Assembly (NCBI GenBank): GCA_964016885.1
Contig: OZ024740.1
Location: 386,756,001 to 386,820,000 of the forward strand
DNA from: Eledone cirrhosa
Taxonomy: Eukaryota
Direction of reading: 5' to 3'
DNA length: 64,000 bases
Under the pieces are notes generated by a model. That model had not been told where the DNA came from. It did not search any database and was given only the letters and a program-made list of their open reading frames with translations. Shown one piece after another: positions 1 to 64,000 of the stretch. Position numbers and translations under genes: made by a program. Positions within the stretch are counted from its first letter, which is position 1, and each line of letters begins with the position of its first letter.

Positions 1-24
1 ACATCATCATTTTTTCACATAATT

Positions 25-93
25 CTATTATACATATTTCAAAGATGTCAGAGTGGTTATATAATAACCCCCTGGCATGTTTTCATCAGATAG
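25..93 (-). ncRNA. Type I hammerhead ribozyme motif (Penelope-like element terminus)
   Basis: Minus strand reads ctat-CTGATGA-aaacatgccagggggttattatataaccactctgacatcttt-GAAA-tatgta-TA-atag. Helix I ctat/atag, hairpin helix II, near-palindromic helix III. Confidence 0.7.
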
Positions 94-184
94 TGTCCGA
101 CGTCTTTTCCTATCCATTGATATTTTACTGGTTTCTCGTGTTTACATCGCTGACCAGTACCCATGAACTGAATTATATATATAT

Positions 185-489
185 ATATTCATTTTATTAA
201 GGCTGAATAGCGAGTCTTATTACTCAACAAATTCCAAAGTAACAAGACTCATTATTCAGCCATAATAAAATGAATATATGTTTATATATATATATATATA
301 TGTGTGGTTGACAGTGGAGAGAAAGGAGTATACTGAAGTAGAGTTTTAATATTCATTTTATTATGGCTGAATAATGAGTCTTGTTACTTTGGAATTTGTT
401 GAGTAATAAGACTCGCTATTCAGCCTTAATAAAATGAATATTAAAAATCTACTTCAGTATACTCCTTTCTCTCCACTGTCAACCACACA
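185..489. repeat. Nested fold-back element: ~190 bp hairpin (301-489) plus an inverted copy of its core (185-277)
   Basis: 301-388 is a near-perfect reverse complement of 402-489; 185-277 is the reverse complement of 349-441; flanked by (TA)n. Confidence 0.9.
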
Positions 490-825
490 TACACACATCT
501 ATATATATATATATAAACATATAAACATATACATACAGAGAGAGGGGGGGGGAGAAAGAGAGAGAATGTGAGAAAGAAAGAGAATGCGAGAAAGAGAAAG
601 GGAAAAAGACAAACAAACATACAGATAAATGAATAGATAGATACAAATGAGATTACAAATGAAACAAAAGAGCACTCAACACATTCTGTAGAGTTTACAG
701 CATCTGAATGACTAGGAGTATATTTTTCTCACTCCTGTGAGACTCGAAGTAATGTAATTCTGAGTCAAACTGATTATACAAAGAAATATGTGTGCATGTG
801 TGTGTGTGAGTATGTATGTATTTGT

Positions 826-2040
826 ATATTGTAAGAAAGAAAATAAGGCAGCGGTCCCCTCCGGGAAGTGGCCATGCGCAGAGTGTAGGAAAGGCGTAGG
901 TAGAAATTCCATTTTGTGTCCCAAATGCAAAGTTTGGGTGCATAAAAGATGTAGTGGGATCACATGTAAGCTAACTAAGAACATAGATTTTACATGTGGC
1001 CGGTGTTCTGGGGCAATAAGTAGCAGCAAGTGCCCACAAAATACTAGCTCTTTCAACTGCGCAGAGGGTTCTATAGAAATAGTGGACAGCTTCCGTTACC
1101 TGGGTGACAAAATCAGCAGTGGGGGAGGGTGCTCTGAAAGTACAGTAGCTAGAGTCAGAACTGGGTGGAAAAAGTTCAGAGAGCTTATACCACTATTAGC
1201 CGCTAAAGGGTTCTCCCTAAAAATGAAAGGCAGGTTGTACGATGCCTGCATACGAACAGCAATGTTGCATGGCAGTGAGACCTGGGCATTGTGTGCAGAG
1301 GATATACGCAGACTAGAGAGAAACGAAGCTTCCATGCTCCGCTGGATGTGTAATAGTAATATACGTGAACGACAAAGCATAAACGAACTAAGGAAAAAAT
1401 TAGAAATAAGAGGGATCAGATGTTGTTTACTAGAGAGAAGGCTACGTTGGTATGGTCACGTGATGCGCATGAAGGACGATAGCTGTATAACAAAGTGTAG
1501 GGCAATAAAGATAGACGGTAACCACGGAATAGGCAGACCCAGAAAAACCTGGGACGAGCTGATAAACTCCGACCTCACACACTTACACCTCACCAAGACA
1601 CTGGACCGAGACCTTTGGCGGTACTCAGTAATAGAGAAGACCCGCCTTACCTAAATACAAAGTAAAACCTACTACAGTCAGTAGGCATCTCTAACAAAAT
1701 ACACCCCCGTCCCACCACCCCCACCCCATCCACACCGCCCCCTTCTATGTAAAGTTATGTTGGTGCCACACCATCCAGGCCGAAACAAATGAGATCGTGT
1801 AGGTGTCACGACAAAAAAACACACAGTCCACGCTGTAATGTGGCTGTGTAGGCAACACGGTAAAAACCTCCCAGACCCACACTGTAAATGTGGTTGGTGT
1901 TAGGAAGGGCATCCAACTGTAGAAAACCTGCCAGACAGTCCTATGCGAGTAAGACAATCACTCTTGCCTCAAGTGGGAAAACCCCCGTCCAAACCCATGC
2001 AAGCTTGGAACACGGACGTTAAACGTTGATGATGATGATG
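826..2040 (+). mobile_element. 5'-truncated RTE-clade LINE: ORF C-terminus with PHD-like Cys/His finger, 3' UTR and (GAT)n tail
   Basis: ORF to 1654 has C-x2-C..C-x2-C..H-x2-C..C-x2-C followed by [38 protein letters not shown], typical of post-RT RTE sequence. The first ~12 codons of the supplied ORF are microsatellite. Confidence 0.92.
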
Positions 2041-3470
2041 ATATATATATGTGAGTATGTGTATGTCTGTGTGGAAAGTCAGGTCTATGACAAACAATCT
2101 ATCTAATGTTTGTGCCACAATAAGACATATTCAACACACTCTGTAAAGTAGTTGGTGTTAGGAAGGGCTTCATGCCATAGAAACCATGCCAAAAAAGGTT
2201 GAGAAAACCCTCCTGTCACGACATGACAACCTCTCTAGTGCTGGTGGACAAAAAATTCGCTCAGAACACCCTGCAAGGTGGTTGGTGATAGAGAAGGCAT
2301 CCAGTTGTAGATACCATGCCAAAGAAGAATCTTCAATTGTGTCAAGGGCCCAACAACCTCTAAAGTGTTTTTTTTTTTTTGGGGGGGGGGGGAGTTTACA
2401 CAATAAACACACCCAGTACACTCTGTAAAGTGGTTGGTGATATGAAAGACAACCAGAAAACCTACCAAGATCATGGTCCACCAGGCCATCTGAGAGGTCA
2501 GTAGCACTGCTTGAGTACTGATTCAGTCTGTCACAACCCATCTATTCCTTGTTAGCAAGCAAGATGAAGGTGATGATATATATATATGCATATACATGTG
2601 TGTGTGTATATATATATATATGTATATATATGTAAACTGGTTGGTGATAGGAAGGGCATCTAGTCATAGAAATCTAGCCAAACAATGGTTGTATCAAAGG
2701 CATAACAACCTCTCCTGAGCACTCGATGGAATGTGAGACCATACATAAGCGCACAGGTTCCTGGCCTGCGTGGGAGATCAGTGACTCTGCCTCAGTACTG
2801 ACTTGGTCTATATGGACCCTTGCTAGTAGGGAAAGCAGACATAGAAAGGATGATGATGATATATATACACACACACATAGTAGATTAGACACAAATAAGC
2901 AAGGTACTTTATTACAAAGAATGCACAACAACTCAACAGGTTGTCAGTTATATATTATATATCTTTTTATAAAATCTTATAGGCAATAATATATTGTAAA
3001 GTAAATTTTTAATTTATTTCCTATTTTAAAAATATTCCAATAAATAAATATTTTGCAATTTATTTCCTCTACTCTCCTATATTTCCTCTCAAGATGAATG
3101 AGGCAGATAAATTGTTACAGTAAACAGATGGTTACTGTTTTGGGGATTTTTTTCAATCTATTTTATTTTATCTATCATGGAGCAAAACAAGTTGTATGCA
3201 ATATACGTGAAATACTTCAGTTTACAAAGAAATTTTATAACAACAGTATTTGTAATTTTCCTTCTATGAACAGTATTGATTTTGAAGATCTGAAGACACT
3301 TGCTATTAAGAAAAAAAAAAAAACAAACATTGTAAATAACTTAAAAGTGGAGCAAACACTATCAATACTGTCCTTAAATATATTCATGTTAAAAAAATAT
3401 AAAATTTATGTATTTAAATTTTATTGCCATGTTTAGTTAAAACATAACAGTGAAATTAAAATACATTTAA

Positions 3471-3700
3471 CCCTGTCATGACAGTATTTCTAATGAAAGA
3501 TAGTTTATTTCAATTAATTAATGAAGAATTTTGATAGGTTTACTAAATTATTAATTATTTCATTACTAAGTTAGTAACTGAACACATGGATCTTATATAT
3601 AATTATGTTAGAAGCTTTCAGTTTAAATAGGAACACTTTCAATACGTGGTTTTGTTTTGAAGAACCAGGGCTGCCTTTGGGCAGGTTGCTTTCAAAAGGG
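3471..3700. mobile_element. piggyBac-like MITE
   Basis: TTAA|CCC...GGG|TTAA termini (TTAA at 3467-3470 and 3701-3704); body related to 24916-25164. Confidence 0.65.
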
Positions 3701-3727
3701 TTAATCTCATTATTGCATTATGTTAAG

Positions 3728-3980
3728 ACTAGCAGAAAAACCACCGTTCGAATGGTTTTCTGCTAGTGTAGTGTGCATATTGATATTATACGCAAGTATA
3801 TATGCATGTAGATATGATACATCAAATAAAATCGTAATTGACAATATCCACAGAAATTGAACGAAGACTACATTACACTCTCTTATGTAATCAGTAAAGT
3901 AATCCATGATACATTAAAAAAAAAGACGATATTATATATAAACTGCATTAGAAGAAAATTAGTGACGGAAATATATGAAT
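3728..3980 (-). mobile_element. Helitron-like non-autonomous fragment
   Basis: Terminal hairpin actagcagaaaa...ttttctgctagt and downstream ttagtgacggaaatat, both shared with 54687-54910. Confidence 0.5.
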
Positions 3981-4788
3981 TTTTATTTAAACGATCGCTA
4001 ACTGGAAGTGTTGACATTTGAAAATTTTAAAGAAGTGAAATCTTAAAATAAGCAACAAAATTATTTATATTTAATCAAGAATAACGAAATTAGTAGATAA
4101 ATTATGTAATATTGATTCATTATTTATTCAAAGTAATCCAACTTATTTTACAAATGGGATAAAAAAATATATTCTGGATGCAGTCCCACACTCCTTTCTT
4201 TATTCATCATCATCATCATCATCGTTTAACGTCTATCTTCCACACTAGCATATTTTAGATTAGATTTAGGTGTAATAATAACCTTTTAATATGACCACAT
4301 TAATAAAATGTTAATAGATTACTTATTTCTTTCTGGAACACAAACTCTTTTACATGTTTCTTATAGCCATGCTGAATTGGCAGTGTTTAGAATATTGGAT
4401 AAAATGCTTTAAGGTATTTAGCTCTCTGTGCTCTCAGTTTAAATATCATCGAGGTTAACTTTGCCTTTCATTCTTTTGAGGTCAATAAAAAAAGTACCAG
4501 TCTTAGGGTTGATTCTTTCTCTTTATCTCTTTCTCACTCTCTCTCCTTCTCTGGAAGAAATCAGCTGTGTTCAGACCTGGAGAGAGATGGACTCTGCCAG
4601 ATTTAAAAACCTCCAAAATGCCATATATCTTTAAGGCACCCCTATGACTCCACCAGGAGTGAGGGGTCCATACATAGCCATGCTACAGTGAAAACATTAG
4701 TTCCCATATAACCTGCAAAATTAATTGTATTAATGGGAAAATCCAGGTGTTGTAAGCATCTTCAAAGTGTGGCTGCTGTAGAGTGGTG

Positions 4789-4946
4789 TTAACTCTTTAA
4801 CATTTACATTACTCTATATATACTATTATATTTTCACAGTAAAGGCTTTACCTCACATAATATCGAAGCTATGATATTTTGATATTATTTATTTTGAGAA
4901 CAATACCATAACATCAGTACAGCTGGTTTGAACAGATAGAGGTTAA
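4789..4946. mobile_element. Degenerate piggyBac-like MITE (family of 6831-7253 and 30631-30834)
   Basis: Shares catttacattactctata...cacagtaaaggctttacctcac body; TTAA-bounded. Confidence 0.6.
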
Positions 4947-5045
4947 ATCTCCCACCAAAGTTCAGTTTGCAGCATGAGTTCAATTTCTGGCTGAATTATT
5001 TCCTTCTATTTAATACTCTACCTGCAATTGCCAACTATAGATAAT

Positions 5046-5229
5046 TGTTTCTACTTTAGGCACAAGGCCAGCAATTACCCAGTGCATTACTGATACTTTA
5101 TTTTATCGACCCCGTAAGGATGAAAGGCAAAGTCAACCTTGGCGGGATTTGAACTCAGATCGTAAAGGGACGTAACTATGCTGGAAAGCATGGCGTCCGA
5201 CCCTCTACCGATACTGCCAATCCACCGCC
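5046..5229 (-). mobile_element. tRNA-derived SINE family A with 19-bp TSD
   Basis: Box A/B-like motifs (tggcagtatcgg; gagttcaaatcc) and body ctttgcctttcatccttacggggtcgataaaataaagta; TSD attgccaactatagataat at 5027-5045 and 5230-5248. Further copies near 5710-5895(+), 6888-7078(+), 11215-11402(-), 19145-19290(+), 19430-19645(+), 22965-23133(-), 27780-27940(+), 40340-40475(-), 48060-48215(+), 48965-49110(+), 55562-55752(-), 58645-58822(-), 59652-59795(-), 62790-62960(+). Confidence 0.9.
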
Positions 5230-6204
5230 ATTGCCAACTATAGATAATAATATGGAGAGTGAGCTGCTGTCCTGAAAACTGATTTGTCTTTAACTACCAT
5301 GGAAGAATGTATGTAAAACGGTGATGATGATGATGATGACAGAACATAGACATGTTTTCAGATCCAATAATCAATTAAGAATGACATTTCAGTGAAAAAA
5401 TTTGCATAATGGAAAGACACAAGGAGACCTAACAGCTAGACATTGGAATAAGATAATGACATTCTACAAGATAAAACATATTTCAGTTAAAAAAAAATTA
5501 TATTATGGATTATTGAAATGCCATGTCTTTTAGACATGGAGTAATCTCGTGCTGTCCTCTTTGATCTACCTCCTCTCTTTAAGTTCCCATCTCCTGTAGA
5601 CAACTTTCTTTTTCATCTGTTTTTTTTCTGGCAGATGTTGAACATTCTTAATAGTTATCTTTAAGGCATTCAACCAAACAAACACTGTACAACAATCTTT
5701 TTGCAATCTGGGATTGGCAGTATCGGTAGAGGGTCGGACGCCATGCTTTGACACATTTAGTTACAGCCCTTGCCATTCTGAGTTCAAATCCCGCCGAGGT
5801 TAACTTTGCCTTTCATCCTTACAGGGTCGATAAAATAAAGTACCAGTAATACACTGGGGTAATAGCTGGCCTTGTACCAAAAGCAGAAACAATTATTAAA
5901 AAGATAAAGGTGTTGTGTAGGACATTGCTGAAGAACTAAGCAAGAGTTCATATGTAATATACCTCTATTGACACCATAGCATGGATATACATGGGTCAAC
6001 TAACCAGCCAAAGCTTTCATCAAACAGCTCTGTATAAACACTAGATGTTGACTTGTGCACCTCACAAACTCTATGTGGAATTGTGATGGCTGGCATGATT
6101 GAATCAGATAAATTCATGCAAGTTCAACCAAATATGTATCTTTAATGGCTCCAGATTCAATTATATATTTTTCAATACTCTTTTGTGTACTTTCCATTCA
6201 TAAT

Positions 6205-6610
6205 AATGAAATAATAATAATGAAATTATTGTGTACAGTGCTCAGGTGCACTACAACTCATCAAAGGTGCATGTATAGTACATAGAATAATAAAGTGACA
6301 GGAAAATGAACAGTGTATGAGTCATGATATAATAACAATAACAATAATGAAATATTGTGTACAGTGCCCAGGTGCACCACAACTCATCAAAAAAGTGCAT
6401 GTACAGTACATAGGGCAATGCACAAACATCAGTAAAATGAACAGTGCACGAGTCATGATACACACATGTGTGCATGTGTATGGAAGGGGTACATCAGGTG
6501 TAGTTTTGGCGTATCTCGGGAAGCATGAGTGTCTTAAAGGATGCAGTGTCTCGGCAGCTAACAATTGACGCAGGCAGTTTGTTCCATGCTTCAGCAACTC
6601 TGAGCGTGAA
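6205..6610 (-). mobile_element. CR1-like LINE 3' end with tandemly duplicated 3' UTR
   Basis: Minus strand encodes FTLRVAEAWNKLPASIVSCRDTASFK (CR1 ORF2 C-terminal motif); ~6220-6330 is repeated at ~6345-6460; (ATT)n-like tail. Confidence 0.7.
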
Positions 6611-6830
6611 TGTAGCTAGAGATGTAATTGTAGTTTCTACAACAAACTTGAAAGATATATTTGATTCGAAAGTTATATAAGCACAACTACTGATTCCAAT
6701 TCAATTTTAAAATGAGCAGATTTAAGTTCATCAAATGTGATCATTCAACAAATAGTTAATCCAAGATTTGGCTGACAAAATTGATATACACAATTGGCTT
6801 GCTGCAGCACAGATAAAATATTGTCTTTAA

Positions 6831-7253
6831 CCCTTTAGCATTTACATTACTCTATATATACTATTATATTTTCATATTTTCATATTTTAGCGGTGGATTG
6901 GCAGTATCGGTAGAGGGTCGGATGCCATGCTTTGACGCATAGAGTTACGGCCCTTGCCATTCTGAGTTCAAATCCCGCCGAGGTTAACTTTGCCTTTCAT
7001 CCTTACGGGGTCGATAAAATAAAGTACCAGTAATACACTGGGTAATTGCTGGCCTTGTGCCAAAAGTAGAAACAATTATATTTTCATGGTAAAGGCTTTA
7101 TCTCGCATAATTATCTCACATAATATCAAATCTATGAGATTTTAAAAGTATTTATTTTGAGAACAATACCTTAACATCAGTTTGAACGACCAGTTACAGC
7201 CAGTTTCAACAGAAAGAGGTAGAGAATTCTGGCCGGTTTTGAACATTAAAGGG
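6831..7253. mobile_element. piggyBac-like MITE with nested SINE A (6888-7078)
   Basis: TTAA|ccctttagcattt...aacattaaaggg|TTAA; an uninterrupted relative lies at 30631-30834. Confidence 0.8.
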
Positions 7254-8811
7254 TTAAAATAAAACAAGCAAACATTTTCTTTTACATACAAAAGTTGTTA
7301 ATGTAAAGTTATTAATGCTAATAGAATGAGGTAATATAATGTATGGTAATATAGTCAAATGTGATGAATTGCCAGTCATTATAATGTCAGATAGAATGCT
7401 TTGTGGTATTTGTTTTGGCTCTCTGTGTTCTCTGAGCCCAAATCCAGCCAACATCAATTTTGTCTTTCTTCCTTTCAAGGTTGATAAAAAAATGTACCAG
7501 TCCAGTACTGGAGTTGATTCCTCCTCTATATCTCTTTCTCACTACCTCTCTAGTACTCTCTCACTTTCTCTGAAAGAAATTGGCTATGTTCAAAACTGGA
7601 GAGGGAATGGATTCTGCTAAGTTTAAAATGCCCAAAACATACTGTATGTCATGACATAGCCCCTATGACTCCATCAGGAGTTACAGATTCATACATACAA
7701 TATTGTCAGAAGAGGATCACAAAGGCCAGTGGTTAACAGATGAAAAATAAATCTTACCTCATCACTGGATACTAATCTATTGCAAATTAATGATCTCAGA
7801 TGATTTGTTATCTATTTCCAGTATGTTTTTAACTGTTGCTGTTTAGTCAGGAAGAGAAGAGCAGTGACCATAATCCATTTCCGGGCCTTTGAAATTGATC
7901 AAAGAGAAGTGTGGAAGGAATCCTCAAACTGTAGACCTGGTCCAAATACTTGCAATATTGTGGATTCTGTTAAAGGCAGTATTAAACTTGATGATAGATC
8001 AAGTCTACTATCCAAATAGGCAATGGCGAGATTTGAATTAAGAATGTAAGAAGCCAGAATACAAGGTACCTTGTCTGACGATCTAATAATTCTGCCAATC
8101 CACTGTACTAGAATGGTACTTTATTTTATAGACTTCAAAAAGATGAAAAGCAAAGTTGCTCTAACGACTCAGCCAATTTGTCACCTAGGCTAGGTGAACT
8201 AAAGAGAATAGAATTAAATGTACTGTAGAAAAGCACAAGACAACTTGCTGTAGATTTGAACTCAAAACTTATATGTTTCTAGCACCAATATGTTGTCTAC
8301 TAGGCCATTTCACATCTAATACAACCCAATCTGCCCATACACATATTGCTGGAATAACTAGGCTCACAGCTCTTCCTTTATGTATGTTTAGTTAAATACA
8401 AAACTTTCACTTGCAAACACAGACTTGATACTATTTTACCTCAGGTAAAAAGGTGTTCCAAATGTTATCATTGTCTTTTTTTTTTTTTTTGTAGATCAGG
8501 AAGTACATTGTCCAATGTTTTATTCCTTGTTTAAGTCATTACAGTGATGTGACTTCTATTTCTAGCAAATAAAGTGACGGCTTAGAGGTTCCCTCGTTAG
8601 TTGCAACTGGATCATGTACTTAGGTCATGTATATGGGTCATAATAATCTTATTTCTGCTCTGTAGCAATAACTGAATAATTTCTAACATCTTTTTTAATA
8701 CTTTTAGTTGAAATAGACAGGATAAAAAGATAGAAACACAGACAAGTGGATAAATAAATAGAGACAGACAGAGATCAATAGATAGACAGCTGGACATATA
8801 TATATATAATC

Positions 8812-9200
8812 ATCATCATCATCATCATCGTTTAACATCTATCTTCCACGCTAACATGGGTTAGTCGGGAGTTGTCCCACCTGAGGCAATATTGTTGTAT
8901 AGGACTATCTGGCAGGTTTTTTTACGGCTGGATGCCCATTCTAATACCAACCACATTTACAGTGGGACTGGGAACTTTTTACTGTGTTACCTACATGACC
9001 ACATTACAGCGTGGACTGTGTATTTTTTTTGTTGTGACGCCTACACGATCTCATTAGTTTGGACTGGATGTTATGGTACAAACATAACTTTATAGAGAAA
9101 GGGTGGTGTTGGCGGGAGTGGGAGGATGGAGTAGGGGTAGTGGGTTGAGGGTGTATGTTTGGTTTGGAGGGGCCAACTGACTGTAGGTTAACTTTGCACA
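8812..9200 (-). mobile_element. RTE 3' UTR fragment (subfamily of the 21232-22516 copy)
   Basis: Reverse complement of ~22120-22515; (CAT)n tail at the left end. Confidence 0.85.
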
Positions 9201-10265
9201 CATATATATATATATATATATATAGACAGATGAGTAGACAGACAGGAGGAGATGAGTAATTATTTAGATATATAGTGATAATACCTAACTGTCCATGATT
9301 GTAAAATTAGGAAAGAAATCAATGATAAACAAACAAAAATATTTCAGGCAGTGAAGGCTGGGAATATGCCAGTTAAACATGAAAATAATGATTATTTTAA
9401 CCTTATCACTCAGCGGTTTTTGTCTCCTTTCCTTCTTCTTTTCCATCTACTTTCTATTTCATGTTAGCTTTGTCTATTAGCAATCCTACCAACACAGCTT
9501 ACATACAAGCTGTCAGTCATAAGTCTTTCACATGTATTATATATTTATTCACAACCCTGTTTCTGATCAGCTTACTACTTACTATGAGCCACCAACAGAT
9601 GCGTTTCAGTTACCCAGTTCTTATTAAGCAATTCTTAACTAAATACCTAAGGACCAGCCACTCTCTGATCTCTGACAGGTTTCTCTTTGAATCTATAGGG
9701 GTGGAAACACCCTACCCACTAACATCCTCAACCCCCAAATCACCTCGCTGTTTAGTTCAATAGGGATAGAATGAGCCCTGTGAAACTGCTCTTTCAGCAC
9801 ACCTTCCTCTTCTTTGGAATAACATATTTACTATTTTATCACAGGTACAGGTAGCAGAAAACATGACTTGCTATAATAAAATATCCTTTTCATTGTTCAT
9901 TAAAATAAGATATAGTGCTATTTCAGTATATACTTTCTTTATTCTTAGACGTTTTACAGAAGTACTTTTGTTTTAGACATAAATTACAACAACTTATATT
10001 CACCTTAAACACATCCATAAGTAGTAGGGTTGTATTTATATTTGCTAATCAAGTTATTCAGAGAATTTATTGTGGAATTTATCAAATGTGTTGAGTTTAT
10101 CAGAAAGTTAAATATTCAACTTTCCTAGTATTCAGTCCTTTATTGTATGACTGGTCTACTTAATCTTAATATTAATGAAACCACAAGTTATACTTTAGTT
10201 TATATGCATATTTTTTATTATCCTTGGTTAACACCAATGTTTATATTATCCCGTTTAGATTTTAA

Positions 10266-10296
<31 letters not shown>

Positions 10297-11489
10297 ATTA
10301 GATATGTACCTCTAACTTATATGCTCATTGTAACTAATTCTTTATGTTATATTTCTATAACTTTATTTATTAAATGCCATCACTGCAACACTAAAAATAG
10401 ATATGGCAAGAGACCAGAAGACTATATAGAGCAAAATGTCACTTAGCCTGCAGTGGATGATACAATTTCTGCTACAATGGAATACACACAGAACCCTTCC
10501 TGTAAAATAGGGAGTGAATAGACCAAGACAATATTGGTGCCATAATAAAATAGAGACAATACAAGATAAAGAGGACTTGCACCCAGATGAAATGCACCCA
10601 GTACACTCTGTAAATTGGTAGTGCTAGTGCCACAATAAAACACATCTTGTACACCCTTGAAGGTGGTAGGTGTTAGGAAAGGCATCCAGTCATAGAAGCT
10701 ATGCCAAATATGGAGCATATGAGCAAAATGAGGTCTCTTCAACCTGTCTAGTCTCAGACAGTAATAACCTATCCAACCCATGCCAATAGAGAAAGCAGAT
10801 GTAAAATGATGATGATGATGATATTGTAACTTTATATTTTTACCAGCTAATATTTATGTTCAATATAATAAATTTAATCCACTCTTACTTCAAATTCCTT
10901 CTATTTTTATTATTTATTTCATTATCAATTGTTGATTTTATTTGTTTGCTTTTTTTTTTACAAGTAGCTGAAATATTTTTGTTTACAAGTTGAATTTTTG
11001 TTTGTTTTTGTATTTGTTTTGCAAGATTCTTGAAATGGAATCATGTATTGTTATACTTTGGGAGGGTCATTTGGCCAATAAAAACACCACATATTGGTTG
11101 TAGTTCATTCCAGTTAATTACTTAATCAACAAATCTTTTGTCACAACCTGTGGCCTTACTAATGATGTGTCCTTTATGCCCAAAAGACCATCAACAACCA
11201 ATTAGTTAATTAATAATTGTTTCTACTTTTGGCACAAGGCCAGCAATTACCCAATTCATTACTGGTACTTTATTTTATCAACCCGGTAAGGATGAAAGGC
11301 AAAGTTAACCTTGGCGGGATTTGAATTCAGACCGTAAAGGGACGTAACTATGCTGGAAAGCATGGCGTCCGACTCTCTACCGATACTGCCAATTCACCGC
11401 CCTAATTAGTTAGTTAATTAATAATAAGATAGAAGTGAACTATACCCATTGTTTCTTTTTTACTGACTGAATGATCCTCCTTTAGTGAA

Positions 11490-11600
11490 GGCATATGGTT
11501 AGAGAGCTGGATTTGCAATCATGAGGTTGCGAGTTCAATTCTCGGACCGGGTGATGTGTTGTGTCCTTGAGCAAAACACTTTATTTCACATTGCTCCTTT
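11490..11600 (+). mobile_element. CORE-like tRNA SINE head (family B related)
   Basis: gagttcaattctcggaccgggtgatgtgttgtgtccttgagcaaaacactttatttcacattgctcc; relatives at 17335-17630 and 61110-61250. Confidence 0.7.
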
Positions 11601-12737
11601 TGCCAGGATTTACGACTGGTTGATAGTATGAGCAACGTAAAGATCAATGGAAACAGATCTGACAAGCTCCACCCCACTGGGCAAGCAAATAAGGTCTGGG
11701 ATCTTGTCGATCGATCAGAACAAATGAACCTCCCAAAGTACAATAATATAAAATATTTTCGTTATCCTTCAAAATTGTTTCATTGACTTCTGTCAGACAG
11801 AAGGTTGCAATGACTTTCTTCTTAGATTCATATGCTCGTTGGGTAGAGTCTAACAACTTACATAGACTTATCCTACAACTTTTGAAGATTGTCTTCATGT
11901 AGTTTATCTGGGTCGAAGTCTGATACAGCTTATCTCCCTTTCTATACAAGTGCTGGCTGGTGCTTAGAGTATTGGCTACACAAGCATAACTTCATAGGTT
12001 TGATTTTAAGATGGAATGTCACATTTGTGTCCTTGAACAAAGTACTTCCTTTCATGTTGCTCCAGTCAACTTAGCTGAAAATGAATACCAGCTGCATCTG
12101 GGGGTCAACTTTGTGATGGACTGGCATCGCATCTTGTACCCTCAGTCATTTAATGCCACATGAAACCAGAATAAGCTTCAGTCTGGTTAGGCTTAAGGCC
12201 TCCCAAGAAAGATATTAACTTTAATTCAAGCTATATATATATCCAGTAAACTTTTCAAATAACGCTCCAACTAGCCGCTACTCAGCCATCCTCAGATTGT
12301 CTTCTACCTCTATAATAAAAACCAGTACTGGGGGTTGATATGATGGACTAAATCTCTACAAGTTGGTGTTCCAGCATGACCATAGTCTAATGACTGAAAC
12401 AAGTAAACGAATCTTAGAATATCTACCTAATTTATATAATCTCAAAGATGTAGGTGTATTATATTAGTAGTCATATTACTGACCATGGGGAGAGGAAATG
12501 CAAAGTTGAAACAAAAGGGATTTGAATAAAAAAATGTGAAATGTTAAACTAATTACTATAATGCATCTGGCTTTGCTTTTTTGTTTTGTTTTAGTTTTTT
12601 TTTTTTCCTGTGTCACTTTCAATCATCATCTTTGGCAACTACACAAGAATCCAGGTCATTATCAAAATGTATTTTTTTAAATAAAATATTTAAGCTAGTT
12701 TATCATTAGTTATTCACATAAAAAAGTAGGTTAATAC

Positions 12738-13020
<283 letters not shown>

Positions 13021-13349
13021 AAGCTTGGTTGTAAAACAAAGGGTATCAACAAAACCCAATACATGAATAGAATGATATATACTTTATTATAGCTGGCCTA
13101 TAATCACTGATGTAGATTTATGGTTATTTTATGGCTACCATAAAGTACACATCATCATCACCATTTAACAGTTATTTTCCATACTTGCATGCTGAGGCTG
13201 GACTAATCAGGTAACTAGGTCCTCATTGTAGGTTCACTTTGGCTCGGTTTCTACATCCAGATGCCCTTCCTAACATCATATGAATATATATATATATAAA
13301 ATAAAATAAAATAAATAAGTCAAATGTTTAAAATTTAGCTTCGTTTATT

Positions 13350-13404
13350 ACTGCTATATATATTTCGGTGACAGCCATCTTTGGCTGTGACCTCTTCAGG
13401 CAGT
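13350..13404 (-). ncRNA. Minimal type I hammerhead ribozyme
   Basis: actgc-CTGAAGA-ggtcacagccaaagatggctgtcacc-GAAA-tatata-TA-gcagt: intact core, 5-bp helix I, 9 of 10 pairs in helix II, palindromic helix III. Confidence 0.85.
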
Positions 13405-13548
13405 TCGAATTACTGTGGTATAGACAAGTACATATGATTCCAGTTCCTCAGTGAAATAACAACCCAACCAGGAACTGGGCATATCAGAGTATTGACAAGG
13501 TTATACACCTCAACAACATATGTACTTGTCTATACCACACTAATTCGG

Positions 13549-13603
13549 ACTGCCTGAAGAGGTCACAGCCAAAGATGGCTGTCACGGAAATATATATAGC
13601 AAT
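13549..13603 (+). ncRNA. Minimal type I hammerhead ribozyme (second arm, slightly decayed)
   Basis: actgc-CTGAAGA-ggtcacagccaaagatggctgtcacg-GAAA-tatata-TA-gcaat. Confidence 0.75.
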
Positions 13604-13751
13604 AATAACCGAAGCTAAATTTTAAACATTTTACTTATTTATTTTATTTTATTTTACATTACTCCGGAGTAACCAAACCAACCTGCACACTTCGTCGTGT
13701 GCTCCAGCCTGCATACTGAGGTGTTGGTATACAACCAACATATACTCAAAA

Positions 13752-13840
<89 letters not shown>

Positions 13841-14189
13841 AGGTGTAAGCATGCATAATCAATGGACCTCATACAAAAGACACCAAATACCCATGAATAA
13901 ATATATATATATTTAGCAGGGAGGGAGTGTTGATAAATACTGGTGTGGTGATGCTATGGTTGCCAGATGGATTTGTTCATTTGTAGAGGTAGGGATTAAG
14001 TGCAAAGATGACGAGTGAGTAGCTTATTGTTGAGTAATGACAAGTGAGTATGGGAAATTTGTCTCATATAGAGAGAATATTATCTAGGTATTTGGCTCTG
14101 ATATCACAGGTCAATCTTTTGGTGGTCTTGTGTGATGACTAAGAAAACCATCATGGGAAAAATATGTTGATGTTTTACTACATATATAT

Positions 14190-14338
14190 ATCAATGATAA
14201 ACATTGATTGCCAAATAAATTAACTATGGAGATATAAAAGATACAGAAGCGAAAACCAACCCAAACCAAACAGTGAGTGTGTTCTGTTATTATTTCTGGC
14301 AATATTATAACAATATGACCCTCCCCAAGTATAACAAT
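14190..14338 (-). repeat. Unclassified dispersed repeat (family C)
   Basis: tattgttatacttggggagggtcatattgtt...ggttttcgcttctgtatcttttatatctcca recurs at 36670-36793(-) and 41718-41868(+); same start motif at 11046(+). Confidence 0.75.
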
Positions 14339-14579
14339 AAATATATATATATAATCTACCGATCAGGTCCAGGTTCATCTTTAACCTATCTGTATTTTTC
14401 ATTATTGTAGTATTAATGTGGCAACATGCCTCTGGTCGCATTATTTATTGTGTTCACTCTGAGGAGCAATTTATAAATTACTTTATCATTGAGTGCATTG
14501 TGACAGTCTCCAAATTCAATCGGATGCAAATCTGCTACTTGCAGCTGCAACTTCGTTTATACTCATTACTATTATATAT

Positions 14580-15232
14580 CACCATCATTTTACGTTCGCT
14601 TTTCCCTGCTTGCAAGGGTGGGACGGGAACTGATTCTGGCTTGATTTCTACAGCTGGATGCCCTTCCTAACACCAATCTCATTTTACAGTGAGTGCTTTT
14701 TTTCCGTGGCGCCTACACGACCACTTTACAGTGGAATGGTAGAGAACCCAGTCCTATCATCTCATTTCTACAGCTGAGTAAACTGGAGCAATGTGAAATA
14801 AAGTGTCTTGCTCAAGGAAACAACACATCACCCGGTCCAAGAATTGAACTCACAACCTTTCGATTGCAAGGCCAATGCTCTAACCACCAAGCCATGTGCC
14901 TCCATCATCATCATTTTACGTCCGCTTTTCCCTGCTTGCAAGGGTAGGATGGGAACTGATTCTGGCTTGATTTCTACAGCTGGATGCCCTTCCTAACACC
15001 AACCTCATTTTACAGTGAGTGTGGGTGCTTTTTTTCTGTGGCACCTCCACGACCACTTTGCAGTGGAATGATAGGACCCCAGTCCTACCATCTCATTTCT
15101 ACAGCTGAGTAAACTAGAGCAATGTGAAAAAAGTGTCTTGTTCAAGGAAACAACACATCACCCGGTCTAAGAACTGAACTCACAACCTTTCGATTGCAAG
15201 GCCAAAGCTCTAACCACTAAGCCATGCGCTTT
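14580..15232 (-). mobile_element. Two tandem SINE family B copies (tRNA head, CORE-like centre, RTE-type tail)
   Basis: Head ggaggcacatggcttagtggttagagc..gagttcaattc; centre tttccttgagcaagacactttatttcacattgctccagtttactcagctgtagaaatg; tail ttggtgttaggaagggcatccagctgtagaaa..(GAT)n. Other copies 16005-16395(-), 34130-34290 partial, 35335-35675(-), 45360-45730(-), 53400-53670(+ partial), 57074-57420(+). Confidence 0.9.
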
Positions 15233-15728
15233 CTCTATATATATATATTTTGTCTCTCACTCTTTTAAGTTGTGAATTAGACTGGTTATCTACGCACGTG
15301 GCTGACACATTTCAGCTCGCTACTATATTGGTATATAATGGATGATCGCATTTAATGTCCGTTAAAGGTTCTTGGCACTACCATTGTTACCATCGCTTTC
15401 CTCTAGACATGGGGCTTGGAGACATGAACCGAATGCTACCATTCTATTTTATATCAATGTGAACTGCTATTTCTAATGGCCATCTTTTCACCCCTTGATA
15501 ATTTGTGTGTGAGACATGTTGGCTGAGAGATTCTGACAGGAACTAATAGATTGATTCTTTTTAGCTTCCCGTCCCCACGTAAAATTTATAAATCAGTGGC
15601 TAGTTGAGAGATAGAGTCCTATCAGTTGCCAGTTAACCGCTTTACCGTGTCGGTTGTCACAAACAGTCATGACCGGCGCGGGCCGGTGTTTGGATTATGT
15701 CGATCGATTGGTTATTGATTAGGCGATA

Positions 15729-15838
15729 CCCGCTGATGAAGCAGCATAAGCCGATTGTGCATTGTTGCATAATATATGCAGACAGATGGTGCAGTGCACC
15801 TTACTGCTGCATTAGTGCTGCAGAAACTCGAGTCCGGG
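15729..15838 (+). ncRNA. Type I hammerhead motif with greatly expanded helix II
   Basis: cccg-CTGATGA-a-gcagca..(~70 nt)..tgctgc-a-GAAA-ctcgag-TC-cggg; GUC cleavage triplet; lies in a ~740 bp element (15250-15987) bounded by (TA)n. Confidence 0.65.
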
Positions 15839-16985
15839 AACCTTATAGGCACCCGATTTACGTGTGTTGTGTTGAGGCAAATAACTATGTATATACTCTG
15901 GTAATGTATCTTACATTGCCCATTGAGTGCGCTGAGATACAACCGGTACTGGCATTGATAAATATGCTGGGTCTGTCAACCCTTATTATATATATATATA
16001 TCATCATTTCATCATTTCATTTTACGTCCGCTTTTCCCTGCTTGCAAGGGTGGGACGGGAACTGATTCTGGCTTGATTTCTACAGCTGGATGCCCTTCCT
16101 AACAACAACCTCATTTACAGTGAGTGCTGGGTGTTTTTTTGCCGTGGCACCTCCACGTCCACTTTATAGTGTGGGCTGGGTGCTTTTTTTTTGCCGTGGC
16201 ACCTCCACGACCACTTTGCAGTGGAATGATAGGGACCCGAGTCCCTATCATCTCATTTCTACAGCTGAGTAAACTGGACCAATGTGAAATAAAGTGTCTT
16301 GCTCAAGGAAACAACACATCACCCAGTCTGAGAATTGAACTCACAACCTTTCGATTGCAAGGCCAATGCTCTAACCACTAAGCCATGTGCCTCCACTATG
16401 TGTATACACACACACACACACATATATATTATAACACCACCAACGGTTTAGTATGTTTTACTATGCTGGAATGGATTGGATGTATCTACCATGCAGCATA
16501 TTATCATTCATCAGTCTTTCGTCATCATATCTTTGTGGCCCAGCATCTTAAAATCTGGCCTCATACCTCCTTCAACCATTCTCTTCCACAGGTCCTCACT
16601 ATCAACAGTCTATCTCTCTTTCACCCACCTCTCATTGTCCATTCACAGCATATAAGAACAGAGTCAAAGCCATTACTCCTGTCTATACTGACTAAGCAAT
16701 TCAACAGCAGAAAAATAACAAACCAGCAGACAGGCTAATCAAACTAATCAATTCCTTGATCACATCAAGAAAAGAGCCTCTATGTGGTCTCTGAACTTCC
16801 TAGAAATAGCAACAAAATTTACTGTATTTTTTCTCTCCAGACCTAGATATGGATTTGTTCATTTGCTACTTGCTTATAGCAAATTAAACGTGTACACACG
16901 TGTTCTAACCTGAATGATTTGGTAGTAATTTGAAGCAATAAATTGAAATTTACACCATTTTAAAAACAACTACCCTTAAAGCAAT

Positions 16986-17240
16986 GTGTGTTCTGTCAAA
17001 ACTGAAGTAAGAATCAACATCAAATTTATGGTAAAACTTGGTTGGGAGAAAAAGGACGATATTGAAGCTGTTTATGGAAATACTTCCCTTCAAAAATCAG
17101 CAATTTACAAATGGATAACTTGTTTCAAAGGAGGACGAGATGGAGTTGAAGATGGAGACCAGCAATTAACAACAGAAAAAATAGCTTACATCCTAGACAT
17201 CTCAGTTGATTCAGTTTACCCAATTTCAAATGATAAATAA
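16986..17240 (+). mobile_element. Mariner (irritans/Hsmar2-like) transposase N-terminal remnant
   Basis: KTEVRINIKFMVKLGW..VYGNTSLQKSAIYKWITCFKGGRDGVED..LTTEKIAYILDISVDSVY aligns with the recalled Hsmar2-type N-terminus, with internal deletions. Confidence 0.8.
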
Positions 17241-18600
17241 AACAAAGTGAGGCTTCATATTAAGTTCTTTAATGATTATACATAGTTATGACTGTTTCCC
17301 AGATGGGTGGTTCAGGATATATATATGTGTGTGTGTGTGGCTTAGTGGTTAGAGCGTTGGGCTTATAATCGTGAGGTTGTGAGTTTGATTCTCGGACCAG
17401 GCTTTGCATTGTGTCCTTGAGCAAAACACTATTTCACACTGCCCCAGTTTACTAAGCTGTAGAAATGAGTTGTGACGTTACTGGTGTCAAGTTGTATCAG
17501 CCATTGCCTTTCCCTTGGACAACATCAGTGGCATAGAGAGGAGAGACTGATATGCATGGGCGACTGCTGGTCTTCCACAAACAACCATGCCTGAACTTCT
17601 GCCTCGGAGGGGAACTTTCTAGATCAAATCCCATGGTCATATATATATATAGTGTCAAGAGTTTCCGATGATTAGATAAAGTGCTCTATGTTAAGTACAG
17701 AGCTAAAGTATATTATAATGAATAATTTCTCAACACAGTTACAAGCTACCTAAGGTTTCAAAACTTACTCTAAAGTAGGTCATAGAGACGCTATATCTGC
17801 TAGCATTGCTTATCTTTCAGGCAATACCAAGATGGTCACATGACCAATCGGGCCTCTTAACATCTAACACATGTAAGCATAGAAAGTAGATGTTAAACAG
17901 TGATGATGATGATATATATATGTATGACAGGCTCTTCAAGTTTCAGTCTACCTAATTCACTCACAAGATACTGGCCAGCTAGAGGTATAGTAGTAGACAC
18001 TGATTTAAGGTGCCACATGATGTGATCGAAACTTCTTAACCAAACAACCATGTCTGTGCCTACACACACACACCATCATCATCATGAACACAGCAATCAA
18101 AGTGATAATGATAATTATGCAGTTGAACCTTCATTGCTTCCGACAAAAAAAATGTTCCAATTGTTTGAACAACAGAACTGCCTGCTACTGAAATTAACAT
18201 GCAAGTGGATAAGCATTCCACAGGTGTGAACCCTTAGTGTACTTCTCGGGGATTTCTGCATAACACAATGTGGGACAAAGTCGACCCTTTGAATTACAGG
18301 TACAACTCATTTTGGGGATCTGAGTGAACTGAAGAATCATGAAATAAAGTTTCTTTCGAATGGACACAATGGACAGGCTGGAAAAGAACGTATGACCTTT
18401 TGGTCATGAGCAACACATCCTAACAATTAATCTGTGTGCTTTCACAATCAATGATGACGAGGTAGACAATAATGATAAGCATGCTGATGACAGACATTAA
18501 GATAATGATGATCACAACACATAGCATATATGATTATAATGACAACAACAACAACACTGGTATCAACAGCATCAGAACAATGAAATACAACAAGCCTTAC

Positions 18601-18921
18601 CTGCACTATGGTGATAATATGACAGGGGTTAAGTATCCAGATCATTTGCTGGGTAGCCAACTTAAAACCTAGTTCAATGCCAAATACTAAGCAATGTGTG
18701 ATGAGCAAAAATCTTTTCGTTATTGAAGTTCGTTCGATCCATTTTGGAAACCGTTTTGGTATGACAATACTTTTATATCCGCGAGTTATAAACTTTATGG
18801 AAATCACCATTGCAAAAATACTTTCCACGACACGCTGAAATCCACTGAGGAATTTCAGACAATCACGACCCCCATTTCCAGGGATATTATAGTCCACGCC
18901 TGCGTAGGTCCAGTCTAACAT
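18601..18921 (-). CDS. TMEM164: First coding exon of transmembrane protein 164 (107 codons, ends in phase 0); whole exon 18601-18952
   Basis: Translation MLDWTYAGVDYNIPGNGGRDCLKFLSGFQRVVES...LLITHCLVFGIELGFKLATQQMIWILNPCHIITIVQ matches the recalled TMEM164 N-terminus ([49 protein letters not shown]). Acceptor ttttttctcttcttctttag|G at 18953/18952; donor CAG|gtaagg at 18601/18600. The supplied ORF runs on into intron. Confidence 0.95.
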
Positions 18922-21231
18922 GATGAAACTATTAAATAAACTTCTTAAATGCCTAAAGAAGAAGAGAAAAAAATGGTAAGAAATATATAATCATCATGAT
19001 TTAAATTTTAATATTAGGATTATTATTGTCATCAACATTATGTTTTCAAGTGGATTCATGTGAGGAAAGAAATTATTATTATTACTTAGAAAAAAAAGGA
19101 AAATTAGAAAAAAATAAAAGAAATGATTATTATTATTTAGCTTAGCAGTGGATTGGCAGTATCGGTAGAGCGTCAGACACCATGCTCTGCAGCATAGAGA
19201 TATGGCCCTTATAGGGTTGATAAAATAAAGCACCAATAATGCACTGGAGTAATTGCTGGCCTTGTGCCAAAAGTAGAAACAATTATTTAGCTTTGCCTTT
19301 CATCCTTACAGGGCGGATAAAATAATGTACCAGTCATGCACTGGGGTCGATTTAATTGACTTTCCCCTCCACCCAAAATTGTTGGCCTTGTACCTAAATC
19401 AGAAATCATTACTATTATTATTATAATTAGGGCAGTGGATTGGCAGTATCTGGAGAGTGTCTGATAACATGCTTAGCGGCATAGTGTTACGGCCCTTTAT
19501 GTTCTGAATTCAAATCCCACCGAGGTTAGCTTTGCCTTTCATCCTTATGGGGTCAATGATATAGAGTACCAGTAATGTACTGGGGAATTTAATCGACTAT
19601 CCCCCCTTCAAATTGCTGGCCTTGTGCCTAAAGTAGAAACAATTATCATTATTATTATTAAAGTTGGTAGGTAAGTAGTTACAATCATTTACATTTAGAG
19701 TTCAGCTTCTGCTGTAACTGATTGAGTTTCATCCCCCTGAGGTCAGAAAAAAGTATCAGTAATCTACTAGGGTTAATTTGATTAATTATACTCAGCCCCT
19801 ACAAATTTAGAGGCTTGTTCTAAAGTTGGAAATGATTTCTGCTGAATTAGAGTAGCAGTTCAGTTAAGGTGCTTGTGGTCTGGCTCAGACCAGATATCCA
19901 GATAGATAAAAACTTGGAAGCAGTCGTGAACAGGGTGGCCACTCTAACTTAGAAATAGGCTGGAAGTAAACCATCCTTGAAAATTCAGCTGGAAGTAGTT
20001 AATGTTTGTATCATTTAAGTGGTTTACTATCATCTGACCATGATGCCTTGCCCTAGAAAATATCTGACCAAATTGAAGCATATGCTCTTTTGCTTTTTGT
20101 GGAAAGAACAGACTCCACTGGTTATAGAGAGCATCTGTAACCAATTCTCACTACAAAGTGTTCTTAGCATGTTGTGACCTATAGATGGTCCTAGAATGAT
20201 GACAGACACTCACAATACTCTACAAGCTAGACCATATGGTTAATGGAAAATCAACCCTCACATCCTATAGAGGCTCAGTGGAGAGCATGAGCAATGATGA
20301 CCCTGGGAACGATTCTGGACATTGACAAAAACAGTCTGAGCAGTAACCTCTGGATGACTTTCAAGTTGGAGATTATGGACAATTTCCAAAGCTCCTTGGC
20401 TTAGCAATACTAGATGAATGGTGGGTGGATGGTGAAGAATTTGCCTGTTAGAAATAAATTCTACAGGCATAAGTTGAAACAATAGCTAGAATACAACTAG
20501 TGGTCAAAGTAATTTTTGTAAATTGAAGTGGTAGCTCTCACAGCAGAATGTTCCAATAGAAGCAAATGAGTAAAGCATACATCGTTCTAAATTCTGAAAT
20601 TAAAATAGCAATTTTGCATTAAGACTTATTGGAGAAATCACATCCTGAAGATGATGTACACCAAAGTAAAAAAAAATCTGAAACCGAAATTAGAAAATGG
20701 CTAAGAATGGTGATTCAGTTTGACTGATTAACATGTCATCTAGAAACAAGACACGAATTTTAAAAGCCAAAAGTAGAGACATTTACTAACCTATGTATCT
20801 TTTTAATGATATATAGCATGTTTCCATTCTAGATACAGGTTTATGTATAAATGAATGTTTGAGAAAAGCCTTATTCTTGTAAATTTACAGCAGAAGTTAG
20901 TCTGCGCAAGATTTTTCAAAATGATAGTTTGTTCTAAATTCAAGTATTGAAATAAAACTAGCCAGAAATACAAATATATGAATTAGTTTTACACATACAC
21001 ATAAATATATAAAGAAAAAGAAATAAAATTGTGTGATGCTGGTACATGATGACCCTGTGCATACACAGGCAAAGCTCTAGAGTAACAGGACTTTAACTTG
21101 ACTTAATATATACCATCATCACCATCACCATGCCTATGATTGACAGTTGGTATTTGACCCCAAGACACATCTAGTCAAACATACTTAATATCAGGGACAA
21201 TCTGGCCATGGTTATTCTATCTTAATATTAG

Positions 21232-22516
21232 AAGCATGGCCTAGAATCAAAAGGCCTTAAAGTTAACTTGTCTAAGACTAAAGTTCTAGTATGTAGAAAG
21301 GAAAATAGGGCACAGGTGCCCTCTGGGAAATGGCCATGCTCAGTGTGTAGGAAAGGAGTAGGTAGAAATTCCATTCTATGCCCAAAATGCAAACTATGAG
21401 TTCATAAAAGATGTAGTGGCATCACAGGCAATCTATCTAAGAATGTAGATTTTATATGTGGCCGATGCTCAGGTGCAATAAGTAGTAAGTGCCCACCAGA
21501 TACTAGCTCCTTCTACTGTCCAGATGGTTCTATAGAAATAGTGGACACTTTCCGTTACCTGGGTGACAAAATCAGCAGTGGTGGAGGGTGCTCTGAAAGT
21601 ACAGTAGCCAGAGTCAGAACGGGATGGAAAAAGTTCAGAGAGCTAATACCGCTGTTGGCCACAAAAGGTTTCTCTCTAAAAATGAAAGGCAGATTGTATG
21701 ATGCTTGTATACAAGCAGCAATGTTACATGGCAGTGAGACATGGGCATTGTGTGCAAAGGACCTGTGCAGATTGGAAAGGGATGAAGCATGCATGCCCCG
21801 TTGGATATGTAAAAGTAATATACATGAACGGCAAAACATAAACGAACTAAGTGAGTAATTAGGAATAAGAGAGATCAGATGCTGTTTACTTGAAAGAAGA
21901 TTATGTTGGTATGGTCATATGATGCACATGAAAGACAACAACTGTATAAAAAAGTGCAGGGCGATCAAAATTGATGGAAGTTACGGAGTAGGTAGACCCA
22001 GAAAATCTGAGACGACATGATAAAATCCGACCCTGCACATTAACACCTCTCCAAGTCAATGTCACTGGATTGAGATCTTTGGCGCCACGCAGTAATACAG
22101 AAGACCCGCCTTCCATATGTGCAAAATTAACCTACAGTCAGTAGACCCCCTCCTAAACCAAATATACACCCCAACCCACTACCCCTACTCCATGCTCCCA
22201 CTCCCGCCAACACCACCCTTTCTCTGTAAAGTTATGTTGGTACCACAACATCCAGTCCAAACTAATGAGATTGTGCAGGTGTCACGACAAAAAACACAGT
22301 CCATGTTGTAATGTGGCCATGTAGGTAACATAGTCAAAAGGCTCCCAGTCCACACTGTAAATGTGGTTGGTGTTAGGAAGGGCATCCAGCCGTAAAAAAC
22401 CTGCCAGTACACGAGCGAGACACGGTCACCTAATCAATCTTGCCTCAAGTGGGATTCCCGTCTAATGCATGCTAGTGTGGAAGATAGACTTAAACGTTGA
22501 TGATGATGATGATGAT
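21232..22516 (+). mobile_element. Older 5'-truncated RTE LINE copy with stops and frameshifts
   Basis: GLESKGLKVNLSKTKVL, WPCSVCRKGVGRNSILCPKC, then the same C-terminal region as 826-2040; in-frame stops; (GAT)n tail. Confidence 0.9.
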
Positions 22517-24915
22517 ATCCAAGATTGCATTATAGAATGAGCACTTAATTTTTTTAGGAGGGTAGTGTAAGCTTTCAGGGAGATTTGATTGCTATTTCTA
22601 GCTGGCTGAGTGTGACCACATAGAGGATTCCCACATTTTCTTGATGGTAGTCACCAAAGTATGTTACTTCCTCAAAAATAAACTTAAAAAAAAAAAAATA
22701 AAAAATAAAAAATAAAAATAAAAATAAATAAAATCAAGAGTCTTGGAACACATTCTAATATCTAATATTATTTTTAGAATATGAGTCAAGATGTTGGTTA
22801 AGACATCTGAGCCAACTTCCTGACTCCTGTTTCTGCTATCAATCTCTTTACTGGAATATACAGACAGGTGGGTTAACTCTTTTAATACCATACTTTTATG
22901 CTTCTGGAGAAAACTACTGCATATCATTTTTTAAATAATCCAGAATTTAGAGGGATTTGGGGCAAGGCCAGTAATTATCTCAGTGTATTACTGGTGCTTT
23001 ATTTTTTTCGACCCTGTAAGGATGAAAGGCAAAGTTAACCATAGCGGGATTTGAACTCAGAACGTAAAGGGTCATAACTCTATGTTGCAAAGCATGGTGT
23101 CTGATGCTCTACTGATACTGCCAATCCACTACCCTGTGCATAAAATTATAATGAAAAGTTTTTAGATAAATAGAAACACTTTTAGATAAATAACCTTGTA
23201 TCATAGAACTAGGGGTGGTTTGGTATCAAAAAGGTCAAGCAACAGGCCTTGAATGAACTAGTGACAAGAAGGTGTCAAATACATCACTTAGCTAATATTT
23301 CTATTGCTGTGCTTACACAGCAATGGAACATGTAATACGAGAGCAAGTGAATGATTAGTATTTGCTTGGGACATAAACAACCTGAATATTGATATTTACT
23401 TTTAATGGTTTACAGTGCTAAAATTGATTTATCTCACTATGATATAAAAATAATATTGATTTCTAACATTTTGAAAGAAGGTAAAGTTATTTAAAAATAG
23501 ATTCTGCTACTTTGATCAGTAAGGGAAAAATGAAAGACCAAGTTGACCCTAGCAAGATTTGAGCTCAGAATGTTAAAAAATGTAACTCAATAAATACTGT
23601 AATGCATTTTGTCTAATGTTTTATTGGTTCTTTCATTTCATAAGAGTAATGTTGCTTCACAACCAATTCTAATAATGATATGAATGGTTCTTCACCCTTT
23701 GAGCTTTTCAAGTTAAGATTAAAAAAGGTCTGTCCCAAACTCAGAAGTTCATATGGCCAGTGCTTATCCCAGTTTCATTAACATTTAACATTTAAATGCC
23801 TGAAGGTAGAAGATTCTCTCTCTGAACAGGACACCAGTCCCTTGCAGGGTTAACCCCCAGCTGCTACTGGTACCCATTTCAGTTATTATTTATTTTTATT
23901 AGCTTTTACATCCACTTTTCGATACTGGCAGTGGTTGGGTGAGACTTTTTTGCAGTAGCTTTTCAAAAGATCTATCCCAACACAAAAATGTAGACTAGCT
24001 TTGGCAAGAAGGAAAAAAATACTAGATGATGAAATCACAATAATATATGGCAAAATAGATGACAGACTAAAGTAAAATAAAATAAGATAAATGAATAAAC
24101 TAATAAAGGATAAATAATAAAAAAAAGTGAAAATAAATAAATAAAAGAGAAAGTGTATTCTCTATAGTTTCATTAGCTACATTTCAAAAACATGGCATTC
24201 TTCTTGAAGGCCAGAAAATACTTCAGCATCAATAACCATCTACAAATCTCAAGGGAGATCTACAATGGATTACTCCTCCCACATATGGAATGGTGCTGCT
24301 GCTGCACATTCTGACATACTAGACTACACCCAGAGAACAGCAACTTAATTGGCTCAGAGCAGTTGCTCACTAACACACTGCAGCCCACAGTCATGCTGCC
24401 ACTTCTCCCTCCAGCCTTGCTTTCTCTTTCTCCCTCTGTCTTTTGTACCACTACTAGAGAAGCCTCTGTCTCTCAGAGCTGGTTGGCTTGTTTTACACCA
24501 CTTCCACTCAAACACTGACACATTCATCTTTTCTTCTCCCATCATCCATATTGTGTCTACTCCCTAACCAAACCCAAGCTACTATGCTAACTACAACGAC
24601 CAGTCCTACTTCTTCTGAACACTGGCTCTCAGGAATTCCTTTCCTGTACAATGGTTTTGCTGCAGCTGATTGACAGGAACATCAATCATGTTAATTTCAC
24701 TGGTCTCGGAAGGCTTGCAAAAACCACAGACACAGCCCTTCCCACCAAATCAATATCTCCATTGAGAAAAAGGGTTTGCTATAATCTAGTTTACACGTTT
24801 TTCTTTTTTTTTTCTTTAACTCTTTTTAATAATAGATATTGCATATAATTTTCAAATAATTTTGAAAATAATCAAGAATTTGGACTTAGTAATATAACCA
24901 ATTTTCTTTTATTAA

Positions 24916-25164
24916 CCCTTTCATTATTGTATTTTCAATGAAACAAACTGCCGATGTGTTTCAATTAATTTTGAAAATAAACAAATATTTGGAGAAATTT
25001 AATAAAAATAACAAGGTTTTTCATCAGCAAGTTAATATTTAGAAGATTAACGAAAAACTCTAAAATAAAATTATCATAGGTTTTAATATAATGATAGACA
25101 TTTTAGATTGAGTAGTTTTGTGCCATGAATCCAGAGTGGTTTCAGGCAGTTTAGTATCAAAGGG
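24916..25164. mobile_element. piggyBac-like MITE
   Basis: TTAA|cccttt...aaaggg|TTAA; 3' end partly duplicated at ~25170-25308. Confidence 0.65.
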
Positions 25165-28100
25165 TTAAAATGATGTTTGGAACAGAACAATGGTTCTTAC
25201 ACAAAATAAAAATGGAAGGGGTTTTGATAAGTATAAACATTTTAAAGCAAACAGTTTGGTAACATAAAATCAAGAGTGGTGTCAGGCAGTTTGGTATTAA
25301 AATGGTTAAGAGAAGTATAGTTGTAACATTTTTATGCTTCAACTAGTTTATATGTTCTTTACTTACAATTCATATTCAAGTTGATGTCCTCAATAATTGC
25401 ACTTTCTCTTTGATTATTTAGTTGTTTGAAGGTCATCTTTATCTTATATTAGTGTGCTCTATCTCTTTCAATATATATCATCAACATCATCATTTTATGT
25501 CCATTTTATTTATTGTTTTGGATCGGTTGGTACAGACCAATCCAATACCTCACTTAAATTATTATCCTTGGCATAGTTTCTATGCCTAAATGCCTTTCCT
25601 ATTGCCAATCACAATGGCAACAGGCACAAAAAAGAAATAGTCAGTCAATACCTGGTATATAGTTTTCTTCAGTTTCTTTGTCTTGTGGGTTTGTGGCCAA
25701 AGCAGTGTTGTTGAGACTAGAAAAAGTGTTGCAACATATGGTGTTCCAAACGAGTAACTTACTCCCCCTCAAATGGGATAAGGATTATACTATCTGAGTG
25801 CCTACTCTTATTAAGGTCAATTTGTGACTCCTGTTGTGACGGGAAACCAGCCACATTGAGGCTCCTCCTGATGATGTCTACAAGGTGGAATGTCAAGGGA
25901 AACATCCCACATGGTGGTGAAAAGAGAGTGGATGATCCAAACTTCTTGACAGTGGCTCCACAACAGCATTTGTGTGATTCACACAGAGACCATGGTGCAA
26001 GTCTACTTTGATGCAAAGACATCTGTCATGAAGAAGGCACTGAATTGAGGCATGCATTGCTGTTCTACTGTGAGGCAGGTGAGACAGTAATGATCAAGAG
26101 AAGACTTGATCCAGAGATACACGTTCTAATGTTTTGTGAAGAACCTTGAAGATAAAGACATGTCTGGAGACAACAGAAGAAAGGTGTGACCACAGTGCCA
26201 GGTAAGATGTTGAGCTGGGGCCAATGCCATCAAACTTCTCAAGGAGTTTCACTTGTCGGGGGCAATCTTTCTCCCCAAACTTCCAAAACACACATCTATT
26301 TGTATATACTACAATTTATGTACATGTTATGTTTATCGCATATCAAAGTTTTTTATATATTGGTTGGTATTTGATAGTAACAGCTAAATTAATAATCACT
26401 ACAACTAAATTGACCCCCCCCCCCTCTCCATTCAGAAATGCTTTCACCGCCCCTGCTTATTGTCAGCCTGTGTCAACAAAACCGACATTGCTAGTGAAAT
26501 TTAAATATACAAGGAATAACACAATCTATATTAATATATATTAAAATTATTCCAGATATTAATTAATGTTTTATGAGTTTAGTATTACTTATCCATGCAG
26601 TGGAAAAGAAAAACTGTTCACACATGTCCAGTATTTATAGAAGTTTGGGTAAAATTTACTGTGGCTTAAATTGCTGTATATGTTTATGTGTGTGTGTGTA
26701 CAGAAAGGAGAGAGAGTGTACAAAAATGAAAGATAATGAAAATAGTCATAAACCTTTGATAGACCATGCCATCATCCTCATTACACCCCTCACCCCAATC
26801 CAGGAAAGGTAATTGTCAGTAGTAGTTGTACCCAGCCATAAAACCTCAGCTCCAATTACATATGTTCTTGTACACAGAAATGTTGCCTTAGCTTTCAGGT
26901 TGCTGGAGGTGGTTTCTATTAATTCAGTACCTGTGTATGGGTGTGTATAACTGCAGGTATGTTTGTTTGTGGTATTGTATATGTACACATTTGGAGCAGT
27001 GCCAAATGAGAGTAAAATAGAAAAATAGATCTTCCTCAATACACATATAATCGTGTGTGTGTGTGTGTGACAAAAAAAGAACAATGCCATACATTAGTTT
27101 AACACTTGATATAGTTAGAAAAAAAGTCTTAATGTTCTAGATGCTTGCCTTTTATTGGAAGAGAGAATGAAAGAGAGAAGAAATGATGTTTGAGAGAGAG
27201 AGGAAGAAATAAAAAGATAGGGTGAGAGAAAGAATAAAAAAGAGAACAGGATAAAGGTGGATAGGAGAGAAAGCATGTGCACTTGTTTGTTAGCCATCTT
27301 GAAAACAGTTTCTTATGTGGGACATTCTATTTATCAACTGTCAATTAGAGATTACAAGTTCAGTAAGCTGTCACTTGAGCAATGATGAACAGCAATAATG
27401 TTGGTAATATCGTCTGTCAGTGTATCACTCTCTAGGACTGTAATAAACAACAGTGATGCTAACAACAAATCACTGGTAACTGAACCACCTTCACAATAAA
27501 CATTTGAGAGCCTCTAAGTGATCACTCAACCTGCCAGAAACTGCAGTCAAGCCACCATCCTCTTCTATAAGTACAAGTTACTTAGGATAACATAGTCAAA
27601 AACATACCTGTAAAGATGGGCTGATCATAACTAGAATGCCAAAGTTTATAAGGTTTTCTCAGTCACAATTGAGCTATGGCTAAATAAAAACCAACAACTC
27701 AACTTACTTTCTCTTTGTTATTCATTAGGGCACACTATCAAACAAAGCTTACTTGAGTCCATCACACGTTTAGTTAAGGCTTTCTACATTCTGAGTTCAA
27801 ATCTTACTGAGGTTAACTTTGCATTTTATCCTTCCAGGATTGATAAAATGAATTCCAATTAAGCACTGGGGTCAATTTGTTTGACTTACCCCTTCTCCCA
27901 AATTGTTGGCCTTGTGCCAATGCTAGAAAGAATTATTAGCTGGGAATGAGAGCGATGGATTGGCAGAATCATTAAAGCATTGAACAAATGCTTTGTAGTA
28001 GTTGTTACAGCTCTTTACATTCTGAAAACACCAGATAGAATGCTTTACAATATTCAATTGTACTCTCTATGTTCTGTGTTCAAATCTCAACATGGTCAAA

Positions 28101-29359
28101 TTTGCTTTTCCTTCTTTCAGGAGTCAATAAAATAACATTCCAGTCTAGTACTGGGTGGGGTCAATTTAATCAACTTTCCCTTCCCCCAAATTACTAACTT
28201 GTGCCAAAAGTAGAAACCATTATTAGCTACTGGGGGTAGATTTCATTGACTATAACTCTCTCACAAAAGAAATGTATGGTCTTTTGTAATAAAGTAGGAA
28301 AAAATTGGTCCTTTGAATCATACATAGGCAGAGTTTATGTGAAAGGTTTCCACATATTGTCCATTGACCCTGTTTTATTCATAAAACACGTTTTTATATG
28401 TAAAAGACACAAGAAATGATGTGACCAAAGTGAATCAAAGTTTAAGACAATAAAATTAACAAATGTACTTTACAGTAATATGTAACAGAACAATTTTTGT
28501 TGGTTTGAATTAGCTAGTGTATATGTATGGTTAAAGGTCAGGTCAATAACAGTGAATTTCAGTCAGAGAGAGGAGGTTAGGAGGAATAAAACAAGATTAA
28601 ACTAATCAAAAAATGTAATTCTGAAATGATGAACAACAACAGAATTTCCATTAGCATGTTCTTTTTACACCTTCTTTTCCATACTTGCATGGGTTGGATG
28701 AGACTTATGGAGGTAGTTTACTATGGCTGGATGCCTTTCCTGATACTAATATACATTATTCATAAGTATGATATAGACCACTGACATACATTGTGGAGCA
28801 TATTGTTTATATCTCACGAGAGATCTAAACAAATGTCACCACTTACTTTAAATGTCGTTGATACACACATGCCAGCAAAGGAAAGCGGATGTTAAATAAT
28901 AATGTATTATCATCATCATTTAACATCCATTTTCCCTGTTAGCAAAGGTTGAATGGGTCATCACAGAACAAGTCTTTACTTAATCAGAGCCACTAACCTC
29001 TAAGATTTGTTGGAGGCAGCATCTTGCTTACTCACAATTTACAGAGTGCACTAGCGAAGTCATCATATCTTTGATACAACTGAAGAGTCCTTTCTACCCT
29101 TTGTTTGACAAGTTTTTTATGGTTGGGTGCACTTCCTATCACTAACCACTTAGTATAATGTACAGGATGCATTTTATTGTGTCACCAAAACTAGAGAGGT
29201 TGTTGAGCTCTTGACATAACTGAAGAGTCCTCTGGACCTAGTTTTGGCATGGTTTCTGCAGCTGTTAGCCCTGCCCAACACCAACCACCTCACAGGGTGT
29301 ACTTGGTGGGCCTCATCATTGCTCAACACTAGGAAGGCTGTCAGTTATTGACTCAAATG

Positions 29360-29880
29360 AAGAGCATACTTGTCTCATCTCTCTCTCTCCAGCCCTTCCA
29401 AATCTACAATCAAGGTCTATTTCTCACTGCCACTTGCATTCAGGCATCATACAGTATATCGCTCAGTCAGAGAGAAAAGCTCCTCATTTTCAGCATTAGT
29501 TCATTTCACAAGTACTCTTGCTGTTGACTACTCCCATGCACCTGTCACATATGAAGTCTAACTTGTCTGTGAGCCTCGCCATAATTCCACTACATCTCTT
29601 GTGTATCCACTGTCCACACTGAATGCACCAAATGGAATTTCTACCAACATTGTTTCAGTATATCTTCCCTACTAAAACTTTGCAAGGTTTACTTTAAGAC
29701 CCTTTAATTCCAATTTTATTTCCATGTCTAGAACTTCTACTCTTGTCCTATTGTTTCTGCTATGAGTACTAGATCATTAGCATACAGGAGTTCCCATGAA
29801 TAGCCAGTCTTGAACTCCTCTGTTATGGCCTGGAGGACTATAGTGGACAGGATGGAGGGTGAGAACTGATCTTTGGTGGA
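29360..29880 (-). mobile_element. Degenerate RTE reverse transcriptase fragment
   Basis: IVLQAITEEFKTGYSWELLYANDLVLIAE (YADD motif decayed to YAND), followed by VGRNSIWCIQCGQWIHKRCSGI finger remnant. Confidence 0.8.
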
Positions 29881-30630
29881 CTTCACACACACACACACAC
29901 ACACACTTACACATACCAGGATCTTTAAAGAATGTGGATACAAAATAGCTTGTTGTCATCTTTCTCCGCCACCACTCTTGTTTGTCAAGAGACAATTTAT
30001 AGTTAGTAAATATCATATAAACAATGGCTGTGAAGTTAAAGTGTTTAACAGCTGATATTAGCCATATGTTCAAACCTTATATCAACAACAATTGTTTTAT
30101 TCTCCTGAGCATGACACTCCTTGCTCTAGTTTACCTCATTGATACAAAATATTTTCCACAGTTGAGTAGATAGCAGAAAAAGAAAAAGAAATCAATGAAT
30201 TGCTGCAACAAAAATGTTTCCAGTCATGCAAATATGGAGATAGAGATGTAAAACACCTCATTGCTCCCCAGAAAATAAATATGTGAAGAAGGGACAGTAC
30301 CCAATTTGTAGTCTCTATTTGTAGTCTCAGCTAAATAGAGATTGGCATGACACTCTTTGAGAATTAATATACAGAAAGTGAAAGTTTTTCTGAGTAGAGC
30401 TTTTGATATCAAACTATCTAACTGTCCCTGGTTCTATAAACAAACCTGTTTAATTTAAAGTTTCTATTTATCTAAAAATCGCCCATTATTTTATGTAAGA
30501 ACCTTCATTCAGTTATGCTCCAAACACCAGTTTAATAATGAGAAATATAGCTATTTGACTAAATCCATCAAAATTATTGATTATTTTCAAAATTATTTGA
30601 AATTTACACTTTAAGAATACAGACATTTAA

Positions 30631-30834
30631 CCCTTTAGCATTTACATTACTCTATACTTACTATTATATTTTCACAGTAAAGACTTTACCTCACAATCGA
30701 ATCTATGAGATTTTGTTGTTAGTTGTTCTGAGAACGATACCTTAACATCAGTATGAGTGGCCAGTCACAGCCGGTTTAAACAGAAAGAGGTGAGAGAATT
30801 CTGGCCAGATACAGCTGGTTTAAATGTTAAAGGG
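30631..30834. mobile_element. piggyBac-like MITE
   Basis: TTAA|ccctttagcatttac...ttaaatgttaaaggg|TTAA, ~14-bp imperfect TIR. Confidence 0.8.
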
Positions 30835-31031
30835 TTAAACATGTCAAATTCTGATGAGAACCCAAAAAGGTTCCAATCTTGATTCAAGATATACTCTTTT
30901 ACCTGTTTCATATATAATATTTTTCAATTTACAGGGAAATATGTCAAATTTGATATGTTTATATATCTATATTCTCAATGTGTAGATTTATATATACATT
31001 CACACAGTCTCTGTTATTTCTGTATTGTATG

Positions 31032-33380
31032 TGTAGCAAGAGTTGCCTCCCTTGTTATGACAATAACATCACCGCTCTCTAGACAGGAAGTAGCTGGAGT
31101 TACTTCCCGTTGGGGTGGCAGAACCCTTTTTGTCACTTCCGTCTTGGACCCTATAAAAGGGATACTCAGAGCGATCTCTCTCTCATTTGCCCTCTTCTAA
31201 CCTGCCTGGCCCTTCGGCCAGGCATCTTCGGCCAGGCGCGTTCGCCTGGCAACCCTAACATGATCTCTTGCGAGCTAACTTCAAAACGGCAACAAATAAC
31301 TTTACTTCATTCTTTCATCTACTCATGGATATGTCAACTATACTATTCTACATAACTTCAACTTTATATACACAACCTAGTGTCTTGCTATATTCATACA
31401 CACCAGTATTTTTTATAAGTGGTGACCCTGAGAAAAAAATGATAGGATCTGGTGTTGCGTGAATATATATAAAAAAATTAATTAGCAGTACCCCATTTTC
31501 GTTGGAATGTGTCGACCAACATTTCGAATACACAAGCAAACTTTATTAACGAACTAGGAAAAATACTCAGACACAGAAACGAACACACGCACATGTGAAA
31601 TTCTCGTTCAGACAGACTCTTCTTCTCTCACCTAACGTGATAATTTTTTGGGGGGACTAAGAAATCCCTCCGACCTCCTTAGACAAGGATTTCTCTCCGC
31701 ATACACTGTCTTATAACGAACACATCAAAAAAGAAATGTTTTCTCAGCAAGCAAAATAAACAGAAAATTTTGCCTTTCACGCACGTGTCGCACATCAACT
31801 ATGTGTCGCATTCCACTGGATGTATATATATGTTTTTCGTTTCTTCTTACAACGAACACTTTAAAAAAAAAATTAAAAAAATTTGATTTTTTTTTTTTTA
31901 CACATTTCAACATGAACATTTACTTTCGCTGAATCTCAACTATTGCTTATTCTTTCCGCCAAGCTTTTTTCATCGTTCACAAAAAAGTTGAACTCGCCAT
32001 ATTTGTTACACCAAGTGAAGCCTTTCTTTCTGTTTCATCATATTATCACGTTCACACACGAGTTTTTCAAAATGGCTGCTAACAACCTTGTTTTGGCACG
32101 TGTGGGCAGCACACATCTCGACTCACTGAGATACCACACGCCATAGAAAGATATTTTTTTCGATTGACTTTAACCTTGTTTTGGCACGTGCGGGCAGCAC
32201 ATATCTCGACTCACTGAGATACCACACGCCATAGATAATGTTTCTTGCCAAGGATTCTCCACCCTTAAGCTATATTCTCCTATTTGCCGGTTTAAAAATT
32301 TAGCACGTAAATTTGTCGTTGAAAACTGCGCATTTATTCAGAATGCTTATTTCTTTGGTCGCTGGCCTCTTGACCCTTCCAGGTCAACGCATTCTCAACA
32401 TCGACCATCAACTTTGGCTGTTATTTCTAGCACTTTGCGCAACTCATTTTTTCTGGGAAAATTTTTACTGTGAATTTAAACATCAAATACGCTCACTCCG
32501 TGAGACAACAACATCAACAACAACAACACAGCTTCATCAACAACCAAAACCAGCAGAACAAGCCAGAGAATTTATTTTTGCAGCACTCTTCCTGTGAGAA
32601 AATCCTTCGGAGGTTAGAAATTTCATGTTATACCACGGACCAGAAACCACCTGCATACATTCTCTGGAACACACTTTCTTTCCTGCTGTCATGTGATTGC
32701 ACACCTGTGAACTGTATTTTGAACATTTGAACTTTGACCTCTTCTTTTACTTTGATTACATTGTATCTTTGAGTGGTGGATAGATAGATGTCCAGTCGTT
32801 CTCTGGCCAAGAGCGGTTGGCTACCTTGATATCGATCATTGATTTTTGCATGCATATATTTTGCTGTTTTCCTTTTATTGCAAACATTATTTTTTTCGTA
32901 ATTTTCATGCCTGGACTTTGGTGTTACATGCTCGCCATCTTACACCATACATGGTTCATTCGATTTTTATATTTTAAAAATCTGGCAGAAGGTAATGTAG
33001 CAAGAGTTGCCTCCCTTGTTATGACAATCACATCACCGCTCTCTAGACAGGAAGTAGCTGGAGTTACTTCCCGTTGGGGTGGCAGAACCCTTTTTGTCAC
33101 TTCCGTCTTGGACCCTATAAAAGGGATACTCAGAGCGATCTCTCTCTCATTTGCCCTCTTCTAACCTGCCTGGCCCTTCGGCCAGGCGCATTCCCCTGAC
33201 AACCCTACATGGTCTCTTGCGAGCTAACTTCAAAATGGCAACAAATAACTTTACTTCATTCTTTCATCTACTCATGGACATGTCAACTATACTATTCTAC
33301 ATAACTTCAACTTGTTAATTAAACTTTATATACACAACCTAGTGTCTTGCTATATTCATACACACCAGTATTTTTTTATA
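31032..33380 (+). mobile_element. Complete non-autonomous LTR retrotransposon (Gypsy, CsRn1-like)
   Basis: LTRs 31032-31417 and 32996-33380 are highly similar, with TATAAAA and TG..TA ends; 4-bp TSD TATG (31028-31031, 33381-33384); PBS TGGTGACCC at 31420 matching the tRNA-Trp 3' end; purine-rich ggcagaaggtaa before the 3' LTR; 1.58 kb interior with no pol ORF. Confidence 0.9.
32083..32236 (+). repeat. Two-copy ~64 bp direct repeat inside the LTR element
   Basis: aaccttgttttggcacgtg(t/c)gggcagcaca(c/t)atctcgactcactgagataccacacgccataga occurs twice. Confidence 0.9.
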
Positions 33381-33441
33381 TATGTATACAGATATAAATT
33401 TATCATATACTTCAGCTACTTAGCACACAACTTAATATGTA

Positions 33442-33473
<32 letters not shown>

Positions 33474-33474
33474 C

Positions 33475-34080
33475 ATGGTGGCTGCCAACTCGTTTTCGAG
33501 TACGGCCACTACTTTATATCCATGTAGGAGAACCCCTATCGAAGCGCTGAACGAGTGTGACTTTTTAGTCCAGCCAGCGACTTGAAAACTCTGGTACAAA
33601 CACTACACTTGTGACAATTATTGACACATAGTGCTGGGCCCATGGTACCATGTGAGGACAAGTGCAGAGAGATCTCCAGATATAAAGCAATGCCTGTGCC
33701 GTGAAGCTTTTATAGTGAGCAAAGGCACTGCACAAAGCCAGTCCCACTCTCTTAACCAAGATGATATTTACCAAAAAGAAGAACAAGTCAACATCATTGG
33801 ATACCATCAGGGTTGCAGGTGTTATATCAGAGTTTTCCTTCTCCTAGAATTCTGCCTTGACAAAGGCTAAGAGGTCATCTCTCCCGGTGGATGGCCATTG
33901 ACTCTTAAGAGCTCCTTTGCCCTTTGACAGGTTTTGTTTTTAGTCCTGCAGGATGTCCAAAGTCACCCTCCTCACCAAGAAACCTTGGTGGGGTTGCCAG
34001 TTTAGTCGCCAACGACCCGACCATGAGACAGGTTGTACTGGGATACATGTTACCAGTAGCACCAACTGGTGACCTGACAT
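33475..34080 (-). mobile_element. Probable RTE-type 5' UTR fragment
   Basis: GC-richer island between (TA)n tracts; minus-strand ctaggagaaggaaaactctga resembles a motif recalled from RTE 5' UTRs. Confidence 0.45.
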
Positions 34081-37000
34081 AAATATATATACCTACATAC
34101 ATATATACACACACTGCTTATATATATATCATCATCATCATTTTACATCCGCTTTTCCCTGCTTGCAAGGGTGGGACGGGAACTGTTTCCTAACACCAAC
34201 CTCATTTACAGTGAGGCACTTCCTAACACCAACCTCATTTACAGTAAGTGCTGGGTGCTTTTTTGCTGTGGCACCTATATTTTGCCGTGGCATATATCAT
34301 CATCATCATCATTTGTATGTTGTTTTCCATGGTGGCATGAGTTAGACAGAATGTTTTGAGAAAATGTTTTACAGCCTTGATACCTTTCATTATGCCAACC
34401 CTTTTAATTGCCCCTTATGGCATGCAGGGATAACATGTAACTATTCTAAAAACCACGATTGTGTCTGCATGTGTGTATGTGTGTGTTTCAAATACTGAGC
34501 AATACATGTTAAAGCATGTTAGAACAATGCTACCATTTACAAGTTTAATGTGTACATGTATGTACCTGTACACATAACAACACACACACACATGCAGATA
34601 AGAATTTAAAATCATTAATATTAATTTCATGTCAATTGCTAATATGGGTTTAAAAAGGCCGAAAATGTTTGCTGCTTGCAATATAGTTCATGGTAGGTAG
34701 TTCTCATGTATTTTTACATAGAGAAATAGTAAATTGATTTTTGCAAGCAACACAATGTTTAGAAAATAATATCTTAGTCATTTACTGTATATACTTGAAT
34801 ATTAGCTGAGGAATCGTCATCATCATCATCATCATCATCACCGTTTAACGTCCATTTTTCCACGCTGGCATGGGTTTGATGAAAATGTCACCAAAAAAAT
34901 CAATGGTAAAATGGCATGGGGGGGGGGGGGGGCTTGTGTATGCCACCTAAACATAATGTGTTGATTAGCTGCCTTGGCTTATAAATGGGGTTTGGATTTT
35001 TGCCCATTTCTCAGACGTAAAATAGAGGGTGCTTATATTTGAGTATGTATGGGAATTTCTCTCACATACAGGCATTTGTTTTACATAACTGAATACATCA
35101 TCCAAAAGTGGTCTTTCCTCTTTGAAGGTTTAATTGCTTTATTGCCAAATGTTTTTTCACATATTCCACATATCAAACGCACTCTCTCATAAGTGATTGA
35201 AGGAAAACAAAGCCAAACTTAAAATATTTCTATGAATATTTTTGACATTTTTACAATATTTGGATGTGTAGATGCTTCTGGGCCTACTGATCTCCACAAA
35301 CGATTAGAACATTATTTTCATGGGTGCCATGTGTATCATCATCATCATTTCAATTTACGTCCGCTTTTCCCTGCTTGCAAGGGTGAGACGGGAACTGATT
35401 CTGGCTTGATTTCTACAGCTGGGTGCCCTTCCTAACACCAACCTCATTTACAGTGAGTGCTGGGTGCTTTTTTGCCGTGGCACCTCCATGACCACTTTGC
35501 AGTGAAATGATATGGACCCTAGTCCCTATCATCTCATTTCTACAGCTGAGTAAACTGGAGCAATGTGAAATAAAGTGTCTTGCTCAAGGAAACAACACAT
35601 CACTCAGTCTGAGAATTGAACTCACAACCTTTCAATTGCAAGGCCAATGCTCTAACCACTAAGCCATGTGCCTCCTGAATTCAAATTCCACTTAGGTTAA
35701 CTTTGCCTTTACTCCTTTTGGGATACATAAAATAGGTACCAATCCATGGTGGTAGATTGGTAGGGTAGTTAGAATGTCAGACAAATGCCTTAGGGCATTT
35801 GTTCGGGTTCTTTGCATTCTGAGTTCAAATCATACTCTGGCCTAGTTGGATGGTAAACTTAATATGTCACTGAGTTTAATACCACAACCTGGCCTTTGGG
35901 TGCCTTTGGCAAAGTCCACTCTGTTGTAAGTATTTGAGCTTGGACTCCAGTTTGAGGATAAAATGAGAGGTCCATCACTTTCACCAGTCTCGGAAGCTCT
36001 GAAATGGGTCATAGACATTGTCCCTTTCTCTCAGACTAATCAGTAAAAAAGAAAAACATAATTGCAAGTAAAAAAAAAAACATTTGTTCAATAATACTTT
36101 CAAATGAATTAAAACTATTTTCAATTTGACTTACATTCATAATGCCTCAATAAGCTATATGACATTTACTCATTTAAATTATGAAATATATCATTCATAT
36201 TGAGTACATATCTGCAGTACACACAAACATGCACACACACACACACATTTGTATGTATGTATATATGGTTTAGGCTAGACTAGTCAGGTGATTCTGTCTT
36301 GTTCATACGTTCCATTTGTCTTGGCTTCTATGGCTGGATGGCCTTCCTAATGCCAACTCCTTCACAGCATGCACCGGGAGCATTTTATCATGACATCAAC
36401 ACTACCACTTTACAGAGTGGGCTGGGTGCATTATCATGCGGAGGGGGAGTGTTAACAAGAGTAAGGATGAGGTTATATAACCATGGGAGAGAAACTGTCC
36501 AATCAGTGGTGTGGCCTCAAAGAAAATGGGTTGAGTCTAGCAGTATATTGTGATGTGTGCCTAGGTTTCTGTGCTGGCATGGGTTGAGCAGGGAAATGAA
36601 TTGGGGAGGAAGCACAATATGGTGGGGGGAATATATTTATATATAGATATATATATATGTGTGTGTGTATAAATGAATTAACTGTGGAGATATAAAAGAT
36701 ACAGAAGCGAAAACCAACCAAACAGTGAATGTGTTCTGTTATTATTTCTGGCAATATTATTACAACAATATGACCCTCCCCAAGTATAACAATATATATA
36801 TATATATTTATCAATATGAAACAGTCTTTAATTCAGACACAAGCTTATCCATGTGTGAGCAGGATTAATTTCAAACTTAAGCTAGCCTATAAAGTAGGAT
36901 AAATTAATCTAGATGATTGGCTAAAAATAACATATTCTGATATTTTGATAACAATAACATTTCCCTTTGTAGATGCCCATCTTATTTCTTTCTCTTGGTC

Positions 37001-38471
37001 TTTATCCATTTCTTCGTGTAGTTTGCAATGATTCTGCCAAAATCATCATCATCATCATCATCATCATTTAGGTCTGTTCTCATGGGCTGGATGGGTTGTC
37101 ATGATGCAATTCAGTTCTTATTCAGAGTTACTGCCCTCTTTGAAATTTAGAAGACTACATTTCGCTCATACACAATATTTTTGGCATGGTTTCTCTGGTT
37201 TGGATGCCCTTCCTCACAACAACCACTTTATAGAGTATACTGAGTGCATTTTGTGTTGATTCTGTTGTCTCTGTTCAATCACTGACCACATTACCGAATG
37301 TAATGGGTGCATATTATAATGGTATCAGCACTAGTGAGGTTGCCTTGCATAATCCAAGACTAACGATTACTCATTATTCTACATTGTCGCTTTTCATTCA
37401 AGGCAGTGTGGCCAACAGGATGAATAGAAAAGAAGAATCAGAGTGGGTGAGTGAAGGGAACAAGAGTATGATGGAAAAAACAGAGTGGGTTCCAGAGGGG
37501 AGGTGAAAGGGAGAGAGAGACAGTGCTGGAGGGTGTAATTGAAGAAAGACAGTAATAGGAAGGGAGATGAGTATGATGCTAGACAGAAGAAGTAAGTGCT
37601 ATTTCTGTACAAGGTTTGGCATGTTTTCTAATCACTTCCAAAGTATCTAATATTATAAAACTTGTTTTTCTTTTCAGTTATCTCAATTATTTCCAGATCT
37701 TTATATCTGGACAATTTCTCCATTTCTTTGAGAGGCGTTTTATTATTTGTTTTAACTAATATATCAATTAGGAAGCATTTCTTTCGTTGGTCATCTTCAA
37801 CAACAATACCTGGTCAATTAGTCTTGATCTTCTGTGTGTATAGGTATATCCCACTTCTTTGTTTCTAATATCATTATCACTATAGTGGGTAGTGAATTGG
37901 CAGAATTATTCCATGAATCCCAAAAGGATAAAAGGCTAAGTTAACCTGAACAGGATTTTGAATTCAGAATGTAAAGAACTGGAGCAAACACTACAAGGTA
38001 GTTTATCAGATGTTCTAATAATTCTGATATTTTACGCCACTAATGCTAGTAGTAATAACAGAACAAACATAATCCAGTCATCTATACAATCAGCTCGTTA
38101 CTAAATGTTTGTTCAGTAATCAGCTCCCATCCTAACATATTTCATCGATCACAATTTAACTTAAGCCAGTATTTCAGACTATTATTGTTACCCAATATGG
38201 AGCAGACTCAGAATTATGAATTTGTAAAGGTACTGTGTACTGGAATATAGTTTCTATTCAGACTACAAACATAACTATGCGAACTACATCTGCCAAACAT
38301 ACTTTAGACACTAGAGTAATACTTCAACAATCCATCTGGGGAGTGGGGGAGGGGGCTAAGAATGCCCCAACAAATTCTTTTCTATTATTTCTATTCTCAT
38401 TGCCTGCTGTATTTTCTACACATTATTGAGTTTCTACTATTTCAGGCTTGTCTAAAGATCAAAGAAACTTA

Positions 38472-38513
<42 letters not shown>

Positions 38514-38556
38514 AAGTGCTATCGTTGTAGTCTATAACTGAAAATGGTGTCACACA

Positions 38557-38619
<63 letters not shown>

Positions 38620-38709
38620 GAGTCAGGGCCTGACAGCTGAACCCTTGCTATTTTGACGTCTGGAATTAGCTGTTGAAATGGCAAGAGCTCAGCCGTTGGG
38701 TTCTGACTC
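38620..38709. repeat. Imperfect 90-bp hairpin embedded in (TA)n
   Basis: gagtcag..cagctgaacccttgctatttt..gaaatggcaagagctcagccg..ctgactc is self-complementary. Confidence 0.75.
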
Positions 38710-39164
38710 ATATATATATATATATAGTCATGCATATATACACACACACACACAACACAAACATGAATACATATCACAGATGTATAGTTTTTTTTTTTAC
38801 TTTGAATGACAGAAGAAGAAGGGTAGCAGCCATGGTCATTTCAGAGCCTCCAAAATTAGGGAGTAGAAAGGAGAATGTTATCCTCATACAGGAGAGCTGA
38901 GCTGAATGCTTCTAACAGAGTAGTCTCCTGAAATCCCCTTTGGCTCTATCATACAAAGCTGTTTATTTACCAAACCAACTGAAACTGCTCCTCATTCTAT
39001 GTTTATTTTAAAGTGTTTATATTTATCTAAAAACCTTCTTTCATAATTTTATTTCTTAAGCTATGTTCCAAACACCAGCATGATAATGATAAAATTAGTT
39101 AAATTAGTAAATAACTCCAAATTCTTGGTTATTTTCTAAATTATATAAAATATAGTAGACATAC

Positions 39165-39573
39165 AGAAGACCCGCCTTACCTAAGTACAAAGTGAAACCT
39201 ACTACAGTCAGTAGGCACCTCTAACAAAAATACACCCCCGTCCCACTACCCCCACCCCATCCACACCACCCCTTTCAATGTAAAGTTATGTTGGTACCAC
39301 AACATCCAGTCCAAAACAAATGAGGTCGTGTAGGTGTCACAACAAAAAAACACACAGTCCACGCTGTAATGTGGCTGTGTAGGTAACACGGTAAAAATCT
39401 CCCAATCCACACTGTAAACGTGGTTGGTGTTAGGAAGGGCATCCAGCCGTAGAAAACCCGCCAGACAGTCCTATGCGAGCAAGACAACCAGTCTTGCCTC
39501 AAGTGGGAAAACTCCCGTCCAAACCCATGCAAGCGTGGAAGATGGACGTTAAACGATGATGATGATGATGATG
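39165..39573 (+). mobile_element. RTE 3' end (last codons, 3' UTR, (GAT)n)
   Basis: agaagacccgccttacctaa...gttaaacgatgatgat matches 1634-2040. Confidence 0.9.
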
Positions 39574-39829
39574 ATCATGATAGCAATGATAGGATTAAAG
39601 TATTTATTTTTATCTAAAACCCTTCAATTATAATTTTATGTAAGAAAAGCAAGTGATTATAACAGTATATATGTTTGTGTATTAAATGGCTAGCCATGAA
39701 TCTTCTATGCCAAAGGTTCTCAAGGGGCGGGGGCATTAAATTAACAATAAAAATAAAAACAACAAAATAAAAACAAAGTTATAAAGAAACTTGACTTTGT
39801 TCTTTTTATTTTCATTGTTAATTTTTATA

Positions 39830-39861
<32 letters not shown>

Positions 39862-40122
39862 GCGCAGTGTGACAAGAAGCTTGCTTCCCAGCCACATATT
39901 TCCGGGTTCAGTCGCACTGCCCGGCCGAACAAAGCCCTGTGAGTGGATTTGATAGACCGAAACTAAAAGAAGCACGTCGTATATATGTATATATGTCTGT
40001 GTGTGTCTTTACGTTTGTGTTTGCACTCCCACCAATACTTGTTGGTTTGGTGACGTCCCCATAACTTACCAAGGTGATGCTCCAGTATGGGCATAGTCCA
40101 GAGACAGAAAAAGAGTAAAGTG

Positions 40123-40157
<35 letters not shown>

Positions 40158-40641
40158 AGAAGAGGGGTCTCAAACTGAAGGACATAAAAGGGCCATTACG
40201 TCCTGGAGGAGAGGCACAGTGGGCCAAACGTGGTGGTGGATGATGATTTTCACCAGTTATAATCATTTCTATAGGCACAAGACATGAAATTTAGGGTTTA
40301 GGGTCCCGTCGATTACATCAATCCCAGTTCACAACTGGTACTTAATTTCTCAACCCCAAAAGGATGAAAGGCAAAGTTAACCTCGGCGGGATTTGAACTC
40401 AGAACGTAAAAAAGGAAGAAGTACCGCTAAGCATTTCGCCAGATGTGCTAACATTTCAACCAGCTCACCGCCTTATTTTCACCAGTTATAATGGAATCTC
40501 AAATATTGGTTCTACCACGGGCCATAGAAAAGTAGTTCGCGGGCCGCATGTTTGAGCCTGTTGGAGAGATAAATAGATAGTTAGATAGACGTGTACCAAA
40601 CACACACACACACATTTCTTACTCTCTCTGTCTCTCCCTCT

Positions 40642-40694
<53 letters not shown>

Positions 40695-41444
40695 TGCTAT
40701 TTGACGACGTTGAAAAGAGCAGTGGCTTTTGACCCGGCAATAAAAACTGGAGACAAAATGCTTTCTGTACCAAAAAACAAGGCATACACAGACACACACA
40801 AGTTTGTTTGTGTGTGTGTGTGTGTTTGTGTGCGCGTGTATGTGTGTGTGTGTATCTATCTCTGTATATATATAAGGGATACAGATATTGTTTGTTCACT
40901 GTCACCAAGCATCTCAATTCATTCGTTGCAACTTACTTTGTGAACGACGCATTTTATTTTGCAAAGTACTATTTTTCCCTTGAGTTTGTGATTCAAGAGA
41001 AAGGTAAGAATTTCTCAGATTTTGCATCTTTTGTATTTTGACTTTACAGTTTGAATTGTAGAATTGTCTATCCACTCAAAATATTACAACAGCTAAATAT
41101 AGAATTTAACAGTGAAATATAGAATTTAAAAAAAAAAGCTCTTTCGACTGAGATCAAATCTTTGAAAACATTCACGTCTTTTTTTTTTAAATATATAATT
41201 TGAAATAGCTTGCCTTTGTTTTGGACTAACACTTTTTTGTATTTAATTTGTACGAGTATTTTTTAAAGATCTTTTTAAAGATTCTAACATAACTTGATTT
41301 GGCCCAGTAATCTACTGATATTAAAATCAGTAGTATATAAAAAAAATGGAAAATTAGGGTAGAGGGGTGTTTCGTGATTTTGAGGGGCAAAAGTGGGTGT
41401 TTGGCCGAAATGGGTTGAGAACCTTTGTTCTATACAATGCTTAA

Positions 41445-42182
41445 CCCTTTTGTGACTACACTTCTAATGAAATACAACACTGTATTTCAATTGATTAATA
41501 AATCATTTTGAGGGATTTACAAAAATTATTAATTATTTCATTATGATGATAGCTGTAACATAACAAATAGTCCTTATATAAAATTATGTTGGAAGGTATT
41601 GGTTTAAATGAGAATCCTTTAAAATGGGTAGTTTTGTTTCAGAGAACAACTTTGGGGAAGGACAGCAATGAATTTGTTTTGCAAGGTATTTGATATGAAA
41701 TTGTGTGCTTAAACAAATATTGTTATATTTGGGGAGGATCATGTTGTTATAATATTGCCAGAAATATATAGTAAAACACACTCACTGTTTGATTTGGGTT
41801 GGTTTTCGCTTCAGTATATTTTATATTTCTATAATTAATTCAGCTGGCAATCAATGTTTATCACTGATTGAGCAACAGTTAAAAATATAGATATAAATAT
41901 AGTTTCTTTGAGCAGGTTTGTATCAAAAGTAAATTTGGGTTTGAGAAAATTTCTTTGAATTTTAATTCAGATTCATTATTTTTATTTATTTTACTTTTTC
42001 TCTATGATTTTGTAGAGTTGTTCAACTCAACAGGATGTTTAGCTAATGAACAAAGGGTTAATAATTCATATATCAGTACTGGTGCTACACTGCACTGTGA
42101 ATGAGTTGTTCACATCAGTATAGTGTTTAAGTTTTGCATCATAAAAACAATAGTAGTTTCAAGCAGTTTGGTATCAAAAGGG
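41445..42182. mobile_element. Composite piggyBac-like MITE with nested family C repeat
   Basis: TTAA|cccttttg...caaaaggg|TTAA; ends similar to 3471-3700. Confidence 0.5.
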
Positions 42183-42614
42183 TTAAAACTCAGCAAAAAG
42201 ATTGAAAGGTAAAGATGATCAGGAGAGTAAGTCACAGAGAGAATGATTTGAGTTCATAATCATTACTTCTTAAATCCAAACTTAGCTAACAGTAAGGCTG
42301 TTAAAAGAAAGAAAATAACATGTTAAAGTATTGACTTTACTGTTATTGTTGTTATATATAATGAACATAAAATGTATTCCCGGTTTTGAATACTTTGTAC
42401 ATACTTTTATATTTGCCAGCATTGAGCCTCCTTAATATCTACAAATTCTACTAGTTTACTAATGAAAAGTTAGACTGTTTCCCAAGTTAATATAACAGCT
42501 ACAACAATAGCAATACCAACATGTGATTATATATGTTATCTAATGAGTTGATTTGCATTAACTGTCAATTGCAAATACGATTGTAAATGATTAGGGAGTT
42601 TAATTGTATACTTC

Positions 42615-42950
42615 AGAGGACAGATGAAACAGATGCTATGGAAGACGAAGTCAGAACATAGCTAGACGCTACAGAGAGTTGCCCTAGACTCCAAATGTTA
42701 ACAGAAGAAGAAATAGCAGATGATGTATTTTTTGGTGACATCAGAGATAATGAGGATGATGAAGATGATGAACCATTGCCTTTGAAATTCAAAATCTCTA
42801 TTGAACGACAATTCCTTGATAATGTCCTTTTGCACATTCACTGAAACTAATATTCAGCAATTTTAACATCTTGGAGCCTAAAGGGAATTCATTATCTGGA
42901 AAAAGCATCAACAAAGAAAACAACTGGAACTCAAATCATTCTTTAAGGCA
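42615..42950 (+). mobile_element. Tigger/pogo transposase C-terminal remnant
   Basis: QMLTEEEIADDV..DNEDDEDDEPLP acidic stretch, then (frameshift) LREFIIWKKHQQRKQLELKSFFK, typical of the pogo/Tigger C-terminus. Confidence 0.65.
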
Positions 42951-43156
42951 ATTCATTCCAGCCTTGCTGCAGTGGTTAAGCCAACTGTTGATATTGATGA
43001 CTCATTTTCTATTGACTCAGTCACTCTAATGCTACCTCAACCACATCAAGCTCATATGTAATATATCACAGATAAATGAAATTAACAATTTACAGTATTA
43101 ATATTTAAATTTTTACATACTGTAATGTATATATATATATATATATATATGTGTAT

Positions 43157-44200
43157 TAACTAAGAACATAGATTTTACATGTGGCCGGTGCTCTGGTGCA
43201 ATAAGTAGCAGTAAGTGCCCACACAATACTAGCTCTTTCAATTGCGCAGAGGGTTCTATAGAAAGAGTGGACAGCTTCCGTTACCTGGGTGACAAAATCA
43301 GCAGTGGGGGAAGGTGCTCTGAAAGTACAGTAGCTAGAGTCAGAACTGGATGGAAAAAGTTCAGAGAGCTTTTTCTCCCTAAAAATGAAAAGCAGGTTGT
43401 ATGATGCCTGCATACGAACAGCAATGTTGCATAGCAGTGAGACCTGGGCATTGTGTGCAGAGGATATACGCAGACTAGAGAGGAACGAAGCTTGCATGCT
43501 CCACTGGATGTGTAATAGTAATATACGTGAACGGCAAAGCATTAACGAACTAAGGGAAAAATTAGAAATAAGAGGGATCAGATGTTGTTTACTCGAGAGA
43601 AGGCTACGTTGGTATGGTCACGTGATGCGCATGAAAGACGACAGCTGTATAAAAAAGTGCAGGGCAATAAAGATGGACGGTAGCCACGGAGTAGGCAGAC
43701 CCAGAAAAACCTGGGACGACTTGATAAATTCCGACCTCACACACTTACACCTCTCCAAGACAATGTCACTGGACCGAGACCTTTGGCGGTACTCAGTAAT
43801 AGAGAAGAGTCGCCTTACCTAAATACAAAGTAAAACCTACTACAGTCAGTAGGCATCTCTAACAAAATACACACCCGTCCCACCACCCCCACCGCCCCTT
43901 TCAATGTAAAGTTATGTTGGTGCCACAACATCCAGGCCGAAACAAATGAGGTCGTGTAGGTGTCACGACAAAAAAAAAACACAGTCCAAGCTGTAATGTG
44001 GCCGTGTAGGCAACACGGTAAAAACCTCCCAGTCCCACACTGTAAATGTGGTTGGTGTCAGGAAGGGCATCCAGCCGTAGAAAACCCGCCAGACAGTCCT
44101 ATGCGAGCAAGACAATCACTCTTGCCTCAAGTGGGAAAACTCCTGTCCAAACCCATGCAAGCGTGGAATATGGACGTTAAACGATGATGATGATGATGAT
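43157..44200 (+). mobile_element. 5'-truncated RTE LINE (left arm of inverted pair)
   Basis: ORF 43385-43822 nearly identical to the 826-1654 C-terminus; small deletion near 43371; (GAT)n tail. Confidence 0.92.
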
Positions 44201-44210
44201 ATGTATATAT

Positions 44211-45224
44211 ATCATCATCATCATCATCATTGTTTAACGTCCATATTCCACGCTTGCATGGGTTTGGACAGGAGTTTTCCCACTTGAGGCAAGAGTGGTT
44301 GTCTTGCTCGCATAGGACTGTCTAGCAGGTTTTCTACGGCTAGATGCCCTTCCTGACACCAACCACATTTACAGTGTGGGACTGGGAGGTTTTTACCGTG
44401 TTGCCTACACAGCCACATTACAGCGTGGACTGTGTGTTTTTTTTGTCGTGACACCTACACGACCTCATTTGTTTCGGCCTGGATGTTGTGGCACCAACAT
44501 AACTTTACATTGAAAGGGGCGGTGTGGATGGGGTGGGGTGGGGGTGGAGGGACGGGTGTGTATTTTGTTAGAGATGCCTACTGACTGTAGTAGGTTTTAC
44601 TTTGTATTTAGGTAAGGCAGCTCTTCTCTATTACTGAGTACCGCCAAAGATCTCGGTCCAGTGACATTGTCTTGGAGAGGTGTAAGTGTGTGAGGTCGGA
44701 ATTTATCAGGTCGTCCCAGGTTTTTCTGGGTCTGCCTACTCCGTGGCTACCGTCTATCTTTATTGCCCTGCACTTTTTTATACAGCTGTCGTCTTTCATG
44801 CGCATCACGTGACCATACCAACGTAGCCTTCTCTCGACTAAACAACATCTGATCCCTCTTATTTCTAATTTTTCCCTTAGTTCGTTTATGCTTTGCCGTT
44901 CGTGTATATTACTATTACACATCCAGCGGAGCATGCAAGCTTCGTTCCTCTCTAGTCTGCGTATATCCTCTGCACACAATGCCCAGGTCTCACTGCCATG
45001 CAACATTGCTATTCGTATGCAGGCATCATACAGCCTGCCTTTCATTTTTAGGGAGAACCCTTTAGCGGCTAATAGTGGTATAAGCTCTCTGAACTTTTTC
45101 CATCCAGTTCTGACTCTAGCTACTGTACTTTCAGAGCACCCTCCCCCACTGCTGATTTTGTCACCCAGGTAACGGAGGCTGTCCACTATATCTATAGAAC
45201 CGTCTGCGCAATTGAAAGAGCTAG

Positions 45225-45228
<4 letters not shown>
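44211..45228 (-). mobile_element. 5'-truncated RTE LINE (right arm of inverted pair)
   Basis: ORF 44608-45186 is an open RTE C-terminus; tail-to-tail with the previous copy. Confidence 0.92.
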
Positions 45229-45270
<42 letters not shown>

Positions 45271-45271
45271 G

Positions 45272-45318
<47 letters not shown>

Positions 45319-45839
45319 GTAGATATATATATATATATATATCTATATATATATATATCATCATCATCACCACCATTTTACGTTCATTCTTCCATGCTAG
45401 CATGGGTTAGACAGGTTGTCCTGTTGTGGGCAGTGTCCGGTCAGCTGACCTTGTCTTGCTCATACGGGAACTGATTCTGGCTTGATTTCTACAGCTGGAT
45501 GCCCTTCCTAACACCAACTTCATTTACAGTGAGTGCTGAGTGCTTTTTTGCTGTGGCACCTCCACGACCACTTTATAGTGTGGGCTGGGTGCTTTTTGCC
45601 GTGGCACCTCCACGACCACTTTGCAGTGGAATGATAGGGACCCCAGTCCCTATCATCTCGTTTCTACAGCTGAGTGAACTGGAGCAATGTGAAATAAAGT
45701 GTCTTGCTCAAGGAAACAAATCACCCGGTCCGATATATATGTGTATATATATATATATATATATGTTTTAAACAAGTTTAACAAGTAGAGAGATCTACTT
45801 TGTTATGAAATGATGAGATGATCCAAAGCTCAATGAATT

Positions 45840-46455
45840 CCTACAATCATTGTTTCTACTTTTGGCACAAGGCCAGCAATTATCCCAGTGTTTTATCAAC
45901 CCCGTAAGGATGAAAGGCAAAGTTAACCTCGGCGGGATTTGAACTCAGACCATAAAGAGCTGTAACTCTTTGCTGCAAAGCATGGCGTCCGACCCTCTAT
46001 CGATACTGCAATCCACCGCCCTACAATCAGCAATAATGTGAGCAAAAATATCCAAGGGAAAATCTATAGAGTAAGTTCCAATATTTGCACTTGTGTAACT
46101 TCAATAATAAACCATGGTGAAATTAAGACATGTCATAATTCCTACAATCATCAATAATTGTTTCTACTTTTGGCACAAGGCCAGCAAATTACCCAGTGCA
46201 TTACTGGTACTTTATTTTATTGACCCCGTAAGGATGAAAGGCAAAGTTAACCTCGGCGGGATTTGAACTCAGAATGCCAAGGGCCGTAACTCTATGTGTC
46301 AAAGCATGGCATCTGAGCCTCTACCGATACTGACAATCCACAATAATGTAGAGTAAAAATATCCAAGGGAAAATCTATAGGGTAAGTTCCAATAATTGCA
46401 CTTGTGTAACTTTAATAATAAACCAAGGTGAAATTAAGACATGTCATAATTCCAT
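45840..46455. repeat. Tandem duplication of a ~130 bp unit, each copy interrupted by a SINE A
   Basis: caataatg..aaaaatatccaagggaaaatctatag..gacatgtcataattcc at ~46031-46142 and ~46341-46453; SINEs at ~45851-46020 and ~46158-46340. Confidence 0.85.
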
Positions 46456-47660
46456 CAAAACACTTGGTTTATTATTTACTATTTATATATTTTATATAAT
46501 TATATGTTTAAAAGATTTTCCTGAGTTTTGTTTGTGTAGTGTGTATATTTCTAATATTGTATGTCTATACTATATTAACACCTACCATCAGTTGACCCAG
46601 ACAATCACAAAAAAACCAACACCTTTAGTACAGCTTAATGAAAGTTCACTGTGCCTTTATTATTGAATACACATTATTTTCATTATAACTTTTGGGAAGG
46701 AAAAAGTGACAGAATGAGGGAGGGACAAAAAAATTAAAATTTCATTTTATTTTGCAGTACCATAATTGCCAATGGTTATAAAAATATTACTTAGGGATGT
46801 ACATGATCCAAAACTCCAACAAGTAAGAGGTTTTTTTTTCAAGTTCTCAATGTGTGTGTGTGTGTGTTTTAAATTTGCTCCTTTTGAGGATGATGATAAT
46901 GAAGTAGATGAGACATCAACAAAATCCCCTTATGCCATATTTCTGGTTTTACATTTTAACTGTGACCATATTTTGAGCCTGTTAATAAAGCAGATTCAAT
47001 ATTGTACATTACCCATCAGAAAGCCATGGACCCCATTGTATCACATTAGACACCTTCCCTAACCGTTGCAAGCCGTCGAAAATAAATCAATTATTACTTT
47101 TATTGTAGTGGCAATTGTCGTAAGATCTAAACGTCTTATCGAGTTTACTTCGTTTTGATTTCTTGTAAGCATTTTACTTCACAAATGCTAAGTAATGAAC
47201 CTGAGAAAAGCATGAATGACACACAATCCTATTCACCTTCACCCCCATACACACTTTTTTTTTCAAACCTTCCAACCTCCTCTCACTCTGAACTTTGCTC
47301 TTTCCTGATACGTTGAAACATTTATTTACCTTCATTCCCAAGAATGAAACTAATAAGACTGTTTTTACATCTCTGTATTTATCTTGTTATTCTTTTACAC
47401 ACACATATCTTCTTAGCTTCGTACGGACGTATAACATGCGCGAGCACAAGTATAGCTCTTTATACAAAACGTTTTTTTTCCCCTTTCAGGTAGACGCGAT
47501 CCATCATCCACTTTTCTAAAAAAATATATCACACACAAAATGCCAGCATCGACAGTTTTCCAAGAGATGTCAACATGAATGGACCTGTTATTTTTATCTA
47601 AAGACAATTTTTTCAGTTCCACCCCGCCCGTCCCTTCAATCTATCTTATTTCCCATTCTT

Positions 47661-47696
47661 TCTTCTAATGAAGGACTAGCGTCCGAAACGTTAAGA
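47661..47696 (+). ncRNA. Minimal Penelope-type hammerhead with a core mutation
   Basis: tctt-CTAATGA-a-ggactagcgtcc-GAAA-cg-TT-aaga; the CUGA core reads CUAA, so probably inactive. Confidence 0.6.
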
Positions 47697-47787
47697 CCCT
47701 CTTCTTGCCATTTCAAGCGTTAACCTAATATATTCCTTCCATATACTGTACCGATTGTGTTACTATTTCTGTTTACCTTTTACACAT

Positions 47788-47841
<54 letters not shown>

Positions 47842-48627
47842 TCATCATCACCGTTTTACGTCAATTTTTCCACGCTAACATGGGTTAGACGGGTTGTCCT
47901 GTTGTGGGCTATGCTAGGTCAGGTGACCATGTTTTGCACATACAGAACTTGAATGCACAAACGATAGGAAGTGCACTGAATAAACGTAGTAGAGTTTATT
48001 TATTCATTTGAAGTACCATACATAGCGCATATATGTATATATAATTATCATTGTTTAACGCCATGCTTTCCAGCATAGAGTTACGGCCCTTGCTATTCTG
48101 AGTTCAAATCCTGCCGAGGTTAACTTTGCCTTTCGTCCTTACGGAGTCGATAAAATAAAGTACCAGTAATGCACTGGGTAATTGCTGGCCTTGTGCCAAA
48201 GGTAGAAACAATTATCATTGTTTAACGTCCATTTTCCACGCTTGCTTGGGTTAGACGAGTTGTCACGTTATGAGAAAAGTCAGGTCGGTAGACCACGACA
48301 TGCTCATATGGATCTGTATTTTGGTTTGGTTTCTTCGACTGGTTGCCCTTCTTAACACCAACCACATTACTGTGAGGACCGGCTGCTTTTTCTCGTGTCA
48401 CTAATACGACCACCTTACAGGATGAACGGGGGTGCTTTTTTGTGTTAGTGGCTTCGAATCAGCATACGTGGTGGACTTTATACTTTATATATATTTATGT
48501 GTGAGGGTGGGATGTTACTGGTTAAGATTGGTAAGACCATTATACAACTTAGTACTCTATACTTACGAAAAGTCTACTATAGAAACGGTAAGAGCTTGGC
48601 CGTAGGGCAGACAATCCTTATAATATG

Positions 48628-48826
48628 CAGACCTGTCAACTCTCCCTGTCTGACGGGAAGCTCTCCCACCCACTTTGGGTTGGGTGAGAGATGTCTTCTC
48701 TTGTGAAGATGGGTATAGCTTTCATTATGTAAAAATGTTCCCATTTCGCCTCATTCCTCCCTGTTTTTGTAGGCATTTTTTTTTCATGGTAATCCCCAAT
48801 TGGGTTTTTAGAGGTTGGCAGGTCTG
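48628..48826. mobile_element. 199-bp MITE with 13-bp TIR and 7-bp TSD
   Basis: TIR cagacctgtcaac / gttggcaggtctg; taatatg duplicated at 48621-48627 and 48827-48833. Confidence 0.8.
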
Positions 48827-49499
48827 TAATATGTGCCTGTATGTGTGTGTAAAAGAACTAATAATTGTTGTTTAGACTTACCTGTACACTTCACTCAGAA
48901 ATCCATATAATTATGACTAAGGAAAGTATGAATACAATGACTTAATATTTTCTCTTTCACTGAGGGTGCTGGATTGGCAAAATTATTGCAGCATTCAGTT
49001 ATGGCCCTTTATGTTCTAATCCCGCCAAAGTCAACTTTGCCTTTCACCCTTCCCAGGTCGATAAAGTAAAGTACCAGTCAAATTGTTGGCCTAGTGCCTA
49101 AATTAGAAATCAATATTTTCTCTTTAACTTAGCATGAGCTTTAATGCTAAAAAGATAATTAAAAAACATAATGTTAATTGCTCATTGATAGAACATGTTC
49201 TTAATCAGTTGAGCCCATGATTCCAGTTTACTTATAGAGCTAATGTGTGCTGACTGGGATGAGTCGATACTTGATAGCCACCCAAGGATGAGAACTACAT
49301 TGTTTATGGAAAAGGAAACTCTAAATAGTATTTGTCGTCGTTGTAGGCAGTGGCAATATAAAATTAATTCTTTCGACAGGAAAAGACATATGTGACAAAC
49401 CAGGGTTCTACACAAAGGGAAATTTATTTCTCATATTAACTTTTCAAAAAATTAAGAACCGGTTCTGTGGATCTTTTGATATAGAAAATGATTAACGTA

Positions 49500-51913
49500 G
49501 CCTTTTATGTCATTAATGCATTAGAGAAAGACATGAACATCACCTAGTCCCATCATCTATCTGCATAAATAAATTTGCAGTAATTCACCAAGAGTCGAAA
49601 TCAGAACCTGGTTTCGCTTTCCACCTATTAATAGAATCATTTCACACGCATCACTAAACACTCTTTGAAAAGTCATTGGCGTCACATCGCATGTCAGCTC
49701 CCCAATAAATCTGAAACATTGTGCCGAAATAAGAGACTATTAACGATAGAGCGACAGAACAGCAGTCAGATTAAACGCCTCACCGCAATCGATAAAATAT
49801 GTAGTATTCATGTACTGGAGCTTTTTCTATCACCGGTACTTCTCCACCTACCATATAAAAAATCATTGTTAATACTTTTGTCCTACTAGACACAGGAATG
49901 ATCTTTGTGATGCAAGTGGGGATATAGTCGATTAAATCGATTCCAATAATAGTTTGATAAAAAGTGATGGAGATAGCCGTTGTAGACGCGTGTTTGACAT
50001 TAACTATTTAACCGCATCCGTCTCAGTTCTTTGTTCAAATCCCACCAGACGCCTCATTGCCGTCCATCCCCGGAGATCAATAAAATAAGTACTAGCGATA
50101 TCCCAGCATCGATTGACTGACACATACATTTTCTCCAACAGAAAAAAAAAATAGACATGTATTCATTGTCAAAAGAAATCATCTTATGATGTTTACATAG
50201 ATATAGATATTTTATACAAACAAGCAGCTTTCAATTCCTCATTGAAAGTATTTCACTTCACACGACGCTGTTAATGTCATCAGTAAAGGAATAAACATTA
50301 CATTGTGCCGAACAGAAAAATATACCATTTATAGCGCCGATAAATTCTATAAATAGATAAATTCTATAAATAATTTCTAAAAAAAAAAAAAAAAAATGTA
50401 ATTTTCAAATGTGAACTCGCGCTGCTAACACCACACTATCTATATTCTCTGTATAAATTTGCATTTGTCTCACAAATCAAATTAAACAATGGTAGAGTGT
50501 GAAGAAAGATCATTTGAAATAACCATCATCGACTTAAATGTAACAATATAAATGCAATCTGGAAAAAGCATGACAGCGAGAAAAGATCCGTTTAAAATTG
50601 GCTAAAGATGAATACTTTGGTTTAATTTTAGTTTAGTTTTGTTTTCGAATCGTAACTAATGAAAATGATGGAATTAGAAATCGTCATGATTAATATGTTG
50701 TTGTAATGCATTGATTAAATACAGTCAGTAAGGGATACTGCGATCTAGTCACTAATCTATTGTCATAGATGTGCGATGACTAACCCAGAGACACTTAACA
50801 GCTGACATTAACACACGACAAAGGATTGGCGAGTTTGACAGGCTTGTCTCTGAGGCTCTAATGCTTTATACCATCTGGAAACCCCTCCCCCCTCTAACAC
50901 AATATATATACGAGTGTGCATCTTTGTGTGTGTGTGTGTGTGTGTGTGTAGAAGGTGAGAATATGTGTGTAAATGAGGGTATGTATGGATAAGTATAGAA
51001 TTATATGAATAGTTTATATGCGTGTGTGCATGTTTGGTACTTCGAATTAATAAATAAACTTTATATGTACTCAGCACAATTCGCTTCGTTTGTGCATCCA
51101 AATATGTGTGTTTGTGTGTTTATGTATGTGTGTGTAGATGGTTATTTACAGCAAAACATAAAACACACACAATGTATGTATATAAATCGGCACTCGCGTG
51201 TAAACGCTTGTAGTTGAGCATATGAAATGCATATTTTTAAGTTTGGAGACAGAGAGAAGAGATAAGGGAACAACTTTGTTACTTTGTCTTTGTGTGGTCG
51301 CATATATTTTGGGATATAGCAGTAACTATATTTGAGTGTGTGTTTGTATGAGAGAAACGGGGTAGACTTACATACAACGGATATAATGTCATTCATTCAT
51401 TCATTCTTGAGTAAGAAAGAGAACGGAAGTGAAAAGAGAAAAAAAACAGATAAATAGATTGATATATATAAAACATGTATGTGTCTAGCTAAATTCTATA
51501 TCGCCTTGGATTGCGAAAAAAAATGGTGCGTCCTCTAATAAACGTCGGGTACAAATTTTAAAATTCTTTCGAATTACATTCCATTGTCATCCAAAAAATG
51601 TTCCACTGAATATAATCGTGTCTGTCCCTACAAAAATACGAATCAGGAAACTATATAAGCATAAGAAAGAATCTTACCTTCTTTGTACTGTATAAGGTTT
51701 ATTTAAATACACATTCTGAATATATATACATATATGTGTAATATATACACATGTGTATATAAAGAAATGTGTATGTATTTATGAGTCAATGTCCGTAACG
51801 AGTGAAAATACGGTTGTTACATTCAGTAATCCAGAACGTGAGAGTTACTTTCGTTTTTCACTGCAACCATTCAAATCAGCGGCATATACGGCTTTCAAAG
51901 ACTGGTACATATA

Positions 51914-51945
<32 letters not shown>

Positions 51946-52450
51946 CATGCACACAGTAAAGAACTATTACAATACTCCACTAGTGAACATGAATGCTTTG
52001 GTATAAGGTATACGGTTATCAGTTCGTGAGAACAATGATTTCATTATCACCACCAACATCATCACCATTATTATTTTAAATATTATTATTATTGCTATCA
52101 CTACTCACAGATGCCGCTGAAGGTCAAGTTACTTCTACAATAAAATACTAGCAGCCAGGAAGAAAAAAAGGAAAGCAAATAATATTTGAGGGATAACTAA
52201 AATATAGAGGGGCTTTCATATGGAAAGTAGAATCCTTCAACAACCGATAGCGATTATCCTGGAACTATATCGCGGGAGTTGTTAACGCCAGTGCGGAAGC
52301 ACCACTAAACAGCAAGAAGTCTCTTACAGATCACTGCGTCAGTATATCTACGCTGATTTTTTATTTATTTCTTTTTCTTTTGATAACCATTCCACGCCGT
52401 CTTTGAAAGCTTCAAATGTGACAAGACGTTTGCTACCATCAGATTTAATT
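49500..52450 (-). promoter_or_regulatory. Candidate promoter / 5' region of TMEM164
   Basis: Repeat-poor stretch with visibly more CpG than the region to its left; minus-strand donors T|gtgagt (52108) and AAG|gtaaga (51677); ETS-like acggaagtg at 51423. Inference only. Confidence 0.3.
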
Positions 52451-52513
52451 AACATGGTTTTATTTAATAGGTTCCCGAATTTTGGTTGGAGTTTTTAATT
52501 CTTTATACACATT

Positions 52514-52583
<70 letters not shown>

Positions 52584-52665
52584 AAAGTTCTATTTAAATT
52601 GTTGGGATACAACAAGCAAATATTTTTATAACTGATATAAAGCACTCGACAAGTATTTGGAGTAA

Positions 52666-52799
52666 ATATACGATATTAACAAATGGAAACTATATTTATA
52701 AAACCATATCTATTTTATTATACATATTTCAAGGATACTTGAAATATGTATAATAAAATAGATATGGTTTTATAAATATAGTTTCCATTTGTTAATATC

Positions 52800-52806
<7 letters not shown>
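52666..52806. repeat. Near-perfect 140-bp palindrome
   Basis: tatacgatattaacaaatggaaac...catatttcaag-gata-cttgaaatatg...gtttccatttgttaatatcgtata. Confidence 0.92.
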
Positions 52807-52839
<33 letters not shown>

Positions 52840-53094
52840 GTGTGTGTGAATGTGTATATATATATATATATACACACACATACATATATATTTTATATAT
52901 CATCATCATCATCATCATTTCCATTTGACATCAATTTTTCCACGCTTGCATGGGTTAGACAGGTCATCCATGCCGTGAGGCAAGTCTGGCCTGGGTTGGC
53001 CATGTATCGCACCTTGCTCCGGCGAGGTCTGCAAATTTGGCTGGGTATTTTACAGCTGGATGCCCTTCCTAACACTAACCACGTTTACAATATA

Positions 53095-53147
53095 TATATA
53101 TATAAAGATTACCTATAACGATAACTTGTTATCCCGCATATATAAAG

Positions 53148-53235
<88 letters not shown>

Positions 53236-53295
53236 TATATATACTTTATATATACGGGATAACAAGTTATCGTTATAGGTAATCTTTATATATAT
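53095..53295. repeat. Palindrome with (TG)n/(CA)n centre
   Basis: aaagattacctataacgataacttgttatcccg / cgggataacaagttatcgttataggtaatcttt arms. Confidence 0.9.
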
Positions 53296-53677
53296 ACTTA
53301 CATATATATATATATATACTCACACACATACATATATATATACTTTATATATTTACTTTATAAGCCGAAGCTGAAGCATTTAGACAATATGCCCCCACCT
53401 ACTCCAAAGTGGTCGTGGAGGTGCCACGGCAAAAAAGCACCCAGCCCACACTGTAAAGTGGACGTGTAGGCGCCACGGGAAAAAAAGCACCCAGCACTCA
53501 CTGAAAATGAGGTTGGTGTTAGGAAGAGCATCCAGCTGTAGAAATCAAGCCAGAATCAGTTCCCATATGAGCAAGACAAGGTCAGCCAACTGGACACTGC
53601 CTACAACAGGACAATCCGTCTAACCCATGCTAGCGTGGAAGAACAGACGTAAAACGGTGATGATGATGATGATATAT

Positions 53678-53726
<49 letters not shown>

Positions 53727-53775
53727 GCACACATACACATATATAATATATATACACGCACACATATATAATATA

Positions 53776-54686
53776 CTAGCAGTGGTTCCCTGCGTTTCAC
53801 GGGATAAGGTATTTTGGAACGCGGGCCGCCAACAGACCTAATCGTGGAAAAACTGCATGCCTGGACAATATGTAAAGAAAATAAACCGAATACTCTGGTG
53901 GCTGGATAATCTTTAAGATTTTCCTCGATGAAGCAGGAAAAATGCAGGTTTTCACCTAGAGGATCAAGAAATATTTTTATGTGCATAACATGCCTTGAAA
54001 TTTCAAGTAAATTGGCTAGACGTAACGCCTCAAAAAAGCCCTAAAAAACTGAAAAAATGAAGTTTTTCACCTAATGCGAGCCCTAGGCCATAAGAAAGTT
54101 GAATTTTCTTTGCTCACAGTATGAAGAAGAGACTGACTAATACATAGTTACAATTTCAAGGAAATCAGTCTGACGTAATGACTCAAAAAACTCCTAAAAC
54201 CTGAAAAAACGCAGTTTTTCACCTAATGCGGGCCCTAGGGGATCAAAATGTTGAATTTTTTTTATGTGCATAACACTCCCTGAAATATAAGTAATACACA
54301 TGTAAAGTTTGAAAAAAAGTCGGTTGGGTACTTCTCGAGTTTTAGGGATTCAAACTCACAGACACACACACACACACACACACACACAGGCATCCTCAGG
54401 GAAGTGACGTAATGCAGACATGCAGACAGATATTATAAGGGCGCGACGTTATATGTATGTATCTATCTAAAAAGAGAAAGACTAAGAATTATTAGAGAGA
54501 TATCGCTAAATCGTCTAATGCGGTCCCTAGGGCATTGAAAATTTGAAATTTGTTTTGCTCAGAACACTCCCTGAAACATAAGTATTACATGTGTAAAGTT
54601 TGAAAACGGTCGGTTGGGTGGTTCTCGAGTTTTAGGGATTCAAACTCACACACACAGACAGACATCCTCAATTTTATATATATAGA
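53776..54686 (-). mobile_element. Non-autonomous Helitron-like element with internal ~160 bp tandem repeats
   Basis: Minus strand starts TCtatatatataaaattgaggatgtctgtctgtgtg and ends in hairpin cccgtgaaacgcaggg followed by CTAG|T; internal units gtttttcacctaatgcg.gccctagg..tttcaag..gacgtaa..ctcaaaaaa; 5' module duplicated (~54270-54400 vs ~54560-54670). Confidence 0.75.
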
Positions 54687-55235
54687 CTAGCAGAAAATCA
54701 TCCGGTGGGCGGTTTTCTGCTAGTAAATCTAGTGTATATACTGATATTGTTGAGATTTGGATGAGAAATGTTTTCGGCACCACATGTTTACCGTCTCTCG
54801 GTGTGTCTTTTATGCATGTATAAATATATATGTTATCTATACGGTGAAATATTTGAAATAAATATATGTTAAAACGAAAAAGGAGAAAAAGAGATTAGTG
54901 ACGGAAATATAAACATTATGATACATAAACGTTATGGTATAACGATGGAAATATATCTTCAAATGCTCCTTGGCATGGTGTCAAGTCAGAACCGCCTCGA
55001 ACTGGTTACTTCTGGCTTGTGCAAGGTGTCTCTATAGCAACCAGCGATTCCCTCGGCCTCAGTGACCAAAGTCAGTGGAGAGGAGAGGGTAATGTTTCTA
55101 TAGCGACAGTGTTTCTTTTGGTAGTACCAAAGTGGAGAAAGGAAGGGGAAGGTAATATTTCTGTAGCACCTACATTTGAGTTTTAGGGAAGGACAGACAG
55201 ACAGCCAGACAGACAAACAGAGAAATGCCCATATA
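54687..55235 (-). mobile_element. Second Helitron-like element abutting the first head-to-tail
   Basis: CTAG plus hairpin cagaaaatcatccggtgggcggttttctg at 54687-54724; (ACAG)n block at 55190-55220. Confidence 0.5.
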
Positions 55236-55239
55236 TTTC

Positions 55240-55294
<55 letters not shown>

Positions 55295-55441
55295 CACACA
55301 GAGAAATGTATATATATTTCTGTGTGTATATATATATATTTCTGTGTGTGTATATATATATATATTACACACACAGAAATGTATATATATTTCTGTGTGT
55401 ATATATATATATTACACACACAGAAATGTATATATATTTCT
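55232..55441. repeat. Palindromic minisatellite (atttctgtgtgt-(TA)n-ttacacacacagaaatg)
   Basis: About three alternating inverted units. Confidence 0.85.
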
Positions 55442-55764
55442 TAGAACAAAATTATTATTAATGTTTTGCTGTTCATAACAATTGGAATTGAAAAATTACT
55501 TTTGAAATTATTAGTTATTTTACTAATGCTTAGATATGTAAAAATTAAGCAATGTTTCTAATAATTGTTTCTACTTTTGGCACAAGGCCAGCAAATACCC
55601 AGTACATTACTGGTACTTTATTTTATCGACCCCGTGAGGATGAAAGGCAAAGTTAACCTCGGCGGTATTTGAACTCAGACCGTTAAGGGACGTAACTCCA
55701 TGCTATGAAGCATGGTGTCCGACTCTCTACAGATTCTGCCAATCCACCGCCCTAATGTCTGTAC

Positions 55765-57055
55765 GTAATGAGGGAGTGAGAGGGGAGAGAAAGAAAGGTA
55801 GAGGTGAAGTGACGAAGTGACTCTCTCCTCCTCCTCCACCTCCATCTCCCCATTCATCACAGCGATAGAGGGGAGGAATATTAGTGTGTTACAAAGAGAA
55901 AGAGTGAGAGTGAGAGAAACAGACAGACTAAAAGAGAGGGATAGCTGGAGAGAGAGAGAGATAGCAACCACGCGCGCACGTGTTTCCACTATCGGACAGA
56001 CAGACAGACAAATTGCTGGTTATATATTATAAGGAGACTTGAAAGTCAAGAAATGGTGACTGTCGCAAATAACGCCAACAGAGGCAGACTCATTAGAGCC
56101 AATAGAATTTTCCCCAAAATAATATGGGCCGAAGCCGAAAAAAATTTTGTTTGGCAGCTCTAATTGCGCCTTAATTTTATTCAAAAAATTGTATACTAAC
56201 ATATTCGAATACCAGGCACTATTGGAATCAACAATAGCAGCGTCCTGAGGGTCATTACAAAACACAAATTCGCGAGAATTAGTGTTTAAGGCTTGGAAGG
56301 TGGTAAAAAAATTCACAAAATCTTCCATTCTTTTAAAAATAAAATTTATTTTTAATAATATTTAAATAACTGGAGGTTAGAAAAAAATATTCCTATGAAA
56401 TGTTAATCATACCATTAGGTGTGAATAAGGAAATATTTTTTTATTGTCAAAACAAATGTTCAAAAGTTAAACTTCAATTTTTTTAATTATTTCCAATTTT
56501 TTCATGAAATTGAACACTGGACATTGGCTGCTGGAAATGGAAATTAAATCGTATTTAATTGTATTTAAATTTCTAACCTTATTTTATTATTTATATTTTT
56601 TCAATAAGAAATTAAAAAAAACAAGAAAATTGAAGAAAAAAATTGAACAAATCAAACGTAGGTTATGGAACTGCGCAATCTGATTAATAAATTACCTCAT
56701 CAGCAGCAACCTTCTTCAAATGGTCCTTATTATCAGCAGCAACAACCACAAATTCAATGGCAACCTTCTTCAAATGGTGTCAAGTCAGAACCGCCTCGAA
56801 CTGGTTACTTCTGGCTTGTGCAAGGTGTCTCTATAGCAACCAGCGATTCCCTCGGCCTCAGTGACCAAAGTCAGTGGAGAGGGGAAGGTAATGTTTCTAT
56901 AGCACGTGTTTTAGCGTCTATTCACTCTCTCTCTCTCCCTCCCGCTATCCCCCTCTCGTAGTCTGTCTCTTTCTTTCACTCTCACTCTCTCTCTCTACGC
57001 ATGTGTTTCCACTGTCGGACAGACAGACAGAGAAATTGCTGGTTATATATATAAG
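55765..57055. mobile_element. Helitron-like modules enclosing an unrelated AT-rich segment
   Basis: gtgtttccact.tcggacagacagacaga.aaattgctggttatatat at ~55980-56027 and ~57003-57050; 54977-55080 duplicated at 56775-56880. Confidence 0.5.
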
Positions 57056-57442
57056 TAGATATATATATAAATATGGAGGCACATGGCTTAGTGGTTAGAG
57101 CATTGGCCTTGCAATCGAAAGGTTGTGAGTTCAATTCTCAGACCGGGTGATGTGTTGTTTCCTTGAGCAAGACACTTTATTTCACATTGCTCCAGTTTAC
57201 TCAGCTGTAGAAATGAGATGATAGGGACTGGGGTCCCTATCATTCCACTGCAAAGTGGTCGTGGAGGTGCCACGGCAAAAAAGCACCCTGCACTCACTGT
57301 AAATGAGGTTGGTGTTAGGAAGGGCATCCAGCTGTAGAAATCAAGCCAGAATCAGTTCCCGTCCCACCCTTGCAAGCAGGGAAAAGTGGACGTAAAATGA
57401 GATGATGATGATGATGAGATGATGTGTGTGTATATATATATA

Positions 57443-57920
57443 CTAGCCGAATTACCAGCGCCTTGCTGCATTTCACACTTTTTTTTGTAAGAAAATGTTG
57501 ATTGATTTTATATCAGTGATATAATTTATGGAGAAAAACTCTGCATTTCAATATTACTCAATGTAAAATGTAATGCATGAAAAATTGGAAAACATTATTT
57601 TTTGTAATACATCCAATCAAAATTACATTATTAAATCTTATTCTTATTTTGTTTCTTGTAAATAATTCTTTTCAAAATATCAATTCAAAATTTTTGTGAA
57701 TAGGCATCATATCTTGTCGTTTACCTATGGTTTAAATTTCATATAAATTGAAGGGAAAAATTTTTCAGCGAGGGTTTGTGCCCCCCAGGGAAAACTGCTT
57801 ACCAGAGAATTTGACTTGACGGTATTCTTTGAATCATATAGCATAAATATTGAAGCAGGGGAATATGGTATATAGGTCCAGAAGACATCACGAAGTATAT
57901 CATATAAGCAAGTATTGCAC
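57443..57920 (-). mobile_element. Helitron-like 3' end
   Basis: a|CTAGccgaattaccagcgccttgctgc (hairpin cagc..gctg next to CTAG) following (TA)n; right boundary uncertain. Confidence 0.4.
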
Positions 57921-57924
57921 CATG

Positions 57925-58232
57925 AAAATATAAACTTCAGCGAGAAAGGAAGTTAGGAATTTATTTGCTTTAACATATGTTTCTGTGTCTATATATGCTG
58001 ACTACAATATGTATTGTTCAATCATATGCAATACTTAATTATTTATCACACTTCTTCAGTGTAGTGGATAGTCACTTCCTCAAACAATTATAAGCTTTCT
58101 GAAGAAGTGTGATAAATAATAGTATTCCATATGATTGAACAATATATATTGTAGACAATTATGATAGACACAGAAACATATGTTAAAGCAAATAAATTCC
58201 TAACTTCCTTTCTTGGCGAAGTTTATATTTTT
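57925..58232. mobile_element. Fold-back Penelope-like terminal element
   Basis: Arms 57925-58059 and 58099-58232 are reverse complements around a 39-bp spacer. Confidence 0.8.
58094..58189 (+). ncRNA. Type I hammerhead motif with expanded helix II
   Basis: gcttt-CTGAAGA-a-gtgt..(~57 nt)..acac-a-GAAA-catatg-TT-aaagc; 5-bp helix I, palindromic helix III, GUU site. Confidence 0.65.
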
Positions 58233-58848
58233 CTTGGTACAATAATTGCTTATATATAAATATATATGACTTTTCATAAAATTGTAGGTAGCTCACTGTG
58301 GTGGGTAGCAAATAGCTGATTACCATATGCATAGCAAAGAGTCGGGTTAAAATATAAACACATATTGAGCAGAGGAACGGAGAGAGGGAGAGAATAGAAG
58401 AAAGAGAGTCTAAAGCATAAGATGAGAAATGAAAGGGGTAAAAGCAGGAATGAGATCGATAGAGCAAAAATTTTGGAGAATTGCGATAGAGGGAGAGGTA
58501 AAAATTGATAGATACAAAGTGAAAGTAGCAGCAGCAGCAGCGGTAGTAGTAACATGGGAGAGCCATTTTGGCTTTTAAATTGTAACTCTTTCTCTATCTG
58601 CTTATTTTGGTCTCTCTTTCTCTCCCTTTCTATCTATCTACAATAATGTTTCTACTTTTGGCACAAGGCCAGTAATTACCCCAGTGCATTACTGGTGCAT
58701 TATTTTATCGACCACGTAAGGATGAAAGGCAAAGTTAACCTCGGCGGGATTTGAATTCAGAACGTAAAGGGACATGATTATATGTTGTCTGACGCTCTAC
58801 TGATACTGCCAATCCACCGCCCTTTAGCATTAATAATATATTTAGCAT

Positions 58849-59511
58849 TGAAAGACGACAGCTGTATAACAAAGTGCAGGGCAATAAAGATAGACGGTAG
58901 CTACGGAGTAGGCAGACCCAGAAAAACCTGGGACGAGCTGATAAATTCTGACCTCACACACTTACACCTCTCCAAGACAATGTCACTGGACCGAGACCTT
59001 TGGCGGTACTCAGTAATAGAGAAGACCCGCCTTACCTAAATACAAAGTAAAACCTACTACAGCCAGTAGGCATCTCTAACAAAATACACCACCGCCCCAC
59101 CCCATCCACACCGCCCCTTCAATGTAAAGTTATGTTGGTGCCACAACATCCAGGCCGAAACAAATGAGATCGTGTAGACACAGTCCACGCTGTAATGTGG
59201 CCGTGTAGGCAACACGGTAAAAACCTCCCAGCCCCACACTGTAAATGTGGTTGGTGTTAGGAAGGGCATCCAGCTGTAGAAAACCTGCCAGACAGTCCAC
59301 GCTGTAATGTGGCCGTGTAGGCAACACGGTAAAAACCTCCCAGCCCCACACTGTAAACGTGGTTGGTGTTAGGAAGGGCATCCAGCTGTAGAAAACCCGC
59401 CAGATAGTCCTATGCGAGCAAGACAATCACTCTTGCCTCAAGTGGGAAAACCCCCGTCCAAACCCATGCAAGCGTGGAACACGGACGTTAAACGTTGATG
59501 ATGACGATGAT
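58849..59511 (+). mobile_element. 5'-truncated RTE LINE with ~115 bp tandem duplication in the 3' UTR
   Basis: KDDSCITKCRAIKIDG..GRPRKTWDEL..IEKTRLT; acagtccacgctgtaatgtggccg...gtagaaaacc repeated at ~59180 and ~59292. Confidence 0.9.
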
Positions 59512-59809
59512 GTATGTAACTCTATTTTCAGTATTGGGTACGTACACAGATGTTTCCACAAAAATATTTCCATACTCAGAGATACACATGCACAGTCACA
59601 TATAAACTCTCTCTCTCTCACTCACTCACTCACTCACACACACACAGACATCAGTGCATTACTGGTGCTTTATTTTATTGACCCCGTAAGGATAAAGGCA
59701 AAGTTAACCTCGGCGGGATTTGAACTCAGATCATAAAGGGCCATAATTCTATACTGCAAAGCATGGCGTCTGACCGTCAACTGATACTGCCAATCATCTA
59801 AGGTAAAGA

Positions 59810-60610
59810 GGGTCGTCCCATACTTTGAGGGGAAGAATCTTCACTAATGCAACAAGATCCTCAAAGCAGCTACAAATATGGTGAAAAAATTGCTTGGTAT
59901 CTAAACAAGGGAAAACAGATGAGAAAGGACAGAGCCTGGCCAGAAGAAGTGGTTAAATAGTCAAATCAAGGAAATAAGAAAGGACATCGGGAAACTTGAG
60001 TCTTTTTTAAATAAGATATTCCAAAACATAGATATGATGGATAGATTGACAAGGAAATACAACACTAAGGAAAAAGTACTAAATGTTGTAATAGAAGAAT
60101 TAAAACAATGTGTCATGGCCAAAAGTGTAAAAATCAAAAGATATGAGAACAAAGTTAACCAGTATAGACAAAACCAAATGTTCGACAACAACCAGATGTT
60201 ATTTGAACAACTAGTAGGGAAAGAAAAAAGCAGCGATGCTATTCCTGAGGTTGAACAGATGAACACATTTTGGAGAGGGATTTGGGATCGGGATGGTGAG
60301 CATAATAACCTGCTGAATGGATTGAGACTGTTAAAATTTTTAACAGTCTCTTTTAATAAAAAGGAGTTTAATGAACAAGCACACAAACAACCTGATTTGA
60401 ATATCTCACTTGAAACCCTTAAAAAGCAGGTCAATAAATTAACCAACTCGAAATCACCAAGCCTGGATGATGTGCAAGGATATTGGACTAAAAATATAAC
60501 ATTTCTCCACCCAATACTGATGGCCATTATCAATAACTGCTTGATGTCGGGTGAAGTACTGCAGTGGTTAACAAAAGGTACCATGATACTAATAGTAATG
60601 GTGAAAGCAT
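59810..60610 (+). mobile_element. R4/Dong-clade non-LTR retrotransposon remnant (pre-RT region and RT start)
   Basis: IEELKQ..AKSVKIKRYE..QYRQNQMF..FWRGIWD..KSPSLDDVQGYWTK..GEVLQWLTKGTMILI, motifs characteristic of R4/Dong ORFs. Confidence 0.8.
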
Positions 60611-61829
60611 GATAGCCGAATTCATAGCTTGGGTAAACAAGTGGATATCCAACCCATAGATGGGAGGTTCAAATTCTGTTACTGACATTGCGTTCTGTCC
60701 GTGGTTTAGACCTTTCATTGAGTTAATCTAGATCAACATAACTCTAAATCTTTCATAATATTCTGAAATGATCAACAACATATATGTAAAACGAATAAGT
60801 GAGAGAGAGTTTACATAGTACATAGCCCCACGATTTGCTAAAAACAGTAGCTGTTTTTCCTTCAAATCACACTTAAAAAGGTAAGAACACATGCTCTGGG
60901 ACTGTCATGGCCTGAATCTCTGATCACAGATCTCCTTAATCAGAGCTGATCTAGGAATAAACAACATTCTCATATACTGAAAATGTCCTTGTCTTATCTA
61001 CACTAATTGCTCGTTATTGTGTAGCTACTATAAGCCTTGCTCAAACCAGGCCTCTAGCAACGTCTTGATGCGACACATAGATCTTGACCTGCAGATGTAC
61101 CTCATGCAAGTGTATGGCTTAGTGGTTAGGGTGTTCGGATCATAGTCATTAAGTCATGTATTTGATTCCCAGTGGCACATTATCCTTGAGAAAGTCACTT
61201 TATTTCACTTTATTCCAGTTCACTCAACTGGCAAAAATGAGTTGTATCTACAATTCCCATATTGTGCAATGCTCAACCTACCTGAGAATTGCATTAATGG
61301 TATACATGGAATACTCAATCATTTGAATGTTAATTTGATGAGAAAGCAATTTTGTTGATCAAGTAACTGGATTACTCATCAGAACTGATGGAGTGCAAAT
61401 ACATCTTTCTTTTATCTGTTTTAGAACGACACTGCACACTTTGACATGCAAAAAGTGTGACCTTCCTGTGACAAACCTAAACTACATTAGTGTTGTAAAT
61501 AGCTTACCCTGCACTTGGTACATTTCTTATAATATAAAAAAAGAACCTTAAGTTGTTGCTGGTAGTATTTAGTCCATTACCCAGCTCTGATTGAGTAGTT
61601 TTCTATTATGCTCTAATGATTAAATGTAAACCGCTGATATTTTTTACTGACTCATGTGGCTGTCTGGACATGTTCTATTCTCTCCACTATCCAGTCTATT
61701 CCAGTTGCTGTTCTTTTGCACTTATCTTTATTTTATTTTGTTTTATTATTTGTTTGTCCTGGAAGAAGGAGCAATGATTTCAAGCATCCTTCAAGGCCAG
61801 ATTCTTTGTGAATAGGTACAAATTGACGA

Positions 61830-62420
61830 CTGCAGGGGAAAAAATGGGCAAGGAGAAAATTGTGGGAAGACAAAACGACTGTTAGATAGTGTGAAGATCT
61901 GAAATGGTGGAGGCAATATGGGTTAGGAGAGGATAGACTAGTTTATTGGGGGTGCCTGTGTAGAGGATGTTGGGGATGGAGGAGAAGAAGCCAATGTAAT
62001 AGTGATAGAAAGAGTAGAGAGAGAGAAGATAGCTCATTTAAGGTCAATAGGCTGGAGTGTATTGATGAGAGACTTCATATCAATCAATGGAGTGACGTTT
62101 TGGTGGATATTGACTATGATGTTTATATGTTTAGCAGCAACACCATCCAAAAAGTGGGAGCAGTACACCATTTGTTGAGTCACACAAGCTGTGTAGAGTG
62201 TTGCAGTTAATTGTTATGGGATGAATATTTTCTGGTCCTGAAGATGAAGGTCAGGTTTTGTGATGATCATTATTATATTGAAGTTGAAGGTGTGAGTTTA
62301 CAAGAAGTTATCCTCAGTTATGGTGTGGCCTAGTATGTGCAGCAACATTTTGGTGTTGTTTATCCAATGGCATAGCTAGAGTTGGTGTCGTCCCCCAATG
62401 CTGCCCCACCTTGCTTCACT
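61830..62420 (-). mobile_element. Decayed CR1/L2-group LINE ORF2 C-terminal fragment
   Basis: Minus strand gives IFRTRKYSS..TLYTACV..MVYCSHFLDGVAAKH..LQPI..SSLSLLFLSLL-like remnants with frameshifts. Confidence 0.6.
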
Positions 62421-63289
62421 TTTGCCTTCACAAAAAGCATAACCCAATATACAATGTAGAAGACCAAATGTGCTGGCTCTAAAATGAGTGCTGTCACGTG
62501 TTGACCCCCACCTCACAGCTATATTACTATGTGCAGTACAGAAAAGTGTTTGGAGCTAGTGAGGACTTTTCTGTGTGCATGTATTTTTATTTTGTATGCT
62601 TGTATTGAATGGTTTCAGGGCTGGATCAACAAAATATGTCCATACATAGGGCACCAAAAGAGGGGACGGTTACCACAGTTTTTTTTTCAACTGCTGGATT
62701 TACCATAGTGCAAATGGTAAATTATATCGGTTTTTCAGAAAAGAAAAATGTTGAAAACTTCTGTGTTTGTATTATTGCTATCAACAGTGGTGGGTTGACA
62801 GATTATTTATTCTGGCTCTTTATGTTTTAAGTTCAAATCGCACTGGGGTCAACTTCACCTTTTATTCTTTTGTGTTCGATAAAGTAAGGTACAGGGATCA
62901 ATTTAGTCGACTCCCCCTCCCCACAAATTGCTGCTCTTGTGCCTATTTTAGAAACCGTTACTTATTGCTATTTAGTGTTAAATAAATAGGATGGCCTGGA
63001 AAAAAATCTGATTTTTTTTTTTAATTTCACAATCATTATCTATTGTCAGTTAGACAATGATAGAATTGAAGGTGCACTATCGCTAGGCTCTGCTTAGGGC
63101 ATTAGTTGACCTTAATCCGACCCTGTGTCAGAGTGCTAGGAAAGGGAGGGAGATCAATCATGAATCTAATGTACAACATTCTTGTTTTTTTTTCTGCTGG
63201 CCAAATGTTGAATCTGTGAGCGAGCTAAATATGTTAGGGTATCTTTTTGTCTTCTTTATTATCTCTGCTATATGTGTTGTGAGTATTGT

Positions 63290-63780
63290 AACTTTATTTT
63301 TAATCTTCAATGTGTCGAGGTGTGAGATGTATGGACCTGTAACCTCTGATGGAGTTGTATGGGTGCCGTTGTAATATACAGCATGTCTTGGGCATTTTTA
63401 AACCTGGACGACCCCATCTTCTCTCCAGGTCTGAACAGCCATTTTCTTCCAGAAAGGGTGAGAGAGGAAGTGAGAAAGATATATAGAGAAAGAATTGACC
63501 CCAATATCTGTCTGATAGTTTGTTTTATGATCTTGATAGGAGGAAAAGCAAAGAGTATGTTGTCTGACATTCTAATGACTTGACTGATTCTTCACCCTGG
63601 AGTGTGAGAAAGGGAAATGCAGTTTTGATTTTGCCTCTTTCTCAGCTGGCTTAACATGTTTCAGTGATATAGCAAGGTCTCTCAGTACTTGAAGAGAGGC
63701 ACACTTTTGGTACACCCAAACCACCTTAATTGACAGGTATGATACACTAGAGAAAATTTTGTGCCACACCCTCCATATAT
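63290..63780 (-). mobile_element. Highly decayed RTE/BovB-like RT fragment
   Basis: FAFPPIKIIKQ..GSILSLYIF..LFRPGEKMGSSRFKNAQ resembles QG.ILSP.LF..FR.DG..SRLKA RT motifs. Confidence 0.35.
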
Positions 63781-64000
63781 TTCACTCATTTTACGCTACA
63801 TAAGCTTTGAGGCTTATGTAGTATGAAATGAGTTCAACCAATAATTAAAACCATCTCATCTGTTTTGAACACTGTGATATATATAACTCAAGCAGATTTT
63901 CCCCCTTAGTCTTCCCCATTGGTTTGTTGTAATCATATGAACATCCTATAGAGGCTAGGCACAAATATATTTTTAGAGGGGAAATTTAGATGTGATATTC

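Follow-up and report, generated by a model that had tools for sequence, protein, structure and literature searches.

The window analysed here, a 64-kb stretch of the Eledone cirrhosa genome, contains at 15729–15838 a putative hammerhead ribozyme with a very long helix II, which raises the questions of whether the motif is real, what carries it and what its long arm contributes. The type I core residues C3–A9, G12–A15.1, U16.1 and H17 are all present and are enclosed by three helices, of which helix I is open; the sequence reads as a complete type I hammerhead whose arm from A9 to G12 runs to 83 nt, three times the usual length (Table 1). A scan requiring the core, a palindromic helix III and a minimum of 4 bp in each of helices I and II identified two such motifs in the window (15729–15838 and 58099–58184), against none in 200 dinucleotide shuffles. 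The core (CUGAUGA/GAAA), helix I (CCCG/CGGG), palindromic helix III, helix II enclosing about 70 nt and non-chance origin claimed in the preliminary description were all confirmed in this way. Rfam detected no hammerhead over the 64-kb window, and on 361 nt around the motif gave a partial match of 15.2 bits, below the gathering score of 37, as expected from the long insert.

Table 1 Features of the two long-arm hammerhead loci (window positions).
Feature	Position	Strand	Remark
Family A copy, solitary, 5'-truncated, about unit nt 103–841	15247–15989	+	(TA)n on both sides
Candidate pseudoknot strand GGCG	15722–15725	+	Could pair with junction 15749–15752; a lead only
Helix I 5' strand CCCG	15729–15732	+	Sequence reading and scan
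Catalytic box C3–A9, CTGATGA (CUGAUGA)	15733–15739	+	Core intact in 55/66 copies
Domain II, 83 nt, A9 to G12	15740–15822	+	Predicted three-way junction
Base mismatch A15740/A15822	15740/15822	+	Precedes 7-bp helix II
Helix II GCAGCA(T)/(G)TGCTGC	15741–15747/15815–15821	+	Encloses about 70 nt
Hairpin a of domain II (predicted)	15754–15773	+	Minimum-energy and centroid fold
Hairpin b of domain II, includes ggtgcagtgcacc (predicted)	15776–15812	+	Fold prediction
GAAA box	15823–15826	+	Sequence reading
Palindromic helix III ACTCGAGT, 8 nt	15826–15833	+	Also written ACUCGAGU
C17, predicted cleavage site 3' of it	15834	+	Sequence reading
Helix I 3' strand CGGG	15835–15838	+	Sequence reading
Inverted 5'-truncated family B partner	57896–58059	-	Own core 58059–57972, without helix I 5' strand
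Hydra-type PLE fragment with family B hammerhead at 3' end	58060–58267	+	
Family B long-arm hammerhead	58094–58189 (scan 58099–58184)	+	67 nt here after deletion

The interior of domain II is predicted to form a three-way junction with two hairpins (-36.1 kcal/mol, z -3.2). Two sub-hairpins had been proposed for it, of which ggtgcagtgcacc was recovered with a pair probability of about 1.0, whereas tgcataatatatgca was absent from the minimum-energy, centroid and five lowest folds (pair probability 0.0) and was rejected, its halves being distributed to hairpins a and b in the predicted fold. Hairpin a also appears in the folds predicted for 13 out of 18 other copies of the surrounding repeat, termed family A. 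The opposed A residues with which helix II opens are present as described but are no special feature, since the opposing bases in 66 family A copies are A/A in 39, A/C in 24 and A/U in three, and U/U is already published (PMC8557442). A natural U/U at 10.1/11.1 has also been reported (PMC3088659). Opposing bases at this position are neither new nor fixed.

Family A is a non-coding repeat of about 831 nt (units of 831–880 nt) with 2,591 first-look candidates in the genome, the best 40 of which are 97–100% identical; older subfamilies are 68–80% identical. At least 513 copies match the core and helix II base exactly (control, 0). The core conservation expected among genomic copies was found, the complete core being kept in 55 of 66, and position 17 is C in 42, U in 22 and G in two. 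The best-kept internal part of the unit is the stretch with the 5' core (76–88%, against 44–74% just upstream). Two helix II pairs switch on both sides between subfamilies: 15743/15819 is C-G in 31 and A-U in 16 copies but broken or wobble in 19 (C/U nine, A/G four, U-G four, other two), and 15744/15818 is A-U in 30 and G-C in 28. The hairpin b pair 15787/15801 is U/U in 34 and G-C in 22. The proposed covariation of helices I and II was thus seen for helix II in family A and for both helices across families (below), but helix I had no two-sided change within the 66 copies. Judged from the copies, the family A covariation reflects few events passed on to many descendants. A helix I extension (15720-23/15842-45) was rejected; it has G-C/G-U variation in two subfamilies and one strand is lost in older copies.

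Thirty family A loci have a common 3' end and staggered 5' ends. Insertions terminate at a TA run a median of 152 nt past the cut site (run at ≤400 nt in 70 of 74 copies). Of 30 loci sampled, 24 had a parsed end, and in 22 of these it is followed by a TA run. Head-to-tail units were identified in five loci (L015, L017, L237, L239 and L254), with two hammerheads in tandem in L015, L237 and L254. Family A has the repeat structure of a non-LTR retrozyme, namely a non-coding unit with one type I hammerhead and at least two units in tandem, and also the partial tandems of pLTR type, 5' truncation and (TA)n targets of Penelope-like elements (PLEs) of the Hydra clade. The 831–880-nt units have no similarity to Hydra proteins, including the reverse transcriptase (RT) and endonuclease, at E<0.03, and family A is thus regarded as non-autonomous. 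None of the family A loci examined runs unbroken into a Hydra ORF and no autonomous parent was found among them, so that the clade is assigned from shared features.

The long-arm design is not confined to family A. The genome-wide pattern CTGANGAWN{78,96}WGAAACNNNNGTY gave 4,807 + 4,779 = 9,586 matches, against 47 + 56 = 103 for the reversed pattern used as control. Such counts can be swollen by a single repeat, as was seen for spacers of 50–79 nt, and a check was therefore made of the first 30 loci, which lie on contig C1 without exception and are not a random draw: helix III was palindromic in 29, the base mismatch was present in 28, helix II had at least 4 bp in 24 and helix I at least 3 bp in 21. 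Spacers of 99–128 nt gave 7,919 matches (control, 688), and 11 of 12 fetched loci belonged to one 116-nt family. The 10,812 matches with 50–79-nt spacers were mostly coincidence in LINE coding sequence and were excluded from the count. The coding sequence of one abundant repeat (L181-L192), by eye likely a LINE RT region, mimics the core pattern by chance. In 464 kb of unselected DNA the strict scan found the window's two long motifs only, together with 11 short ones; searching 504 kb with a model brought in the inverted family B partner as well as two more long motifs; these finds agree with about one long-arm motif per 300 kb. Clustering yielded a dozen or more long-arm sequence families of 78–116 nt. 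Domain II lengths in the genome fall at 12–14, 26–36, 43–65, 78–97 and 102–116 nt. The sequence evidence indicates that thousands of related long-arm hammerheads fill the genome and are missed by standard searches. The earlier suggestions that the motif recurs in unrelated sequence and that length-capped searches would miss a PLE-type hammerhead with a long insert have held up, the latter both for Rfam and for published descriptor limits (PMC4209133).

Further hammerhead families with 59–65-nt domain II were noted (L175, L205, L206, L214, L208 and L209); those of 59–60 nt mostly have G-C at the base, without mismatch. Family C (L109, L119 and L120; G000:C5:42060071-42062320) is a 994-nt non-coding unit with an internal duplication of about 250 nt, and L120 is a trimer with three tandem hammerheads and units 99.3–99.8% identical.

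Several long-arm families are linked to ORFs. Two same-strand long-arm hammerheads lie round an RT-endonuclease ORF in L164 (3,564 nt apart) and L161 (3,294 nt apart), and in L161, L162 and L164 a single ORF, broken by frameshift or insertion, holds the RT and, behind it, a C-terminal endonuclease. Further copies or families are linked to RT-endonuclease ORFs in L162, L163, L166, L178, L180 and L196. The linked ORFs carry RWK/RWR (RWR in L196), DKT and CxCx5C, which are Hydra hallmarks (PMC8557442); the absence of CCHH was judged by eye. As Pfam gave no match to these ORFs, the assignment is one made from motifs and from by-eye comparison with the Hydra rows of the PMC8557442 supplement. By these assignments long-arm hammerheads occupy both terminal repeats of full-length Hydra-clade PLEs. 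A link to Naiad was rejected; the linked ORFs are Hydra-type, with a C-terminal and not an N-terminal endonuclease. Families A and C have units of 743–994 nt, two-hairpin interiors and no ORF, and their Hydra link is for this reason one that we infer.

Two side observations concern other Hydra elements and their ends. Loci L373-L402 (e.g. G000:C1:11230783; arrays at C1:437198629-437213202) represent a very young Hydra PLE family with 150 scored copies at 99%, open frames of up to about 790 aa and tandem units of about 3.5 kb; its hammerhead, by eye, has a U3-A8 core, a domain II of about 54 nt and a long helix III, and its endonuclease query gave 64,415 first-look candidates. In most families with a rod-type arm (described below; L134, L141, L171, L178, L036 and others), but not in families A and C, AATAAA occurs immediately 3' of helix I, no more than about 10 nt beyond the cut, and it is possible that cleavage is coupled to polyadenylation.

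Hammerheads of Hydra-clade PLEs are known (PMC8557442) and resemble those described here in being type I, in lying near the 3' end or in a pLTR, in their (TA)n targets, in a palindromic helix III of similar size and in the mismatch with which stem II begins. Those 26 rows (File S2), however, have at most 26 nt from A9 to G12, with U/U at the base in 14, whereas here the arm is 83 nt (78–116 nt in sister families), is branched or multi-helix and has A/A or A/C at its base. The longest entry in the accessible part of that work has about 54 nt and is not from Hydra, and its core search used spacers of 7–17 nt. An 11-nt motif search of its supplement for long-arm helix III words found none, apart from one unrelated coding match, although line breaks may hide some. 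The Naiad_Ovul 3' end in the same supplement has a hairpin and then GAAA preceding CUGAUGA, the reverse of the type I order; what the authors labelled a 'half core' may thus be a hammerhead in permuted form. The minimal PLE hammerheads (PMC4209133) share a short helix I, a palindromic helix III, an extra base after A9, opposite-strand motif pairs and predicted action as dimers. Their 2014 descriptor, by contrast, specifies a stem II of 3–7 bp and a loop 2 of 3–10 nt, with an extra base allowed on each side, and the long-arm families vary G10.1–C11.1. Ribozymes are unmentioned in the accessible main text of PMC13282606.

The non-LTR retrozymes of animals (PMC7229834; bioRxiv 10.64898/2026.07.22.740005) are likewise non-coding low-GC units with one type I hammerhead, occur as monomers and head-to-tail repeats, and have a proposed dependence on PLEs, to which they have been tied (bioRxiv 10.64898/2026.07.22.740005); the 831 nt of family A lie inside their reported range of 51–972 bp. 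Family A differs in consisting mostly of dispersed 5'-truncated copies and not long arrays, and in its oversized, non-canonical ribozyme. Like the hammerhead of the Anolis Poseidon element PAc (PMC11167929), that of family A lies upstream of a fixed 3' end and RT start and may depend on protein; PAc, however, is of another clade and its hammerhead overlaps an ORF start, while family A has no ORF.

The literature searched yielded no description of a PLE hammerhead whose domain II spans 80–116 nt, although prior art may lie outside it. The motifs appear to be an abundant, covarying new structural variant of PLE hammerheads. Descriptors with 10–17-nt limits (PMC4209133; PMC8557442) and Rfam can miss thousands of such motifs in one animal genome, and claims of hammerhead-free PLE clades therefore deserve a re-search with long spacers.

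The explanation that we consider probable is that the locus carries an 83-nt-arm hammerhead in a Hydra-dependent, retrozyme-like repeat, which cuts slowly and mainly when paired or helped by protein. The repeat of about 831 nt would be a non-autonomous passenger of Hydra-clade PLEs, borrowing their RT and endonuclease. Tandem copies would give multimeric transcripts that are cleaved to unit length and perhaps circularised; the hammerhead would cut this RNA after C15834, probably slowly, acting chiefly once the palindromic helix III joins two copies or the protein of the element aids folding. Reverse transcription would start about 150 nt downstream of the cut. The long arm would be a kept structural extension, for tertiary docking, protein binding or both, and not a stray insertion.

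Two considerations would favour a ribozyme that is held back. The predicted monomer has a helix III of 2 bp closed by a tetraloop, and in 15700–15870 its active fold is 8.6 kcal/mol less stable than the minimum-energy fold; the duplex of two palindromes in a dimer is predicted at -10.7 kcal/mol. In addition, insertions reach a family-specific end 60–190 nt past the cut site, and the template is therefore expected to be either uncut at the 3' hammerhead or a ligated circle, which in turn favours a held-back ribozyme that fires in multimers or with protein help. Such behaviour would fit that of axolotl retrozymes, in which dimers outperform monomers (PMC7229834), and of the Anolis PLE, whose hammerhead cleaves only with the element's protein (PMC11167929). 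Speaking against it, hammerhead mutants of the Anolis element had no insertion defect in vitro (PMC11167929), and eight of nine Xenopus retrozyme dimers did not cleave (bioRxiv 10.64898/2026.07.22.740005). PLE hammerheads cut poorly alone, and one needs the protein of its element; a large covarying arm provides a concrete part to delete and to test for protein binding or tertiary docking.

A more specific idea, which we regard as tentative and rather doubtful, is that Hydra-clade PLEs of this lineage evolved a natural allosteric hammerhead whose 80–116-nt arm binds the telomerase-like RT, with cleavage switched on after the template is engaged. If so, today's searches would all have overlooked about ten thousand gated ribozymes in one genome, and arms of this kind may be the reason why some PLE groups have been described as lacking hammerheads.

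It is unlikely that the arm is instead an RNA signal for binding or template recognition by the element RT, the core being kept for its fold while cutting matters little. The rod-type arms contain an inner module, RY[A]UUK/UAGRY, followed by a 6–7-bp helix, a 2x1 loop and a hairpin, and this module recurs, with covarying pairs, in families that share about 40–75% endonuclease identity. In an alignment of 13 sequences (four of 17 were misaligned by MAFFT and dropped) 85.9% of cells were paired, against 76.4 ± 1.0, and both bases change in 15 of the 29 pairs; relatedness was ignored and the structure was drawn from the same sequences on which pairing was scored. Unguided RNAalifold on all 17 rows recovered eight inner pairs only. 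In a held-out test the 13-sequence model aligned three of the dropped rows through the bulged-A module at 38–44 bits. The family-specific insertion ends would also suit an RT signal, and uncut RNA is the main template in Anolis (PMC11167929). On the other hand, every catalytic base is retained, and 64 of 66 copies have a base other than G at position 17. Families A and C, moreover, have been amplified to thousands of copies without the rod module: family C scored 26–31 bits with the model, its interior being skipped, and family A about 15–24 bits, and according to the model the family A interior, at 16.7–23.9 bits, does not fit the rod of the autonomous families. An alternative family A fold containing the bulged-A module was dropped (pair probability 0).

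Also quite unlikely in our estimate is a fast, self-sufficient monomer in which the long arm provides a stem I–stem II pseudoknot (15749–15752/15722–15725) and needs neither partner nor protein. Pseudoknots of this type are present in about 40% of natural hammerheads (PMC3088659), and coral and mussel retrozymes cleave as single copies (PMC7229834). The GGC(G)/(C)GCC pairing is retained in family A (G-C 59/62, G-C 55/62 and C-G 51/62), its fourth pair being G-C in 28/62 and G/A in 26/62, and in family C a UGGGC/GCCCA pairing occupies almost the same register (28–33/33 per pair). Against this, the candidate pseudoknot of 5' flank and junction (3–6 bp) has no two-sided change in family A or C, has 3 bp only in the window copy and over 21 families is not above chance (8.81 vs 8.52; 1385/5000). 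The 2-bp helix III, the purine–purine opposition at which helix II starts and the competing fold also speak against a fast monomer.

A neutral origin, in which domain II tolerates insertions and hairpins piled up, being kept only because they fold out of the way, is very unlikely. The domain II lengths are graded within one genome, from 12–14 to 102–116 nt, interiors differ and deleted copies exist (67 nt at 58099). In the endonuclease tree (30 fragments, in-genome sequences only) family B and the 105–116-nt families join weakly (46/5), so that the long-arm lineages are not supported as one clade. However, lengths cluster at 78–97 nt in many unrelated families, inner helices covary with the bulged A retained, and the 81–92-nt families other than B form a clade with 99/97 support, the 36- and ~54-nt families falling outside it. 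The outer helices pair across families. At fixed positions in 12 of 13 family representatives (L159 was mis-parsed inside), 40 of 48 helix I cells were paired (null, 28.7), as were 52 of 60 helix II cells (null, 37.2); 0 of 5000 shuffles reached this, relatedness being ignored. G10.1–C11.1 is not kept, the first helix II pair varying across long-arm families.

That the motif matches by chance, or is a regulatory ribozyme of the host in view of its position within a TMEM164-like gene, can be set aside, since the shuffles refute chance, the motif lies in a repeat whose best 40 copies are nearly identical, it is antisense to the gene, and none of 80 examined matches to a similar pattern in a metagenome folds like a hammerhead. 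Those 80, from at least 118 matches, also had no Hydra ORF, and viral contigs contained no relative of the RT. The gene was named through PDB 9lw1, which matches an exon at about 18640–18936 (-) with E 3e-15; the Pfam TMEM164 model gave no match, and further TMEM164-like exons lie about 3.6 (by motif scan) and 20.7 kb before the window start. The family A window copy, being solitary, 5'-truncated and antisense within an intron of this gene, is probably inert and likely a dead-on-arrival insertion.

The second long motif, in family B, had been described as a recurrence of the same design. It is a real motif in unrelated sequence and the outer design is the same, but the interior is not, being rod-like with the bulged-A module where that of family A is a predicted three-way junction. 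The family B arm has 81–83 nt in most copies, and in L032 and L035 the motif lies about 490 nt past endonuclease remnants.

The window also contains an inverted pair of ordinary short hammerheads at 13355–13399 (-) and 13554–13598 (+), with a 26-nt domain II and a TATATA palindrome, within an inverted repeat at 13294–13659. LINE-like fragments, which we take to be RTE-type, were found at 764–2050 and 43207–45228, including a large inverted pair round 44200.
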